The notes beneath the pieces were generated by a model. The model was not told the origin of the DNA. It searched no databases and saw nothing but the letters and a program-made list of their open reading frames with translations. The position numbers and the translations under genes were made by a program. A stretch of 63,271 nt of DNA, the filler included, from Globobulimina sp. (lineage: Eukaryota), in NCBI GenBank assembly GCA_003354225.1. It is 20 parts of 20 records of this genome, joined end to end, with 100 filler letters (N's around TTAATTAATTAA, not from the genome) between each part and the next. Parts side by side here need not be neighbours in the genome. Positions count along the whole stretch, not along the records: positions 3,173 to 6,244 come from PIVH01003810.1; 19 more parts are not named here. The stretch is one strand, 5' to 3'. Shown piece by piece: positions 1-63,271 of the stretch. Each line of letters starts with the position of its first letter. The first letter of the stretch is position 1.

Positions 1-2451
1 ATATCGCATGGAGCGAGTGGTGGCGACACTAAATTGGATGTGGACGAAGACGAAGAGGAGGAAGAGGCAGATCCATTTGATGTAGATTTACGATATCGAG
101 AGATTGGAACCTCCTTTTTCGAAGAATTGGAAAATACCAAAGAATATCAAGAATGCCATTATTATAAAATTGCATGGAAGCAACAAACGTCGCATTTAGT
201 GCCGGTCAATAAATTTTGGTGCGATTTTGCGGAGCATTTATTAGCGGATCGCGACGATGAAAAAAAAAACGTGAACTCGAAGAAAGCGTTTTTATCCAAA
301 CACTTTTTTTTGGCAACAACTTATTTCACTGAGATGGTCTTTGCTTTGTCCGTCTTAGATTTGCCAGTTTCGATCGAAAATGAATCGAAAGCGGCTCAAA
401 AAAAGAAGAATTTGGATACGTTGGAGATGACTGTTTCGTGCAGCAATGCGTCCATTATATTCAGCCAACAGTTGAAAGAAACGGCAATATCGACTTCGTC
501 GACTATCCATGTCGCAGTGTACTATTTTGACCCCGATGACATTTATGCGTATATTGACGATGAGCGAGTGGATAAGTTTGTGAGTTGCGACAGTTTCGAA
601 CCCACAAAAATCTATGGCTGTCGCGCAATTATTACAAATTCCAGCTCAGCGCAGCAAAATGTCGAGGTTTTGTATCAAATCCCAACGGGTTCCATTGCGG
701 TGAAAAAGGGATTAAACACCAAAACAGAATTTATCTCCATTGGAAGTTACAGTGGCAAGAATTTAGAATTTTATTTTTATTTCCCGCAACCTGGAAAATT
801 TAACATGTTTCCGGTGCAAATCTCAAAGAAAGGCAGAGTTTTAGGTTTTGGTGAGACGAAAGAAATCATTGTGTCATTTCCGACGGAGTCGAAAGAGATT
901 GATATCAATTCCTGGGAACAAGTCTCCATTGCTGGCGATCCAAACGATGTCTTAAATTATTTAAACAACGCAAATCATAATTTGTATGACACGGATTTGA
1001 GTCGAATATATTGGCGATTGGATGATGTCGCATTTTTCAAAGCATTGACAAAATTGTTGCGTGCTGCAGGCAAATATGATGGCAATGTATGGCGATATTC
1101 ATTGAAGCACCAACAATTAAGCGAATTGGGCGAGATTTTAGAGAGAAATGGATCGTTCAACAATAGGTATTTCCAACCCTCATTTTATTCGTCGTGGTAT
1201 CAATTTGATAGCATCAAAAATAAAAGTTATTCCTATTTGGAATATTATCCGTTAATCAATGCCCGGTCACATCAATTGGGCAAAAAAAGGAGAATTAATA
1301 ATGTACCGTTCAAATCGCAGTATAAATTATTTTTAGAATATGCCATTTTCCAAGCCATCAACATCCAAAGTTTACCCATTCATATTCTGTTGCAATCCGT
1401 GTATTATCTGTTACTGCAGGACCGTATCGACGAAAGTATAGAGATTTTCACATTGATTTCCCCGCAAAAAATAGCTTTATTATACCATGTGCAGTATGAT
1501 TACTTGCGGGCTTATTTGAATATTTATGACGAACAGGATATGTCCTGCAAAAGTGCCAGAAATGTGGTGTCCAAATACAAGAAAATCAAATATTTGTCGG
1601 AAAACAAAAAGAAATTGATTGCCGACATTGAATCGCAACTTTCTGAGTTGCAACTTGAGGATGACAGCGATGATGAAACAAAGGACGATCACAGTGATGA
1701 TTTGGAAGAGGAGGAAATCTCTGAAAAGGAGAGATTGCAGAAATTGATTCAGCCGTCCTTTGATTTTGAAATAAGAGATAGAAACATTCAATTTTCCTAT
1801 CATAAAATCTCGAAAATTAAAATGAATTTTTACAAAATGGATATTGAATTATTATTTTCAATGTCGCCATTTCTACGTTCGAATAATGACATTTTTAGCT
1901 ATATCCAGCCGAACGAGACATTGATTATCGACTTGCCATCGGATGGCAATGTAAAATTGTTTAATGTGTCCATTCCGCCCTCGCTGCAACATACAAATAT
2001 GTACATATCAGCCACGTCGATGGTGCCCGGCGATGTGACCTCGCCCAAATCGCAGGCTTTTTATGACCATCAGTTGATTGTGGAAATTAAGGACAGATTT
2101 GGTGTGTTGCGTGTGTTGGATCGTGAGCAATGGATAAATGTCCAAAAGGCATATGTTAAAGTGTACGCATTGGTTTCTGGCCAAGCCAAATTCCATAAAG
2201 ATGGCTATACGGATAGGAGAGGACAATTTGATTATGTTTCTGTGTCATCGCAACATTTAACCAAAACTACCCAATTTGCGATATTGATTGCCACGAAGAA
2301 ATATGGTTCGATGGTTAAAATCGTGCAAATCCCATCAGATTTAATTACGACAAGAAGTAGTACGACAGCTGCTGTTTCTGGTAAGCCGAGAAAAGAGATG
2401 GAAAGGAAACAAAAAAGAGGTTTTACTAAGAAAAAAGTGCGAAGAAAGTAA
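1..2451 (+). CDS. C-terminal ~815 aa of a large uncharacterised protein (5'-truncated), possibly with alpha-2-macroglobulin-like beta domains
   Basis: Frame open from base 1 with no intron. Conserved-looking blocks FWCDFA, EYYPLINARSHQLG, YKMDIELLFS and KFHKDGYTDRRGQFDY resemble a family of very large proteins I recall from both bacteria and protists. Confidence 0.7.
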   Translation: MSHGASGGDTKLDVDEDEEEEEADPFDVDLRYREIGTSFFEELENTKEYQECHYYKIAWKQQTSHLVPVNKFWCDFAEHLLADRDDEKKNVNSKKAFLSKHFFLATTYFTEMVFALSVLDLPVSIENESKAAQKKKNLDTLEMTVSCSNASIIFSQQLKETAISTSSTIHVAVYYFDPDDIYAYIDDERVDKFVSCDSFEPTKIYGCRAIITNSSSAQQNVEVLYQIPTGSIAVKKGLNTKTEFISIGSYSGKNLEFYFYFPQPGKFNMFPVQISKKGRVLGFGETKEIIVSFPTESKEIDINSWEQVSIAGDPNDVLNYLNNANHNLYDTDLSRIYWRLDDVAFFKALTKLLRAAGKYDGNVWRYSLKHQQLSELGEILERNGSFNNRYFQPSFYSSWYQFDSIKNKSYSYLEYYPLINARSHQLGKKRRINNVPFKSQYKLFLEYAIFQAINIQSLPIHILLQSVYYLLLQDRIDESIEIFTLISPQKIALLYHVQYDYLRAYLNIYDEQDMSCKSARNVVSKYKKIKYLSENKKKLIADIESQLSELQLEDDSDDETKDDHSDDLEEEEISEKERLQKLIQPSFDFEIRDRNIQFSYHKISKIKMNFYKMDIELLFSMSPFLRSNNDIFSYIQPNETLIIDLPSDGNVKLFNVSIPPSLQHTNMYISATSMVPGDVTSPKSQAFYDHQLIVEIKDRFGVLRVLDREQWINVQKAYVKVYALVSGQAKFHKDGYTDRRGQFDYVSVSSQHLTKTTQFAILIATKKYGSMVKIVQIPSDLITTRSSTTAAVSGKPRKEMERKQKRGFTKKKVRRK

Positions 2452-3072
2452 ATTATTATAATTTTCCTATTTTGTTTTTTTGCTTTGTAATATATATTTT
2501 TTATTAGTACATAATATAATAATTATTAATAAATACTTTATTCTCGTCTCAGAAACATATTTCTTTTTTGAAAACCCTGTAATTTTGGAACTAAAGAGAA
2601 AATAAAAAAAAATAAAAAAACTATTAGCTCGTGCAAACCTTAATGCAATCTCCAAAGTCTCGTTACAGCCGCAACAAAACGTCATTATTGATGGAATGGA
2701 GGATACTCCTCCAGCTACTTTAAACAGCAACAGTCCATATTCAGCAATCAAACGTAAAACAGATTCGATGAAAAATGTACAATCTTATGATTATTGGAGA
2801 TTGGAAACAAAGTGGCACTGAGTTAGTTGTTAATGATCGTATTGATAACAAGGAATGGTCGACAGCATGGAAGAGGTTGGCGAGATTGCCAGTGCTTGGA
2901 ATGATGCATTTAAATGTTTATAAATTTTTGGTGGGACATTTAGGGATTAGATGAATTTACTCAGCTGATTGGCTGGAGAAAGGTAGTTTTGTGGCACTTT
3001 TCGGTGAATTGAAAATAATTATTTAAAATTAGTATATACTTCGATAATATTTATTTATTATGATTATGATAG

Positions 3073-3172
3073 NNNNNNNNNNNNNNNNNNNNNNNNNNNN
3101 NNNNNNNNNNNNNNNNTTAATTAATTAANNNNNNNNNNNNNNNNNNNNNNNNNNNNNNNNNNNNNNNNNNNN
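3073..3172. other. Artificial contig-joining spacer (first of 19)
   Basis: N44 + TTAATTAATTAA (stops in all six frames) + N44. Identical spacers start at 3073, 6245, 9416, 12587, 15758, 18929, 22099, 25268, 28437, 31605, 34773, 37941, 41108, 44275, 47442, 50609, 53775, 56941 and 60107. Contig lengths fall from 3072 to 3065. Confidence 0.99.
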
Positions 3173-3319
3173 TGGATGAATGTAAAAATGTTTTGGATCT
3201 TATCAAAAAAACCAGGCGCAACGAGAAAATCCAACTGAAAAAATATATACAAGCAACAGCAACAGCAACCAATCAAACAAACAAATTAAAAACAAAAAAC
3301 AACAAACAAAACAAAAAAA

Positions 3320-6145
3320 CTATATACTTTTCAATCTTTGCACATTGGGACTTTTCTCCGCATCGACGTCCGAAATGCCCAAATATTCCTTAATATTCTC
3401 ATCCTGATCGATGAACCATTCGTGATATCGATAGGCGTCTTCATCGAACTCTTCCTCTTCCAGCGGCTGCGGATATTTATAAGCCAACAAATCGGAGATG
3501 ACGCCCTTTGTGATCTGCAACTGCTTCAACACCAAAAGAATGTGCGACTGGTTTTTATTGCGCACAAACAACAAATACAACATGCGATAAAACATTTTAT
3601 TGCGTTCCTCCTGGTCGCTCATCTCGAGGTACTCGTTTTTGACCTGCTCGAAAGACAACAAATACTGCATTTGGATGAATTTGTCCTCGGCACACACCGC
3701 CTCCAACGCATTCTGGTCCTTTACGTCCACCACAAACACGTTCTGAGTGAACACCTCTTCGCCCAAAATGCCCTTCAACTTCTTGAGCACATTGATGTTG
3801 TTACTGATGCACATCTCCACTACGATGGAGTCCTCCGCATAAAACGACTCGCAGTCCGCCTCATCCTCAAACTCGAACTCCGTCAGCAAAAAAATGATTT
3901 CCTTCTGCGAAATGTCCAAATGCTTCAACACCGTGTCGATGATGTCGCAGTTCCAGCACATGGAAAACAAGTGGAACACCAGCCGATAGCGCCACTTCTT
4001 GCTCTTGGTGTAGATGGTGAGCACGTCGCGGATGGAGAGGATCTCCTGAATCACCGACAAGTGGTTGTTGCGCATGGCGTACTCGATGGGCGTTATCGCG
4101 AACTCGTCCTCTTCGAAGAGCTCCTCTATGATCTCGTCGGTCGACATCAGCGAAATAATGAACTTGAACGCCGACAGTTTGCCCCGTTCGCAGATCGGAG
4201 ACAAGATGCAAATGTCGTGCGTCTCGTCGTGGTTCAGCAGGTCTTTCTTCTTCATGTTGTTGAACACCATCAGGCCGCATAAGCCGTACACATCGCCCAT
4301 CGTCGCGTACACTTTTAACTGCGACTCGCGGTTCAGCAGACTCGGCAGGATCTTGCTGACACTGTTCGCCATAAACGACTCTTCGCGCACGATTTCGTAC
4401 AAATTGTGGGCGTGCTTCTTGAAATTGATCATGGTCTTCAGACTGAACTGGATCTCGCCGGTGATGTTGTTGCGAGGGCCGCGGATCAAAACATTTAGCT
4501 TAATGTCGGCGTAGCGGCGCCCTTTCTTGACGTATTTGGGGAAGCCGTTCTTGCAACGAACGATACCAATCACTGCGCCGGCTTGGTACGAACGCACTTT
4601 GTTGACAAACAATTTCAGCGCAAACAGCATGCTGTTGATGTCCGTGAAGACCAACGAGCACCGATTCAAATCGATGATGCACGCCGAGGTCGGGTACCGT
4701 TGGTCGAAATAGTCGTTTTCCGCCTTGCTGCGAGCACGAGACAACAACTTGACTGGTCCGCGCGTGTAATATATGAAAATGTCCTGTTTCTGCTCTTCAA
4801 TGATGCCGATATTGGTGAAGTTGTTCACATTGAACATCTTTTTCACAGATTTATGAAAGGAATCGTCCACGATTTGCGCCAATAAGGTGACGCGACTTAA
4901 ATATTGATGATGGTCATAGAATTTGGCGCCATCGAAGGTCTCGTTACTGGCATCATAATTTAACTGCGAATACGTGTATTCCCCGGTGATGCCATTGGGT
5001 ATGTTGTCCTGTCGGGGCGTCTTTTCATTGATCATTACTAAGTCTCTGGAATCCACTGAAAACGACACGAGATTTTTCCAACCTTCTTCGTTTTCGGCCG
5101 CTTCCGCAGCTAAATTGCGCTCCAATTCATCCAATTGTAATTCAGATTGTTCTGTTACGAGTTTTAAGAGTTCATAATATAAATATTTCTGCGTTTTGCG
5201 AAATACCGTGGTTTGACTCCTTTTTTCGTCATCTTTGATCGGTTCGAGAAACTCAGTCTTGGTGTACCAGATCTATATTGTTAGAAAAACGTGTTTTGCA
5301 CACATATAAGTCCGAAAAAATCCGAAATAAATCACAAAAATATTGAAAAAATCTGAAAAAAATAAAAACGTTTTTATAGGGATATATATATTGATTGTAA
5401 ATACCTTGGAGGGCAAGATACAATTTTGGAGCCAAAACCAGTCTCTTTTGTCCTTGCCGCTAATGGTCTCTTTGCATGTTTTCGTAATACATTGATACAA
5501 TTCGGATAAGCGTACATTTGCATATTTGTCTGTTTCGAACTTCCAGCATAGATTTAATATGTCGTCTGAAAAAGTTAATTTTTTGCTGATTATATTGATC
5601 ATTAATTCGACACATATTTTCCTGAATATTTCCTTGCTTTGGGCACCGATTAAACCTAATTCATTCACTATATTTTGAATAATGCCGTTTTGTTTATTTA
5701 GCGCATGCGACACATCTTTTATTTTTTCACCAATCGAGGCCTCCATTTCATTGAATAATAGTAATTGCTCGGTATGGCTCATCATAGCTTCTTGACTCTC
5801 TTCCAAGGCGGTGTTGCCGTCATCGTTTTTGTGATTTAATTTCGCGCCTAAATTAATGCATAATTGGGTGATGGAATAGTTTCCAATATAGGCTGCAAAC
5901 TGCAATAAAGTCCATCCATTGTCATTGACATCATCCATTAATATGACTTTGTCTTTAATCAATTTCTTGACTGCGTCTGTATCGTTTTTAAGTTTGTTTT
6001 CGATATTATCCCAAAATTGTTTTGAATGGCGGTTTGAGGATGATTTGTCTTTCATTTTTTGTTCTTGTTGCAAGGCAAAGTATGCCTTATGTAAAGCTTC
6101 CAATTCTGTCTTTAATTCTGCGTTTTCCTGCTTCAATTCCTCCAT
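3320..6145 (-). CDS. Ankyrin-repeat / RelA-SpoT-like nucleotidyltransferase / ankyrin-repeat protein (~897 aa, 2 exons)
   Basis: GT-AG intron 5273-5404 joins the two ORFs in frame (CILPSK|IWYTK). N-terminal ankyrins GWTLLQFAA and GNTALE; central GPVKxxxRxxxKxxxDY..DLNRCSLVF..IVRCKNGF..YADIKLNV..GEIQF..AHNLYE; C-terminal ankyrin-like repeats (ITPIEYA, QNALEAVC). Confidence 0.8.
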
Positions 6146-6481
6146 AATGTTCGCTCGCGAAAGTGCGCTTTGTGCTTTGCTGGTGGTTTCTTCACAGTAG
6201 TCTTTTGTTTAAAATATACTTGCACATGCAAGTGATGCAACTTTNNNNNNNNNNNNNNNNNNNNNNNNNNNNNNNNNNNNNNNNNNNNTTAATTAATTAA
6301 NNNNNNNNNNNNNNNNNNNNNNNNNNNNNNNNNNNNNNNNNNNNTGAAAAAAAAAACGGAAAAAATGAATTAATTTAGTCATTTCATGGTTACAACTTAC
6401 AAGTCAGCACAAAGCACAAACACAGACAAAATGCATCAAACTGCATATTAAAAACAACACGAAATTTAATACATAAACTCC

Positions 6482-7932
6482 TCAATAATCACACGGATTA
6501 CATTTTTTTTTGATAGGTCCTCTATTTATACCATACGCTCTTCCATCGACACTGATAAAACTCTCGGATCCACCAAAATTGCCCTGTAAAGACAATCTCT
6601 GTAATTCATGTCCTTGCTCTTTCTTCAACCTCTCAAATAATTGTGTATCATAAATAATGTGCCCAACTAACTCCTCAAAGCCCTTTTTCATATATTTGAT
6701 ATATTCACCCATTTTACATGATATATTATACGTTTTAATATTAAACATCTCTGCATATAATTTAACATTATCAATAATTCCCTCACCCGTTGATTGATTA
6801 TCGTACAGCAAATCCATTTTGTTACAGAATAATATCATATCTACATCGTCGCAACAATTCTCTTTGGCCTGTTTTACCCAAAAATGGATATTTTTCCATG
6901 ATTCTATATCTGTACATGTAATTAACACATATTTGCACCATTATTATATTTATAATGAGTGAAATAATTAACTATAACACCTGTAATGTCGCACATCAGC
7001 AACACTCCGTGTACGCCCCTGTAATATTGTTTTGTTATGTTTTTAAATATTTCCTGTCCGGAGGGGTCCATTAATAATATCTCTATGTTATAATCTCGAT
7101 ATTTTTTTATGGTCATAAAACATGAGCAATCAACACCAATGGTTGGCAATACGTTGCTATCAAAATTATTTATTTCCAATCTCCGACGCAAAGTAGTTTT
7201 ACCAACACCAGCATCTCCGAGTAATATTATTTTTATTTTCAAAGCTTCTGGATCTCTTTGGAATGGTTTTATTGTCGTTATTTTAACAGTTTCTTGCTGT
7301 TCAATTTCGGCATGTGCTGGTTTGACAAGTTTTTGTGGCTCAGGTTTTTTTATTTCCGCAGGTTGACATGGTGTGCTGTTTCGTTTGTCTTCACCTTTGA
7401 TTACTGGCGTTCTGAATGCATCAATAATGGTTGTAAATATGTTTTGTATGTCCAATGATTGTGACAAACAAACTGTTTGATAATGCATATTTTTGTGTTT
7501 TGCACATTGCTCAGCTTCTGAATGCTTTGTAATTGCGTGTTGCGATAAAACATCCTCTCTGTATTTTGTTGTTCCAATCAATAATAAGATTGGATACCTT
7601 TGTTTATTTTGTGTTATTTCTGTAATCCATTGTTTTGCTACTTCAAATGTTGATGATTCGTAGATATCAAAGCATATAACGATAGCATCCACATTTGACC
7701 ATAAATTATTCGATGTTATATCAGTCACTGATGAACCACAAATATCGCGAATGCTTAATTCATACAATTTATTGTTATGTTTAACAGAATGAACTGTTGT
7801 CATTGTTTGCATTTCAGCAGCATGTATATGCGAATGCAAATAATTTCTTCCTGTGTACTTATAAACAATTGTCGATTTGCCAGTGGATTGTGCACCAACA
7901 ATTGTTACATTGATAGATATATCACCTCCCAT
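6482..7932 (-). CDS. Tandem double Ras/Rab-like small GTPase (2 exons)
   Basis: Domain 1: GAQSTGKS, DICG, degenerate G4. Domain 2: GDAGVGKT, PTIGVD, DPSGQE, YYRG, NKMD, SCK. GT-AG intron 6910-6980 restores CDIT-DIESW. Confidence 0.85.
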
Positions 7933-7996
7933 TTGAGTGCCAAAGTAGTTACATCGAGTTTTTTTTATTTACTTTTGTCAGTTGTCACTGTAAACA

Positions 7997-9251
7997 ATGG
8001 CAACAAACCCTAACCGACAAAAGCAATCACACCCCTTTGTGCAAGCGCAACCAATATCATTTGTAGGGCAACCAGCACAGTCCTATTATAATCCAAATGA
8101 AAAGAAACAACTCCAATCCCAGCAAGACCGATACAAACCTGTAACAACTATCAGCCGACAGAGAGATTCCGACGATTCAATTTCAATCGAAATCCAAAAA
8201 CCACCCAAAAAAAGCAAACCAAAAAAACAAAAACAACGAATTAATCCCAACGAAGAATCAAAAGAAAGCAAAGGTATATTATCCAAAATCGCAGACACTG
8301 CCAAAGAAGTCGTGGCTGCATCTAAAACAAAACCAAAACACGAAATAAAAACCGATTATATCATCGAGTTACCGCGTGACATATTAACTGCGTTTTTTTT
8401 ATTGCGGCTCCCGCGCGATGACTCCCGTCGGAGAGTTAAAAAAGGGCTGCAATTGAAACCATACTGGACGGATTATACCTTATTTGGTAAAGTATGCCTA
8501 TGGTTCAGTTTATTAATCCCATACACCATCCAATGGTTTGTGTTATGTGTTTTATTGCGGGAATTGGCGAGTAAATGGACAGAGTTAAAGGCAGTGGATG
8601 CTCAGGATGACTTTTGGTATAATACAGTGGCGTTTTCTGTGCTGTTCCTATATATGTGGAAGGATTTGGCGCAGTTTTATTTTTCAGTGTGGTTTTATAT
8701 TATGTGGCTGCAGAAAAAGCAAGGCGGGATCTTGGATAATTTGAAAAAAGCTGCCAGCGCCGCTGGGGATTTAGCTCGGACGGTGACGCATTCTGCGGAT
8801 GCAATACAGGAAGAAAGTGCTGGCGACGCAGTGCATAATGCAACTGATGCGGTCATGTGGTTAGAGTTCAGATTATGGTATGCAAAGTTGCTGTTTTTTG
8901 TTGTGTGTATTTAGGGATTTAATATATAGGTTGTTGTCTGTGGTGTTTTTATATTTTGGGCTGACGTGCTATTCATTGCTATCTATACCATTGGAGGAAG
9001 GATTGGTTGGTAAATTGGAGATAAGTTTGAGTATATTCTTTGTGTTGGAAGTGGATGACTGGGCGTATGAATTGTTTATAGCGCAGGCAAATATTTTGGA
9101 TGATGAGGAGTTTGATGTTAATGTGGTGGTTAAGAAAGATAGAGCAGGCTTTGTAAAGAAACAACAAAAACACTTGGCTACTACTATTGCTTTGGTGATT
9201 TCGTCAATTTTAGGCTTTTGGTTGTTAGGATGGGGCTTAAATCAGATATGA
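7997..9251 (+). CDS. Multi-pass membrane protein of unknown function (2 exons)
   Basis: Hydrophilic N-terminus and 4-5 hydrophobic segments; FFVLEVDDW motif. A 37-nt GTATGC..TTAG intron at 8878-8914 joins the two ORFs in frame. Confidence 0.7.
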
Positions 9252-9745
9252 GCTGTGATGTATGTGCATGCCAGTATATTATAGTAATATTAATTGTACA
9301 TTTTAATAATTGTGTTATATATATGAAGACTTGCATTTTAAAACCAAACCTTACTCTTTGTTTTGTTTAACTTCCATCAAAATCATCAAGAACGTGCTTA
9401 ACCACATTAAAACCANNNNNNNNNNNNNNNNNNNNNNNNNNNNNNNNNNNNNNNNNNNNTTAATTAATTAANNNNNNNNNNNNNNNNNNNNNNNNNNNNN
9501 NNNNNNNNNNNNNNNCCGAAAAGAAAGCCGCTTCGGAGCGAAAGGTTCGATCAAAATCGCGGTCGACACGTCAGAGTAATGCAAGTAGGAAAAATTCAAA
9601 TGACTCGGATCCAAATAGTAAGAGTCCGAAGAAATATCGAAAACGGTCGTCGCCGAAAGCCAGGTCTCCACCGAGCAAAAAAAAAAGAAAAAATGAAATT
9701 ATTATAAAACAGAAAAGGAAGACTCGCCGCAATCAACGCCAAACT

Positions 9746-10045
9746 GTGCCAAGTTACGGCAACAATGATGAGGCTATGGCGAGAACCGTGAAAATTAAAC
9801 GAAATTCAAAGAATGTGGTGTTGCCCATCGCCAATGTGGCATTTCCAAAAAGTTCAAAATCTGCGGCCGTTCCAAAATTGGCTATCGATATTTCCGATGG
9901 TTTGAATTCAAAATGGAACGCACCGAAAAGAATTATGACGCCGCCACCGGAAATACATAGACATAAATATAAAAAGGACACATTTCATACTGCTGCGACT
10001 GTCATGTCTTCACAATCGCTGTTTATAAGGAACATAATAAAATGA
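9746..10045 (+). CDS. Probable 3' fragment of a low-complexity Ser/Lys-rich protein
   Basis: Coding-like composition from the contig start, followed by a T-rich 3'UTR-like tract; no recognisable domain. Confidence 0.3.
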   Translation: MPSYGNNDEAMARTVKIKRNSKNVVLPIANVAFPKSSKSAAVPKLAIDISDGLNSKWNAPKRIMTPPPEIHRHKYKKDTFHTAATVMSSQSLFIRNIIK

Positions 10046-10311
10046 TACTGTATTGGTTTTTTTTTCTCATTTTGGCTATGTAGTTTCTTTCATTTTCATT
10101 TTTTAATTTAATTTCCTTTCCTATATTGTGTATAATCAATGATATCTCATATTGATTGCGATTATATATTGTTTTAATTTGCTTTAATTTTTAAATGTGT
10201 AATTTGTTTTAATTTATTTTTAAAATATAGGCGAAAGAATAGAAAGTCTGCAGTCTGCGGTCAGTGGACAAGGAACAACCGAACAAGCAATGTGTAGACA
10301 TTGAAAAAACG

Positions 10312-11265
10312 TTAATTATAAAGCTTAAAAACTTCAAAAGATTTTATTTTACTATCAGTAGAACCATTGCCACCAATAAGTTGCTTTACTGTAAAGTCAT
10401 AAGCGAGAGGTATCGTATAACAGCTACTAATTTTCTGTCCTGGATATGGTATCATTGGCACATAACATTGTAGCATAATCATTAAATCACCACCACCAAA
10501 ACAAACAATAGCGTGGCAACCTGTGGACATTGCCCTGCACTGCAGATTTTTTTTTATTCCAAATATTTGTGGTTTGCTTACTAATGATCGGATTGTATAC
10601 AAAAAAGAAAATCGATCCAAACGCCAGTAGTCTGCAGATGTACCACGTATAAACTCAAGTGGATTATTTCCCCATGGAAATTTATTTTGCGGTATTCCAC
10701 CCGATACAAAACCACCAAATACATTATCAAACTCGTTTTTTATTAACAGCAACGTATTTTTATGCCCAATACATGCCGCATTATATTCAGATTTATTGAA
10801 ATCAGAGTCAATATTATAACAACCATATAATAATTCAAAATGCATTGTATGAATCATAAGTTTTTTCTGAAATTCTGGTATTAACAATGAATATAAATCC
10901 ACTTGCTCTGATTCTGTCAATATATGTGATTCCATAATGATTCCAACATAATCCAAACAAAGATGAATCAAATCGTATGTCAACCTACGGCCAGCTGAAG
11001 GCTCCATGTTCCAAAAAAGAACTTTTGTTGTTGTTGCTGTTGTAAGTCTCTCTGTCACCCAATATCTCTTCGATAAGGAATGGTAACCACACCAGAGAAC
11101 GTAACATAAAATAAATACGAGGGCGCAGATACTGGGCGTGGCCCAATTCTGCACTATTTGACACAAAGCGGTAAGATGAGACATTTGAGAATGAGGGTTT
11201 TTTACTTCGTTAGTTGATAACAAAAAAACATCTCGGCCTGAACCCAACAAACATCCTTTCGCCAC
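10312..11265 (-). CDS. TLDc-domain protein (true start uncertain)
   Basis: FELLY..GHKNTLLLIKNEFDNVFGGF..SFLYTI..CFGGGDL..IKSFEVF matches the TLDc motif order. Confidence 0.8.
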   Translation of the reverse strand: MAKGCLLGSGRDVFLLSTNEVKNPHSQMSHLTALCQIVQNWATPSICALVFILCYVLWCGYHSLSKRYWVTERLTTATTTKVLFWNMEPSAGRRLTYDLIHLCLDYVGIIMESHILTESEQVDLYSLLIPEFQKKLMIHTMHFELLYGCYNIDSDFNKSEYNAACIGHKNTLLLIKNEFDNVFGGFVSGGIPQNKFPWGNNPLEFIRGTSADYWRLDRFSFLYTIRSLVSKPQIFGIKKNLQCRAMSTGCHAIVCFGGGDLMIMLQCYVPMIPYPGQKISSCYTIPLAYDFTVKQLIGGNGSTDSKIKSFEVFKLYN

Positions 11266-11500
11266 AAATTACAAAATTCTGTGCACTGATTTATCATGGT
11301 ACGTAAACATTTGTTGTTTTCTCAAAAATCGGTGCATGAATTTTCATGATTTGCAACCAATTCACAGAAAGTCCATAGCATTCGGCTCACAAAAATAAAT
11401 TATAAAACATGCAAAATATAAAATAATTAGCCTCGTTCAAACAAACGAAACATGAAAACCGAAACAATCCCCACAACAAAACAAAACAAACCTAAATGCA

Positions 11501-12586
11501 ATGTTCGCTCGCGACGAAAATCAAATATGCTTAAAAAATCCAAACGAGTTTCAAATTGGAGTTAAAAACTATGCATGTTTTTATTTTTCATATATTATAT
11601 TAAATAATCAATATTTAACACGTACAGCACCCCGCCATTTATCACAATCCTCCTCCGATTCAGAATTATTATACATCCCACCCGGCACAGAAAGCCATTT
11701 ACAACAAGACAAACCCCATGAAAATAAATGCAAACTAAGTGGTAAAAAACGTAAAAGATCGTTGGAATACCATTCAGATTTCGATGATAGCACACAATAT
11801 CAACGTAATAACGAAAACAAAATCGAATCCGTAGATATTTCATATAAATTACCAGTCTCACAACGGCTTAATAGCAAGGCGTCAAATGCTGTATATAGCG
11901 TTGGACAAAGCGTATATTTAATATTCCAGGAATATTGCCAGAAATATAATGAATGCAAATCAATAATTGCCGCCATCAATGCGTTACTATGCATTAATGA
12001 TGACATTGAGTGTCTATTTGATATCTGCCAGAATACGGGCTCTGTGGATGGAGAAATCATATCGATACTAAAACCGTCGTTTGTCGAGTTAGGCGATGAT
12101 TGGTTGTTGAAAATGATTAAAGGAATGGATGTGAATGATGTCGATATCATTGAATGTCTTCGTAATTGGCGGATAATTGTGGTGCAAATTGCCGATACGA
12201 GACAGCAAGTCATCATCCATGAAATCAACGATAACGACGGTGTGTCACATTTAGCCAAATATTTTATATCGGATACGCAGTTTCTTCAAGGTTTTTTTTG
12301 GGTTTTTTAAATGTTTTCATTTTTTTTTTTTTTTGAGTGAAAACTTTTTGAGTTTGCATGATGTCACACTTTTATGTTGAAGGGATACAAAGCTTTAATC
12401 GAGGAGACATTGTTCGATTTGGTGAGGATAATAAATTAGGCAAAATACTTGAGATCTCGGCGTATGACATGTCAGCATATACAGTATCACCGTATAAATG
12501 CTTAGGTATTGTGGATCTAAATAATTATAATAAAATGAATATATTTGCCGATGGCGGATATTTTCGATGTAGTCCATGGGAAGATC
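11501..12586 (+). CDS. Uncharacterised protein, probably intron-containing and 3'-truncated
   Basis: 269-aa ORF with an NLS-like KKRKR, then a T-rich intron-like gap (~12291-12352), then a further ORF running into the spacer. Confidence 0.45.
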
Positions 12587-12762
12587 NNNNNNNNNNNNNN
12601 NNNNNNNNNNNNNNNNNNNNNNNNNNNNNNTTAATTAATTAANNNNNNNNNNNNNNNNNNNNNNNNNNNNNNNNNNNNNNNNNNNNTAGGTATGGAATAT
12701 GGTATAGCTGCATTATCACTAAGCAATTAAGTAGTAATTGGTGAGTAATAAATTGCTTAACA

Positions 12763-12846
12763 CTAAGCAACTAAGCAACTAAGCAACTAAGCATATTTAA
12801 CAATATCTATTATATTAGCAAAAAAGCAAACTAAGCAACTAAGCAA
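12763..12846 (+). repeat. CTAAGCAA octamer tandem repeats
   Basis: About 4 tandem copies at 12763-12793 and 2 at 12831-12846. Confidence 0.85.
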
Positions 12847-13461
12847 TAACGAGAATGGTGCATCTAACATAAATTATGTGTTGAATATAATAATGATGTT
12901 GTTTGGTATGTATACGTATCAAAAGAGATCGATGATAGATATGGCTGTATGAGAGGTAGTTTTCCTGTTATTAGAGAATCTGGATCGATACAAAAATATA
13001 TGTATCCAACATCGTATTCATCGGTAATTGCTGCTGTTTCCAGACAAATAGATGGGATGTATGGGTACCTGCTAGTCAAGTCATTGGGCAATGTAATACA
13101 GAAATGCAATGGTTCGTATACCAGTTAAGTTAATCTGGTGCATTTTAACAGGCAATGGCGATAAAATCGTAACATTTGTTTTAGCTTAGCAACGGTTTGT
13201 TAAAGCAAAGCAAAGCAAAGCATATTAAGATGTTTTTTGATTTGCTTGGTTTTGTTTGTATACACAGATCAATTAATTCCGCGCCAATGGATAATAACAA
13301 TTGTAATGGGTCAATTGCAATGATAACAATAAAAATCATTGTCTTTTTCGATCCTATCAAAACATTTAATATAACAATAACAATTTAATTGTAATGAGTC
13401 AATCAATGCATGTGTGTCATATATATATATATATTTAATTAATTACAATTAAATATATTTG

Positions 13462-15756
13462 TTAAGAAAAGAAAAACTCGGAATCTTTGACTTGTTGGAG
13501 ATCAAACGTAGATTGGTTTGGTGGCGGTGCAAATTCAATGTCCGGATACAAAACGCAAAAAGATTTATATAACTCCGATAGCAATGAGACGGAATGCAAT
13601 TTAATAAATTGCTCCCTCAACACCACCGACATAGTGTCCACGTCGCACGAATGCGTCCAAAAACTATCATGAATCGATGCAAATGTTAAGCCATAACTCA
13701 TAAAACATTCCCTCGCTGTCAGCAGACAATGCGTCGAATCCAACGAATGCACAAAGTTGGGCGGGAATGCCGACGACTGCTTCAACACATTAATATCTTT
13801 GACATTCTTTATTTTGCACTTTTGCTGATTGAGATTTTGGATTTGAATGGTTTGCTTGCCCGCTTTTATCAAATTCACATTGCTTTTCTTATTGCAGTAA
13901 TGCTGCGTACACGGCAGGTTCAGGAAAGGCGTCATCCACGACACGCGATATCCATTCTTAGCAATCAGAGAGGCGCAGTTCTTGAGCCATAGCATGGATA
14001 AATAAGCGGGCGTATTGGTCAAACCAATGCCGTACATCGTGTACTTACTTAAATAGATCGACACTTCCAACACCAATTTGTGCGTTTCTTTGCTGTGAAT
14101 GTCGCCGTAATCGCCGCCACCATCACTTAGACGCAAGTCACCGCCGTCAATGGCATCCAAAATCCACCGCATTATCTGCGCCTTGGCGCCATACGACGTC
14201 ACGCCATACACCGACGTCATCACAGTTTGTTTCACAATTTTGCGCGTTATTTTGTTGGCAATCAAGTTGGACAACTTTTTCTTTTGCGCATTGCCCGAAT
14301 TCAAATCATTGACAACCATTTCATTCACACATTTCTGCACCGCGCCATACACATCGCCGCGGCCCAAATTATAAAACTTGTTATTCGCCACATTCACGTG
14401 TTTGGCCATGGTCTCATCCAAAAGCATGGCGGCGTAGTGCTGCAAACCATTGCAAGAGCCGTCCTGTCCGACGGGTAAATTCGACGCGAACTCAGAATAA
14501 ACAGCGTCGGGGCAGGAATTGTACGCATTGCTGATCTCGAATATGATGCTCAATGCTTGAAAGGGCGAATCTGCAGTCAACCACCATCTGTCCGCCAATG
14601 CGTCCCTGCCGCAAGAAAGGATTTCATTTTTACGCGCGATGGACCACTCAAACCGGTCCTCATTGGGAACTTTGTCGAACCCGAACTTGTTCGCTAAGTT
14701 TACATTCAACCAAAACCAGCCTCGAGTTCCCAGCTTCTTCTTCTTTGAAAACAACATCATTCCGCGAACAATGTCGGAACCGATATGATTGACATGCGGC
14801 GAAATGGGATAGATTCGACCGCGGAAATCAATGTTTAAAGGAAAATAGATTTCAGTTTCGGTTTCTAACTGTTTGGCGAGCTGCAACTTCAAATTCAAAT
14901 CGCATCGCAAAGAGTGCAGCTCGCGGTTCTTTTTCTCGATTGATTTGATTTTGTAGTCGTCGTCTTTGTCGCTATCAACTTCGTAGTCCACTTTATTGGG
15001 CAAACCCGCAATGTTTCCATTTTGAGTGTGGTATAAATACGTTATGACCTCCAATATTTTCGCATTGATTCGCCAAGACGTCGATTGTAAGATATTTATG
15101 CATTGCAACAGCTCTTTGGTGTTGTTGTGGGAGATTTGTTTGTATTGATGGTTGTAGTCAGTGTATCGCATTAAAGACTCGTTGTAGTAAAAGAAGGGGC
15201 CTTCGTTGATGTTTTTCCATGGCCGCGGCGGGATTATCATAGGCTGGGCGATGGGTGACAGTTTCTGCGGTGATTTGTAACTCGCACTGCCGACTAACAA
15301 CTGTTTGAATATTTTATTACATAAAATCACGCCAATTTGCTTGTTACTGCGCTGTATTATTTTATGAGTCAATGCAGGTTCGCCATTTGCGCCAATTACG
15401 CACGAATCGATGATGGAGGATAGGATTAGACCGCCAATCTCGTAGATGTTACTGATATCGAATGAGTCTCCGATTTTGATCCCTAAATGTTTGGCTAAAT
15501 GTAGTTTGTTTTTGTGATTGGTGGCATTATTTAAGAATTTCTGCGTCTGTGGAGAGGATAATTTATTTTCTAAAAATAAGTCTCGTTCGATTTCTTTGCC
15601 AATGGCATTGCATAAAATATTATATGGCGTTCCCTCGCTGTCTTCGTCTTCGTTTTTATTTATAAAATCTACCAACGTTTGAATGCCAATGGAAGCACTG
15701 TTGGCACTGTCGATGATTGCTAATATTTTCGAGGATAATCGATGTTTGCCAATGGC
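13462..15756 (-). CDS. POLRMT: T3/T7-type single-subunit RNA polymerase, most likely the nuclear-encoded mitochondrial RNAP (5'-truncated)
   Basis: PMIIPPRPW, DFRGRIYP, QDGSCNGLQHYAA (motif A), RKIVKQTVMTSVYG (motif B), PPNFVHSLD, IHDSFWTH (motif C), C-terminal FFS. Confidence 0.95.
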   Translation of the reverse strand, partial: AIGKHRLSSKILAIIDSANSASIGIQTLVDFINKNEDEDSEGTPYNILCNAIGKEIERDLFLENKLSSPQTQKFLNNATNHKNKLHLAKHLGIKIGDSFDISNIYEIGGLILSSIIDSCVIGANGEPALTHKIIQRSNKQIGVILCNKIFKQLLVGSASYKSPQKLSPIAQPMIIPPRPWKNINEGPFFYYNESLMRYTDYNHQYKQISHNNTKELLQCINILQSTSWRINAKILEVITYLYHTQNGNIAGLPNKVDYEVDSDKDDDYKIKSIEKKNRELHSLRCDLNLKLQLAKQLETETEIYFPLNIDFRGRIYPISPHVNHIGSDIVRGMMLFSKKKKLGTRGWFWLNVNLANKFGFDKVPNEDRFEWSIARKNEILSCGRDALADRWWLTADSPFQALSIIFEISNAYNSCPDAVYSEFASNLPVGQDGSCNGLQHYAAMLLDETMAKHVNVANNKFYNLGRGDVYGAVQKCVNEMVVNDLNSGNAQKKKLSNLIANKITRKIVKQTVMTSVYGVTSYGAKAQIMRWILDAIDGGDLRLSDGGGDYGDIHSKETHKLVLEVSIYLSKYTMYGIGLTNTPAYLSMLWLKNCASLIAKNGYRVSWMTPFLNLPCTQHYCNKKSNVNLIKAGKQTIQIQNLNQQKCKIKNVKDINVLKQSSAFPPNFVHSLDSTHCLLTARECFMSYGLTFASIHDSFWTHSCDVDTMSVVLREQFIKLHSVSLLSELYKSFCVLYPDIEFAPPPNQSTFDLQQVKDSEFFFS

Positions 15757-16158
15757 TNNNNNNNNNNNNNNNNNNNNNNNNNNNNNNNNNNNNNNNNNNN
15801 NTTAATTAATTAANNNNNNNNNNNNNNNNNNNNNNNNNNNNNNNNNNNNNNNNNNNNTTTCTGCCAATGATTGGGTGTTGAAATTTGTGTATCGAACAGC
15901 TGCAGCAACCACGTCTGTGGCTGGCTTAATGCCAATTCAATGCGATGGAGTTGAAAATGTCAATTTAAGTCATTGTATTGATGGACATTCTCAATATTCA
16001 AACAAAGTCCCCAACATTCTAAAATATTTAATCGATGATTGCCATTTGTATTTGTAAATTGAAAAATATTCGCCCTTGCTTTGGAAATATTTTTGCCGTG
16101 AACACATTATTTAATTATATTATACTAAAACTGAACTAGTATTAAAAGATCGAAAATA

Positions 16159-18273
16159 TTAACAAGTTACAACAAGGTTAGATGGTAATAGTCGAACATA
16201 AACTGGTTTTAATGGTTTTCGTTCTCCATCAACGTCGATAGGAGGTCCTTTTATCAATGGCTCAATTACAACTTGTTCCACATCATAATATTTAACATAT
16301 TCTAAATCCAAATGTTTTCCACTCTCTAATGCGAATAAAGCAGACGCATAATTTATTCTTCCCGTATGTTCACTCCATACTAATCGCAATGCATTTGTTT
16401 TTGCATTAAAACCATCGATATTACCACCCATTATCGCCCCTTCTCCAATGCATTTCAAATTAGTTACACATAATAAACAAAATTCAGCTTCAATGCATAT
16501 CCAATCATTTGGATATTGAGGTTTCTCTTCTTTCTCTTCTTCCTCTTCTTCATCTTCTTCGTCTTGGTTTTTTGCATTATTTAATGGTATTTCCTCATGC
16601 TCCACGTTATTATTATTATTATCATAATCATTTATCGCTTGGTCAAGATATAAGTTTGGTAATTTCTGCCACCAATCCTCATCATTATTTGCTATTCGAT
16701 TGCGATCACTTTCAATCGATATCGGCTCAATTGGTTTAAAATAAACTCTTGCTCTGTAATGTGTATTCCATGCAACTTCGGAGAGACCTTTTAAGGCAAA
16801 ACGTAATGAACCAATCCATCGATACGACTCTGATTCTAAATCAATGGATGACATTGTTCCCCATTGTGTGGATACAAATGAATACGTATCTTTCTCATTA
16901 AATTGAGATGCTAAGTACGCATCGATACAGGTTTCAAAACCATCCAATAATTTGCTTAATGCCGTCAATATATTTTCCATATTTAATTCCATGGCTAATC
17001 CATTGCCACTGCCTGCTGCTATGGGTGTTATGCATTTATTTTTTAAATTAATTATATTAAAATTATTATTTTCATATAAACCATTTAGTACTTCAACAAT
17101 TGTGCCATCGCCGCCTATACACACAATCCCGTCATAACTGTTATAATCGGATAATGATAGCTGAGCGCAGGCTTTTTGTGCTTCAAATTGTTGTTTTGTG
17201 ATTAATGTGCAATATTCAATCACATCGGCATTAAAATCTAAAAATTTTGAAACTAATTCTTGCCAAATCCTTTCACCGCATCCTTGTCCGGCAAATGGAT
17301 TCACGATTATCCATAATTTACGTTTTTTTTGTAATATGTTACACCTATATTGAGCTGGTAAAATATTAATATTCATATTCATATTCATATCGTCATTGTC
17401 GACGTCTTTACTGTCATTATCATCGATATCATATTGCTTTAAGAATGAATCATAGATATTATTATCATTAATATTGGTGTTTTTTGAAAGTGCTAATGGT
17501 GTGATGCCATATTCATCTCTTTCTGTTAACAATTTAATAATTAATTCTCTGTTGTTGTTGTCGCCACTATTTTGTAATATAAATTGCAATGATTTTATTG
17601 AGTTTTGTGAAATAATATAATGGAATATATTTGATTTGTTTTCATCCATAAATTGAATCAATTGGTTTTTATTATATTTATATAATTGCGATAACATTTC
17701 AATATCATTATTTGTGATATATTTATAAAGAGAATTACTTGTATTGATTTGAAAAAAGTTTAAATATAAATCTTGTATTTTTTGTGTTGATTTTGTCACA
17801 TATTTTGTTACCTCATTGACATAAACATTTAATAAACGTATTCTTTGAGACACAAAATCTTTTTGCAATTTATTACGTTGCCACTGTTTTTTTGGTGGTA
17901 ATTTTGGAAGAAATAAGGTTTGTTTTAATTGATTTTTAAATTTGCATAGCCTGTTATGAAAATATTGTAATTTTTGATTAAATTTAAATATATCACTATA
18001 TCTTTTATATAAATTAAGCGATGTTTTACTTTCTGTACCAATATAAATTGATACTCGATATAATACAAACTCATCTTTTTTATATTTAAGTGATAAATAA
18101 TTTTCTTCGTCAAATGTAATCGTAATTAAAGAACTGACGGTCATTTCACGAATCTCTGTTTCCTCTTTATTCACATCATCATCATCTTTATCATCTTCTT
18201 TTTCAGACTCAACAATAGCAACACCATTACCAATAACTTCGTTTTGTTCTGGAGTCGTTTCTGCGTTTGCCAT
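16159..18273 (-). CDS. Sphingosine-kinase-family (DAGKc) lipid kinase with N-terminal PX domain and ankyrin repeats
   Basis: PX: KRYSD..LPKLPPK..QRIRLLNVY. Ankyrin: NIFHY, GITPLAL. Kinase: IVNPFAGQG, IGGDGTIVEVLNG, AGSGNGLA, DLESESYRWIGSLRF, DVDGE. Confidence 0.9.
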   Translation of the reverse strand: MANAETTPEQNEVIGNGVAIVESEKEDDKDDDDVNKEETEIREMTVSSLITITFDEENYLSLKYKKDEFVLYRVSIYIGTESKTSLNLYKRYSDIFKFNQKLQYFHNRLCKFKNQLKQTLFLPKLPPKKQWQRNKLQKDFVSQRIRLLNVYVNEVTKYVTKSTQKIQDLYLNFFQINTSNSLYKYITNNDIEMLSQLYKYNKNQLIQFMDENKSNIFHYIISQNSIKSLQFILQNSGDNNNRELIIKLLTERDEYGITPLALSKNTNINDNNIYDSFLKQYDIDDNDSKDVDNDDMNMNMNINILPAQYRCNILQKKRKLWIIVNPFAGQGCGERIWQELVSKFLDFNADVIEYCTLITKQQFEAQKACAQLSLSDYNSYDGIVCIGGDGTIVEVLNGLYENNNFNIINLKNKCITPIAAGSGNGLAMELNMENILTALSKLLDGFETCIDAYLASQFNEKDTYSFVSTQWGTMSSIDLESESYRWIGSLRFALKGLSEVAWNTHYRARVYFKPIEPISIESDRNRIANNDEDWWQKLPNLYLDQAINDYDNNNNNVEHEEIPLNNAKNQDEEDEEEEEEKEEKPQYPNDWICIEAEFCLLCVTNLKCIGEGAIMGGNIDGFNAKTNALRLVWSEHTGRINYASALFALESGKHLDLEYVKYYDVEQVVIEPLIKGPPIDVDGERKPLKPVYVRLLPSNLVVTC

Positions 18274-18330
18274 GTTCTGAAAACATTAATTTACTGGGTC
18301 ACAATTGAGTAAAGTCAACTAACTTCGAAG

Positions 18331-18450
18331 CTTTAAACGATATATTCCAAAAGATAACCCACCTGTTTGGATAAACCCCCTTTGTATACATTTGGTTCAA
18401 TTATAAATTTGTTCTGACTTTGTTCTGGATTTGCAAACCCAAGACAAAGT
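18331..18450. repeat. Dispersed repeat, copy 1 (copy 2 at 49614-49720 on another contig)
   Basis: 47-bp exact core TTCAATTATAAATTTGTTCTGACTTTGTTCTGGATTTGCAAACCCAA at 18396-18442 and 49662-49708, plus shared flanks (CCAAAAGATAACC, TTTGTATAC, AAGACAAAGT). Confidence 0.9.
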
Positions 18451-19031
18451 GGCTCTTTTCGTACAAATGTTACCTTTTTGAATTGAACTCTGTTTGTTTG
18501 CTTGCTTTGATTTATAACTACTTAAAAATATATAATGTTTCTCTTGTACATCGACACAATTTATCAATAACTAAATCAATGGGACAGAACTTATTATGAG
18601 GCTCAAAATGATATACCGCGCAGAATGATAAAAATAACGAGAAATATTTTATCTGTATTGGGTGGTGATAATATTGTTGAATTATTTTCGAGTGTGTTAA
18701 CAGAATGAGATAATAAATATGAATTATGAAATCAATCAAAAATATGTTTGAGAGCGTAAAGAATTATAACTCCAATATTAAACAAATCAAAAATATTATT
18801 ACATTTTCAGTTTTTATAACAACAAGTTGTTTTTTTTTGTATATGAAATTTCAAATATAACTTTTTTTGTTATTTTTTTTGTCATCCATAAAAATCATCA
18901 ACGCCTTAATTTTTGCATGCATGACTGCNNNNNNNNNNNNNNNNNNNNNNNNNNNNNNNNNNNNNNNNNNNNTTAATTAATTAANNNNNNNNNNNNNNNN
19001 NNNNNNNNNNNNNNNNNNNNNNNNNNNNATT

Positions 19032-19529
19032 TTGATAGAGATGGAAGCCATTACTAAAGGAATTCATCTGTTTAGAATATCAGTATACAATCCGGGACAT
19101 ACAGACCAAATATTTTGGGGAATATCAAATCCGATCAAGTTCAAGGACTCAACTTATAATTGTAAAACTGTTTGGGGGCAAATTTCAAATGGATGGTCCC
19201 GGAGAGATGGGTCATACATCGGTGTTGATGGATTTGTTGTTGATAGGAACACTGAAAATTATCAAATTGATATGTTATTTAATTGCGATGATGGAACTTT
19301 AGAGATGGGAATTATTAATAAGTCAGCAATTGATTCAGCAACGGAAGTAATTGAAAATAAATTAAAAGGAATACCAAAGAATGCTGAGCTTGGCTGGGTT
19401 CCTCATATTATCATAAATGAACCAGGCACTTCTGTACAAGTGGCACGCATTGAACAATATTTGTTTATGAAGCATGATGTACAAATAGATAAACTCTTTC
19501 ATTGTGTTGATGATGCTCAGACAGAATAG
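19032..19529 (+). CDS. SPRY/B30.2-like domain protein, C-terminal part (5'-truncated)
   Basis: KGIHLFRI..IFWGI..IDMLFNCDDGTLEM..GWVPHI beta-sandwich pattern. Confidence 0.65.
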   Translation: MIEMEAITKGIHLFRISVYNPGHTDQIFWGISNPIKFKDSTYNCKTVWGQISNGWSRRDGSYIGVDGFVVDRNTENYQIDMLFNCDDGTLEMGIINKSAIDSATEVIENKLKGIPKNAELGWVPHIIINEPGTSVQVARIEQYLFMKHDVQIDKLFHCVDDAQTE

Positions 19530-19748
19530 GCATAATATACTTTTTTTGCTAGCTAGCTATTCGTGGTACCTTTTGGAAACACCGCGTGTTTGAACAATTT
19601 GAAATCCTATGGGGACTATACAATTTCAAAAGAAAAGTGCTTCAAACAGGTGCTATTCTAAGGTATATATGTGATCTGAGGTGCAAAAAAAAAGATGCAT
19701 TTAAACAAATATTACCATGCAGCAAATTATTATAAAACACATTTTTTT

Positions 19749-21962
19749 TCAATGTTCTAATGTAGCACTGGCACATTTATAGCTAATTAATTGTGCAGAA
19801 CGACCCGCAGCATTTTCCTTTAAAAAACAAAGACCAACTGCCATTTTAAATGTTTTTGCTAAATCAATTCTATCCACATTTATTTTTTGATAAATACCAT
19901 TTTTATAAAAGCGTAATGTTCTTTCATTTGCATCCAAAACCATTGTAATTACATCATTTGTACCGTATCTTTCTCCGTATGGCATATAATTTTTATCCAT
20001 ATTATATTTGCCACCCGTAAATGCATAGGAATAATGGCTACGAGTTTCTGATGGCGCAAGAAAGCCAGAATCAAGCATTTTGCAGTCACTCTCATCAATC
20101 CCAAATGAAATCTGTCCGACACTCAAAACTTTAAAAGTCCATTCATGAATATCTGTATTTCTTGGTCCAATATTGATTTGTCCATACACTGTGCGGTCCA
20201 CATCGGCCTTTGTCAATTTAATCAAAGTGTTTTCATTTTGTAATTCAAAATCATTTTTATTGTAAGTCTCAAATTGTTCAATTATCCACGGATAAAAGGC
20301 ATAAATCATAGAACTGATTGTTTCTGGCACAATATGCCATTTAATCGATTTTAATGTTTTGACAAAGCCAGAAATTAAACATTCTTTTTTATATTCACTC
20401 ATCATTTCGTTCATTACATTGTAAGTAACACTGTTTGAATCATAATCGTCTTTTATAGCAGGAACATCATATTCTACCTCAAGTCCAGGAGGACCAGCAT
20501 ATATTTCATTATCTTCGCGATTATAAATATCAGTGGCGAGATATCGTGATAAATACTTTAATATTATCTCCATGATCGGAATGCGAAGCTGATTATACAA
20601 TTTCTCATAATTCGTGCGAACAAACCACCGCACCGCAAGCCATTCCTGATTATAACATTTCGTTCTCAATTCATAAAGATCGAGACAAGCGGAACTGGGA
20701 TGTTTCTGTGCCAGTAATGGCAGAAATAAATCTGTCCGTTGCCAAAAATAATGAACGTAATCAGCAGCTAAATTGCGTAAAACATTCGGCCAAAAACTCC
20801 AAACTGATTCATCAATGTCATAATTTATATTCGACACAATATTTTCAATTAAATTAAAATCATCATTCATTGTTTTAAAATATCTGCCAAAATAATCGAA
20901 TATGGCTGCCTTTTCTTTCGAATTCCAACCAACAAATACAGAAAATATTTCGTTTGCAACACACGCAAAATGCCATTCTTCCTCTTCCCATTCAGCTCTC
21001 GTTGCGGGGAACACAGTGACACCATACATAACTTTCTCAGCACTAATTTTCAGAAACACATTGGACAAAAAAAATAACTCATCTCTCAATTCTAAGGGAA
21101 TAGCTGCAAAATGATGGAATTGCACTGAATGTAATAAACCGAAACAAATTTTAGCGCTTTCAAATGATTCTTCAATGTTACAATCCATTTCATTGAATAT
21201 GCTTTTGTTGAGATTTACGTTCGAGTTCGAATCAAATAACGTCAATTATTGATAATTTCTGACATATAATTTCAATAAGAATGCCATAGTACTTTTCATG
21301 ATTTGCATCGCCAATGGCGTATCATTTAGATTTTTCATGATTGGATCCAAAATGCGGAACAATGAGAGTGCTTCAAATGAACTAATATTCGAATCATCAA
21401 TTTTTAATGTTTCTGGATAAATAACTTTAGCAATCTGCAATGAATGCACTTTAAATCGATCGGGTTTCCAGGCAGCAATCATTGATAATATTTTTAATTT
21501 GCCCTCTTTTGACGAATTGAAGTCTGTTAAACCTGGTACCAATTCATCCCACTCTTCAAAGGTCGAAACAATGGCAATGATATGCGCCAATATAAGGATT
21601 TTCCGGTCTGAGCCTTCCAACTCATTCACTCCAACCAATAATTTCCGTTTTAAGTCCTTTTTAATTTGAGTTTGCAAATCCAACCATAAATCAGGTGAAC
21701 CTCGAAATTCATGAAATAGCATTGTTTCTAAATCGGTTTCAGCCTCACTCACAGCGCTTTTATCCAACATAATATCAATTACTGCAATTACAAACTTGTC
21801 CGGATACTCAGATACAAATTCATTAAAATTCTCTTCACTGCTTTTAAATAACTTTACTAATTCGGATCTGTCATTGTTATATGTTGATTTTGGAATATAT
21901 TGTTGTTGTTGTTGTTTGTTTTTTTCTTGTTCTGGCATGGTTTTATTAGTTTTATTTCCCAT
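19749..21962 (-). CDS. Helical N-terminal region plus C-terminal SPRY/B30.2 domain; interrupted by an in-frame TAA at 21246-21248
   Basis: Two abutting ORFs in the same frame. SPRY motifs IHEWTFKV..ISFGID..YGERYGTNDVITMVLDANERTLRFYKNG..FKMAV. Confidence 0.65.
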
Positions 21963-22363
21963 TTTACGGATTTATATACCTTGATATAATATAATTGTTG
22001 TTTTAAATTACTTTAATTAAACAATATGATGTTTCAAAGCACTTTTGACGAATTTATATGTGGTTGAATATTCAATTAGTACAAAAGTGTGGAACAATNN
22101 NNNNNNNNNNNNNNNNNNNNNNNNNNNNNNNNNNNNNNNNNNTTAATTAATTAANNNNNNNNNNNNNNNNNNNNNNNNNNNNNNNNNNNNNNNNNNNNCA
22201 GTAGAAAAACGTCATTATTTGGTATTTAACAGTTTTGCAATTGATTGGTATACTTATACAATAAAAAGCACAATAATCACTTATCCATCTAGATAACACC
22301 AATAAAATATTCCCTATATCAATACAGTATTTATTTCTCAGTCCCCAATAAGAAACAATAGCA

Positions 22364-25267
22364 TTATTCAATATTTAAGAGGGAGCAAAAATTTTGATTA
22401 ATATGAGTCAAAACCGATTCAAAATCCAGACCACAGTCACGAGTCATAAATGGATAGAGCTCTTTCAAGAGGGAAGGGTCATCTTTCAATTCTCTAGGAA
22501 AATTACAAATGGCGCATTTGAAGTATCCAACTTTGGGGCAAAAGCGGCGAAGGCCCTTCTTTGTTTGCTTGTAAGTTCTCATCAACTGTTCCTGATCACT
22601 TCTAATTCCTCTGACTACCGGTCTTTGCTCAGTTTCACCATCGACGTCGAACACCGTGCTCAAGTAATTACCAAGTTTCAAAACTTCAAGATTTTCCAGT
22701 GTATGTGAAATTCCCTTGCAGGCGATTTTGGTCGTACCTTTCTCACTAGCGATTTGATAAGTTTTTGATGCCAAACCCACAAATACTTGACCTTCTTGTT
22801 CCAGCTTGAGCAATAATGGTTTCAAACTGTCCTCTTCTCTGGTTACAAAAATTTTATCGTAACGCTCGTCGAATTCCCTCAACATTTCTGGTTTGCATAT
22901 AGCACGCAAGTCACTTCCTTTTGTCGACACTCCCAAAACACAAGAATCTGTATCGGTGGCATATATTTCGAATGAACCAGGACGAAGGTAATACTGTAAT
23001 TCCATATGGATGAATCGAAGCAAAATCATTTTGCTCCAATTTAGAATCCAAAAACCTATTTGTTTTGGCGCATTCTGGTAAATTTGTGTTTTTCTCAGCC
23101 TTACTTCCTGCATCGCATCTGGATTGTGACTCGGCCCCGCCTGTCGCATTTCCAAGTAATTTTCCTTATCCAAGGCAACATCCAATTTCTTTCCTTCCAT
23201 CACATAGCTGAGCTGGTGACGACCTTCTGCTCTGATAATGGAACTTCCAAAAAAGGTATTTAACATTGCTTTAGCTACAGCCACCTGTACCGGAATTCCT
23301 GATTTCTTTCCTTCCACTCTAAACTTTATGCACTGTTCCAAAAATGGTAGCCATGGGCGACCGGCACCTCTAAATTGGATAACGGTTTCGATATTTGTGC
23401 ACTCCAAACCAAGTTCTTCCACATAGAATCGAAGCAGATCCGTAGTTACGACAGTGTCTTCAACATTTAACTCATTGCATAATGATCGCTGGCCTTTCTT
23501 TTCCCCCAACATGTCATACTTGACTGCATAGCGTTTTTCAATTTCACAAAGATCCTTTCTTGCCAGATCACGATGCATCCAGAATGGTGGATAGAGCGCC
23601 ATTTGACTCATCTTAGCCCTCGGGGTTTGTAAGCTACACCTAACGACACCACAAATCTTTTTCTCCAATATAAGCTGAAGACAACGCCCCCAGGACATGC
23701 TTTCTTCGACAGGATTTGGACTCATTTGTGTTATGACATTTTTCACAAAGCTGGCTATGAATGGGTATTGTCTGATCATTTCTTTCCACTTGTGTTCCCA
23801 CATAACAAAAAGCTGTAAAACTTGAGGATGTTTCCTAATCAACTCCTCTCTTTCCAGGGTTTCCTCGTATACTACCTTGTTTGGACGTTTATTGATCGGA
23901 TTTATCCCATGTTCAAATTCCTCAGCACTCATGAAGTCTGGATGTGAATGGACCACCGTTCCATTGAATTCGAAGGCGTATCCATACTGTTTTCCATCTT
24001 TGTCATAATGCATGATTATCCAACCGTCCAGACGAGCGCTTTTTGACTTGGCAAGGCGGATGACTTTTTCTGATTTGATCCCGAGTATGGTCTGGATTTT
24101 TTTCTTATGCTTGCACTTGGCTTCGTACTGTAGCCACGACATGGCCAATAGTCCGCGTTCTTGAATATTGTCCATGTAGAAATCGTTTTTCTTTTCCCTG
24201 ATACTGTAAGAGCCGAGTACGGGACATTCGAACAGACAAGAGGAGCCATAGAGGGTGTTAAAATCCAAAAGAAGTATATTCTCAACAGTTTCAGGTATTT
24301 CAAATACATGAGCTCGAATTTTGGTGTAACCGACGACACCCAAACGTTTAAGGACATTGGCAGCCCCACCAAATATGTGTTCATTGATCAGTTTGTATGC
24401 TTCGGGTCCCAACTTTACAACATAATCGAGTGTTTCCACATCAAATTCAGCTAAGTGCTTGAGGGCGTATGAATAGCTCAAGCTGGGGAGGGTATTGAAA
24501 AACAGCATGTCCAGTCCTGCCAGCTTCATGAATGACTCCTTCATTCGTTCTACTGCCACCAGCACCCCCAAACAATCCACCGAACAGTAGAGAGGCAAAT
24601 AATGCCAAAGTTGAGTCATTTTCTTTGGCCCCCACACATTCATCTTCAGATTGTCAAAAACGACCCGACCTGGCTCGGGTTCGTCCGTTCTTTTAAGAAG
24701 CTTCAAAGCGTCTTTCTTGTCCATTCCACGCTCCATCAACTTTTGATAATGCTCGTAGCTTGTGTTGAGTGTGTTTGTTTGTTTTAGCTCAGACCAAAAA
24801 TCTTCGTACTTTACATCACTCAGGGGCAGCTTGAGATCGGCCACACTTCTCATTAGCTCGTATGGGAAGGCGAGCTTGGAGAACTTATCCTCTACCCCGT
24901 AGGCATAAAGAAAATTTGGCAGTGATACTCGTGCGTTGACAAAACGAAGTACATCTAAAAATCTGAATTGGTACGATCTTAGAAATATCCATTTTTGACC
25001 CCTTTTCAATGGTGTTGGATTTATGCCCTCGATCTTGTTCAGATACCATGGCAATCCATATCCACACAAGCAAGTAAGATCGAATGTGGAATTGTAAAAA
25101 AGTACCACCAATTGGGCGGCTTGCTTGTACATGTCGGTTTGATCATTCAACAACAAGTTAACTACACGCTTTGTACACCATATGGGTTGGCGATCGGTCA
25201 CTTGCACCCCGTCTTTGGTCCAGATGTGGATGATGATTCCATAAAACTTGCCCGCTTTGCGAACCTT
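22364..25267 (-). mobile_element. Protein-primed family-B DNA polymerase (Polinton/Maverick/adintovirus-like) with inserted Vsr-like nuclease domain; 5'-truncated
   Basis: ExoII FYNSTFD, FLD..KLAFPYE, ExoIII YCSVD, IFGG, motif A DFNTLYG, insert LDGW..FEFNGTVVH..VMWEHKW, motif B KAMLNTFFG, motif C ATDTDS, KTY, ACKGI. Intronless, and visibly less AT-rich than most host genes. Confidence 0.88.
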
Positions 25268-25588
25268 NNNNNNNNNNNNNNNNNNNNNNNNNNNNNNNNN
25301 NNNNNNNNNNNTTAATTAATTAANNNNNNNNNNNNNNNNNNNNNNNNNNNNNNNNNNNNNNNNNNNNTGACACCAATAATATAAAATAGTTTTGATATTC
25401 TGTTTATTTCTGCGTCTTTTAAAAGATTCCATGTCTGAACATTGTATGGAAGTATTGACTCGTTCCAATGCTATGTCGGGCGGTGTGAGCGTCTGATATG
25501 TTGAAAAGAGAGAATGCTCCATTTTTCCGTAACGATTAAAATGTAGTTAAATATATTAAGTTTTTCGTAAACTTAGTTGAGTTATACC

Positions 25589-26672
25589 ATGGATTTGTCG
25601 GAAGTGAATGAAAGCATTGTATCGGTAATATTGCAGTTAGAGGATTATAAAAATCTGTATTCAAGAAACCATGCATTTTCATTACGATTCAATGGTAAAA
25701 CAATGACAAATTCGACTGGGATTGCCTTTCAACACAATCATAAAATCTATGTGATTTGCGATGGTAATATATTTGCGCTCCATATTCAAAACAGTCCAAC
25801 TTAGGCAATGATATTCAAATAACAGTACAATTCAATCACACGTTTTCAAGCCAAAAACAAAATAAATATCTAGCACAAATCATCAAAATACATCATCAAA
25901 CAAATCCTTTCATTCTTCTGCCATAAATTCAATGATATATAAAGCGACACAGAGTGTCTTACCAATTTGTATTGGCTCACATTGGGGGCAGTGCTGTATT
26001 GATCGGCACTGATCATATATTGACAAATGCACATATTATCCGACCATATCTGGCAAACATCAATGAAAAGGATTATGTAAAGAGAGTGCAACGTTATGAT
26101 TCGCCGAAAATAGTATTTATATCGGTGATAATAACAGGAAATGGTTACAATGCAAAATAATATATGTAACACATGAGGATTCCCCGTGGGATGTGGCATG
26201 GTGCAGAATTATTGAATATAATGAGGAATATCAAGCATTTATGCATCCCATCAAAGTAAATTATAAATGCAAATATGATCTGGATAAGCAATATAAACAT
26301 ATATTTGCACAAAGAAGTAACGTGTTTGTGATTGGTTATGGTTTAATTCATCCATCGCGCGGATTGTCGCCATTTGTGAGTGCCGGCATTTTGTCAAAAG
26401 TGGTAGAACATGAGACTGATGTTGTTATTTTAAAAACATCTGCAGATATCCATGCTGGTCATAGTGGCGGTTTGTTGTGTGATGATAATGGATATTGTTT
26501 AGGTTTATTGACAAATAATTCTATCTTTGATTTTGATACCAATAAAAGTGCAATGAATACGTGGGAAAAGGAAGGATTATGGAACAATGATATGGATATT
26601 AACAACAATGATACATTATCTTTATATTTAGTTATCTTGCATTGTTTAGTGAGTAAGTTTTTTTTTAGTTAA
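25589..26672 (+). pseudogene. Trypsin-like serine protease of the TYSND1/DEG15 type, with disrupted reading frame
   Basis: Triad motifs LTNAH, PWDVA and IHAGHSGG, plus VIGYGL and VSAGILSKV. They are spread over several frames with stops, and I could not reconcile them using in-phase GT-AG introns. Confidence 0.55.
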
Positions 26673-26709
26673 ATGGATCACGATCTATTCATTACCAAGG
26701 AGCAAATAA

Positions 26710-27774
26710 TTGCTAAAAGAAGAGAGTGTCGACCACAAATGTATGTTCATGCATTATATCTTTAATTGTTCATTGTTTTCAATTTACAGCAAATATTTGT
26801 ATATTCTATTCAGATTTGTGAATTACAGAGCATATTCAAATAGAAATATTACAATAGACATTGAACCCGATGATACCATACAATTTATCAAAGAAAAAGT
26901 TAAAGATAAAGAAGGAATTCCAATCGCTGAACAAAGATTAATTTTTGCGACAAAACAATTACGAGATTCATATACTTTGAAGGATTATAATATTAAAAAT
27001 GAAAGTACATTGAATTTAGCATTACGATTAAAAGGAGGTGCAATGCAAATATTTATTAAAACAATGACGGGAAAAACACTTACATTGGATGTTGAACCTA
27101 ATGATACCATACAAAATGTTAAAGCTAAAATTCAAGACAAAGAAGGCTTTCCACCAGAAAATCAAAGATTGGTTTTCGCAGGGAAACAATTGGAAGATGG
27201 CAGGACTTTGAGTGATTATAACATTCAAAAAGAATCAACTTTGCATTTGGCAATGCGACGAGTGCGTTCCAGCGATTGTGTCGAGTGCTTGTGGCTCATT
27301 TGTGGCTTATTTTCGATGTTACTTTTATTGGGATTGTATTTAGGGAAAGATATTGCCGGATTGGTGATTATCTCCAATACGAATTGTAACGGAGAAAGTC
27401 AATATATATCATTTGGATTAAACGAGTGGATATTAATTGGATGTATTGTTCATATGGTTACGTTTATTTGCTCTGTATGCTGTCTTGGATGTATGTTAAT
27501 TTGTGATAATTCTGAACATTTTCTTCAAGTAATAATTCAATTCATGACTGCGTTCAATGATGACTTATCAGCAAAAATGTTCGTGTCATATGTAATTGGA
27601 GTTCCATGTTGGTTTGGTTTTGGTTGGATGGTCATAGGATTTATATTGTACATCACCACAAGCTCAGAAAAACAATGTGAAAATTTGGTTCTATCTTGGA
27701 GCATTTTACAAGCGGTTGAAACTTGTGTAACATTATGTATAACTTGGCTTATTGGTGAAACGCTTAACGATTAA
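26710..27774 (+). CDS. Two ubiquitin-like units fused to a ~4-TM Cys-rich membrane domain (start uncertain)
   Basis: [42 protein letters not shown], followed by four hydrophobic segments. Confidence 0.85.
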
Positions 27775-27843
27775 CGATATATTATATTAATTCAAATTAT
27801 TTTATTAACACAGTATTTGTTTTTTCTTAATTCCGAATTCAAA

Positions 27844-28398
27844 TTATTTTGAAAAATATTTGCCGCAATTCCAACATGTTGCAAATAAAGAATATATCAC
27901 TAAAACTGGAAATAAAATCACTGCCATAACCATACCACATCCATCATTATCTTCTATGCAAGTCCAACACATACAGCACCAAACAAACCCGACCCAACAT
28001 TGTTCTCGTTGTGTTTTTCTGAGTGATTTTAATTGAGAGGAACTAAAACCTTTGCTATCACCAACATAACTTAAAAATAATGCCAATAAATCCGATGGAA
28101 ATTCATATTTAGAATGTTTTCGAATATATCCACAGGTTAATTTTACGACTCTTTCATCGTTGGGCAATGCACCAACCACATCACAACAACAAATACAACA
28201 CATCTTTAATTTATTCGTTCTTTTGGGTTTGCGTGTTCGTGGTTGCCTAAATATGCTCATTCCTAAATCATAAAATTGTTCAATTGTATACGACCTATTT
28301 CGATTCATTTTATTTTGATTACCCATTAATAATAAGTTTGAGGTTAATGTTTCATTCCTTGTCCGTGACAACATATCAATCGCAGTGTATTCTGGCAT
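27844..28398 (-). CDS. Small Cys-rich membrane-associated protein
   Basis: CCICCC and CCMCW clusters, a LTCGYIR..FPSDLLALF helical motif and a C-terminal TM segment. Confidence 0.6.
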   Translation of the reverse strand: MPEYTAIDMLSRTRNETLTSNLLLMGNQNKMNRNRSYTIEQFYDLGMSIFRQPRTRKPKRTNKLKMCCICCCDVVGALPNDERVVKLTCGYIRKHSKYEFPSDLLALFLSYVGDSKGFSSSQLKSLRKTQREQCWVGFVWCCMCWTCIEDNDGCGMVMAVILFPVLVIYSLFATCWNCGKYFSK

Positions 28399-28734
28399 GA
28401 CATCATGATAAAATCCAAAATTTGCATGATAAAATCNNNNNNNNNNNNNNNNNNNNNNNNNNNNNNNNNNNNNNNNNNNNTTAATTAATTAANNNNNNNN
28501 NNNNNNNNNNNNNNNNNNNNNNNNNNNNNNNNNNNNATTTATTATAATAAGTATATATATAATGTCATTCAGTTTCAAAGTATGCCATCATACAAACTAT
28601 GCGGTGCAGAAAACCGCAAGCTTCGAAAACATTAATTAATAATTACGGGAAACTGTTGTTTGTTTTGTTTGCTAAAAAAAATATAAAATTAAATTAAATG
28701 TACCGAGTAAACATTTTCTAACACACAATTTAAA

Positions 28735-30384
28735 TTATTTCAACGTATTTTGCAACATATTCCATGCATCATCTTGTTTATTGTGAGCCATTGTATTCCC
28801 ATTCGAATTCCCTTTATCCTGACTCGTAGCATCCCCACCGGTTACAAAATTCACGAGGGCGTCCATATTATTTATATTCCCAGATGCATAACTAGGCGCT
28901 GCTACATTTTGGGTTTGCCCCCACATCGATTGCTCTTCCTGTTGTGGTACAAACTGACTTTGTTGCTGTCGTACTGACTGATCATGACTTTGCTGATGTT
29001 GATATGGTGCCTGTTGAGTTTGCGCCGCTTGTTGAGTTTGCATCGTTTGTTGCTGTGGCTGTCCATATTGATATTGTGAATGCTGTTGTTGTCGTTGAGG
29101 TTGTTGCTGCTGCATTCTTTGTGGCTGTTGCTTTGATTCCACATATTGCGAAGGCGATTGTTGCTGTTGTACCCTTTGTGTTTGCTGATATTGTACTGAT
29201 TGGGGCTGATACTGCGCATATTGTGACTGCTGATATTGCCCTTGACCATGACCTTGTGATTGTGATTGTGGCTGTTGATATGTTTGTTGTTGTGTTGATT
29301 GAGGCTGTGCCTGTTGTGGTTGTTGATAATGTTGCTGTTGATACGGTTGCTGTTGTACAGATTGCCGCTGCTGTGAATGCTGTGGATGCTGAACTTGCTG
29401 CGGTGATTGTTGCTGTTGTACTGCCTGTTGCTGTGGCTCAGGATACTGCGAATGTTGCGAATGTTGCACTTGTTGTGGCGATCGCTGCTGTTGTTGTTGC
29501 TGTGACTGTGTCTGATATGGATCAGTATAATATTGCTGCGACAATGCACCAAATGGATCATTATTTTTTGCTTCCTGTGGCATATTATTACGAGCCACCG
29601 GCCTCTCCCACGTTGACTCCTTCGTTGCATCATTTTGATAAAATACCTTTCCATCGGCAGTACGGAACGATGTCCAGCCGGCTGGCAACATTTGCTGTGC
29701 AGTCGACGTCTGCGCTGGAACTTGATATTGCTGCTGCTGTACATATTGCATTTGTGGCTGTGGCTGTGGCCGTTGCCGTTGTTGTCCATACTGCGCATAT
29801 GGTTTCTGTGAGTAGGGCGCACTGGGCTCAGGCTGAGGTTGTAGCCGTTTGTTATTATTAAGGTCGAGCTCCGCTAATGAGGCTGATAAAGCCAATGCGA
29901 GTTTGAGCTCTTGGTCTTCTTTCTCTTTCAAACGACGATCGTCCGCCGCTTTTGATTCACTTTTGTAATTATTAACTGTCTCTTTTTTAGGTTCGATGAG
30001 ATGGAGCCACGCTTTTGGGACAGATAAGAAATCCATAATTAAGTCAGTTTTGCATAACTGTTGACTCATTAACAAGGTACGGAGATATTGCTGTAATTTG
30101 GTACGGCGATCGGCCACCACTTTGCTGTCATTTTTGCCAAATAATAGTTTCTTTGGAAGCTGTGGAATGATCAACAGGTCGTCTTCTTGCAATCGTTTGA
30201 GTGTATCGTTGGACTGGACACGCTTTAATATGCTTGTATGCAATGCATGGAAGTCGCTGTATCGTTTGAAAATTATGTATGGTTCAAGGATGGAGCCTGA
30301 CACTTCCATTTCATACAAGGTATAGGCTTTCTTGGTTTGGGTGGTTGTGATGCCCAGGATTTTGACATTTAATAAGCTGTTCAT
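28735..30384 (-). CDS. PX + UIM + WW domain protein with long Gln-rich tail
   Basis: PX: YTLYEM..KRYSDFHALH..PQLPKK..RRTKLQQYL. UIM-like: EDQELKLALALS. WW: LPAGW..GKVFYQN..STWERP. Confidence 0.88.
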   Translation of the reverse strand: MNSLLNVKILGITTTQTKKAYTLYEMEVSGSILEPYIIFKRYSDFHALHTSILKRVQSNDTLKRLQEDDLLIIPQLPKKLLFGKNDSKVVADRRTKLQQYLRTLLMSQQLCKTDLIMDFLSVPKAWLHLIEPKKETVNNYKSESKAADDRRLKEKEDQELKLALALSASLAELDLNNNKRLQPQPEPSAPYSQKPYAQYGQQRQRPQPQPQMQYVQQQQYQVPAQTSTAQQMLPAGWTSFRTADGKVFYQNDATKESTWERPVARNNMPQEAKNNDPFGALSQQYYTDPYQTQSQQQQQQRSPQQVQHSQHSQYPEPQQQAVQQQQSPQQVQHPQHSQQRQSVQQQPYQQQHYQQPQQAQPQSTQQQTYQQPQSQSQGHGQGQYQQSQYAQYQPQSVQYQQTQRVQQQQSPSQYVESKQQPQRMQQQQPQRQQQHSQYQYGQPQQQTMQTQQAAQTQQAPYQHQQSHDQSVRQQQSQFVPQQEEQSMWGQTQNVAAPSYASGNINNMDALVNFVTGGDATSQDKGNSNGNTMAHNKQDDAWNMLQNTLK

Positions 30385-30490
30385 TTTTAATGTTGGTTAA
30401 GGACACATGCACGGTGCACGCACTGAGATTAAAATTAAGAAAAACTTTTGTTTAATTTAAATAATGGGAGTGTAAAAAGAAAATAATTTT

Positions 30491-31075
30491 TTATTGGCAT
30501 TTTGTGGACATCACTTTCTGTCTTTGTTTGATGGCAGTTTCTGTTGCGTGCTTGATAGGAATCGAATATCCCAATGGAAACAATACAAATTCAAACCATA
30601 CGAATAGCGGAGCGAGCACAACGCTTTGATAAAATGAGTCTAACAACGCTGGTTTTCGCCCTTCGAATACGCCATGGCCAATAAACTGCAGTATCCATGA
30701 CATTGCATGGATTAATAATATGGTAGAAAATGAGAAATTGGATGCAATGCAGGTGCCAGAATACCAAATGAATGCACCAAGCGGAAGCCAAGAAATTGCA
30801 GCGATTACATCAATAAAAAAATACGATATTGGATACTGTAAACAAAACCAAATGAATAATACATTGTTGACTGGAAAGCAATCTAATGAATATTTTGCGG
30901 GGAAATCCGTAAATATGTTTTGGTTAAAAAACGGAATAAAAGAAAGCAATGATATTGCTGTTATCAGCAATATTGGAACAAAAATAAAATGAATTATTTG
31001 GTTGATAAGATTGCTGTGATATGCGCCATAAAATGATAATTGTTGTACTAAATACTGTTTATTTTGTAACTTCAT
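30491..31075 (-). CDS. MPO1: Mpo1/DUF962-family ER membrane protein
   Basis: YGAYHSNLINQIIHFIFVP and QFIGHGVFEGRKPALLD signature motifs. Confidence 0.9.
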   Translation of the reverse strand: MKLQNKQYLVQQLSFYGAYHSNLINQIIHFIFVPILLITAISLLSFIPFFNQNIFTDFPAKYSLDCFPVNNVLFIWFCLQYPISYFFIDVIAAISWLPLGAFIWYSGTCIASNFSFSTILLIHAMSWILQFIGHGVFEGRKPALLDSFYQSVVLAPLFVWFEFVLFPLGYSIPIKHATETAIKQRQKVMSTKCQ

Positions 31076-31234
31076 TATAGTTTAATACGCTGTTGTAAGC
31101 TGCTTATAATAGCAATTATGAGTTAATTATATATGTCGTTCATAATTGGTATTTGACTCCTAATTGGTGTGTGATGTATGTCGGTGAATAAGACTCTCTG
31201 GCAAGATTGCTGTGATATGAGACCATCAATAGAA

Positions 31235-31582
31235 TATCAGCTCAGATATTTTGCTCATAAATAATTCTGAGCGTTCATTTTGAGTAAATTTGCTGAGCAG
31301 CGCAATATTTGAGAGAATCTGAGTGGATTATTAGTTTATAATTATTGGACTAAAACGTATTCATTGTATCACCACTTAATTGGATTATAATAACACTCAG
31401 AATTACTGCTCAGCTCAGATTTATATGCTCCAAATATCCATCCATTACATACCACGAATTGTGGGTGGAACGCTCAGGCATTTTTCTGAGCACTCAACCA
31501 TCAGACTTGCGCGTACGTTTCTGGCAATTTAGAACATTAATGAGTGGAATACAGCTTTTCTGAGCATTTTTTCTGAGCGATG
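31235..31582. repeat. Cluster of CTGAG(C)/(G)CTCAG motifs in both orientations
   Basis: About a dozen copies in ~350 bp of non-coding DNA, including TTTTCTGAGC three times near the contig end. Confidence 0.6.
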
Positions 31583-31704
31583 CATGCTTATTGGTGTAAA
31601 ATGTNNNNNNNNNNNNNNNNNNNNNNNNNNNNNNNNNNNNNNNNNNNNTTAATTAATTAANNNNNNNNNNNNNNNNNNNNNNNNNNNNNNNNNNNNNNNN
31701 NNNN

Positions 31705-31836
31705 AAAATAATTAATGATGCAATTTTTGTTCCAATCAAATCAAAAAAATTAATTGATATGAATATTATTTCTGATATTACAACAGAATCTGATAATCAT
31801 AGTTTCTTTATAAATGATGGGATAATGACACATAAT
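31705..31836 (+). mobile_element. Intein C-terminal splicing region (blocks F and G) within RPB2
   Basis: FVPIKS..ISDITTESDNHSF..MTHN followed directly by extein Ser (SAMGKQ). This replaces the sequence expected upstream in the conserved YQ-SAMGKQ motif. Confidence 0.88.
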
Positions 31837-32202
31837 TCAGCAATGGGAAAACAAGCAATGGGTGTTTATGTAACAAATTATGAAAAACGCATGGATAAAA
31901 CAGCATATGTATTATCATATCCAATGAGACCGCTTGTAGATACTCGCATTATGAATATTATAAATTTAAATAAAATTCCTTCTGGAGAAATGGTAATTGT
32001 AGCAATTGCTTCTCATACTGGATATAATCAAGAAGATAGTATCCTATTTAATAAAGGTTCTCTAGATAGAGGATTATTTCAGGCAACAGTATATCATACA
32101 GAAAAAGATGAAGATAAAAAAATTCAAGGTGATGAAGAAATTAGATGTAAACCTGATCCTAATAAGACAAAAGGAATGAAATTTGCAAAGAGCTATAAAT
32201 AA
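31705..32202 (+). pseudogene. RPB2: Fragment of RNA polymerase second-largest subunit, NCLDV (Imitervirales)-like; truncated by the contig edge at 5' and ends prematurely at 3'
   Basis: SAMGKQAMG, RMDKTAYVLSYPMRPLVDTR, GYNQEDS, DRGLF, KPDPNKTKGMKF. Extremely A/T-ending codons. Stops long before the RPB2 C-terminus. Confidence 0.85.
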
Positions 32203-32236
32203 ATAAAAACTACCAAACAAGCCACACATAAATAAA

Positions 32237-32980
32237 TTATTGCAAACAATATGGTTTATGCTGCTCATGATTATAAATCTTACAATCAGGGCAAAACGAG
32301 CAGTACTCGCAACACATCGTTTTTAAATGATCTTTGTGCGACTCACAAAAACCCACTTCACATCCATCCCTATCGCACGACACATAGCAATCCACACAAT
32401 CACAGCATGCAATATTACATTTCTTGCAATGATGTAACTCTTCATCTGGGGCTTCAAAGCATATCCGACAAAATATTTCCTCATTTTCTTCATTCTCTTC
32501 AAACATATTGATGCTCGTATTCAAGTCATTTGTTCTCGAATTAATGTCAATGTTTGAGTCCCTTAAATATTTTGCTTTTTCCCTTTTATATTTTGCTTTG
32601 ATTTCTTGTATTGCTTTTTTTTCAGCTTTCTCCAATGCGGTCAATTTATTTTCTTTCTTATCTATGCATTTCTGCCGATTGCATCTTATTTCTTCAATTT
32701 CCTTTTCAAACACTTTCCGTGCTCTGTCATCTTTATATTTGGGTTTCGGTGATATTGTTTTAGGAGCTTTCTTCCGTAACGACACACGGCGTCTTGGTGA
32801 GTTTGTCGATTTTGATTTTCTGGCTGTCGCTGATTTGAATTTTTTTGATGTAGCTTTTGTAACTTTTCTTCTTTTGGATGAAGCTTCGGATAGCTCTGAT
32901 AGTTGACGATCGAGCCATATTTGATTGACTTGGGGAGCCTTTCTTTTTCTGCTCCTCCTTTTTTTCCGTGACGACGACAT
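32237..32980 (-). CDS. Basic, coiled-coil protein with C-terminal Cys-rich zinc-binding region
   Basis: Lys/Arg-rich N-terminus, EK-rich coil, several CxxC pairs. Confidence 0.7.
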   Translation of the reverse strand: MSSSRKKRRSRKRKAPQVNQIWLDRQLSELSEASSKRRKVTKATSKKFKSATARKSKSTNSPRRRVSLRKKAPKTISPKPKYKDDRARKVFEKEIEEIRCNRQKCIDKKENKLTALEKAEKKAIQEIKAKYKREKAKYLRDSNIDINSRTNDLNTSINMFEENEENEEIFCRICFEAPDEELHHCKKCNIACCDCVDCYVSCDRDGCEVGFCESHKDHLKTMCCEYCSFCPDCKIYNHEQHKPYCLQ

Positions 32981-33055
32981 CAACTGAAAGATTAAAAAAA
33001 GATTAAAAACAGCCACGAAAAAAACGGTATTAATACGTAATAAATTTAGTAATTA

Positions 33056-34570
33056 ATGATGTTTGACGACTGGGATAAAGATCCGTTTCATTTAGACCTG
33101 TACAAAAATCACTATATTTTATTTTTTGATATTATAGCCTTACCATTTGCATGTATTATTTTAACGGCAATCTTCATAATTTGGAATTATCGATTGTATT
33201 TTTCAAAGACAGTACTCGTGCAAACAAATAAAACGTTAACACTAAAACGTGTTGTTAGCGTGCAAAGTGTGAGCAAAATCAATGGCAAATGCAAAAATAA
33301 AGCAAAAATAGATATATCTTTGCCAGCGTTAACTGCTCCGGATCTACCGAGACCATGTAACGAAATAGAACCAAATGGACAAAAATCTGACAAACCACAA
33401 CAACCAACAAAACATATACAAAAACCCCGAACAAACCACATGGAAAAAGATGAAACAAAACGGTACCAATCAATTCCTTGGATATCTAAATTATTAACAA
33501 CAACAAGTATTACTTTAGCATTACTATTTACATATTTTTTAACGTTAATTGTGATATTATCCCTAAACAATTACTATCCGAAATGTATATATATTGCCTT
33601 ATGTTTCGAATTAATTTATACCCAAAGATTATGTTTGTATTTATATTACATATTTAGAGCATACATTTCCTTCAAAAACACAGTGTTCAAACTCGACCAG
33701 AAACGTCTTTTGTTTGCTGCAACTACAATTTGTTGTATATGGATATTTGGCGAATTATTCTTTTTAATCTGGGATTCTATCATTAACCCATTTGGTCAGT
33801 ATTGCACAGAGATTGTTATTATTACAGCTATCATTCCATTGGGTGTTGCAGAATTTTGTGTGGCTGCATTCTGTGTCACATTGTTTGTATTTAATTTAAA
33901 GAAAGTTAATCATAAACAATTGAGTCTAAACAATGAAGCAAGGTTCGAATTACAATATTTAATGACAAAATTAACGGTTTTATCTGCTGTTACAATACTA
34001 TCCACGTTCACCATTCTTGGTTTATTTCCATTTACCTTTGCTTTGGGTTTATTGGCTATTGATACACCTATAAATATAGTTGAGTGTTTCCCATCATTTT
34101 ATAATTTGTAAAATACGTTGGCGATTTGCAAAAATAAACGTCCTAAGCCGTGCACATTTGTGTATACTGCACTCGATCTGACTCAGTGCAGAAACTCTCT
34201 GCTCGGGTTTTATATGCAGGGTCAACTAGTTGTGAAAATAATGCTGGTTTGTTTTGTTAACTATAAAATCCGCATCCATATTTACACGAATTTGAATGTT
34301 TATTTTAGCAACTCGCCAATTGAAGCTCTTCAAACCAAAAACCTTTTCTTCTTATATATTATCAGATATCTATTCATATTATAAACTAAATGCAAGGAAA
34401 CAATCTTTTTTTTTGTTTTCAAAAACAAATAATTACATTATATGCAGGTTTGTTTGATGTTATCATTTGGAATTTATGATAAATATTATAAACGGTTATG
34501 TGTTCCATGTAGAAATTGTTGTGAAAAGAAAAGACGACATCTTAACATCTCAAATGTTTATAATAGATGA
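33056..34570 (+). CDS. 7TM (GPCR-like) membrane protein, 2 exons
   Basis: Seven hydrophobic segments, YIFRAYISF after TM3 and IDTPINI in TM7. Phase-0 intron 34079-34447 continues VCLMLSF..YKRLCVPC to TGA at 34570. Confidence 0.75.
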
Positions 34571-36372
34571 ATGCATAAAAATTGCGTTTTCCTGTTTTGC
34601 ATGTTTGTGTATTTATGTACATAAATTCAAGTCCTGGATTTGAATAAGAGTTTTTGAAGTTAATGAACTAGTCATCATGTCAGTGTTACAATAATTAATA
34701 GCATGAGTTTTTGAGAATGTTTTTAATTTATTGCTTTAATTTTTCATGTGACCCTGGAATCGGACTGGCATTNNNNNNNNNNNNNNNNNNNNNNNNNNNN
34801 NNNNNNNNNNNNNNNNTTAATTAATTAANNNNNNNNNNNNNNNNNNNNNNNNNNNNNNNNNNNNNNNNNNNNATATCCACATAATTTCGTAAATCCACAT
34901 TATTCATTAAATTTCTAACTAAATACATTTTAAGTGTTTCCATTTGATACAAATTACTAATTTGTAGAAACTTCAATAAATTAAATTTTCCATGAATGCG
35001 ATGTAAATAAATAAAAGCTACAAATTGTTGAGCCATTTTGATGATTTTCCAATTTCATTAATATTTTAATCTTTGATACATTCTCACTAATTTTGTCTAA
35101 TAATAATATCTTGAAATATGCGGTATATTCTCCTAATTTGACTGGATCTATCTTCTCTGTCGAAATAATTGTTTTTGGAACAAACGCGAAATTATATTCT
35201 GTACTAAATGCGTACGTCATCGCTATATATTCAATACACAGCAAAAACACAAAAAAAGATTAGAGTACGTTCAGATATAAATGAATAAATACAAACACAA
35301 TATTCACGAAAGCTGTGCAAACTAATTATAGTGCACAACTGCGTGAACATGAAGTCGCGTTCCAGTCCTTGACCGAGAATATTGCTGAGGCCAACTATCA
35401 ACAGTTGTGATTATATCAGATCAGAATATAAAAACAAAGAAAGGTTCCGTCCAAAGATAGAAGCATAGCTTGTTATTAATAGCCACGCTTTTTGGTAATA
35501 CACACAGTGAAAAAGTATAAAAGGACAGAATGCAGACAATATAAATAATTCGCATATATTTACATTGTTTACATTGGGAGAATGGGTGAAAGGTTATGCA
35601 AAAATAGAGTATCAATGTCGTACTGAATTAAATGAAAGAAGCCGACACATCCGCAATACGCAAGAGTAGCTTTCTCTGCGATCGCCACACTCAGAGGCTG
35701 AGAGGAGGAGTGCTGCCCAATCGAAAATAGTGCTTCCCACTTTTATATATTATATGTATATCTAAACGTACCCAGCGATGAATGATAAGATATCGATCCG
35801 ATCCGATAACAGCAACAAACGAAAAAATAAGCTAAGTATTTCATTAACATGAATATCGTAAATTTAATGCATACTCATCAAATGATTCTTAATTACTTAA
35901 TATTATTTTTTTTTGTGATAGAAACACTCATAAATTATCAGATTTATATTGTGAATCGATTGGTTCCACCACTGACAACATGTAAATAATCCTTACGCAG
36001 CGGATAATTACCATGATCAACAATATTTAATTTATACGCTTTAATTGATTTGTGGTAAGTCAAGTGTTTTCGTCATATATGATAATACAATTTAACGTAA
36101 TGTCTGCTACGAACGATGTTTGGTATCTGGATAACATAAAATATTTTAATGAATCAAACGTATGGATACAATTAATGAAATTGTAGAACTGAATATGATG
36201 CAATATTTACATCCATTTTCACATGTTCATGTTACCTTATTTTAATATTCAAATTCAGTTTTATAATGTTACAGCAACGACGAACAAAAAAAAAGAGGAG
36301 ATGAGAAACAACTAAAAGTTGATGAAAACGTGAAAAAACCACTCAAAGTGTATCATGACTAATGTACATGTT

Positions 36373-37940
36373 TCAATAATTTTTTATCGTCAAAAATGCC
36401 AATCCATCACTAGCATCACTGAGGTTATACTTTATGTGTTTGTAACGAGATAATTTAGCTTGAAAATGTTCATCTAATGCCACCACAGCATTTGTTATCC
36501 AGTCAGGTACATTTGGCCATTCTTCTGTAATATCCGGATCCTCCAACATACTCTCTATATCAATGAGTATCATAATTATATCAAATTTCTTAACTTTGCC
36601 ATATTGACTCGAAATATTGGCGTTATCCATTAACTCAATCCAACGTTTTAACCAACTGTCACATACTAATCCAGCAGCACTTTCACCCCATGAATCTTCA
36701 TCGAAATTCTCCGTATCTGAAAGATATGTATTAAACAAAAAAAGTTCAATTGAACGGAAACCTAAACCTCCCTGACAGAGATCAGTCAGATCTACACTTA
36801 TTTGCTGAAAACCATGTTTGTCAGTTGTGTCTCTATAAAACTGTTCAACTAATTCCTGTGTTATAGCATCGTTATCAATTATTTCCAATCTGCTGTTCTT
36901 GGCATTCGCTACAATGGGATCCAAAATTTCATTAACATTTTTTGAATTTATTGAAACTGTGTCAAATAGAATCACAAATTCAAACATTTCTAATTTTTGC
37001 AAAACATTGCATCGTATGATGTATTCTGCGATGTTTTTAGCAACGGTCAAACCATTAAAATCAGCTGAAGTGAACTTCAACGTTTTTAATTTTGACAAAA
37101 TATGTTGAATTTCTTCTGTGTTTCCATAGTCATTCATTGAAAATAACTCACAGATTCGGTATCGATGTTGATCGGAAGCCATATCATTACATTGAATTTC
37201 TAATTTTGGTTCTTTGGATGATGACAGTAAATGATACAAAAATGATTTCAATATTACCATTGCAGAAATATCGAATGTTACCTGTTTCATATTGGAAAAT
37301 ACATGTTTCTCTTTCTTGCATTGTTGAACAATATGATCGAATCCTGTTTGAACGCTTGGCGTTAAACCTGTCATGAATGTAATGGTTAAGCTTTCTAAAT
37401 TTCTGCAATTTATCAGTGATTTACAGGTCAAAATATCGAATGAGCAATCAAATAATTTTACTTCTGTCAATTTCGATTTATCATAATCGTCAATTTTGGC
37501 GAACACTATGTTTGGAATCGTCAACTTTGGCGAATCGTCAACTTTGGATCTATGTAATGTAATGAGATTGCATACAGATTTTCAAATTGATGCTTAATGA
37601 CATGAGTGCATATTTGAAAGCGTTGGCTCACAGTCAAACACTTTAAGTTTTTTGACGACTTTTGCAACATGTCAATTTCAAATTGGTCCACCACCCCCAT
37701 GCGTACACGTAAACTCGTCGGTACATTACCGGGGATTAAACATAATTCCTTGATCTTACTGTATCGACATTTATTAATTTTTACCATCAAACGGGCGAAT
37801 TCGAATGGTGGACATGAAGCTAATCTGAGTTGACTCATTGCATTTTGATCCATTCCTATTGTATTAAAATATTTATTTACTGTTGAAAATTTAAAAATGT
37901 CTGTTTCATCCAAGTAATGACAGCATGTTGTTAATAATTC
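36373..37940 (-). pseudogene. F-box/LRR-like protein frameshifted by a 17-bp tandem duplication
   Basis: F-box-like LDETDIFKFSTVNKYF and LRR-like NLESLTI, KLKTLKF. GAATCGTCAACTTTGG occurs at 37515-37530 and 37532-37547, exactly where the two ORFs break. Confidence 0.65.
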
Positions 37941-38040
37941 NNNNNNNNNNNNNNNNNNNNNNNNNNNNNNNNNNNNNNNNNNNNTTAATTAATTAANNNN
38001 NNNNNNNNNNNNNNNNNNNNNNNNNNNNNNNNNNNNNNNN

Positions 38041-38727
38041 AGGATAGTTAAAGAACAATTTAATACATTTAAATCTGAGCAGATCAAAACGAAATATGCC
38101 AATGTGGAGGTTGAAGAATATCCACGCAAACATAGGTTTTGTGTTTTTATCGACAGAAGGGACCCCGACGCCGCTGCAGATAATAAAAATGATAAAGATA
38201 TATTGGAAAATGATGAGGTGATATTTTATGAGCCTCCGGATAATTGCAATACATTTCCTGCTGATAGACATATGCCGATGTATTATTTTGATACTTCGCG
38301 AACTTGCATCATACCAAATGTTGGATATAATAATGGCAAAAAGAAGGAGGTTGCTGATGATGGGTTGGAGTATAAAGAGAAGGTTTTATCGGAAACCATA
38401 ACATGTTCGTCGCCGTGCAATGGGGCTATCTTAGTGTTGTCGTTTCATGTTGAAAGTATTGAGGAGATTCGATGTTATTTATATATGAATGGACAAATTT
38501 TACGTTTTTTTCCGAGTGATATTATTACAGTTTTACCGGAGTTTTTTGATAAAAAATTTGGAGATAATGAGGATTTTCCAGAGTCAAAACATGCGGAGTT
38601 GTTAGTGAAACAAATGGAGAAGAAATTAAAAGATATACATTTTAAAGCGTTTTTAAATAAATATCAAGCGTCGACAGCTGATATTATTCAACAAAAAAAA
38701 TATAATAAATTTGTAACACAAGTATAA
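38041..38727 (+). CDS. C-terminal part of an uncharacterised protein (5'-truncated)
   Basis: Open coding-like frame of >200 aa; no recognised domain. Confidence 0.6.
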   Translation, partial: RIVKEQFNTFKSEQIKTKYANVEVEEYPRKHRFCVFIDRRDPDAAADNKNDKDILENDEVIFYEPPDNCNTFPADRHMPMYYFDTSRTCIIPNVGYNNGKKKEVADDGLEYKEKVLSETITCSSPCNGAILVLSFHVESIEEIRCYLYMNGQILRFFPSDIITVLPEFFDKKFGDNEDFPESKHAELLVKQMEKKLKDIHFKAFLNKYQASTADIIQQKKYNKFVTQV

Positions 38728-38786
38728 TAATTCCTAGCTTGATTTATTCAACGAGCGTGCTTTTGCCGCATTTTAACAATTTCAGC

Positions 38787-40157
38787 ATGTCTTCGTTTTT
38801 CTACACAATTATCATCGTAACAATCTGCCAAGCCATAGATTGTCCAAAAAGTGCAAATTGCGAATGTACGCGAAATCAGCCATGCACTTTAAAGTTACCA
38901 TCTGTTTACCTAAAATATAATCAGTCCACATCAAAAACTAATTTATTAATAATTCAAATTAGTTGCATTGGTACAGATTACTGCAAAGGTGGTTATACAT
39001 TGAGATGTAAATCAGGCTATCCATGCACACTCAACTGCGATGGTTCAAACGCATGTACAGACTCTTATTTCCGTCCGAACGGTGCAACATCAGTCACAAT
39101 TATCTGCAGAAACCAAAATGCGTGCAGTGGCAACGCAGATTTTGACTGTCAATATGCCGCGCCATGCTCAATAACATGCCAACAACAACAAAATACATGT
39201 TCGAACTTAGTAATTAATGTCAATGATGCTTCGGATTTTCTCTGTTCAGGCACCAACTGTCCACCCTCTGTCCCTCCGCCATATACAGCCTCTCCAACAC
39301 CGTCTCCTACATTGTTCCCAACACCCTCTCCAACAAATATTCCAACATTAATTCCATCCAAAAATCCAACCAGATCACCCACACAAATCCCTATTTCACA
39401 TCCTACATTTTCCCCCACAATGCACCCAGCAATGTCCCCTACCACAACACCATCAAAAATGACACATAATCCCACAGAAATAACACCGTCGCCCAGCTTA
39501 ATACCAACCTATAATCCAACCTATAATCCAACCAAAACACCAACAATGTCTCCCACAAATAATCCTACAATTTCCCCTACAATTAATCCGACCAACACAC
39601 CCACAAAAAACCCGACAATTTCTCCAACAAATGATCCAAGCATTACCCCGACAACCAATCCATCGCAGAATCCCACCAATATACCAACTAAAATGCCTAC
39701 AGAAGCACCTACGATTCATCCTGTATTTATATCTAAATCGCCAAGTACATCACAATCTAATTTTCCTTCTGAAACGGTGACATTAAATCCAACGACGTTT
39801 CCATCAAAACATCCAAGCTCATCCCCATCAAATTATCCATCAACGTCTCCAACATATTATCCATCAGAAATGATAGCGAGCGATGATAATTTGGTGGGTA
39901 CTCCAACACCAAAGCCAAAATATGTTGATTTATTGATGGATGAAAGGTCTGGAGAATGTACTGCGGAAAATGATAACATGTTTTTGTATAATTTAGAAAT
40001 GATAACATTGGTATTTGTAATCATATTGGTTGGAGGTCTATTGATATGTTGTATAGCCATTGTGGTCAGAAGGAAGAAAGTAAATTGTGATTGGTTACAA
40101 GAGTGGACCCATCGTGCTAATGATAATGAAGGTGAATCGTTTGCTGTATATAAATGA
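38787..40157 (+). CDS. Type I surface protein: signal peptide, Cys-rich repeats, PT/PS mucin-like stalk, TM
   Basis: Hydrophobic leader, CxxxxxC repeats, dozens of (S/N)PTxx repeats at ~39280-39860, and a TM followed by RRKK. A short in-frame intron near 38895-38961 is likely. Confidence 0.85.
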   Translation: MSSFFYTIIIVTICQAIDCPKSANCECTRNQPCTLKLPSVYLKYNQSTSKTNLLIIQISCIGTDYCKGGYTLRCKSGYPCTLNCDGSNACTDSYFRPNGATSVTIICRNQNACSGNADFDCQYAAPCSITCQQQQNTCSNLVINVNDASDFLCSGTNCPPSVPPPYTASPTPSPTLFPTPSPTNIPTLIPSKNPTRSPTQIPISHPTFSPTMHPAMSPTTTPSKMTHNPTEITPSPSLIPTYNPTYNPTKTPTMSPTNNPTISPTINPTNTPTKNPTISPTNDPSITPTTNPSQNPTNIPTKMPTEAPTIHPVFISKSPSTSQSNFPSETVTLNPTTFPSKHPSSSPSNYPSTSPTYYPSEMIASDDNLVGTPTPKPKYVDLLMDERSGECTAENDNMFLYNLEMITLVFVIILVGGLLICCIAIVVRRKKVNCDWLQEWTHRANDNEGESFAVYK

Positions 40158-40367
40158 TGAATTGCATATTGGATAATTTTTTTTTCTGTAAGTAATAATT
40201 ATTTGTTTTTGTCATTGTGATATTGTGATTATTTTATTTTGTTTTAGTATACAATTAGTAAACAACTACAAAGGCAAATTAAAACTCTATAGCAACTCGC
40301 TAAAAATTATCTGAGTTCAAAAGTTTTGAAGATTCCCGTTCATCAAAACAATTGCAAGTTGTATGCG

Positions 40368-40991
40368 TTATAATGTGTGCCACTGACCTTGCTGTCCAAT
40401 TAATTTACACATTTCCTCCAACCTCTGTTGATCATATGCATCAAAACCATTTATTTTCGGACAATCAATATCCAAAACAGCCACCAATTTATTTGATTTA
40501 TTAAAGACAGGAACAACAATTTCTGACTGCGATACAGAATCACATGCAATATGACCAGGGAATTTATGTACATCTGGAACTAGTGTGGATTTTCTATGTG
40601 TTGCAGTATGGCCACAAACACCTTTATCAAACTCAATCGGATTACATGCGGGTTTACCTTGAAATGGGCCCAATACCAAATAATTCATATCTTTGTTTGC
40701 CGCTTTTGGTCTCACAAAATAAAATCCGCACCAATTGGTTGAACTGATACCGTATGCTTCATGCAATTCGTTATAAATCAATGCGGCACAATTTCCAGTC
40801 AATGCTATCACATCTTTGCATTCCTTGTTTAAATAATCCTCAATTTGTATTACAAGTGAATCATAAAATATTTTTTTACATAATTTCGGTTCCTCTTTTC
40901 CTTCCTCTTTCTCCTCTGTAGTATTATTATTAGTTATATTTTCAAGTTTAATCAATAATGAATCTAGTTCAGAGAGAACAGATGATGCCAT
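40368..40991 (-). CDS. msrC: GAF-domain free methionine-R-sulfoxide reductase (fRMsr)
   Basis: NWCGFY, LGPFQGKPAC, GVCG, VPDVHKFPGHIACD, SEIVVP, VLDID. Confidence 0.92.
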   Translation of the reverse strand: MASSVLSELDSLLIKLENITNNNTTEEKEEGKEEPKLCKKIFYDSLVIQIEDYLNKECKDVIALTGNCAALIYNELHEAYGISSTNWCGFYFVRPKAANKDMNYLVLGPFQGKPACNPIEFDKGVCGHTATHRKSTLVPDVHKFPGHIACDSVSQSEIVVPVFNKSNKLVAVLDIDCPKINGFDAYDQQRLEEMCKLIGQQGQWHTL

Positions 40992-41744
40992 TGTCAACAA
41001 TAAAGTTTTGTAAAGATAACAGATAATTGTGGAAAGTTTAATGGCTGCGCATATACGGATTTTGCTGTGTATGGTGATTTAATAAATGTCAATTTCAGTC
41101 GCTCGATNNNNNNNNNNNNNNNNNNNNNNNNNNNNNNNNNNNNNNNNNNNNTTAATTAATTAANNNNNNNNNNNNNNNNNNNNNNNNNNNNNNNNNNNNN
41201 NNNNNNNAATTAAAGGCTGAATTTGTGTATACAGTCTCGTTTGTAGTGAATTTGAAACAAGTTTCAAATTCCAATTTTTTGCGGAGCATAGTAAAATTCC
41301 CCTGTCTGTATATATGTAATAGATGGATCAACACCAATGCCATAAAGTAATACTAGATTTTAATTTCTTTTTGTTTATTGATATTATATACTGCTATAAA
41401 ACCATCATTTGTTTACCACTCTATTGTTTGTGGGTAAACCTATAATTGCTCAACTTGTCAAGCTGATGAACATAATGTTTTTAAGTGTGAAGCTGCTGAA
41501 TCAGATCGAAGATTATAATCCTTGAGAGTTGCAAAGATGTAACATTGACTTTCATATATTTACAACCCAATTGGTACAAAGACAGACGCTCTACTTTAAG
41601 GTTTACCGTACGTGTTACGCGTTTCTTGCCATATCATGATTGGTATTCTTATGCTATATACAAAACCGTGCGTGTAGTCGTAAATAACTCGTAATTTAAT
41701 ATTAATTAAAAATGAGAAAAACAAAGATAAAAGAAAAGGAATTA

Positions 41745-43209
41745 TTATTTATATTTTTTTTGTTTGGATTCAACAATTTTTGGAAGAAACATATCGAGGA
41801 ACGTTTGAACAAATTGACATGGATTAAACTCTGATAATGCAAATAGCGATGGATTATATATGTTGTTGTGTATATTGATTATAAATTTATCAAAACATTG
41901 CTTAATCTCCGCCTCAATTTGTGATGAATTCATGTCGTCCACTTTGACTGGACAAATGTGACCAGATTTTGTATTATCAAAATATCTAAAAACGCGCGAT
42001 ACATTCTGGTGACTGAAGTATGCGTCGTAGTGGTAATCAATGATAAATAATGGCACATTAAAAGACAATAACTCCATAAATGCAAATCCCTGAGTCTCTG
42101 ACACGTCCGCAATGATTGCAAATTCAGATTGTTTTGCCAATGACAAGAGATCCTCCCTCTTATATTGCCCATATTTAATCACTTGGCACGAATAATTGTA
42201 CTCTTTATCAAGTTGCATCGCATAGGAATGGATAGGACTTGATTTCTTAAGGTATGTTATGCATTTTCTTCGATTTTTACCATCATTGATCATGCTATAA
42301 TACTTTGCATTGTCGACCAAGTTTTGACTCATTGGATTTGGAATATATCCACGAAACGAATGAGTACTCTCTCCATAAACCGTTGTTTTGTTACTTCTCT
42401 CATCCAAAGTAATCTTATTATTATGAATCATATATTGATTTTTATCTATTCTTAACTTGGCAATATCTGAATTTTTGATGTTTGGGCCAACGACCATGAT
42501 TATATCTGTATGCCCACGTTGCCAATGTTTGACATATTCATTAAACACCATATCATGCGATTTTTCGCCTTTTATTATGGCGGTCATATATATCATATCG
42601 AACTTACTTAGATCGTCAAAATTATTCACCTCAACATTAAGATGGATATCAAGCACATCATGAAAATTTATAATGTCGTCACGTTGTATAGTTACATAGG
42701 ATGGTTCATGTAATTGTACATTTAATGCGGGTCTCAGTTGACATAATTTATTCTTATCCGCAGCATATGATATTAGCGCATTTTTGGTGCTCTCTGAATT
42801 ATAAAATGGGCCATGAGACGCTCTTTTGAATGATCCATGAATGAAATTGAGATTAATCGTTAGTTTTTGCTTATAATTAATATTGACACATAGTTATAAG
42901 CAGGTTCATAGTCAGATAAATGGCAAACAAACTTATAATTACGTATACCTTGGATTGATTGTGGTACTTCCAGTCATTATTTCGAATCAGTTTTATCAGT
43001 TTGGATATATTCAAATCATTCATATCAATGGAAATATCAGTTGGATCACTTGGATGTTGTTTTAATGCGTGTGTTAATAGCTCAAACGATTTATGCCAAC
43101 TGCGTTCGAAATCAAATTGAAAGAATGCTCCCAACAAATATGCTGTACATGCAGCTACAAATAACGCTACAAATTTTAACTGATAGTTCCGAGCCTGAGA
43201 CTGTGCCAT
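41745..43209 (-). CDS. Type II membrane GT-B-fold glycosyltransferase-like protein, 2 exons
   Basis: N-terminal TM anchor; in-frame GT-AG intron 42870-42948; ETQGFAFMELLSFNVP resembles the E-x7-E nucleotide-sugar motif. Confidence 0.7.
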
Positions 43210-44544
43210 CAGTTCAATTTTACGAAACGCTAACTAGGGTACTTAGTAGAAAATGATATTTATGGCTTTTTGTTTGGTGTGTGTTTCTAGAAAAGGTTAT
43301 TTGCAAACAAGGGTATATTTATTTCGACGTGTCGACAGATGCTGTCTTTGTCAGGAATAGGGCTTTCCGATAAGTGCTGATTTTTTAAAAACTCAGTTCT
43401 AAACTTCAGCACACTAACTCTGTCGTCATTTTGCTTGCTTTGTGTGTTTGTTATTGTGTGTGTATTGTATCAATCAGATTTCAATTCCTCGATTTGACAA
43501 AGTTAGAAATCACCAAATTTTCAGTTGTGAAATCACAAGTTTCTATTTTGTTGTGTTGAGTGATATAGATAACTTACAAACAATTTCAAACAGTTTCGTT
43601 AACAGCAGATAAGGGTGACATGAACAGTTTCTTTAACAGTTTCGTTAACTTACAAACAATTTTAAAGTTAAGGGTGACATGATATCTGGTCTCTGTTTTT
43701 GTATATGACGATATATATGTACACAATAATAGATAATATACCGTGCATTAGACTATGTGCAACTAAGTTTTTTTCGAGACCGTCACATTTGATGTCTACT
43801 TATGTCAAGAGGATTGCTTGCCAGCAGCGTGGATTAATAAATAGTCCTCACTCTATTGCCTCTACTGTCTCTCCATATGGTTTATAATTCAGTTGAAAAA
43901 TAAACCTCCACATAGAAAATCGGTAATGGTAAATCTAAGTTGCAAGTCGCTTTAACTTTTGTGTCTGTAGTGTATCGTTTTCCATACAATAAATACCACG
44001 GCCATTAACCAATGGATACGACAAGAGAAAATGTGCCATGAAAGACCTCCCAAACTTAAAGGATTACGCGGCTTTGTTCCATGATAAACGATATTTTTCA
44101 AACAAATCGGTTTACCCGAAATTGATTCAGATTTCTTGGGCTATTCCTTATTCTGTCTCCGTTTCAGAGATCGAAAGCAACCATACGGTGTCTCCTCTGC
44201 CCCTGCCAATTGTCAATACTTTACAACTTTGTTGATTTGGATCATTAATAACTGATATTAAGAGTTAATAACTANNNNNNNNNNNNNNNNNNNNNNNNNN
44301 NNNNNNNNNNNNNNNNNNTTAATTAATTAANNNNNNNNNNNNNNNNNNNNNNNNNNNNNNNNNNNNNNNNNNNNCTGAAGGCAAACATCCTGACCCTAGC
44401 AAGCACAATAAAGATTATGAATGTCCATATGGTAATTGCAAGATTGAAACCTCTGAACAGTTTCATAAATGTGGCGCTTATCTGTTCATGCTTGGTATGA
44501 TTAATTCATTCGAATGCAAGTACTGTGTATAATTTGAATGGAAC

Positions 44545-45063
44545 TTGAAAGGTTTATGTATTACTTCTATTGTGTGGGCAGCGTTTTTCATTCACGAATT
44601 TCAAGGTTACAGCTGGTATCCACTGAGCATTGCTTGTATGGTTTGGGCTACACTTCAACTGATTGGTGGCATTGTCTTTGTCATATTACAAATTGTGTTG
44701 AATGCAAATTACAAAATCAAAGAGGCATTTGAGTGCGGTGAGAAATTCAGACAAACTACACAGTTGGATTTGGAATTGAGTATGTTGGAAAGCAATGAGT
44801 ATGATAATAAAATTGGACTGAAGGACAGTGTGCAAGCAACGCAAAAAGATACAAGTTATAATTGTAAAGAAAGTGAATATAAAGTGTATAAGGATAATGA
44901 TAGGATCGGTACAGAACAAGAGAAGTATAGATTGATTGCGACGAAACTTAGATACGTTAGCTTTGCAGTGGAAGGAATTGTTGCTGCATCTATCATTGCA
45001 TTGGTCACTTTGAATACCATCATCAGGATTGTATTCGAGGAGAGACTGTATGGAATATCTTGA
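44545..45063 (+). CDS. C-terminal part of a membrane protein (5' portion missing or disrupted)
   Basis: Three hydrophobic segments in a 172-aa ORF. Confidence 0.5.
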   Translation: MKGLCITSIVWAAFFIHEFQGYSWYPLSIACMVWATLQLIGGIVFVILQIVLNANYKIKEAFECGEKFRQTTQLDLELSMLESNEYDNKIGLKDSVQATQKDTSYNCKESEYKVYKDNDRIGTEQEKYRLIATKLRYVSFAVEGIVAASIIALVTLNTIIRIVFEERLYGIS

Positions 45064-45140
45064 AGTGAAGTGAAGTTTTTTTATAATTTAAATGTAGATA
45101 TAAATGTTTTTCACACTTTAAAAGTTTCGACCGATTAAAG

Positions 45141-47032
45141 ATGTCGACAGACCTCATCAAATCAGCAGCGAAGTTTCTTCAAACGCCAGCAAAACCAGAG
45201 AGAAGATTAGAAGAGAAAATTCGCTTTTTAATCAAAGAGAAAAACTTGACACAATTTCAATTGATTGCAGCATTAAAACAAGCCAACCTGTACAACATTG
45301 AAACGATTGAACCAATATTAACCATGTGTTATTTTGAACAAAATGAAAAATTAAGAAAAAAATCAAAAACAAAGCAAAACATTCCTAAGCAACAACCATC
45401 GTCGTCACCACCACAACAACAACAACCAGCACCACCACCATCAGCATCATCATGGTCTCCGTGGTGGTCCTCAATAGCAACACTCGGCGTAGGTGTCACC
45501 TCATTCATTGCATCATACACAGTGTCGACCACAGCGTCTCAAAACATCTTAAAAAAATCAGAAGAAAAAGTGTCGCAGCAATTAGACAGTGTAAAAACAG
45601 AGATTAAAGAACAGGCAGATTTAGATCGTGAACGTCAGCATCGGGATTTAATGGAAGTTGTAAATTTATTAAAAACGCAGGTTCAATGTGTACAGCAAAA
45701 CTTAGGTGTTTTAAAACAAAGCATCGAAGTCATTCAAACGCAAATGAAGTATAACAATATGAACATAGATGCACAGAATGCCGCTTCTATGATCATGCAA
45801 AATAAGTTAAAAACACTTGTTTTTTTTATATAACAAAACAAATAGAAATAAATAACAGAAATATGAGAGGGAGCACCGGCACAGGCGATGATGGCAGCGT
45901 TGTGTCGTCGGGCTTATCCCACTCGAATATCAATGAAAATAAACCCAATTTAGGCGGAATTGGTCATTTATTATCGCAGGATGACGATGGTTTGGATTGG
46001 CTAAATACGGACATTGTGACCAGTAATATGGACGAAAAAAAGGAAGTGAATGAGACCAGCGGTGATAACAAAGAGGAGATTGATGTTGATATAGATATAG
46101 ATGTTGTGAGTGAGAGTGACATTATTTATCATATGGACTATAAGGATATGATAGTAACGTTACCGACCGATATTATTGAGATCAAACAGGAATTGACGCT
46201 GTTATTAAGACAATGGCAGAGTATGGTATTGGATGAAGGGAACGAATTATCGATTGAGCGGATAAAATCTGGATTTAATGCATTGATTTTGTACATTAAT
46301 AAGATATTAAAGACCCCGTTGATGAGACATCCGCGGAAAATAAATACGTATAATAAGCAATATAAGGAGAGATTGAGTACGTTGCCCGACATTGATAAGT
46401 TATTGGCGCTGATTGGATTTGAGAGAGATAATGTTTTTTGGACATTGCCCTTGTTGTATGATGAAAAAGACGAAGGGAAAAAGGATGAGAAAGCGAAAGC
46501 CATTCATGATAAACAGATTGTGTTTTTAACTGCGTTTAAGGACGTTTTAGCGAATTTATTCAATGTGGACGGCAGTTTACCCTTTGGATTAAGTGAAGGG
46601 ATTACCAAAATTAAAGAGGAGAAAATTAAAAAGGAAAAAGAGAGTGAGAATAAGGATATTATAAATGATAAGGATACGGATAATGTGGAAGCTCCAAAGA
46701 CTGAGTATTCGAATAAGTTTATGGAAATTGCTAAGTTGGTGCAACAAGGCAAGAAACCAGATGATGTGCAAGAAATTGATGATATGCCACCGGATCCTAA
46801 TGCACCACCAAGTGAATCGAAAATGGAACAACAAAAAAAACCATTTGAAACGGAGAATAAGGACAATGCTGATGAGGATAATGAGAAACAACTCAAACAA
46901 GAGGTAGATGATAATAAGAGTGGATTGAGCTGGTTTGAAAAGTATGAAGCAAATATAAATGAACCTAAAAAGAGTGATCATGTAAAAGAAGTAGATGCAG
47001 TTAATAAGGATGATAATAACAATGATATTTAA
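45141..47032 (+). CDS. PEX14: Peroxin-14 with internal PUB domain, 2 exons
   Basis: Pex14_N: LIKSAAKFLQTP..KIRFLIKEKNLT..AL; then Pro-rich, TM and coiled-coil segments. Phase-2 intron 45806-45858. PUB-like YINKILKTP..RKINTYNKQYKERL..LLALIGF. C-terminal FMEIAKLVQQGK..EIDDMPPDPN..KKPFE (KPWE-type). Confidence 0.85.
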
Positions 47033-47541
47033 ATTGTGTTTGATCTGATTGCATCATTAAATTTTGTTCATTATACACACCAAATTAAACCCTTCAAAAA
47101 TCTCAGAAAACTGTAGTACAAAAAAACAAACTTTTATAAGCATGTCAGCCTCCTCAAGAAGTCAAGTAATGCAGAAGTCTACTATATGAAAAAGTACGAT
47201 CCTGACGACCCACTCAACTGCATTTTGGAGAATACTCATGATAATGAAGGCCGAACCTACGTTTGGGGACTCTTCAAACTAATCTTCAAGCAAGAGAAAT
47301 TACCATTTACTAAATTCTCAAAACGCGATGTAGTATCTTTCTGGGTTTATGCATGGAAGAGCTTCTACAACAGAACCCAAGGCCACGACGACCTATCATA
47401 CAGAGAGCTACAAGACATCAAATTGAAACAAGGCGAAAGTTNNNNNNNNNNNNNNNNNNNNNNNNNNNNNNNNNNNNNNNNNNNNTTAATTAATTAANNN
47501 NNNNNNNNNNNNNNNNNNNNNNNNNNNNNNNNNNNNNNNNN

Positions 47542-48115
47542 TTAAAATTTTGGCTTTAATTTGAAAAAATATTTGCTTAGATTCCAGTGCTGAGATCCCT
47601 TTAATATTACATATTGAACAAAACTGAGCTGCGTCAACTTTGTTAAATTTATCAAAACTAATATCATTTGCTGTTAATGATTCTCGCAATACAACGTCAT
47701 CAAAGACATCCGCAGCTGCGGTGGTATCACGTGAACTTAGTTCCATATAAATTTCTTTAATGATAAAATCCATAAACTCATCGTTGCTCATATTTTTAAT
47801 TGGGTTTAAAGGCATATTCTCAAATGGTATCCATTTTAAATATTTTGATGGGTCGAAAATAAATGTTATTATAATTTGGGAGATGTGTTGATAAAAATAT
47901 TTGTTTAATGCAGTGAAATATTTTTTAAATTCATATTGATGGATTGACTGATTTGGTGATGTTATCCATAATGATATAGCAACGCATAGATTCATTAGTT
48001 TATCCTCAGGTTGATACGGATAATTGTTTGTTGTAAATGCATTGTATAATACTGTTGAATATTCAAATACGTTTAAATCAATTTGGATCATAGCGTGTAG
48101 GCTGACAGCGTACAT
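47542..48115 (-). CDS. Fragment of an uncharacterised protein
   Basis: ~190-aa open frame running into the spacer and bounded upstream by a GTAC-rich repeat. Confidence 0.4.
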
Positions 48116-48304
48116 TGTACGTACAGTGTACGTACATAGTACGTACTAGGTACGGTCTATGTATGTACACGTATGTACGCTTGTACGGGCTATGTACGTA
48201 CATGCACATTCCATGTACGTGCAGACACGTACACACGTGTACGTACATAAACGTACATGAAATTCCTTGTACGTGCAGACAGGGTACGTACTATGTACGT
48301 ACAG
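48108..48304. repeat. GTAC/TGTACGTACA-rich self-complementary low-complexity tract
   Basis: Dense TGTACGT, GTAC and ACGT palindromic words; followed by (AAAGTCTC)x3 at ~48349-48378. Confidence 0.85.
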
Positions 48305-48388
48305 ACTAGGGTTTTTTTGACAAGGCTAAATAAATCAAAGTTTCAAATAAAGTCTCAAAGTCTCAAAGTCTCAAAGTCTAAAAAAGAA

Positions 48389-49501
48389 TCAAATGATAGG
48401 CTGCTGGCTAGGCTGGATAGGCTGATCAATGACCGGCTGAACCACATTGAAATTAAATATTTTAGCACCATTTGGTTTATATCCTTTTATGAATGCGCTC
48501 GCTGCTGCGACAATATCAGACATCTTTGATTTCAACACACTTTCAACAAATATTTTTTTTGAAAATCCAATATTTGATCTATCAATATAAATACCATCCG
48601 CATTCTCAATGTAATATAATAATCCCATTGCTGCTTTATATGAGGATTTTGCCACACTCATAGATTGCCCGGCTTTATCATATCCCATAACACCTGCGGC
48701 ATGTACCACTTTTACATTCTCATAAAATAATTTCACACCAATCATTTGTGTTAGGTTTGGTTTGGCCAAAACACCGGCTCTGATTACAATACCTGGTACA
48801 AACACCGGAGGCAATATTGGCATTGCATTATTGTTATTATTTGCCATTGGATACGGCGTTGGCATATTATTATTGTTTTTGTTTGCCACTGGAAAGGGCG
48901 TAGGCATATTATTGTTGTTATTGTTTGCCGCTGGATACGGCCAAGTATTATTCGCTTGTGTTTCTATGGTGGCTCGTGATGGACCATACGTTTGATGCGT
49001 TGGTGATGGCAATGGTGCGTACATTGCTTTTGTTGATGAGGTGGATGACGTTGGTGATGGCAATGGTGATGATGATGGTACTGCTAATGTGTTATTTGAT
49101 GGGCATAGGATACTCTGTACCGCTCCGAGTCCACCACCACCACTGTTATTTTTATTTAATATATTACTTAACACAGTCCTTTGTTGCTGTGTGTTTTGTT
49201 GCTGATATGCATGATCTGAATCAGATTTGGCCTCTGGTTCAGATTTAAAATGAAAATGTGCGCCAACATTATCCTTCCACCATTTGCGAGTCACCAAAAT
49301 AATTTTGAGAGAAACATGATATTGCGCCTCAGTGCTTTTTTTGGTGGCTTTTGCATTCCAAATAATTGTTTTGTTTCTGTTGCGTGCCTCCTCGTCAGAC
49401 AACACCACCATAACTTTGCCTGTTATCCGTTTTCGATTTGGATCCAAATAAAGAAAGAATAAAACCATTATTATTGAAAGAAAAAAATAAAGAAACTGCA
49501 C
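48389..49501 (-). CDS. Uncharacterised protein with Ser/Pro/Asn-rich repeats (5' boundary uncertain)
   Basis: Three NNNNMPxPxP-like repeats; the ORF 5' end looks intronic (T-rich). Confidence 0.55.
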   Translation of the reverse strand: MQFLYFFLSIIMVLFFLYLDPNRKRITGKVMVVLSDEEARNRNKTIIWNAKATKKSTEAQYHVSLKIILVTRKWWKDNVGAHFHFKSEPEAKSDSDHAYQQQNTQQQRTVLSNILNKNNSGGGGLGAVQSILCPSNNTLAVPSSSPLPSPTSSTSSTKAMYAPLPSPTHQTYGPSRATIETQANNTWPYPAANNNNNNMPTPFPVANKNNNNMPTPYPMANNNNNAMPILPPVFVPGIVIRAGVLAKPNLTQMIGVKLFYENVKVVHAAGVMGYDKAGQSMSVAKSSYKAAMGLLYYIENADGIYIDRSNIGFSKKIFVESVLKSKMSDIVAAASAFIKGYKPNGAKIFNFNVVQPVIDQPIQPSQQPII

Positions 49502-49613
49502 TTGATGAAAAAATTATAATTCCATGGCAATAACAACGGAATTAATCAACGCCTTAATTTGTAAAGCTTGTTATATATTTTTGTTTGCACTGTACATATT
49601 ATAATTATATATA

Positions 49614-49720
49614 CTTTAACGAAATATTCGATCCAAAAGATAACCGTTTGTATACCGAAAATTCAATTATAAATTTGTTCTGACTTTGTTCTGGATTTGC
49701 AAACCCAATTAAGACAAAGT
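49614..49720. repeat. Dispersed repeat, copy 2 (matches 18331-18450)
   Basis: Same 47-bp exact core at 49662-49708. Confidence 0.9.
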
Positions 49721-50708
49721 TATAACAAACACAAGACGAACCTATAGCAAAGCTGCCCCTTTAGAACAAGAGTTGGAATTAATTGAATTTTTTGGCCATT
49801 ATCTTTTTCCTGCTTTTTTTGTTGGGTCCATTCTAAATTTAGATCAATGTTTGTTTGCCTTTTTTAATTTCCTACAAAGGAGATGAAACTGAACAAACCA
49901 GTACTAATCCCAAACCAACCCTAAATATATCGTTTTTAGATCGTAAATAATATCATTTGCAAAAAACAAAACGTTTCAGACCAAGTTGGTACTACCAACG
50001 ATGAATTCATTGAATTGTGAATATTTCAATCAGCGAAGGAATTTCATCAATTATTGGGAAATAATGGCATGAATAGTACATTTCGCCACTAATAATATAT
50101 TCTGTCTGCAGTGGCATATGTGTGTTATGTTTTGTTTTCTTCCCATAATATTTCCAACTGTGGGAACATCTATTTATACATCATCATGTTTTGGAAATTA
50201 CATTGGAATCGTAAGCAGTTGCAAATTCCTCGGGATCCATAAATTTTTCATACTCTCCCATACACTGCAGACACAACTATCGAGCGAATTTATTGTGGTG
50301 AGCGATTAACTCCAAAAGTTGAAGTCCGATCACCTAATTTTCATTGTGATGGCGCACTGCCTGCTAACAAAAATTTAAAAGGTGCAGTTTGAAAATAACC
50401 GACCCGACGATGATTTAAATCATTCATTCATTCAGATCAAAACTTAAATTAATATGGAAAGTAATAACAAACAAAATTTAGTCATCAACATCATCTGTGA
50501 CAGTGACAGGAACTAACTCCGTTGTCTTTGCGTGTGGAGCATCCTTTGGGATCGGATTAAATTGCTTGATATGTGGTGTTGCCTGAGGCCTTAACTTTGC
50601 ATGTCTCGNNNNNNNNNNNNNNNNNNNNNNNNNNNNNNNNNNNNNNNNNNNNTTAATTAATTAANNNNNNNNNNNNNNNNNNNNNNNNNNNNNNNNNNNN
50701 NNNNNNNN

Positions 50709-51575
50709 GAAACTGTATAATAATTATGCCGGAAAACATAGAAAACAAACATAAAAAACATTGAAAAGTAACTGTCATTGACTGTGTGTTGCCGTATAAT
50801 CAATCCGAGTATGGAACTGGTTAATAAATATCCGAGAATACCAATTAAAAGGAAATCAATGGCTAAGAATGCCCAGGAAACATCGAGATATATTCGTGAG
50901 TCAGTTTTTTTATAATAAAAAATAATATAAATTGACAGTAATATTATCTGAACCACTATCATGACAGCAAACATTCCAAATATCATATATTTCGTGATTT
51001 TATTAATTAAATTCTGCCTTTTGAACGATGTAAATACTTTGTAATAACGATAAACGAAAACGAAATATACAGACACTCGGCTTAAACACCTTTAAATAAT
51101 TAATTTGTAATATAAATATTTGCGATCTGGATATTAGGAATAAAGAAACATTAGAAACAAACCAGAATATATCCCAAGATATGCCAATCAAAGTAATATT
51201 ATCCGGATCATATTGAATATACCACACGTAATAATAAAATGGATCCAATATGTTCAGGATTAAATGGCATAACATGCAAAAAACAGTTAATGATACTGAA
51301 ATTGTTTCGGCTTTTAATTTGCCTTTTTTATAACGAGAATAAAGCTGAAACAACACAAAAACTGAAATAATGACTGAGATGATGGCACATAAAATGGATT
51401 CAGTGAAGAATATTGGATTAACCACATCCATATCATATGGTGGTTTCCATGGGGATGGTGGAAATGTTCCGTTGTATGTCCCGTTATATGTCCCGTTATA
51501 ATAATTTGGCCAATATGAGTATTCGTAATAATAATCATAATAATGTTCCAAATAATCGTAATATGTGTAAGTCAT
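50709..51575 (-). CDS. 7TM (GPCR-like) protein, 3'-truncated
   Basis: Tyr-rich N-terminus with NGT glycosylation repeats. Intron 51090-51162 gives WDIFWCLSRVSVYFVFVYRYY. Five TMs are visible. Confidence 0.7.
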
Positions 51576-51679
51576 TTGCCAGTGTTTCGCTGCAAGAGGT
51601 AGTGACAATACTGAGAAAATAATAAATATCAAGGCTGAAAAAAAAAGTTTACACCACAAAAACATTTTCAGTGTCTAAC

Positions 51680-53506
51680 ATGTCATCAATTTGGTTAATC
51701 TGTCTAATATTCATTAATGCACTGTGCACACAAAATATCCCCATCCTCCAAGACAGTGAAACTTGGAATGATGATTACATCACTGGTGTTAATGGCTGGT
51801 CATATGGATCAGATGTTTCTCCAATCATAGTTGGGTCTGATCGAAGATATCATGGATGGTTTTACGGATTGTATGGATGGCAATACTATGGTTACTTTTA
51901 CAGGCAATTTCAATGTGAATATACATCCATCGTTACAATATCTTTTAATGCATATTTTGGGTGTCACTATGACGACATTATCGACGGAGCTATATTGTAT
52001 ATTAATGAAAACACACTTGAATTTCTAATAAATGATAATCAGCGTATTAACTTTACTGATTCCATTGCATTTAACACATCGAGCCAATGTATCATTGACC
52101 CCCAGAGACTTACCGCATTCACAGCAGACACTCAATCCATTGAAATCGGAGCGTATACAAGCTTTGATGTTGGATTCAGAATGAAAATTCAAGGGCATAG
52201 TTTACTGTCAGGCTTTGCAGCAATATCTGATGTCCAAATAACTTGCAACAAAGTAGATATCAATCGGCAATCACCGGATCCTGCTCCAAATACACCTACA
52301 CCAACCATTGTAACCATAGCAGATCCAACTGACAATATTGCCTGCTCTTCGATGGATGATCATGATTTAACATGTATTAATAACAATAACTGTGCTTGGA
52401 ATTATGATTGTATTGTACAACATCCATTTGATCTCATCCCTGCGCCATCCAGTCTGACCTATTATGGTATGCATAGCATTACAAATATATTAGCAGCAGC
52501 ATTATGTCCAAGCAGGGATATTACTTTTACACCAACATTAAACCCGGAAACGTTGTCGACAACGGCAACGCCAACAATATCTGCGTCTGGCTCTGAGATT
52601 GAAATCGTTTTTGCATTTAATATGACAAATATTACCGCTGAAATAACAGACACAATTTTAACTGTGGTTGCTCTTCACGGAGAGTTGGACAAAGATGAAA
52701 TTAATGTCATTGTTTCAAAGAATACAGTAATAATCATAGTAAACGGCGACGAGGAACAAATCAGTGGTCTTGAAGAGTCAGTGAATAATGGTGATTTTGA
52801 GCGGGAAATACACGAAGAAACTGGAGAAACAGCAATAATTACTATAACTAAAACAGATTATGCATCAACGGAAGAAGAGCAAGATTTTGAATTAAAGTAT
52901 TTAATTATTGGTCTAATTATATCCATATCAGTATTAACCTGTGTTATCATTATTGTATCGTCAGTTTGTTTTTATTGTTTATTCGTCAAAAAACAAACAC
53001 ACAACACTGGCGATTTGGCCTTTACTCCAAAAACAGAAGCATTAAAACAGCAGAAATATAATAATATTGATCAAGACGTGGATCATCAGAAAAAGATATC
53101 AATTCATTCGAGGACTGGGTGTTCAATGGATATGAATATGAATAACATACCAGTTTATAGAAACGAAATTATTACATTCCAGCAATCGCAAAACAACATG
53201 CATTTGAGACAAATAACCGGTGAATATGATCATGGAATGGGTTTGCCAACAAATGATCATGACAGTGATGAAGATATATATCTTAAACCATGCAGTATTA
53301 ATACACATATCCAAACCAACAGTACCGACTCATCAACGTTAACAAGCAATGGAAGGTATGGCGAATTTAACAAATTGTATTCTGCAGCAATAATTAACGG
53401 AGAAATAGCAAAACAACCTATTGATCTGAGCGAATCAGGTGATGATACTGATAATATGGAACAAATGTATGTCAATAACAAACCCAACAAAACAAAAGGA
53501 AACTGA
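51680..53506 (+). CDS. Type I membrane protein with beta-rich ectodomain and PT stretches
   Basis: Signal peptide, Cys pairs, TPTP motifs, TM (YLIIGLIISISVLTCVIIIV) and a polar cytoplasmic tail. Confidence 0.8.
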   Translation: MSSIWLICLIFINALCTQNIPILQDSETWNDDYITGVNGWSYGSDVSPIIVGSDRRYHGWFYGLYGWQYYGYFYRQFQCEYTSIVTISFNAYFGCHYDDIIDGAILYINENTLEFLINDNQRINFTDSIAFNTSSQCIIDPQRLTAFTADTQSIEIGAYTSFDVGFRMKIQGHSLLSGFAAISDVQITCNKVDINRQSPDPAPNTPTPTIVTIADPTDNIACSSMDDHDLTCINNNNCAWNYDCIVQHPFDLIPAPSSLTYYGMHSITNILAAALCPSRDITFTPTLNPETLSTTATPTISASGSEIEIVFAFNMTNITAEITDTILTVVALHGELDKDEINVIVSKNTVIIIVNGDEEQISGLEESVNNGDFEREIHEETGETAIITITKTDYASTEEEQDFELKYLIIGLIISISVLTCVIIIVSSVCFYCLFVKKQTHNTGDLAFTPKTEALKQQKYNNIDQDVDHQKKISIHSRTGCSMDMNMNNIPVYRNEIITFQQSQNNMHLRQITGEYDHGMGLPTNDHDSDEDIYLKPCSINTHIQTNSTDSSTLTSNGRYGEFNKLYSAAIINGEIAKQPIDLSESGDDTDNMEQMYVNNKPNKTKGN

Positions 53507-54050
53507 TAATAATCATATTGTATTATATCAAACACGTCGTGGATTGTTGACTGATCCATGTGTTTGAACTTTGTGTTTGTGAAGAGTTTATCTCAATATT
53601 TAATTCCTTTCATATTTATAAATTATTTGTTAAAAAATGTTTTTTTTTCTGACTGTCAAACACTAGCAGTTTTTCTTGGCTTCTTACTGCATGTCACACA
53701 ATGAAAAGTCATTTTGTATCATTACCAGAATTGCCAGCAGAAGAACAAGAACGTTTCTCTGAATTAAAATCGCGNNNNNNNNNNNNNNNNNNNNNNNNNN
53801 NNNNNNNNNNNNNNNNNNTTAATTAATTAANNNNNNNNNNNNNNNNNNNNNNNNNNNNNNNNNNNNNNNNNNNNAGTATCGAGACATCCAATCCCTTTGG
53901 ATAGACATTCCAATAACTTATCCACTTCAAAACGATCCAATTGCTGAATTAAATATTCTAGCCTCTGTAACGCCATGTTTACTAAAAATAAAGTTTTCAA
54001 GTAGTTCACTTTAAAAAAAAATGTCATAAATCGTACATATTGTAACAATA

Positions 54051-54875
54051 TTAACAGCTGGATTCTGCGACAACATCCATGAGTTCTGCTGTTTGTGCGG
54101 AATCTCTCCTTTGTGTATGTATTAAATCCGTTTTTTTATTCCATGCGCATGCTACACAACGAAATTTAAATGTTGCTACGATACAAATTGCATTGATTAT
54201 GAGATCAACAGTGCTGAGATAGTGCGCATCGCTGCCAACAACACCAATCATCACCATCAGTACAATGGAACTTAATGTTGCAATAATTCCTGAAATCATT
54301 ACTTTCCGTCTGAATAAATTAATTTTTTCGTTCATTTTTGTGAGTCTGTACAGTCGCTTCAAATACATATATAGCAAAGAAAAAGTAAAAATTGTGTCCA
54401 ACACAAACAAAGAAATGTTGGCATATCGCATATATTGTATGTTGTTGTTAAACACCAACGGTCCGAATGTTCCGGGGACGTTCCTGTAGACGCATTGTTT
54501 GCTAGGTATATCATACTCGCTTCGTGTCATTATTCCCAATAAAATACCATATAAAATAAAGATATTTTGTAATACCAAAATTGTTTTATAAATACTAGAT
54601 TTTAAGTACAAAAACGAATGTTCTTCAAATGTACATTTGATTCTGTACAACATAAAGGTGAAAAATCCGCATCTGGCGAGGAAGAATGTGACACTTAATA
54701 CTTTGCCCAATATATTACAGATGGAATTGGTCATTTTGATGTGTATGAATGCAGAGAAAAAAAGCATTTGACATAAATAAAATTGCGAAAATGTAACACA
54801 AGTAAATGAGGACCAGAGTTCCAAATGATCGCAACATTTATTTGAATGTGTTTTGACTCTTTGTGATGTGGTCAC
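54051..54875 (-). CDS. 7TM (GPCR-like) protein (start uncertain)
   Basis: FMLYRIKCTF, LYMYLKRLY and VDLIINAICIVATF; same pattern as the genes at 33056 and 50709. Confidence 0.7.
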   Translation of the reverse strand: MTTSQRVKTHSNKCCDHLELWSSFTCVTFSQFYLCQMLFFSAFIHIKMTNSICNILGKVLSVTFFLARCGFFTFMLYRIKCTFEEHSFLYLKSSIYKTILVLQNIFILYGILLGIMTRSEYDIPSKQCVYRNVPGTFGPLVFNNNIQYMRYANISLFVLDTIFTFSLLYMYLKRLYRLTKMNEKINLFRRKVMISGIIATLSSIVLMVMIGVVGSDAHYLSTVDLIINAICIVATFKFRCVACAWNKKTDLIHTQRRDSAQTAELMDVVAESSC

Positions 54876-55188
54876 ACTTTGACTTTGCAGCCGGTGTAGT
54901 TATCTTTGGATTTATAATGTGCGGCTTGAGCGTGATATAATAATGGACAGTATAAAACAATGCATATAATTATTCCTATTATACACGAGCAAAGTTGAAT
55001 AAATATTAAAATTTCAGACAGATTGTTTAGTATGGCTGCCATGGTGATATTTCCTCTGCGATCATTACAGTTTTAATATGAGTGTGATAGAGGATGAGAA
55101 AAACAATTGTTTTATGTGTTACCAATTAGGATTTTCGGATTTTTAATAGTAATAAAATATTATTTGCAAGTACTAGTAATTAAAAAAC

Positions 55189-55629
55189 TTAATGATTAAC
55201 GTAAGGCGATTGTTTGTTGTTTGCATCAATAAAAGTTATCTCCGGCTGTTTTATGTTTTGTTGGACGCATTGAAGATTTCTGATCCATGCTAACATATCT
55301 TTGGTAGTTTCTGTTTGAAAGGTCCTTCCATTCTGTTCTGTGGATGATGACAATGAAAACTTCCTATTGGTATATGATACTTGTTTTACTTTATCATAAA
55401 TTTGTAAATCAAATATTTCTGACGCAGTTGCTGTGTCATTAACATATTTTTGGTTGAATGCATACAAATGATTCCCTTTTAAAACGAAATATTTCCTTCC
55501 TAGATCTTCGTACAAATATCCTTCCAAAAGTTTTGGTCGTTGGAAATTAATCACACCGTATAACCACCTACAGCCCAAATGATCCGATCGTTTCAACAAT
55601 GCTATCGATGCTTGTTTCCAACAGTTCAT
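55189..55629 (-). CDS. PH-domain protein
   Basis: EGYLY..RKYFVLKGNHLYAF..RTFQTET..MLAWIRNL. Confidence 0.75.
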   Translation of the reverse strand: MNCWKQASIALLKRSDHLGCRWLYGVINFQRPKLLEGYLYEDLGRKYFVLKGNHLYAFNQKYVNDTATASEIFDLQIYDKVKQVSYTNRKFSLSSSTEQNGRTFQTETTKDMLAWIRNLQCVQQNIKQPEITFIDANNKQSPYVNH

Positions 55630-56024
55630 TCTTCCAAAGAATTTTCTGGAAATCTTTGGTTATATTCAGTACTCTTACTTTCAAAAACTAGAAAACTGTT
55701 GAAAATTCATAAAAACAGACGAAACAACTGTTTACCTGGGAAGAGATTGCTACTATTTTGAAACAGAAAGTGTTACTACAAAGTTCACGGGAATATTATA
55801 ATAAATATGAATACAAAAAAAAGATTGAATGCAAATTGAAACAAAACAAAAACATTCCAAAAAGTACACAAATTGCGCGTAGATTTATAAATAAAATTGC
55901 GCGTAGATTTACATATTTAAGATGTTGCGTACGTAACATATACAAAAAAGAACATATTAAAACAATATATGTTACGTATTAAAACAAAGAATCAATATTT
56001 GGAAAATAGGACATATAATTTTGA

Positions 56025-56116
56025 CATTTATTGGCCATCGATATCATTTGGATCGTAATCCTGTGATACCCATTTATTGGGCATCGATATCATTTGGATC
56101 GTAGTCCTGTGATACC
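56025..56116. repeat. 46-bp tandem duplication covering a gene's stop codon
   Basis: 56025-56070 and 56071-56116 differ at 2 positions. Confidence 0.9.
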
Positions 56117-56940
56117 CACCAATTTTCTACCTCTACCTCATCAAACTCATCATATATATCACATATTTTTTTATGCGACGGTATATCATCAGTTTCACCA
56201 TAAAACCTAATCGGATTAAATGAATTTGGATTTGATTCATAAATAATCTCTTGCATTGCTTTAAATTTCATCAAATATACTTCTTTTAAAATATCTTCTT
56301 TTTTAACATTATATTTAGATTTAAAATCTTTTTTATTTTGCCAATAATCTGTATTCAAATTAAGTGGCTTATAATTTAAATCTGTTAATTGTTTGCTGAC
56401 AGAATACCAAAATGGTTCATCGCCATCGCCCAACAACCACAATATACGACATTGCGAATCTTTCCATTTTAATAATTCAATAAAAGAATTCATTTGCACT
56501 GTATCTAAATATATTAATATGTAGTGCAAATTGCAAAAGTTACATATATAAAATTACAAAGTGCGAAAAAAAAGTACACGCAAATTACAGAGTGACAGAC
56601 TGACAGTTATGAACCTGAAAAAAATGAAAGTTGAGAAGCAAAGCAATGCTGTAATTCATCAATATATTTCTTGGGATTATAAATCCACTTTTTTTTAAAT
56701 GGTAACAGTAACAGACATGTGTATAATGTATGAGACGGACATTCTTGCCAAGTTTGATAAAAACCAATTAAACTGACAAATACTATGCGTCTTTCATCAA
56801 ACGAATTGATATCAATCGTTTTCTCTTTATGTTGATTGGTGTGTTTATATTTTATTATAAAATCATCGTATGAATGCACGTTGGTCTTGCTTTTGCTTTT
56901 GCTGATTGTGTTAATTTTGGATTTTACAGATCTCCACAAA
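56074..56940 (-). CDS. Uncharacterised intron-containing protein (5'-truncated)
   Basis: Coding-like ORFs at 56074-56529 and 56607-56939, separated by intron-like sequence or frameshifts. Confidence 0.45.
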
Positions 56941-57040
56941 NNNNNNNNNNNNNNNNNNNNNNNNNNNNNNNNNNNNNNNNNNNNTTAATTAATTAANNNN
57001 NNNNNNNNNNNNNNNNNNNNNNNNNNNNNNNNNNNNNNNN

Positions 57041-57896
57041 TATCAGCTGTACTTCAGAGAATATTGTATTAAGAAAAGAGATTGAGTCTTTAAAAAAAGA
57101 ATTAAAAATATTAAGCAAAAGGAAAAAAAAATGTAAAAAATCAAAATCAAAACAGCTTAAATTAATATTACAAGACAAACAATTAAATAATTTATCCGAT
57201 ATAAGTACAGATATCGATTCATGTGAGATACAGGAAAATATTGCTATGCCATATTTAATGACATCCGTTTCTTCTGCATCAGTTCAATCAGCTCAATCAG
57301 CACAAGCATGCACATTATCATTGCCAGCTACACCCATACTACCCACAGAGAGGCTGAGTCTCCTTATTTTAAACCCAATCGCCGAAAGCAATGAAAACAG
57401 TGCGGATCAATATACCTTCAGTCCAATAACGCCAATAACGCCAATAATCAATGAAAGCAATAATAATTACGATATTCAGACTGATGAATGGGATGAGAGT
57501 GTTGCTACAATATCGCCACAAATGGCATCCACACCAAAAACAATTAATGGAAGTGTACATTTTGTGGTATGTCAGATTGAATATGAAATTTCAAATATTT
57601 TATGTTTCTTTGGTTTTTTTATATGTATATAGTCAGATATATCACTTGAGGCAGATGACGAAGATTCGGTTATTTCAATGAGTGGTGAATCAGAAAGTGA
57701 TTATTATGGCCAGCAGCCGCATGGAGATGGTGAGGTGTTTATGGATTATAGTGATTCGGATGTTGTGTTTGCACAGAAAAAAGCACCAATTGCAAATACT
57801 GATGAAAATAAATATGATTTTCCAAGAGCAATATCGGTTTTAAGTGAATTGTCAGATGTAGGACATGATACTGATGGCACATATTATTTTGATTAA
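57041..57896 (+). CDS. C-terminal part of a Ser/acidic low-complexity protein with a probable intron
   Basis: Coiled-coil start and S/T/P-rich ORF; GTATGT..ATAG intron-like segment at ~57567-57632. Confidence 0.5.
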
Positions 57897-58646
57897 CACC
57901 TTACATAATTTACATTTGTCCCATTTGTCCCATTTGTCCATACGTTATAATTATATTAGCTAGTTTTTGTGAAATATTTCACACTTTTTGTTTTTGAATG
58001 TTTATTAATTAACGAAGCATGACACCTTTAATAAGCGTAACTATTTTATTTTGTGCAATTTATCGGCAAATTACGGGTGTTATAAGTTATGCTGTTATAA
58101 TTTCTGCTGTTATATTTTGTGAGACATAAATATTGTGTTATTGTATTAAAAATTTATTTGTAATTTTTTGTGCAAGGACATATCAATACGTCTCAGACTG
58201 TAAAACCCGAAACGATTCACAGCAATCATACATACAAACTACAGTGAGCGAACAAGCCGAACGTTTCAAATTTCAAAAACACTTAACGATATGTTCAGAA
58301 TTTCAGATAGATCCAATTGTATACTTTAGAATAAGACGTGTTTAGAATTTAAAGAGCTTATTTTAAACTCATCATGTTTTTAATTCGTGATGTATAGAAT
58401 ATTACATTAATACGCCCATAGGCTATAAACAGGCATTCAAACTGTAATTTTAAAAACTGTGAAACCTTTCAAGAGTAAGTATAATATTGTATTTCTGGAT
58501 TTTTTATCATGTGAACGCCTTGTTACTATCCCAAAATATGCGGTTTTTCACATGTGTGGACTACGTCTTAGTATCGTCTTATTTTAACTTATTAATAATA
58601 TTTATACGAATGCAAATATGCGCGCATACAAACAATATTAAGCACT

Positions 58647-58893
58647 CTATTTTTCAGCAATAAACCAACCAATTTTCGGACAAACTTCCAATGTTTTCTT
58701 ATTTTGTTCAACACCAATAAATCCAGCAAATTTCAATTTATATTCATTCCCACTTTTAACATCCTTTAACGTGACAGGTGCCTTTGCCAAACCAATCGGA
58801 ACTACTTTTAATGAGGAAGATGGACGAAATACTTTCTTTAATGGCTTTTGATTACCGCGCCCATATCCAGACGGCACATACTGATCAATTGAA
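58647..58893 (-). pseudogene. C-terminal fragment of a DUF4419-like protein, cut off upstream by a repeat element
   Basis: PIGLAKAPV..FAGFIGVEQ..VCPKIGWFI resembles the DUF4419 C-terminus. Confidence 0.55.
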
Positions 58894-59148
58894 TGTCTGC
58901 ATGTCTGGCTGTCTGACTGTCTGACGACATTATTAAGGTAAATTACTTCTTAAAGTGTCTATTTTTTGCCAATATACACTTAGGTCATCTTGTATTGTCC
59001 ACTTCTTGTATTGTCCACTTCTTGTATTGTCCAATAAATCAGGATGAAAAAATATTTCATCTTATATTGTCCACTGGACAATACAAGATGGCTCACTGTG
59101 GTGGGCGTGGTGGGTGTGTCTGCATGTCTGACTGTCTGGCTGTCTGAC
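58894..59148. mobile_element. Small MITE-like composite repeat
   Basis: 32-bp direct repeats at 58894-58925 and 59117-59148; internal inverted repeat CATCTTGTATTGTCCA (58986-59001) and TGGACAATACAAGATG (59075-59090); three tandem 16-mers. Confidence 0.55.
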
Positions 59149-59966
59149 TTTTTTTTGGAAGACGGAGGAAACGTGTTGTGGGTTTAAATTAAGACGTTCG
59201 CCAATAGCAAAAAGAGGCAAACAATAAATAGTTACCAACCAAGTTTGTGCACATATGCACAGAACCCGGACAAAATTGTATTAAAAAAAAGAATAAAAAG
59301 AAATATTTTAAACACACAATGATCATAATAAATAGGATTTGAATAGTTATTTCCGAACGAGAATTTCCAGATATTTCCGGAATTTTTCTAATAAAAATTT
59401 GTTTACATTTTATAATAAAATTATTCATCAAATTAACACTCCAAATGCATATCAATCCCAAGTTCCTTAATAAATAAAATCACCCGGTTCTTCAGCTAAA
59501 CCCTCTTGAAAGTATGTAAATAATAACCATGTATAATAGGCGTAATAATAACGAACCATCCAAGATAAACTTTGTATGATGTTGGAACCAATAAGCATCG
59601 TCTTATGGAGTGAGTCGGTGTTTAAGAACACCCTAAACTCTGTCCAATCTTTATCAGCACCTAAAAAGGGAATATGGTAGCAAGAGTTGGCAAAGTGGGA
59701 TAATAAACAATAGAGTGTGACATGGCATGCTGCCATGTTAAAGTTAAAGACTGATAAGTTTTATTATTAAATGAAGGGAAGCGCGATACTATATCTCAGT
59801 TGTAATCAGCTGAATGTTTCAAATTGTAAACAGCTGAATAATGATGATTATGAAATCATAAGTTTATTAATGGAAAATTAAATGTTATATTTAGATTTAA
59901 TTACAGTTGTTTGAAAAAAAAAAAAATAACTATCATATTTGAAGAAAGTCAGAATCAATTGAACGG

Positions 59967-60106
59967 ATGGAAGAAAAAGTAGAATATAGAAAAACAGACG
60001 AAGAAAAAGCAAATTTGTATGATTACCTTTCATTTGGATGGATATCTAAAATGTTTAAGATTGGTTATAAGAGACCATTACAACTCGAGGATTTAAATTA
60101 TTTGAA
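59967..60106 (+). CDS. ABCC/MRP-family ABC transporter, N-terminal lasso region (3'-truncated)
   Basis: ANLYDYLSFGWISKMFKIGYKRPLQLEDL. Confidence 0.8.
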
Positions 60107-60206
60107 NNNNNNNNNNNNNNNNNNNNNNNNNNNNNNNNNNNNNNNNNNNNTTAATTAATTAANNNNNNNNNNNNNNNNNNNNNNNNNNNNNNNNNNNNNN
60201 NNNNNN

Positions 60207-61059
60207 AATGCGCCTGTTCGAAGGGCGGGTAGCCGGTGATCAAGATGAACAAAACCACGCCCATACTGAAGATGTCGCACGCCAAATCGTACGGTTTGTC
60301 CAACAGCAACTCGGGAGCCTGATAGCCGCGGGTGCCCACATACGTGGTCTTCATGATGGCGTCGGCGTCGCTCTCGAACACTTTGCTTAAGCCGAAATCC
60401 GTCAGTTTGATATTGAAGCGGGAGTCTAATAAGAGATTCTGAGGCTTGATGTCGCGGTGAGCCACGCCGGCATTGTGACAGGCCTCCAATCCTTGGTTGT
60501 TTAGGTGCGGTTTGGTCATTGGGGAGTTTGTTTATGCGCAGATTCGCAAGTTAGAGAGTGCAAGCATACCGAATATGGATTGCCGAAAATATGTACGGGC
60601 TAATATCGGTTCTAAGGCCGAGGTATAATACAAGATATCGAATATCTCGCCGCCGGGCGCGAATTCCAAGACTAATAACACGGTGTCGATCTTTTCGTTT
60701 TTTTTGGTGGGATAGCGAGCGTTTAAATTGTAGGCGTACAATTTCATTACGTTTGGATGCCGGATTTGTTTCAATGATTCGATTTCGGTGACAACCTGTT
60801 TCGACTGTTGTTGTGTTGTATGTTTATGTGAGTTTGTGGTGTTCGCAACATATAAAAGTAACAAATACAAAACTTGTTCTTTTGCCCAAGATTCGTCGGC
60901 TTTGGCCATGAATTTCAATGCTACACATTTTCCGGTTTTTTTGTCAAATCCTTTTTTTACCCATGAATAACCGCCTTTGCCTAATGTTTCGCCAATATAC
61001 CATCTGCCGATGGTTCGCATTTTCTTTTGTTTTGGTGCTCTCTGTTTTGTTGTCGCCAT
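60207..61059 (-). CDS. Ser/Thr protein kinase (CAMK-like), 3'-truncated, 2 introns
   Basis: LGKGGYSWV, VALK, HRDIKPQN, DFG, GTRGYQAPE, DIFSMGV. GT-AG introns 60805-60873 and 60492-60569. Confidence 0.95.
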
Positions 61060-61390
61060 TTTGAAATTCAAATCTGTAATTTGTATGTAGTGTGTTTCTC
61101 ACTTTACAATGCTCTTCTTAGTTGCTGAGGGGTTTTGGGCTGAATTGCAGTTATTTTATCTAAAAAACAGACTGTGATCAAGGCTGCAGTAACTCCGGAA
61201 TTTGATGATTATAGAATTGAGCTTAAAAAGAAACTGTAACAAATATACACACTGATTACAGCAATAGGTATATGGTCGTATTAAACTGGAATTAAACGAA
61301 TTAATACGTTGTGTATGAATACAATCAATATACATTGTTAAAATATCAAATGGTTTTAACGATACAGCATTACAGCTTTATTGCCAGAGT

Positions 61391-61978
61391 TTAATCTTCA
61401 TTCATATTGTTTTTAAATTTGTTTTTTGAATTTAAGAGTTGAACCAATTCGGACTCAATTACAAAACTATCAATTAATTTGATGATATCAATTGGAACAT
61501 TATGTTCCTTTCCTGCACTATTCAATGCAGAACTTGTTTCATTTTGTTGTTTAACCATTAATTCCAATACGTTCCAACCAGTCTCACGATACAATGAAAT
61601 GATAAACTTCCTAAGCCAATGAACAAAGTTTGAATAAGTTGTAGAAACGATTTGTATTAAATAATCTTCCACTGTATTAATAATAGTTTGCCTTTCAAAC
61701 GCAATGATCTCTACAATTTCAACAAAATAAAGCATTAAAACCTCCATTCCAAATGCTATAAATAATGATGTCTTTTCCAATGAAAGTTGATACAATTCAA
61801 ACAGTGAAAGATCTGACATATACATTACCATTCCAACAGAAAAAGAGAATACAACGAATGGAATGATTGAATAAACAAACAAAAATATTGCAGTGTAAAT
61901 TCTTTTCATTATACACTGCGAGCATTGGGATAATTTATTATAGCAACAAATTGCAGCATTAAGAGCAAATACAACCAT
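61391..61978 (-). CDS. Membrane protein of unknown function (start uncertain)
   Basis: Two to three hydrophobic segments; C-terminal VPIDIIKLIDSF motif. Confidence 0.55.
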   Translation of the reverse strand: MVVFALNAAICCYNKLSQCSQCIMKRIYTAIFLFVYSIIPFVVFSFSVGMVMYMSDLSLFELYQLSLEKTSLFIAFGMEVLMLYFVEIVEIIAFERQTIINTVEDYLIQIVSTTYSNFVHWLRKFIISLYRETGWNVLELMVKQQNETSSALNSAGKEHNVPIDIIKLIDSFVIESELVQLLNSKNKFKNNMNED

Positions 61979-62311
61979 TTTAACAATACTTCTGCGATGG
62001 TTCCATTTAAACCGTTCAATCGGAATTATCTTTTTTAATAATTTATGGTGTACATAAAAATAAAGTTAAGAGAAAAGAAAAAGTTGAAATGAAAACATAC
62101 ATTAATGAGGTATATTGTTTGTTTAGTCATTCTTGTTGAGAAATAGTGAAATGTTTTTGTATTTTAAAATATGTGAATTGCCGAAAATTAACGCTGGAAT
62201 TATGACAGGAATACATAACTGATGGCAGCTACAAAGGGAAAGCGTCTCTGAAAGATTTTTTACTAAGTTTTAGGATGTCAGGTAGAGATCTCTTATAATA
62301 AATGATTAACA

Positions 62312-63271
62312 TCAATCAATACGTTGTTTTTTTGTTGGTGGTTGTTTTAAAGTTTTATCATAATTATCAAGATGTCTTCTTTTATTATTATGTTTCCAAT
62401 TCCGTCCATGTTTAGATGCGTACATATATTGATATGATTGCTTTAATTCATCACTTTTGAAATCAATATATTTCCTAAAATGTAAATTATTTGTTTCACT
62501 TTTTGCATTCATAATTTTATCATATTCATCTTGCGTAATATCCATTATTCTTATAATTGCATTTAAATTTTGATTTCTTTTATAAATGCTTATTCTCTCC
62601 GCTTTGCCAATAAATTCCGATAAAAAATCAAAAATTACCGATTCAATATCACCACCAATTACAATGTCACTTTCTTTTGATTCGCATTCATTCTCTTTCG
62701 ATTTCATGCCACAATAAAACATTTTATACCATTCGTCATTAACGGCGTTGTAATCCACGCCGCAAAAAACACCCTCTTCATCACACTCATTCTCCTCCTT
62801 ATTATCATGCCCATTATTTGCAAACTTGAGGTTAAAATTAAATTTATCATCGATATAATATTTATTTCCAATATAAAAATGTTTACAATAATTATAACTT
62901 AAATTCAATCGATTAACAAAATGCGACAAACTCCGCATGGAATTATCATGAAATTCATCTTTTACATGAAACAAATCCTTAACACTCTCATTTTCACCAT
63001 TTAATCCATATAAATATTGTGCCAATTTTGCATATAAATATCCAGTACAAAATGCATCGTAACCCGCCTCATGAAATGCGCCATGACTCGATTCCAAATA
63101 ATTTCTTTCTTTTTCAATATTTCTTTCATTTTCATTCATAAAAATACAAACATCAATCAATAATTTCTTTTCTTTTTCCTTTTCATTTTCCTTTTCATTC
63201 ATAAAATATTTAAAACATTGTGACAAAGAAAAATTATCTTCGATTGCAATGTTTTGCCCTTTAAATAGATG
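62312..63271 (-). CDS. PARN/CAF1-family DEDDh deadenylase, C-terminal part (5'-truncated)
   Basis: FHEAGYDAFCTG ExoIII motif followed by FVNRLNL; basic NLS-like tail. Confidence 0.75.
   Translation of the reverse strand, partial: HLFKGQNIAIEDNFSLSQCFKYFMNEKENEKEKEKKLLIDVCIFMNENERNIEKERNYLESSHGAFHEAGYDAFCTGYLYAKLAQYLYGLNGENESVKDLFHVKDEFHDNSMRSLSHFVNRLNLSYNYCKHFYIGNKYYIDDKFNFNLKFANNGHDNKEENECDEEGVFCGVDYNAVNDEWYKMFYCGMKSKENECESKESDIVIGGDIESVIFDFLSEFIGKAERISIYKRNQNLNAIIRIMDITQDEYDKIMNAKSETNNLHFRKYIDFKSDELKQSYQYMYASKHGRNWKHNNKRRHLDNYDKTLKQPPTKKQRID

Follow-up and report, generated by a model that had tools for sequence, protein, structure and literature searches.

Stringent signalling in bacteria and plastids centres on RSH synthetases, which are also central to several toxin and defence systems. 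The long RSHs (RelA, SpoT, Rel and the plant RSH1-4) possess HD, TGS and ACT domains in addition to the synthetase, and the SAS class consists of bacterial, single-domain proteins of ~200 aa (~200-250 aa over the class) that are recognized by PF04607. CapRel is a tRNA pyrophosphokinase with a fused sensor/antitoxin domain. CapRel and Tas1, a (p)ppApp-synthesising type VI effector, represent the phage-defence and interbacterial toxins, and neither contains ankyrins.

Outside plastids, eukaryotic synthetases are otherwise represented, in the accessible text of two surveys, by a few uncharacterised 'divRel' proteins (PMC3153485) and by the effector domains of fungal NLRs (PMC4986451). The SAS-like divRel proteins occur in Aspergillus, Gibberella, Dictyostelium and diatoms (Atkinson et al. 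2011, PMC3153485); they were found by RSH HMMs and are described as consisting of the synthetase domain alone, and the accessible part of that paper mentions neither ankyrins nor foraminifera. The fungal NLRs carry a RelA_SpoT effector at the N-terminus, in an architecture given as RelA_SpoT-NACHT-WD40 or left unannotated (Dyrka et al. 2014, PMC4986451; bioRxiv 10.1101/2022.03.16.484565, both as far as their accessible text extends).

The gene described here, from Globobulimina sp., encodes a protein in which N-terminal ankyrins, a helical linker, a central domain of ~210 aa and degenerate ankyrin-like repeats follow one another. Unlike an SAS, the central domain is embedded in an 897-aa ankyrin protein, escapes PF04607 and differs in the details of its motifs. 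Unlike the long RSHs, the protein is devoid of HD, TGS and ACT, and its N-terminus reads as acidic and heptad-like rather than as a transit peptide. Akin to CapRel, the presumed catalytic domain shares its chain with a non-catalytic, potentially regulatory domain. PADLOC models miss the foraminiferal protein. It shares with the divRel proteins a eukaryotic origin, a synthetase-like domain without other RSH domains and a place outside the plastid-type RSHs, but its family is undetectable by PF04607 (compared with the accessible text of PMC3153485). With the fungal NLRs it shares the combination, in one eukaryotic protein, of an RSH-type domain and superstructure-forming repeats, as well as membership of an expanded, variable family, for which an immune role has been proposed in the fungi; the NLRs differ in having a central NACHT or NB-ARC and an N-terminal domain detectable by PF04607, whereas the foraminiferal domain is central, with ankyrin or ankyrin-like repeats on both sides (accessible text of PMC4986451). 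The initial annotation named no characterised example of this arrangement. Our literature searches turned up no published description of an ankyrin - RSH - repeats architecture, although the RelA_SpoT-NACHT-WD40 proteins, in what is accessible of PMC4986451, offer a partial parallel with another architecture.

Gene structure, domain order and family

The window, the whole 63,271-nt stretch of DNA analysed, is made up of 20 unrelated contigs of ~3.07 kb joined by 19 N/TTAATTAATTAA linkers. Neighbouring 'genes' are therefore without physical linkage, and the real context of the gene is its own contig only (3173-6244, 3072 bp), which it fills on the minus strand. Two exons encode 897 aa and end in a single, terminal stop. 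The features of the gene are as follows:

5405 to 6145, minus strand: exon 1 (P0002), 247 aa, with its ATG at 6145 and an in-frame stop upstream
5273 to 5404, minus strand: intron of spliceosomal type (GT..AG), 132 nt in phase 0, rich in AT and containing an imperfect 10-nt tandem repeat
3320 to 5272, minus strand: exon 2 (P0001), 650 aa (5272-3323), and the stop TAG (3322-3320)
6041 to 6145, minus strand: charged segment with a heptad-like pattern (aa 1-35), read from the sequence as a putative coiled coil
5759 to 5989, minus strand: N-terminal ankyrin repeats, aa ~53-129, from Pfam and PDB matches
5405 to 5758, then 4991 to 5272, minus strand: conserved helical linker, exon-1 aa 130-247 and exon-2 aa 1-94
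4364 to 4990, minus strand: predicted RSH-synthetase-like domain, exon-2 aa 95-303 (full-length aa 342-550), from the AF2 model and structural matches
3875 to 4222, minus strand: degenerate ankyrin-like repeats, full-length aa ~598-713, from phmmer and hhalign
3323 to 3874, minus strand: C-terminal repeat-like region, internally repetitive in homologues, and acidic tail
3275 to 3319, minus strand: low-complexity 3' flank directly after the stop, T-rich as transcribed, with a 21-nt period in 2.1 copies

Retention of the intron brings an in-frame TAG into the message at the intron's end. When the exons are joined, '...LPSK' meets 'IWY...', and this sequence aligns without gaps to the conserved 'PSxIW' in 10/10 homologues compared, all from foraminiferal transcriptomes, a comparison that supports the predicted exon-exon junction. 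The N-termini of homologues begin within ~20 aa of the ATG. Reading of the ORF and the junction alignment bear out what had been proposed at the outset, a single spliced gene of ~897 aa with an intron at 5273-5404, and confirm it as a real, eukaryotic (foraminifer-type) gene for a multidomain protein.

The proposed N-terminal ankyrins were recovered by Pfam (Ank_4, E 1.3e-9, and Ank_2, E 6.6e-7, at aa 53-117; Ank, E 7.8e-5, within aa ~53-129; all above cut-off) and by a PDB match to ankyrin-1/2 over aa 68-129 (E 1.6e-19). The linker that follows is marked in the family consensus by the blocks 'FSDD.LNLCW', 'DWFW..C..PS.IW', 'YLYYELLK' and 'RQD.IPNG'. The initial annotation had also stated that HD hydrolase, TGS and ACT domains are absent, and Pfam agrees: none was matched at E<=10 in either exon or, at E<=0.01/0.001, in the 13 members of the family that were scanned. 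NACHT and NB-ARC are likewise absent, by Pfam, from the protein and from these 13 members.

At the C-terminal end, the claim of ankyrin-like repeats fares less well. A phmmer search against designed ankyrins gave E 0.0027 for exon-2 aa 386-466, and when the C-terminal profile of the family was compared by hhalign with the N-terminal ankyrin profile of the same family, a single segment, aa 598-653, reached 79.8% probability; Pfam Ank, on the other hand, finds no match in this part of the protein, and the repeats are thus weakly supported. Secondary BLASTP alignments place query aa ~596-868 onto later segments in 7/10 homologues.

Clustered at 50% identity, the family to which the protein belongs falls into 624 representative clusters when the cut-off is E<=1e-3 and into 314 when it is E<=1e-10. 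Long members measure 600-1900 aa and carry ankyrin repeats; the short hits come mostly from contigs of 0.5-3 kb and could be fragments. In the 13 diverse members scanned, ankyrins were found in 11/11 long ones, RCC1 in one and a coronin-like WD40 in one, and PF04607, NACHT and HD in none. A species label was available for 21 of 30 members looked up, and without exception it names a foraminifer: Nonionella stella in 13 cases, Bolivina argentea in 7 and Elphidium margaritaceum in 1. Another two members bear the label Ammonia sp. Among labelled members, the family appears to be restricted to Foraminifera.

Conserved motifs and predicted fold of the central domain

Six motifs had been reported, in a fixed order, at ~4385-4900. 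All are present in that order, within exon 2, at 4394-4750: in exon-2 numbering, they are K175-x3-R179-x3-K183, D201-x2-R204, R239-x-K241-N242, Y254-x-D256-x-K258-x-N260, E273-I-Q275 and H289-x2-Y292-E. RelA/SpoT sequences display a basic helix, Asp, RxK[D/N], Tyr, E-x-Q and H-x2-Y in the same order. Three of these sites, in the full-length numbering used from here on, bear on the putative active site:

4724 to 4750, minus strand: K422-x3-R426-x3-K430, basic helix after the first core strand, putative ATP-phosphate site
4670 to 4672, minus strand: codon GAT of D448 (exon-2 D201), putative Mg2+-binding catalytic Asp, kept in 82/82 homologues
4454 to 4456, minus strand: codon GAG of E520 (exon-2 E273) in E-I-Q, putative catalytic Glu, kept in 82/82 homologues

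Each of the 16 motif residues tabulated is retained in 78-82 of the 82 homologues, whose identity to the query is only 28-64%, and it is because of this near-invariance at such distances that the motifs amount to more than chance. N489, D503 and K505 are, like D448 and E520, found in all 82; K422, K430, R451 and K488 are kept in 81/82, and eleven more polar or aromatic positions in 78-80/82; the figure for R426 is 79/82. The isoleucine of E-I-Q stands outside the conservation table, the family consensus there being EVQ, and at the final E of H-x2-Y-E no residue holds a majority in the consensus. In R486-x-K488-N489 there is a likeness to the RxKD motif of SpoT.

By motif order, K422, R426 and K430 would correspond to GRPKxxxSxxxK of RelA. 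D448 lies two residues ahead of the predicted strand 114-120 of the AF2 model, and motif order together with predicted strand topology suggests that it may be the equivalent of the RSH catalytic Asp, the Mg2+-binding residue at the start of the second core strand. The ranges of the VIA structural alignments end at model residue 199 (RelA 350), 205 (SAS1 160) and 199 (RelSeq 338); if the last 15-21 residues contain no gap, model E184 falls on RelA 335, the E of EIQIRT. These are alignment ranges and not residue pairs, and on this footing E520 is probably equivalent to that glutamate. Two motifs depart from the canonical RSH pattern, with D-x2-R instead of D-x2-G-x-R and Y-x-D-x-K instead of the Y-x-S-x-H of RelA/SpoT; the acceptor, and perhaps the chemistry itself, may therefore not be that of canonical RSHs.

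Sequence searches failed to connect the central domain with RelA/SpoT. No Pfam, NCBIfam, PADLOC or PHROGs model matched it. PF04607, which in a positive control matches E. coli RelA and SpoT at E ~3e-43, matched neither this protein nor any of 25 family members at E<=10, and was absent from the precomputed Pfam assignments of two homologue sets (n=77; n=68). Family profiles of 25 and 82 sequences, aligned with a 20-sequence RelA/SpoT profile by hhalign (run in local, low-mact and global modes), were without signal (probability 0.2%), a weak test given that the RSH profile is mostly gammaproteobacterial and low in diversity (Neff 2.9). Against PDB sequences the family profile returned only noise (E 0.26), and when 5.8 billion proteins were searched with a profile (E<=10), the 68 matches were all family members, none with PF04607. 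A language-model search of the ESM Atlas, by comparison, returned PF04607 as the sole Pfam family among the neighbours (6/30 hits, or 14/30 when limited to named clusters; score 0.93). The RSH likeness is undetectable by sequence; the order of the motifs fits the fold, but is not in itself statistical evidence for it.

The structural evidence comes from one predicted model. Built by AF2 from an 82-sequence alignment, this model (m1a2057ec962e) has a pLDDT of 94.5 and a pTM of 0.85, all five models lying at pLDDT 92.4-94.5, and its order of strands and helices agrees with the order of the conserved motifs; prediction from a single sequence was unusable (pLDDT 32). Foldseek gave 50 matches at E<=0.001, the best with E 6.3e-6 and probability 1.00, and the 28 matches listed are all RSH synthetases (SAS1/RelQ, SAS2/RelP, exported SAS, Rel, RelA, RelSeq, CapRel and Tas1), with moderate TM-scores of 0.33-0.49 by query length. 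Upon re-alignment with VIA, the 25 best rows were again all RSH, running from Z 13.2 (rmsd 2.8 over 148 residues) to 9.0, and Pol lambda, Pol mu and TdT began at Z 8.9; the interval between RSH (Z 9-13) and generic Pol-beta-type nucleotidyltransferases (Z ~8-9) is only ~4 units. In a scan of 48,161 chains that was independent of Foldseek, 11/11 chains at Z>=8 were RSH, the next being TdT at 7.8.

The best structural matches are the SAS proteins (RelQ/SAS1, 5DED and 5DEC; RelP/SAS2, 6EWZ and 6FGK; an exported SAS of Streptomyces, 8VX3), at Z 11.8-13.2 and rmsd 2.8-3.7 over 148-166 residues; their core strand and helix order is like that of the central domain, and identity in the structural alignments is 11-14%. 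CapRel (7ZTB, 9ERV) and Tas1 (6OX6) follow at Z 10.7-11.6, CapRel having the widest coverage of the model (residues 6-214) and Tas1 having the highest identity in structural alignment, 21% over 150 residues. The long RSHs share the synthetase fold at Z 8.1-11.6, without profile similarity. The central domain is accordingly predicted with high confidence to adopt the RSH synthetase fold, and the RSHs are its best and specific structural matches. The RelA/SpoT fold proposed in the initial annotation thus finds support from AF2, Foldseek, VIA and ESM, including the expected matches to SAS structures, but none from PF04607 or profile comparison.

Possible activities of the central domain

We consider it reasonably probable that, at its conserved core, the protein has a highly divergent representative of the RSH synthetase fold, acting as an ATP-dependent pyrophosphokinase flanked by repeats. 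In such an enzyme, the invariant residues would form an RSH-like active site: six basic residues (K422, R426, K430, R451, R486 and K488) would bind the phosphates of ATP, D448, E520 and Q522 would serve in Mg2+ binding and catalysis, and Y501 would stack against the acceptor base. The beta,gamma-pyrophosphate of ATP would then be transferred to the 3'-OH of an acceptor, for which our first guess is a free purine nucleotide, yielding a (p)ppGpp- or (p)ppApp-type signal, and for which the main alternative is an RNA 3' end. More speculatively, the variable C-terminal arrays (ankyrin-like, or RCC1 in a paralogue) might bind a partner or ligand and so control the enzyme. A broader picture can be offered as a tentative possibility: a large and hitherto unrecognised foraminiferal family of cytosolic RSH-type pyrophosphokinases, invisible to sequence models, in which variable ankyrin or RCC1 arrays would respond to a partner or ligand by turning on the synthesis of a (p)ppGpp/(p)ppApp-like messenger or RNA pyrophosphorylation, constituting a NOD-less alarmone/toxSAS-like stress or immune system.

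The wider implications of the family are conjectural. It counts hundreds of clusters, from transcriptomes of at least four foraminiferal genera, visible only through predicted structure and with an almost fully conserved putative active site. If the domain is active, it would make alarmone-type or RNA-pyrophosphorylating signalling tractable to study in the cytosol of a protist. Surveys based on PF04607 would, if the reading is true, under-count eukaryotic RSHs, and it would follow that eukaryotic alarmone synthetases can escape HMM surveys. Such an outcome would also be relevant to the origin, so far unexplained, of the ppGpp reported in animals, which possess the ppGpp hydrolase Mesh1 (accessible text of PMC7666150) and in which, in the accessible part of their paper, Atkinson et al. 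found no synthetase (PMC3153485).

Fold and chemistry could be the same and the acceptor different. An RNA 3' end, for example the CCA of tRNA, as in CapRel and FaRel2, would make the protein a translation-blocking effector restrained by its repeats, with an immune-like or cell-death role, a reading that we regard as rather doubtful. The many conserved basic residues of the domain would suit an RNA acceptor, and the family, large, divergent and expanded within one lineage, varies in its repeat arrays, as is common in conflict systems. The longest structural alignments, of 165-170 residues at Z 11.2-11.6, are those with CapRel; its Z nevertheless stands ~1.6-2 under the best SAS rows, which is no clear separation, and that of FaRel2 is only 6.2. 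Moreover, Pfam detected no antitoxin-like partner or pseudo-zinc-finger domain, and the CapRel-type models of PADLOC were unmatched.

SpoT-like synthetase domains that have lost activity exist, and the foraminiferal domain might similarly be an RSH-derived pseudo-enzyme or nucleotide-binding module, serving as a sensor, the word in the title of the initial annotation, or as a scaffold, without catalytic turnover. Its canonical motifs are altered, with Gly missing from D-x2-G-x-R and D-x-K in place of S-x-H, and none of the RSH models tried detects its sequence. We judge this unlikely, as little or no variation is seen, across 82 homologues down to 28% identity, in the putative metal-binding and catalytic carboxylates or in the basic cluster, which is expected of a working site, although a pure binding site could be conserved as well.

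More improbable still is that the domain is a Pol-beta-superfamily nucleotidyltransferase of other chemistry (MenT, cGAS/CD-NTase or TENTs) whose RSH likeness reflects the shared core only. RSH sequence signal is absent, and Pol X, TdT, cGLR, CdnE, MenT1 and TUTase chains align at Z 5.5-8.9, but all chains at Z>=8 in the unbiased scan are RSH, and RSH alignments cover ~150-170 residues as against ~100-115 for the others. Furthermore, hG[GS] and DxD, the signature of classical nucleotidyltransferases, are missing from the conserved columns, and PF04607 is the only named family among the ESM neighbours. That the fold assignment is a prediction artefact and the domain something else we hold to be very improbable: there is a single AF2 model, single-sequence prediction failed and sequence methods give no support, yet the five models are uniformly of high pLDDT, the strand and helix order fits that of the motifs, and the independent language-model search agrees.

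Setting on the contig

No tRNA, Rfam family or notable repeat was found on the gene's contig, and no paralogue of the gene elsewhere within the window. Although P0064 comes from a contig that is likewise 3072 bp long, it is a paralogue with 36% identity and not this gene.

Within a single exon, GC3 climbs smoothly from 0.40 to 0.92 and returns to 0.50, and at least three more of the window's contigs show comparable GC humps (45-54%). An origin of the GC-rich centre in bacterial contamination or recent transfer was rejected in view of this smooth course; the humps on other contigs, and the GT-AG intron and ankyrins in the same frame, also speak against it. The 330-aa antisense ORF on the plus strand (3290-4282) is taken to be a by-product of the GC3-rich codons of the coding strand.

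Gene model and local composition

The protein under study is encoded on the minus strand of the contig at 3173-6244, in two exons. The features of the locus are as follows:

6145, minus strand: ATG start codon, with an in-frame stop upstream
6145-5405, minus strand: exon 1, 247 aa
5404-5273, minus strand: intron of 132 nt, GT..AG, phase 0, with an in-frame TAG at its end if retained
5272-3323, minus strand: exon 2, 650 aa
3322-3320, minus strand: TAG stop codon
3290-4282, plus strand: stop-free antisense frame of 330 aa, opposite the GC3-rich part of the gene
5314-5361: imperfect 10-nt tandem repeat inside the intron
3275-3319: low-complexity tract, A/C-rich on the plus strand, with a 21-nt period, directly 3' of the stop codon

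Splicing gives a coding sequence of 2694 nt with a single stop at its end, specifying 897 aa. The residues brought together at the junction ('...CILPSK' and 'IWYTK...') align without gaps to a conserved 'PS.IW' block in all ten homologues, eight of which carry species labels (Bolivina, Nonionella), the remaining two being labelled Ammonia sp. and MMETSP1385. The initial annotation, which had proposed a spliced gene of about 897 aa with an intron at 5273-5404, was correct.

GC3 along the gene (3323-6145, minus strand) rises from 0.40 at the N-terminus to 0.92 at aa 651-700 and returns to 0.50 at the C-terminus, the change being gradual within exon 2. Comparable local GC humps (45-54%) occur on the contigs at 12687-15757, 28537-31604 and 60207-63271. 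The gradient may reflect the genome as a whole, for example through biased gene conversion among paralogues. The 330-aa antisense frame probably arises from codon bias and is no gene. Neither a tRNA nor an Rfam family was found on the contig at 3173-6244, and its short low-complexity repeats number two only, one intronic and one in the 3' flank.

Domain composition and the predicted fold of the central domain

Ankyrin repeats in exon 1 (aa 53-129) are recognized by Pfam (Ank_4, E 1.3e-9; Ank_2, E 6.6e-7; Ank, E 7.8e-5) and by comparison with ankyrin-1/2 in the PDB (E 1.6e-19), confirming the N-terminal ankyrins first proposed from the sequence; the proposed lack of HD, TGS and ACT domains is likewise supported, and an N-terminal coiled coil is putative. 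In exon 2 all Pfam matches were at noise level, and NCBIfam and PHROGs gave none. The suggested C-terminal repeats are plausibly, if weakly, ankyrin-like, since aa 386-466 of exon 2 bear a marginal likeness to designed ankyrins (E 0.0027) and one segment of the family C-terminal profile (full-length aa 598-653) matches the family N-terminal ankyrin profile with 79.8% probability, two other segments reaching <=3%.

The domain between these arrays (full-length aa 342-550) had been read as a RelA/SpoT synthetase fold. Structure prediction with AF2 gave a pLDDT of 32 from the single sequence and, with an alignment of 82 sequences, a pLDDT of 94.5 and a pTM of 0.85 (92.4-94.5 across five models). 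A Foldseek search of the PDB returned 50 matches at E<=0.001 (best E 6.3e-6, probability 1.00), and all matches listed are synthetases of the RelA/SpoT homologue (RSH) group: SAS1/RelQ, SAS2/RelP, an exported Streptomyces small alarmone synthetase (SAS), Rel, RelA, RelSeq, CapRel and Tas1. Their TM-scores, normalized to query length, are 0.33-0.49. On re-alignment by VIA the top 25 rows are all RSH, from Z 13.2 (rmsd 2.8 over 148 residues) to Z 9.0, with Pol lambda, Pol mu and TdT from Z 8.9 downward. A scan of 48,161 chains, independent of Foldseek, placed 11 chains at Z>=8, every one an RSH enzyme; TdT followed at rank 12 (Z 7.8), and then RsfS/iojap, cGLR, MenT and TUTases (Z 5.4-7.3). Neighbours in the ESM Atlas are mostly unnamed eukaryotic clusters (score 0.95), and the sole Pfam family among them is PF04607, the RelA_SpoT synthetase (score 0.93), which accounts for 6 of 30 matches, or 14 of 30 when named clusters only are considered.

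The structural comparisons thus favour the RelA/SpoT reading, whereas the sequence methods do not. At E<=10, PF04607 matched neither this protein nor any of 25 family members, the same model detecting E. coli RelA and SpoT at E ~3e-43. PADLOC gave no match, a family profile searched against all PDB sequences returned noise only, and when 5.8 billion proteins were searched with a profile, the hits at E<=10 were family members only. Comparison by hhalign with a 20-sequence RelA/SpoT synthetase profile yielded 0.2% probability in each mode tried, a failure that is not strong because the profile (E. coli relA and spoT plus 18 of 80 loci) consists largely of gammaproteobacterial sequences and has little diversity. 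An RSH synthetase fold set between ankyrin arrays, without HD, TGS or ACT, is a prediction supported by one structural model and its fold comparisons and by no sequence method. The first proposal of a cytosolic, repeat-gated enzyme that acts in stress or immune signalling through a second messenger is hypothetical.

Conserved motifs and predicted activity

The motifs on which the original assignment was based (K-x3-R-x3-K, D-x2-R, R-x-K-N, Y-x-D-x-K-x-N, E-I-Q and H-x2-Y-E) were all found, in that order, at 4394-4750. In an alignment of 82 sequences with 28-64% identity to the query, D448, N489, D503, K505 and E520 are present in every homologue, K422, K430, R451 and K488 in 81, and R426, R486, Y501, N507, Q522, H536, Y539 and R543 in 78-80. 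Such near-invariance identifies the motifs as a conserved family core and not chance strings.

In the AF2 model, whose numbering is 336 lower than that of the full-length protein, the predicted elements are strand 74-83, helix 88-98, strand 114-120, helix 123-138, strand 145-153, strand 168-174, strand 180-189 and a long helix from 190. Helix 88-98 carries the K-R-K residues, and the Asp stands just ahead of strand 114-120. Strand 145-153 has R-x-K-N at its end, strand 168-174 bears Y-x-D-x-K-x-N, strand 180-189 bears E-x-Q, and H-x2-Y belongs to the long helix that follows. The motifs of E. coli RelA/SpoT follow the same order (GR.K...S...K, D..A.R, [EF/RV][D/K]DY, NGYQS.H, VE.QIRT, AAHW.YK). 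In the VIA alignments the last positions are model 199 = RelA 350, model 205 = SAS1 160 and model 199 = RelSeq 338. If the last 15-21 residues are free of gaps, model E184 (E520) would, partly by inference, correspond to RelA 335; this is the E of EIQIRT, because the E. coli RelA stretch used (P0208) has RelA residue 200 as its first, and E136 of that stretch does not vary in the RelA/SpoT alignment (A5). The same arithmetic leads from E520 to SAS1 residue 139 and RelSeq residue 323, which we take to be the catalytic Glu of those enzymes. D448 would be the equivalent of the RSH Asp by motif order and strand position alone, a correspondence that is again partly inferred. The family departs from canonical RSH enzymes in having D-x2-R in place of D-x2-[A/G]-x-R and Y-x-D-x-K in place of Y-x-S-x-H, while its R-x-K-N is like the R-V-K-D of SpoT and unlike the E-F-D-D of RelA.

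Two carboxylates, a Gln and six or seven basic residues are almost fully retained across deep paralogues. This pattern argues for a functional phosphoryl-transfer site in the predicted domain, and we lean modestly towards an active pyrophosphokinase of the RSH type. As a first guess the acceptor would be a free purine nucleotide; the main alternative, on the pattern of CapRel, is the 3' end of an RNA. Among the VIA comparisons, CapRel provides the longest structural alignments with the central domain and Tas1 the highest identity (21% over 150 residues).

A foraminiferal family and its surroundings

With residues 90-340 of exon 2 as the query, 77 proteins were recovered at 44-77% identity, of which 55 contain ankyrin families only and 22 no Pfam family; PF04607 is present in none of the 77. 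When 1.84 billion representatives were scanned exhaustively with HMMER, the clusters found numbered 624 at E<=1e-3, 314 at <=1e-10 and 81 at <=1e-30, their lengths running from 83 to 1915 aa. Species labels were available for 21 of 30 members looked up, all foraminifera (Nonionella stella, 13; Bolivina argentea, 7; Elphidium margaritaceum, 1), the other nine being unlabelled environmental or assembly records; two additional members are labelled Ammonia sp. Within-species paralogues share 29-59% identity with the query, so the foraminiferal expansion would be both old and large.

When 13 diverse members were scanned with Pfam, ankyrin repeats were found in all 11 long ones, RCC1 repeats C-terminal to the central domain in one, a coronin-like WD40 region N-terminal to it in one, and PF04607, HD, TGS, ACT or NACHT in none. 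The best Ank stretch is N-terminal in four of the 13, and the module recurring in the members examined, as in the family consensus, is N-terminal ankyrin, linker and central domain. What follows varies (ankyrin-like arrays of differing length, or RCC1), a variability that fits a putative role of the C-terminal arrays in recognition of a partner or ligand. The RCC1- and WD40-bearing members, both from outside the window, combine ankyrin and RSH-like domains with RCC1 repeats (P0139) or with an N-terminal coronin-like DUF1899/WD40 region (P0103); P0103 may be the product of a fused gene model.

The text of Atkinson et al. 2011 (PMC3153485) describes eukaryotic synthetase-only 'divRel' proteins from Aspergillus, Gibberella, Dictyostelium and two diatoms, and the word 'Ankyrin' is absent from it. 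In fungal NLRs, PF04607 domains are reported at the N-terminus as effectors, RelA_SpoT-NACHT-WD40 being one such arrangement (Dyrka et al. 2014, PMC4986451; bioRxiv 10.1101/2022.03.16.484565). Full-text searches, with most subscription journals outside their scope, found no publication on foraminifera with ppGpp, on RelA SpoT with Reticulomyxa, or on RelA SpoT with ankyrin repeats, nucleotidyltransferase and eukaryotic, and in the literature so covered, as far as its accessible text extends, no description of an ankyrin/RSH-like architecture. On the predicted model, the family would constitute a branch of the RSH synthetase fold that is expanded in foraminifera and hidden from sequence methods, in an apparently new architecture.

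The window comprises 20 contigs of 3065-3072 bp in length order, and TTAATTAATTAA recurs between N runs in 19 copies about 3.17 kb apart (linkers at 3117, 6289, 9460 ... 60151). The order of neighbouring contigs is without biological meaning, and the contig at 3173-6244 is physically unlinked to the rest. On the next contig, overlapping or adjoining minus-strand ORFs at 6922-7968 and 6482-6940 (together 6482-7968) contain P-loop motifs of small Ras/Rab-like GTPases (GDAGVGKT, GAQSTGKS) and may be one tandem-GTPase protein broken by an intron or frame change.
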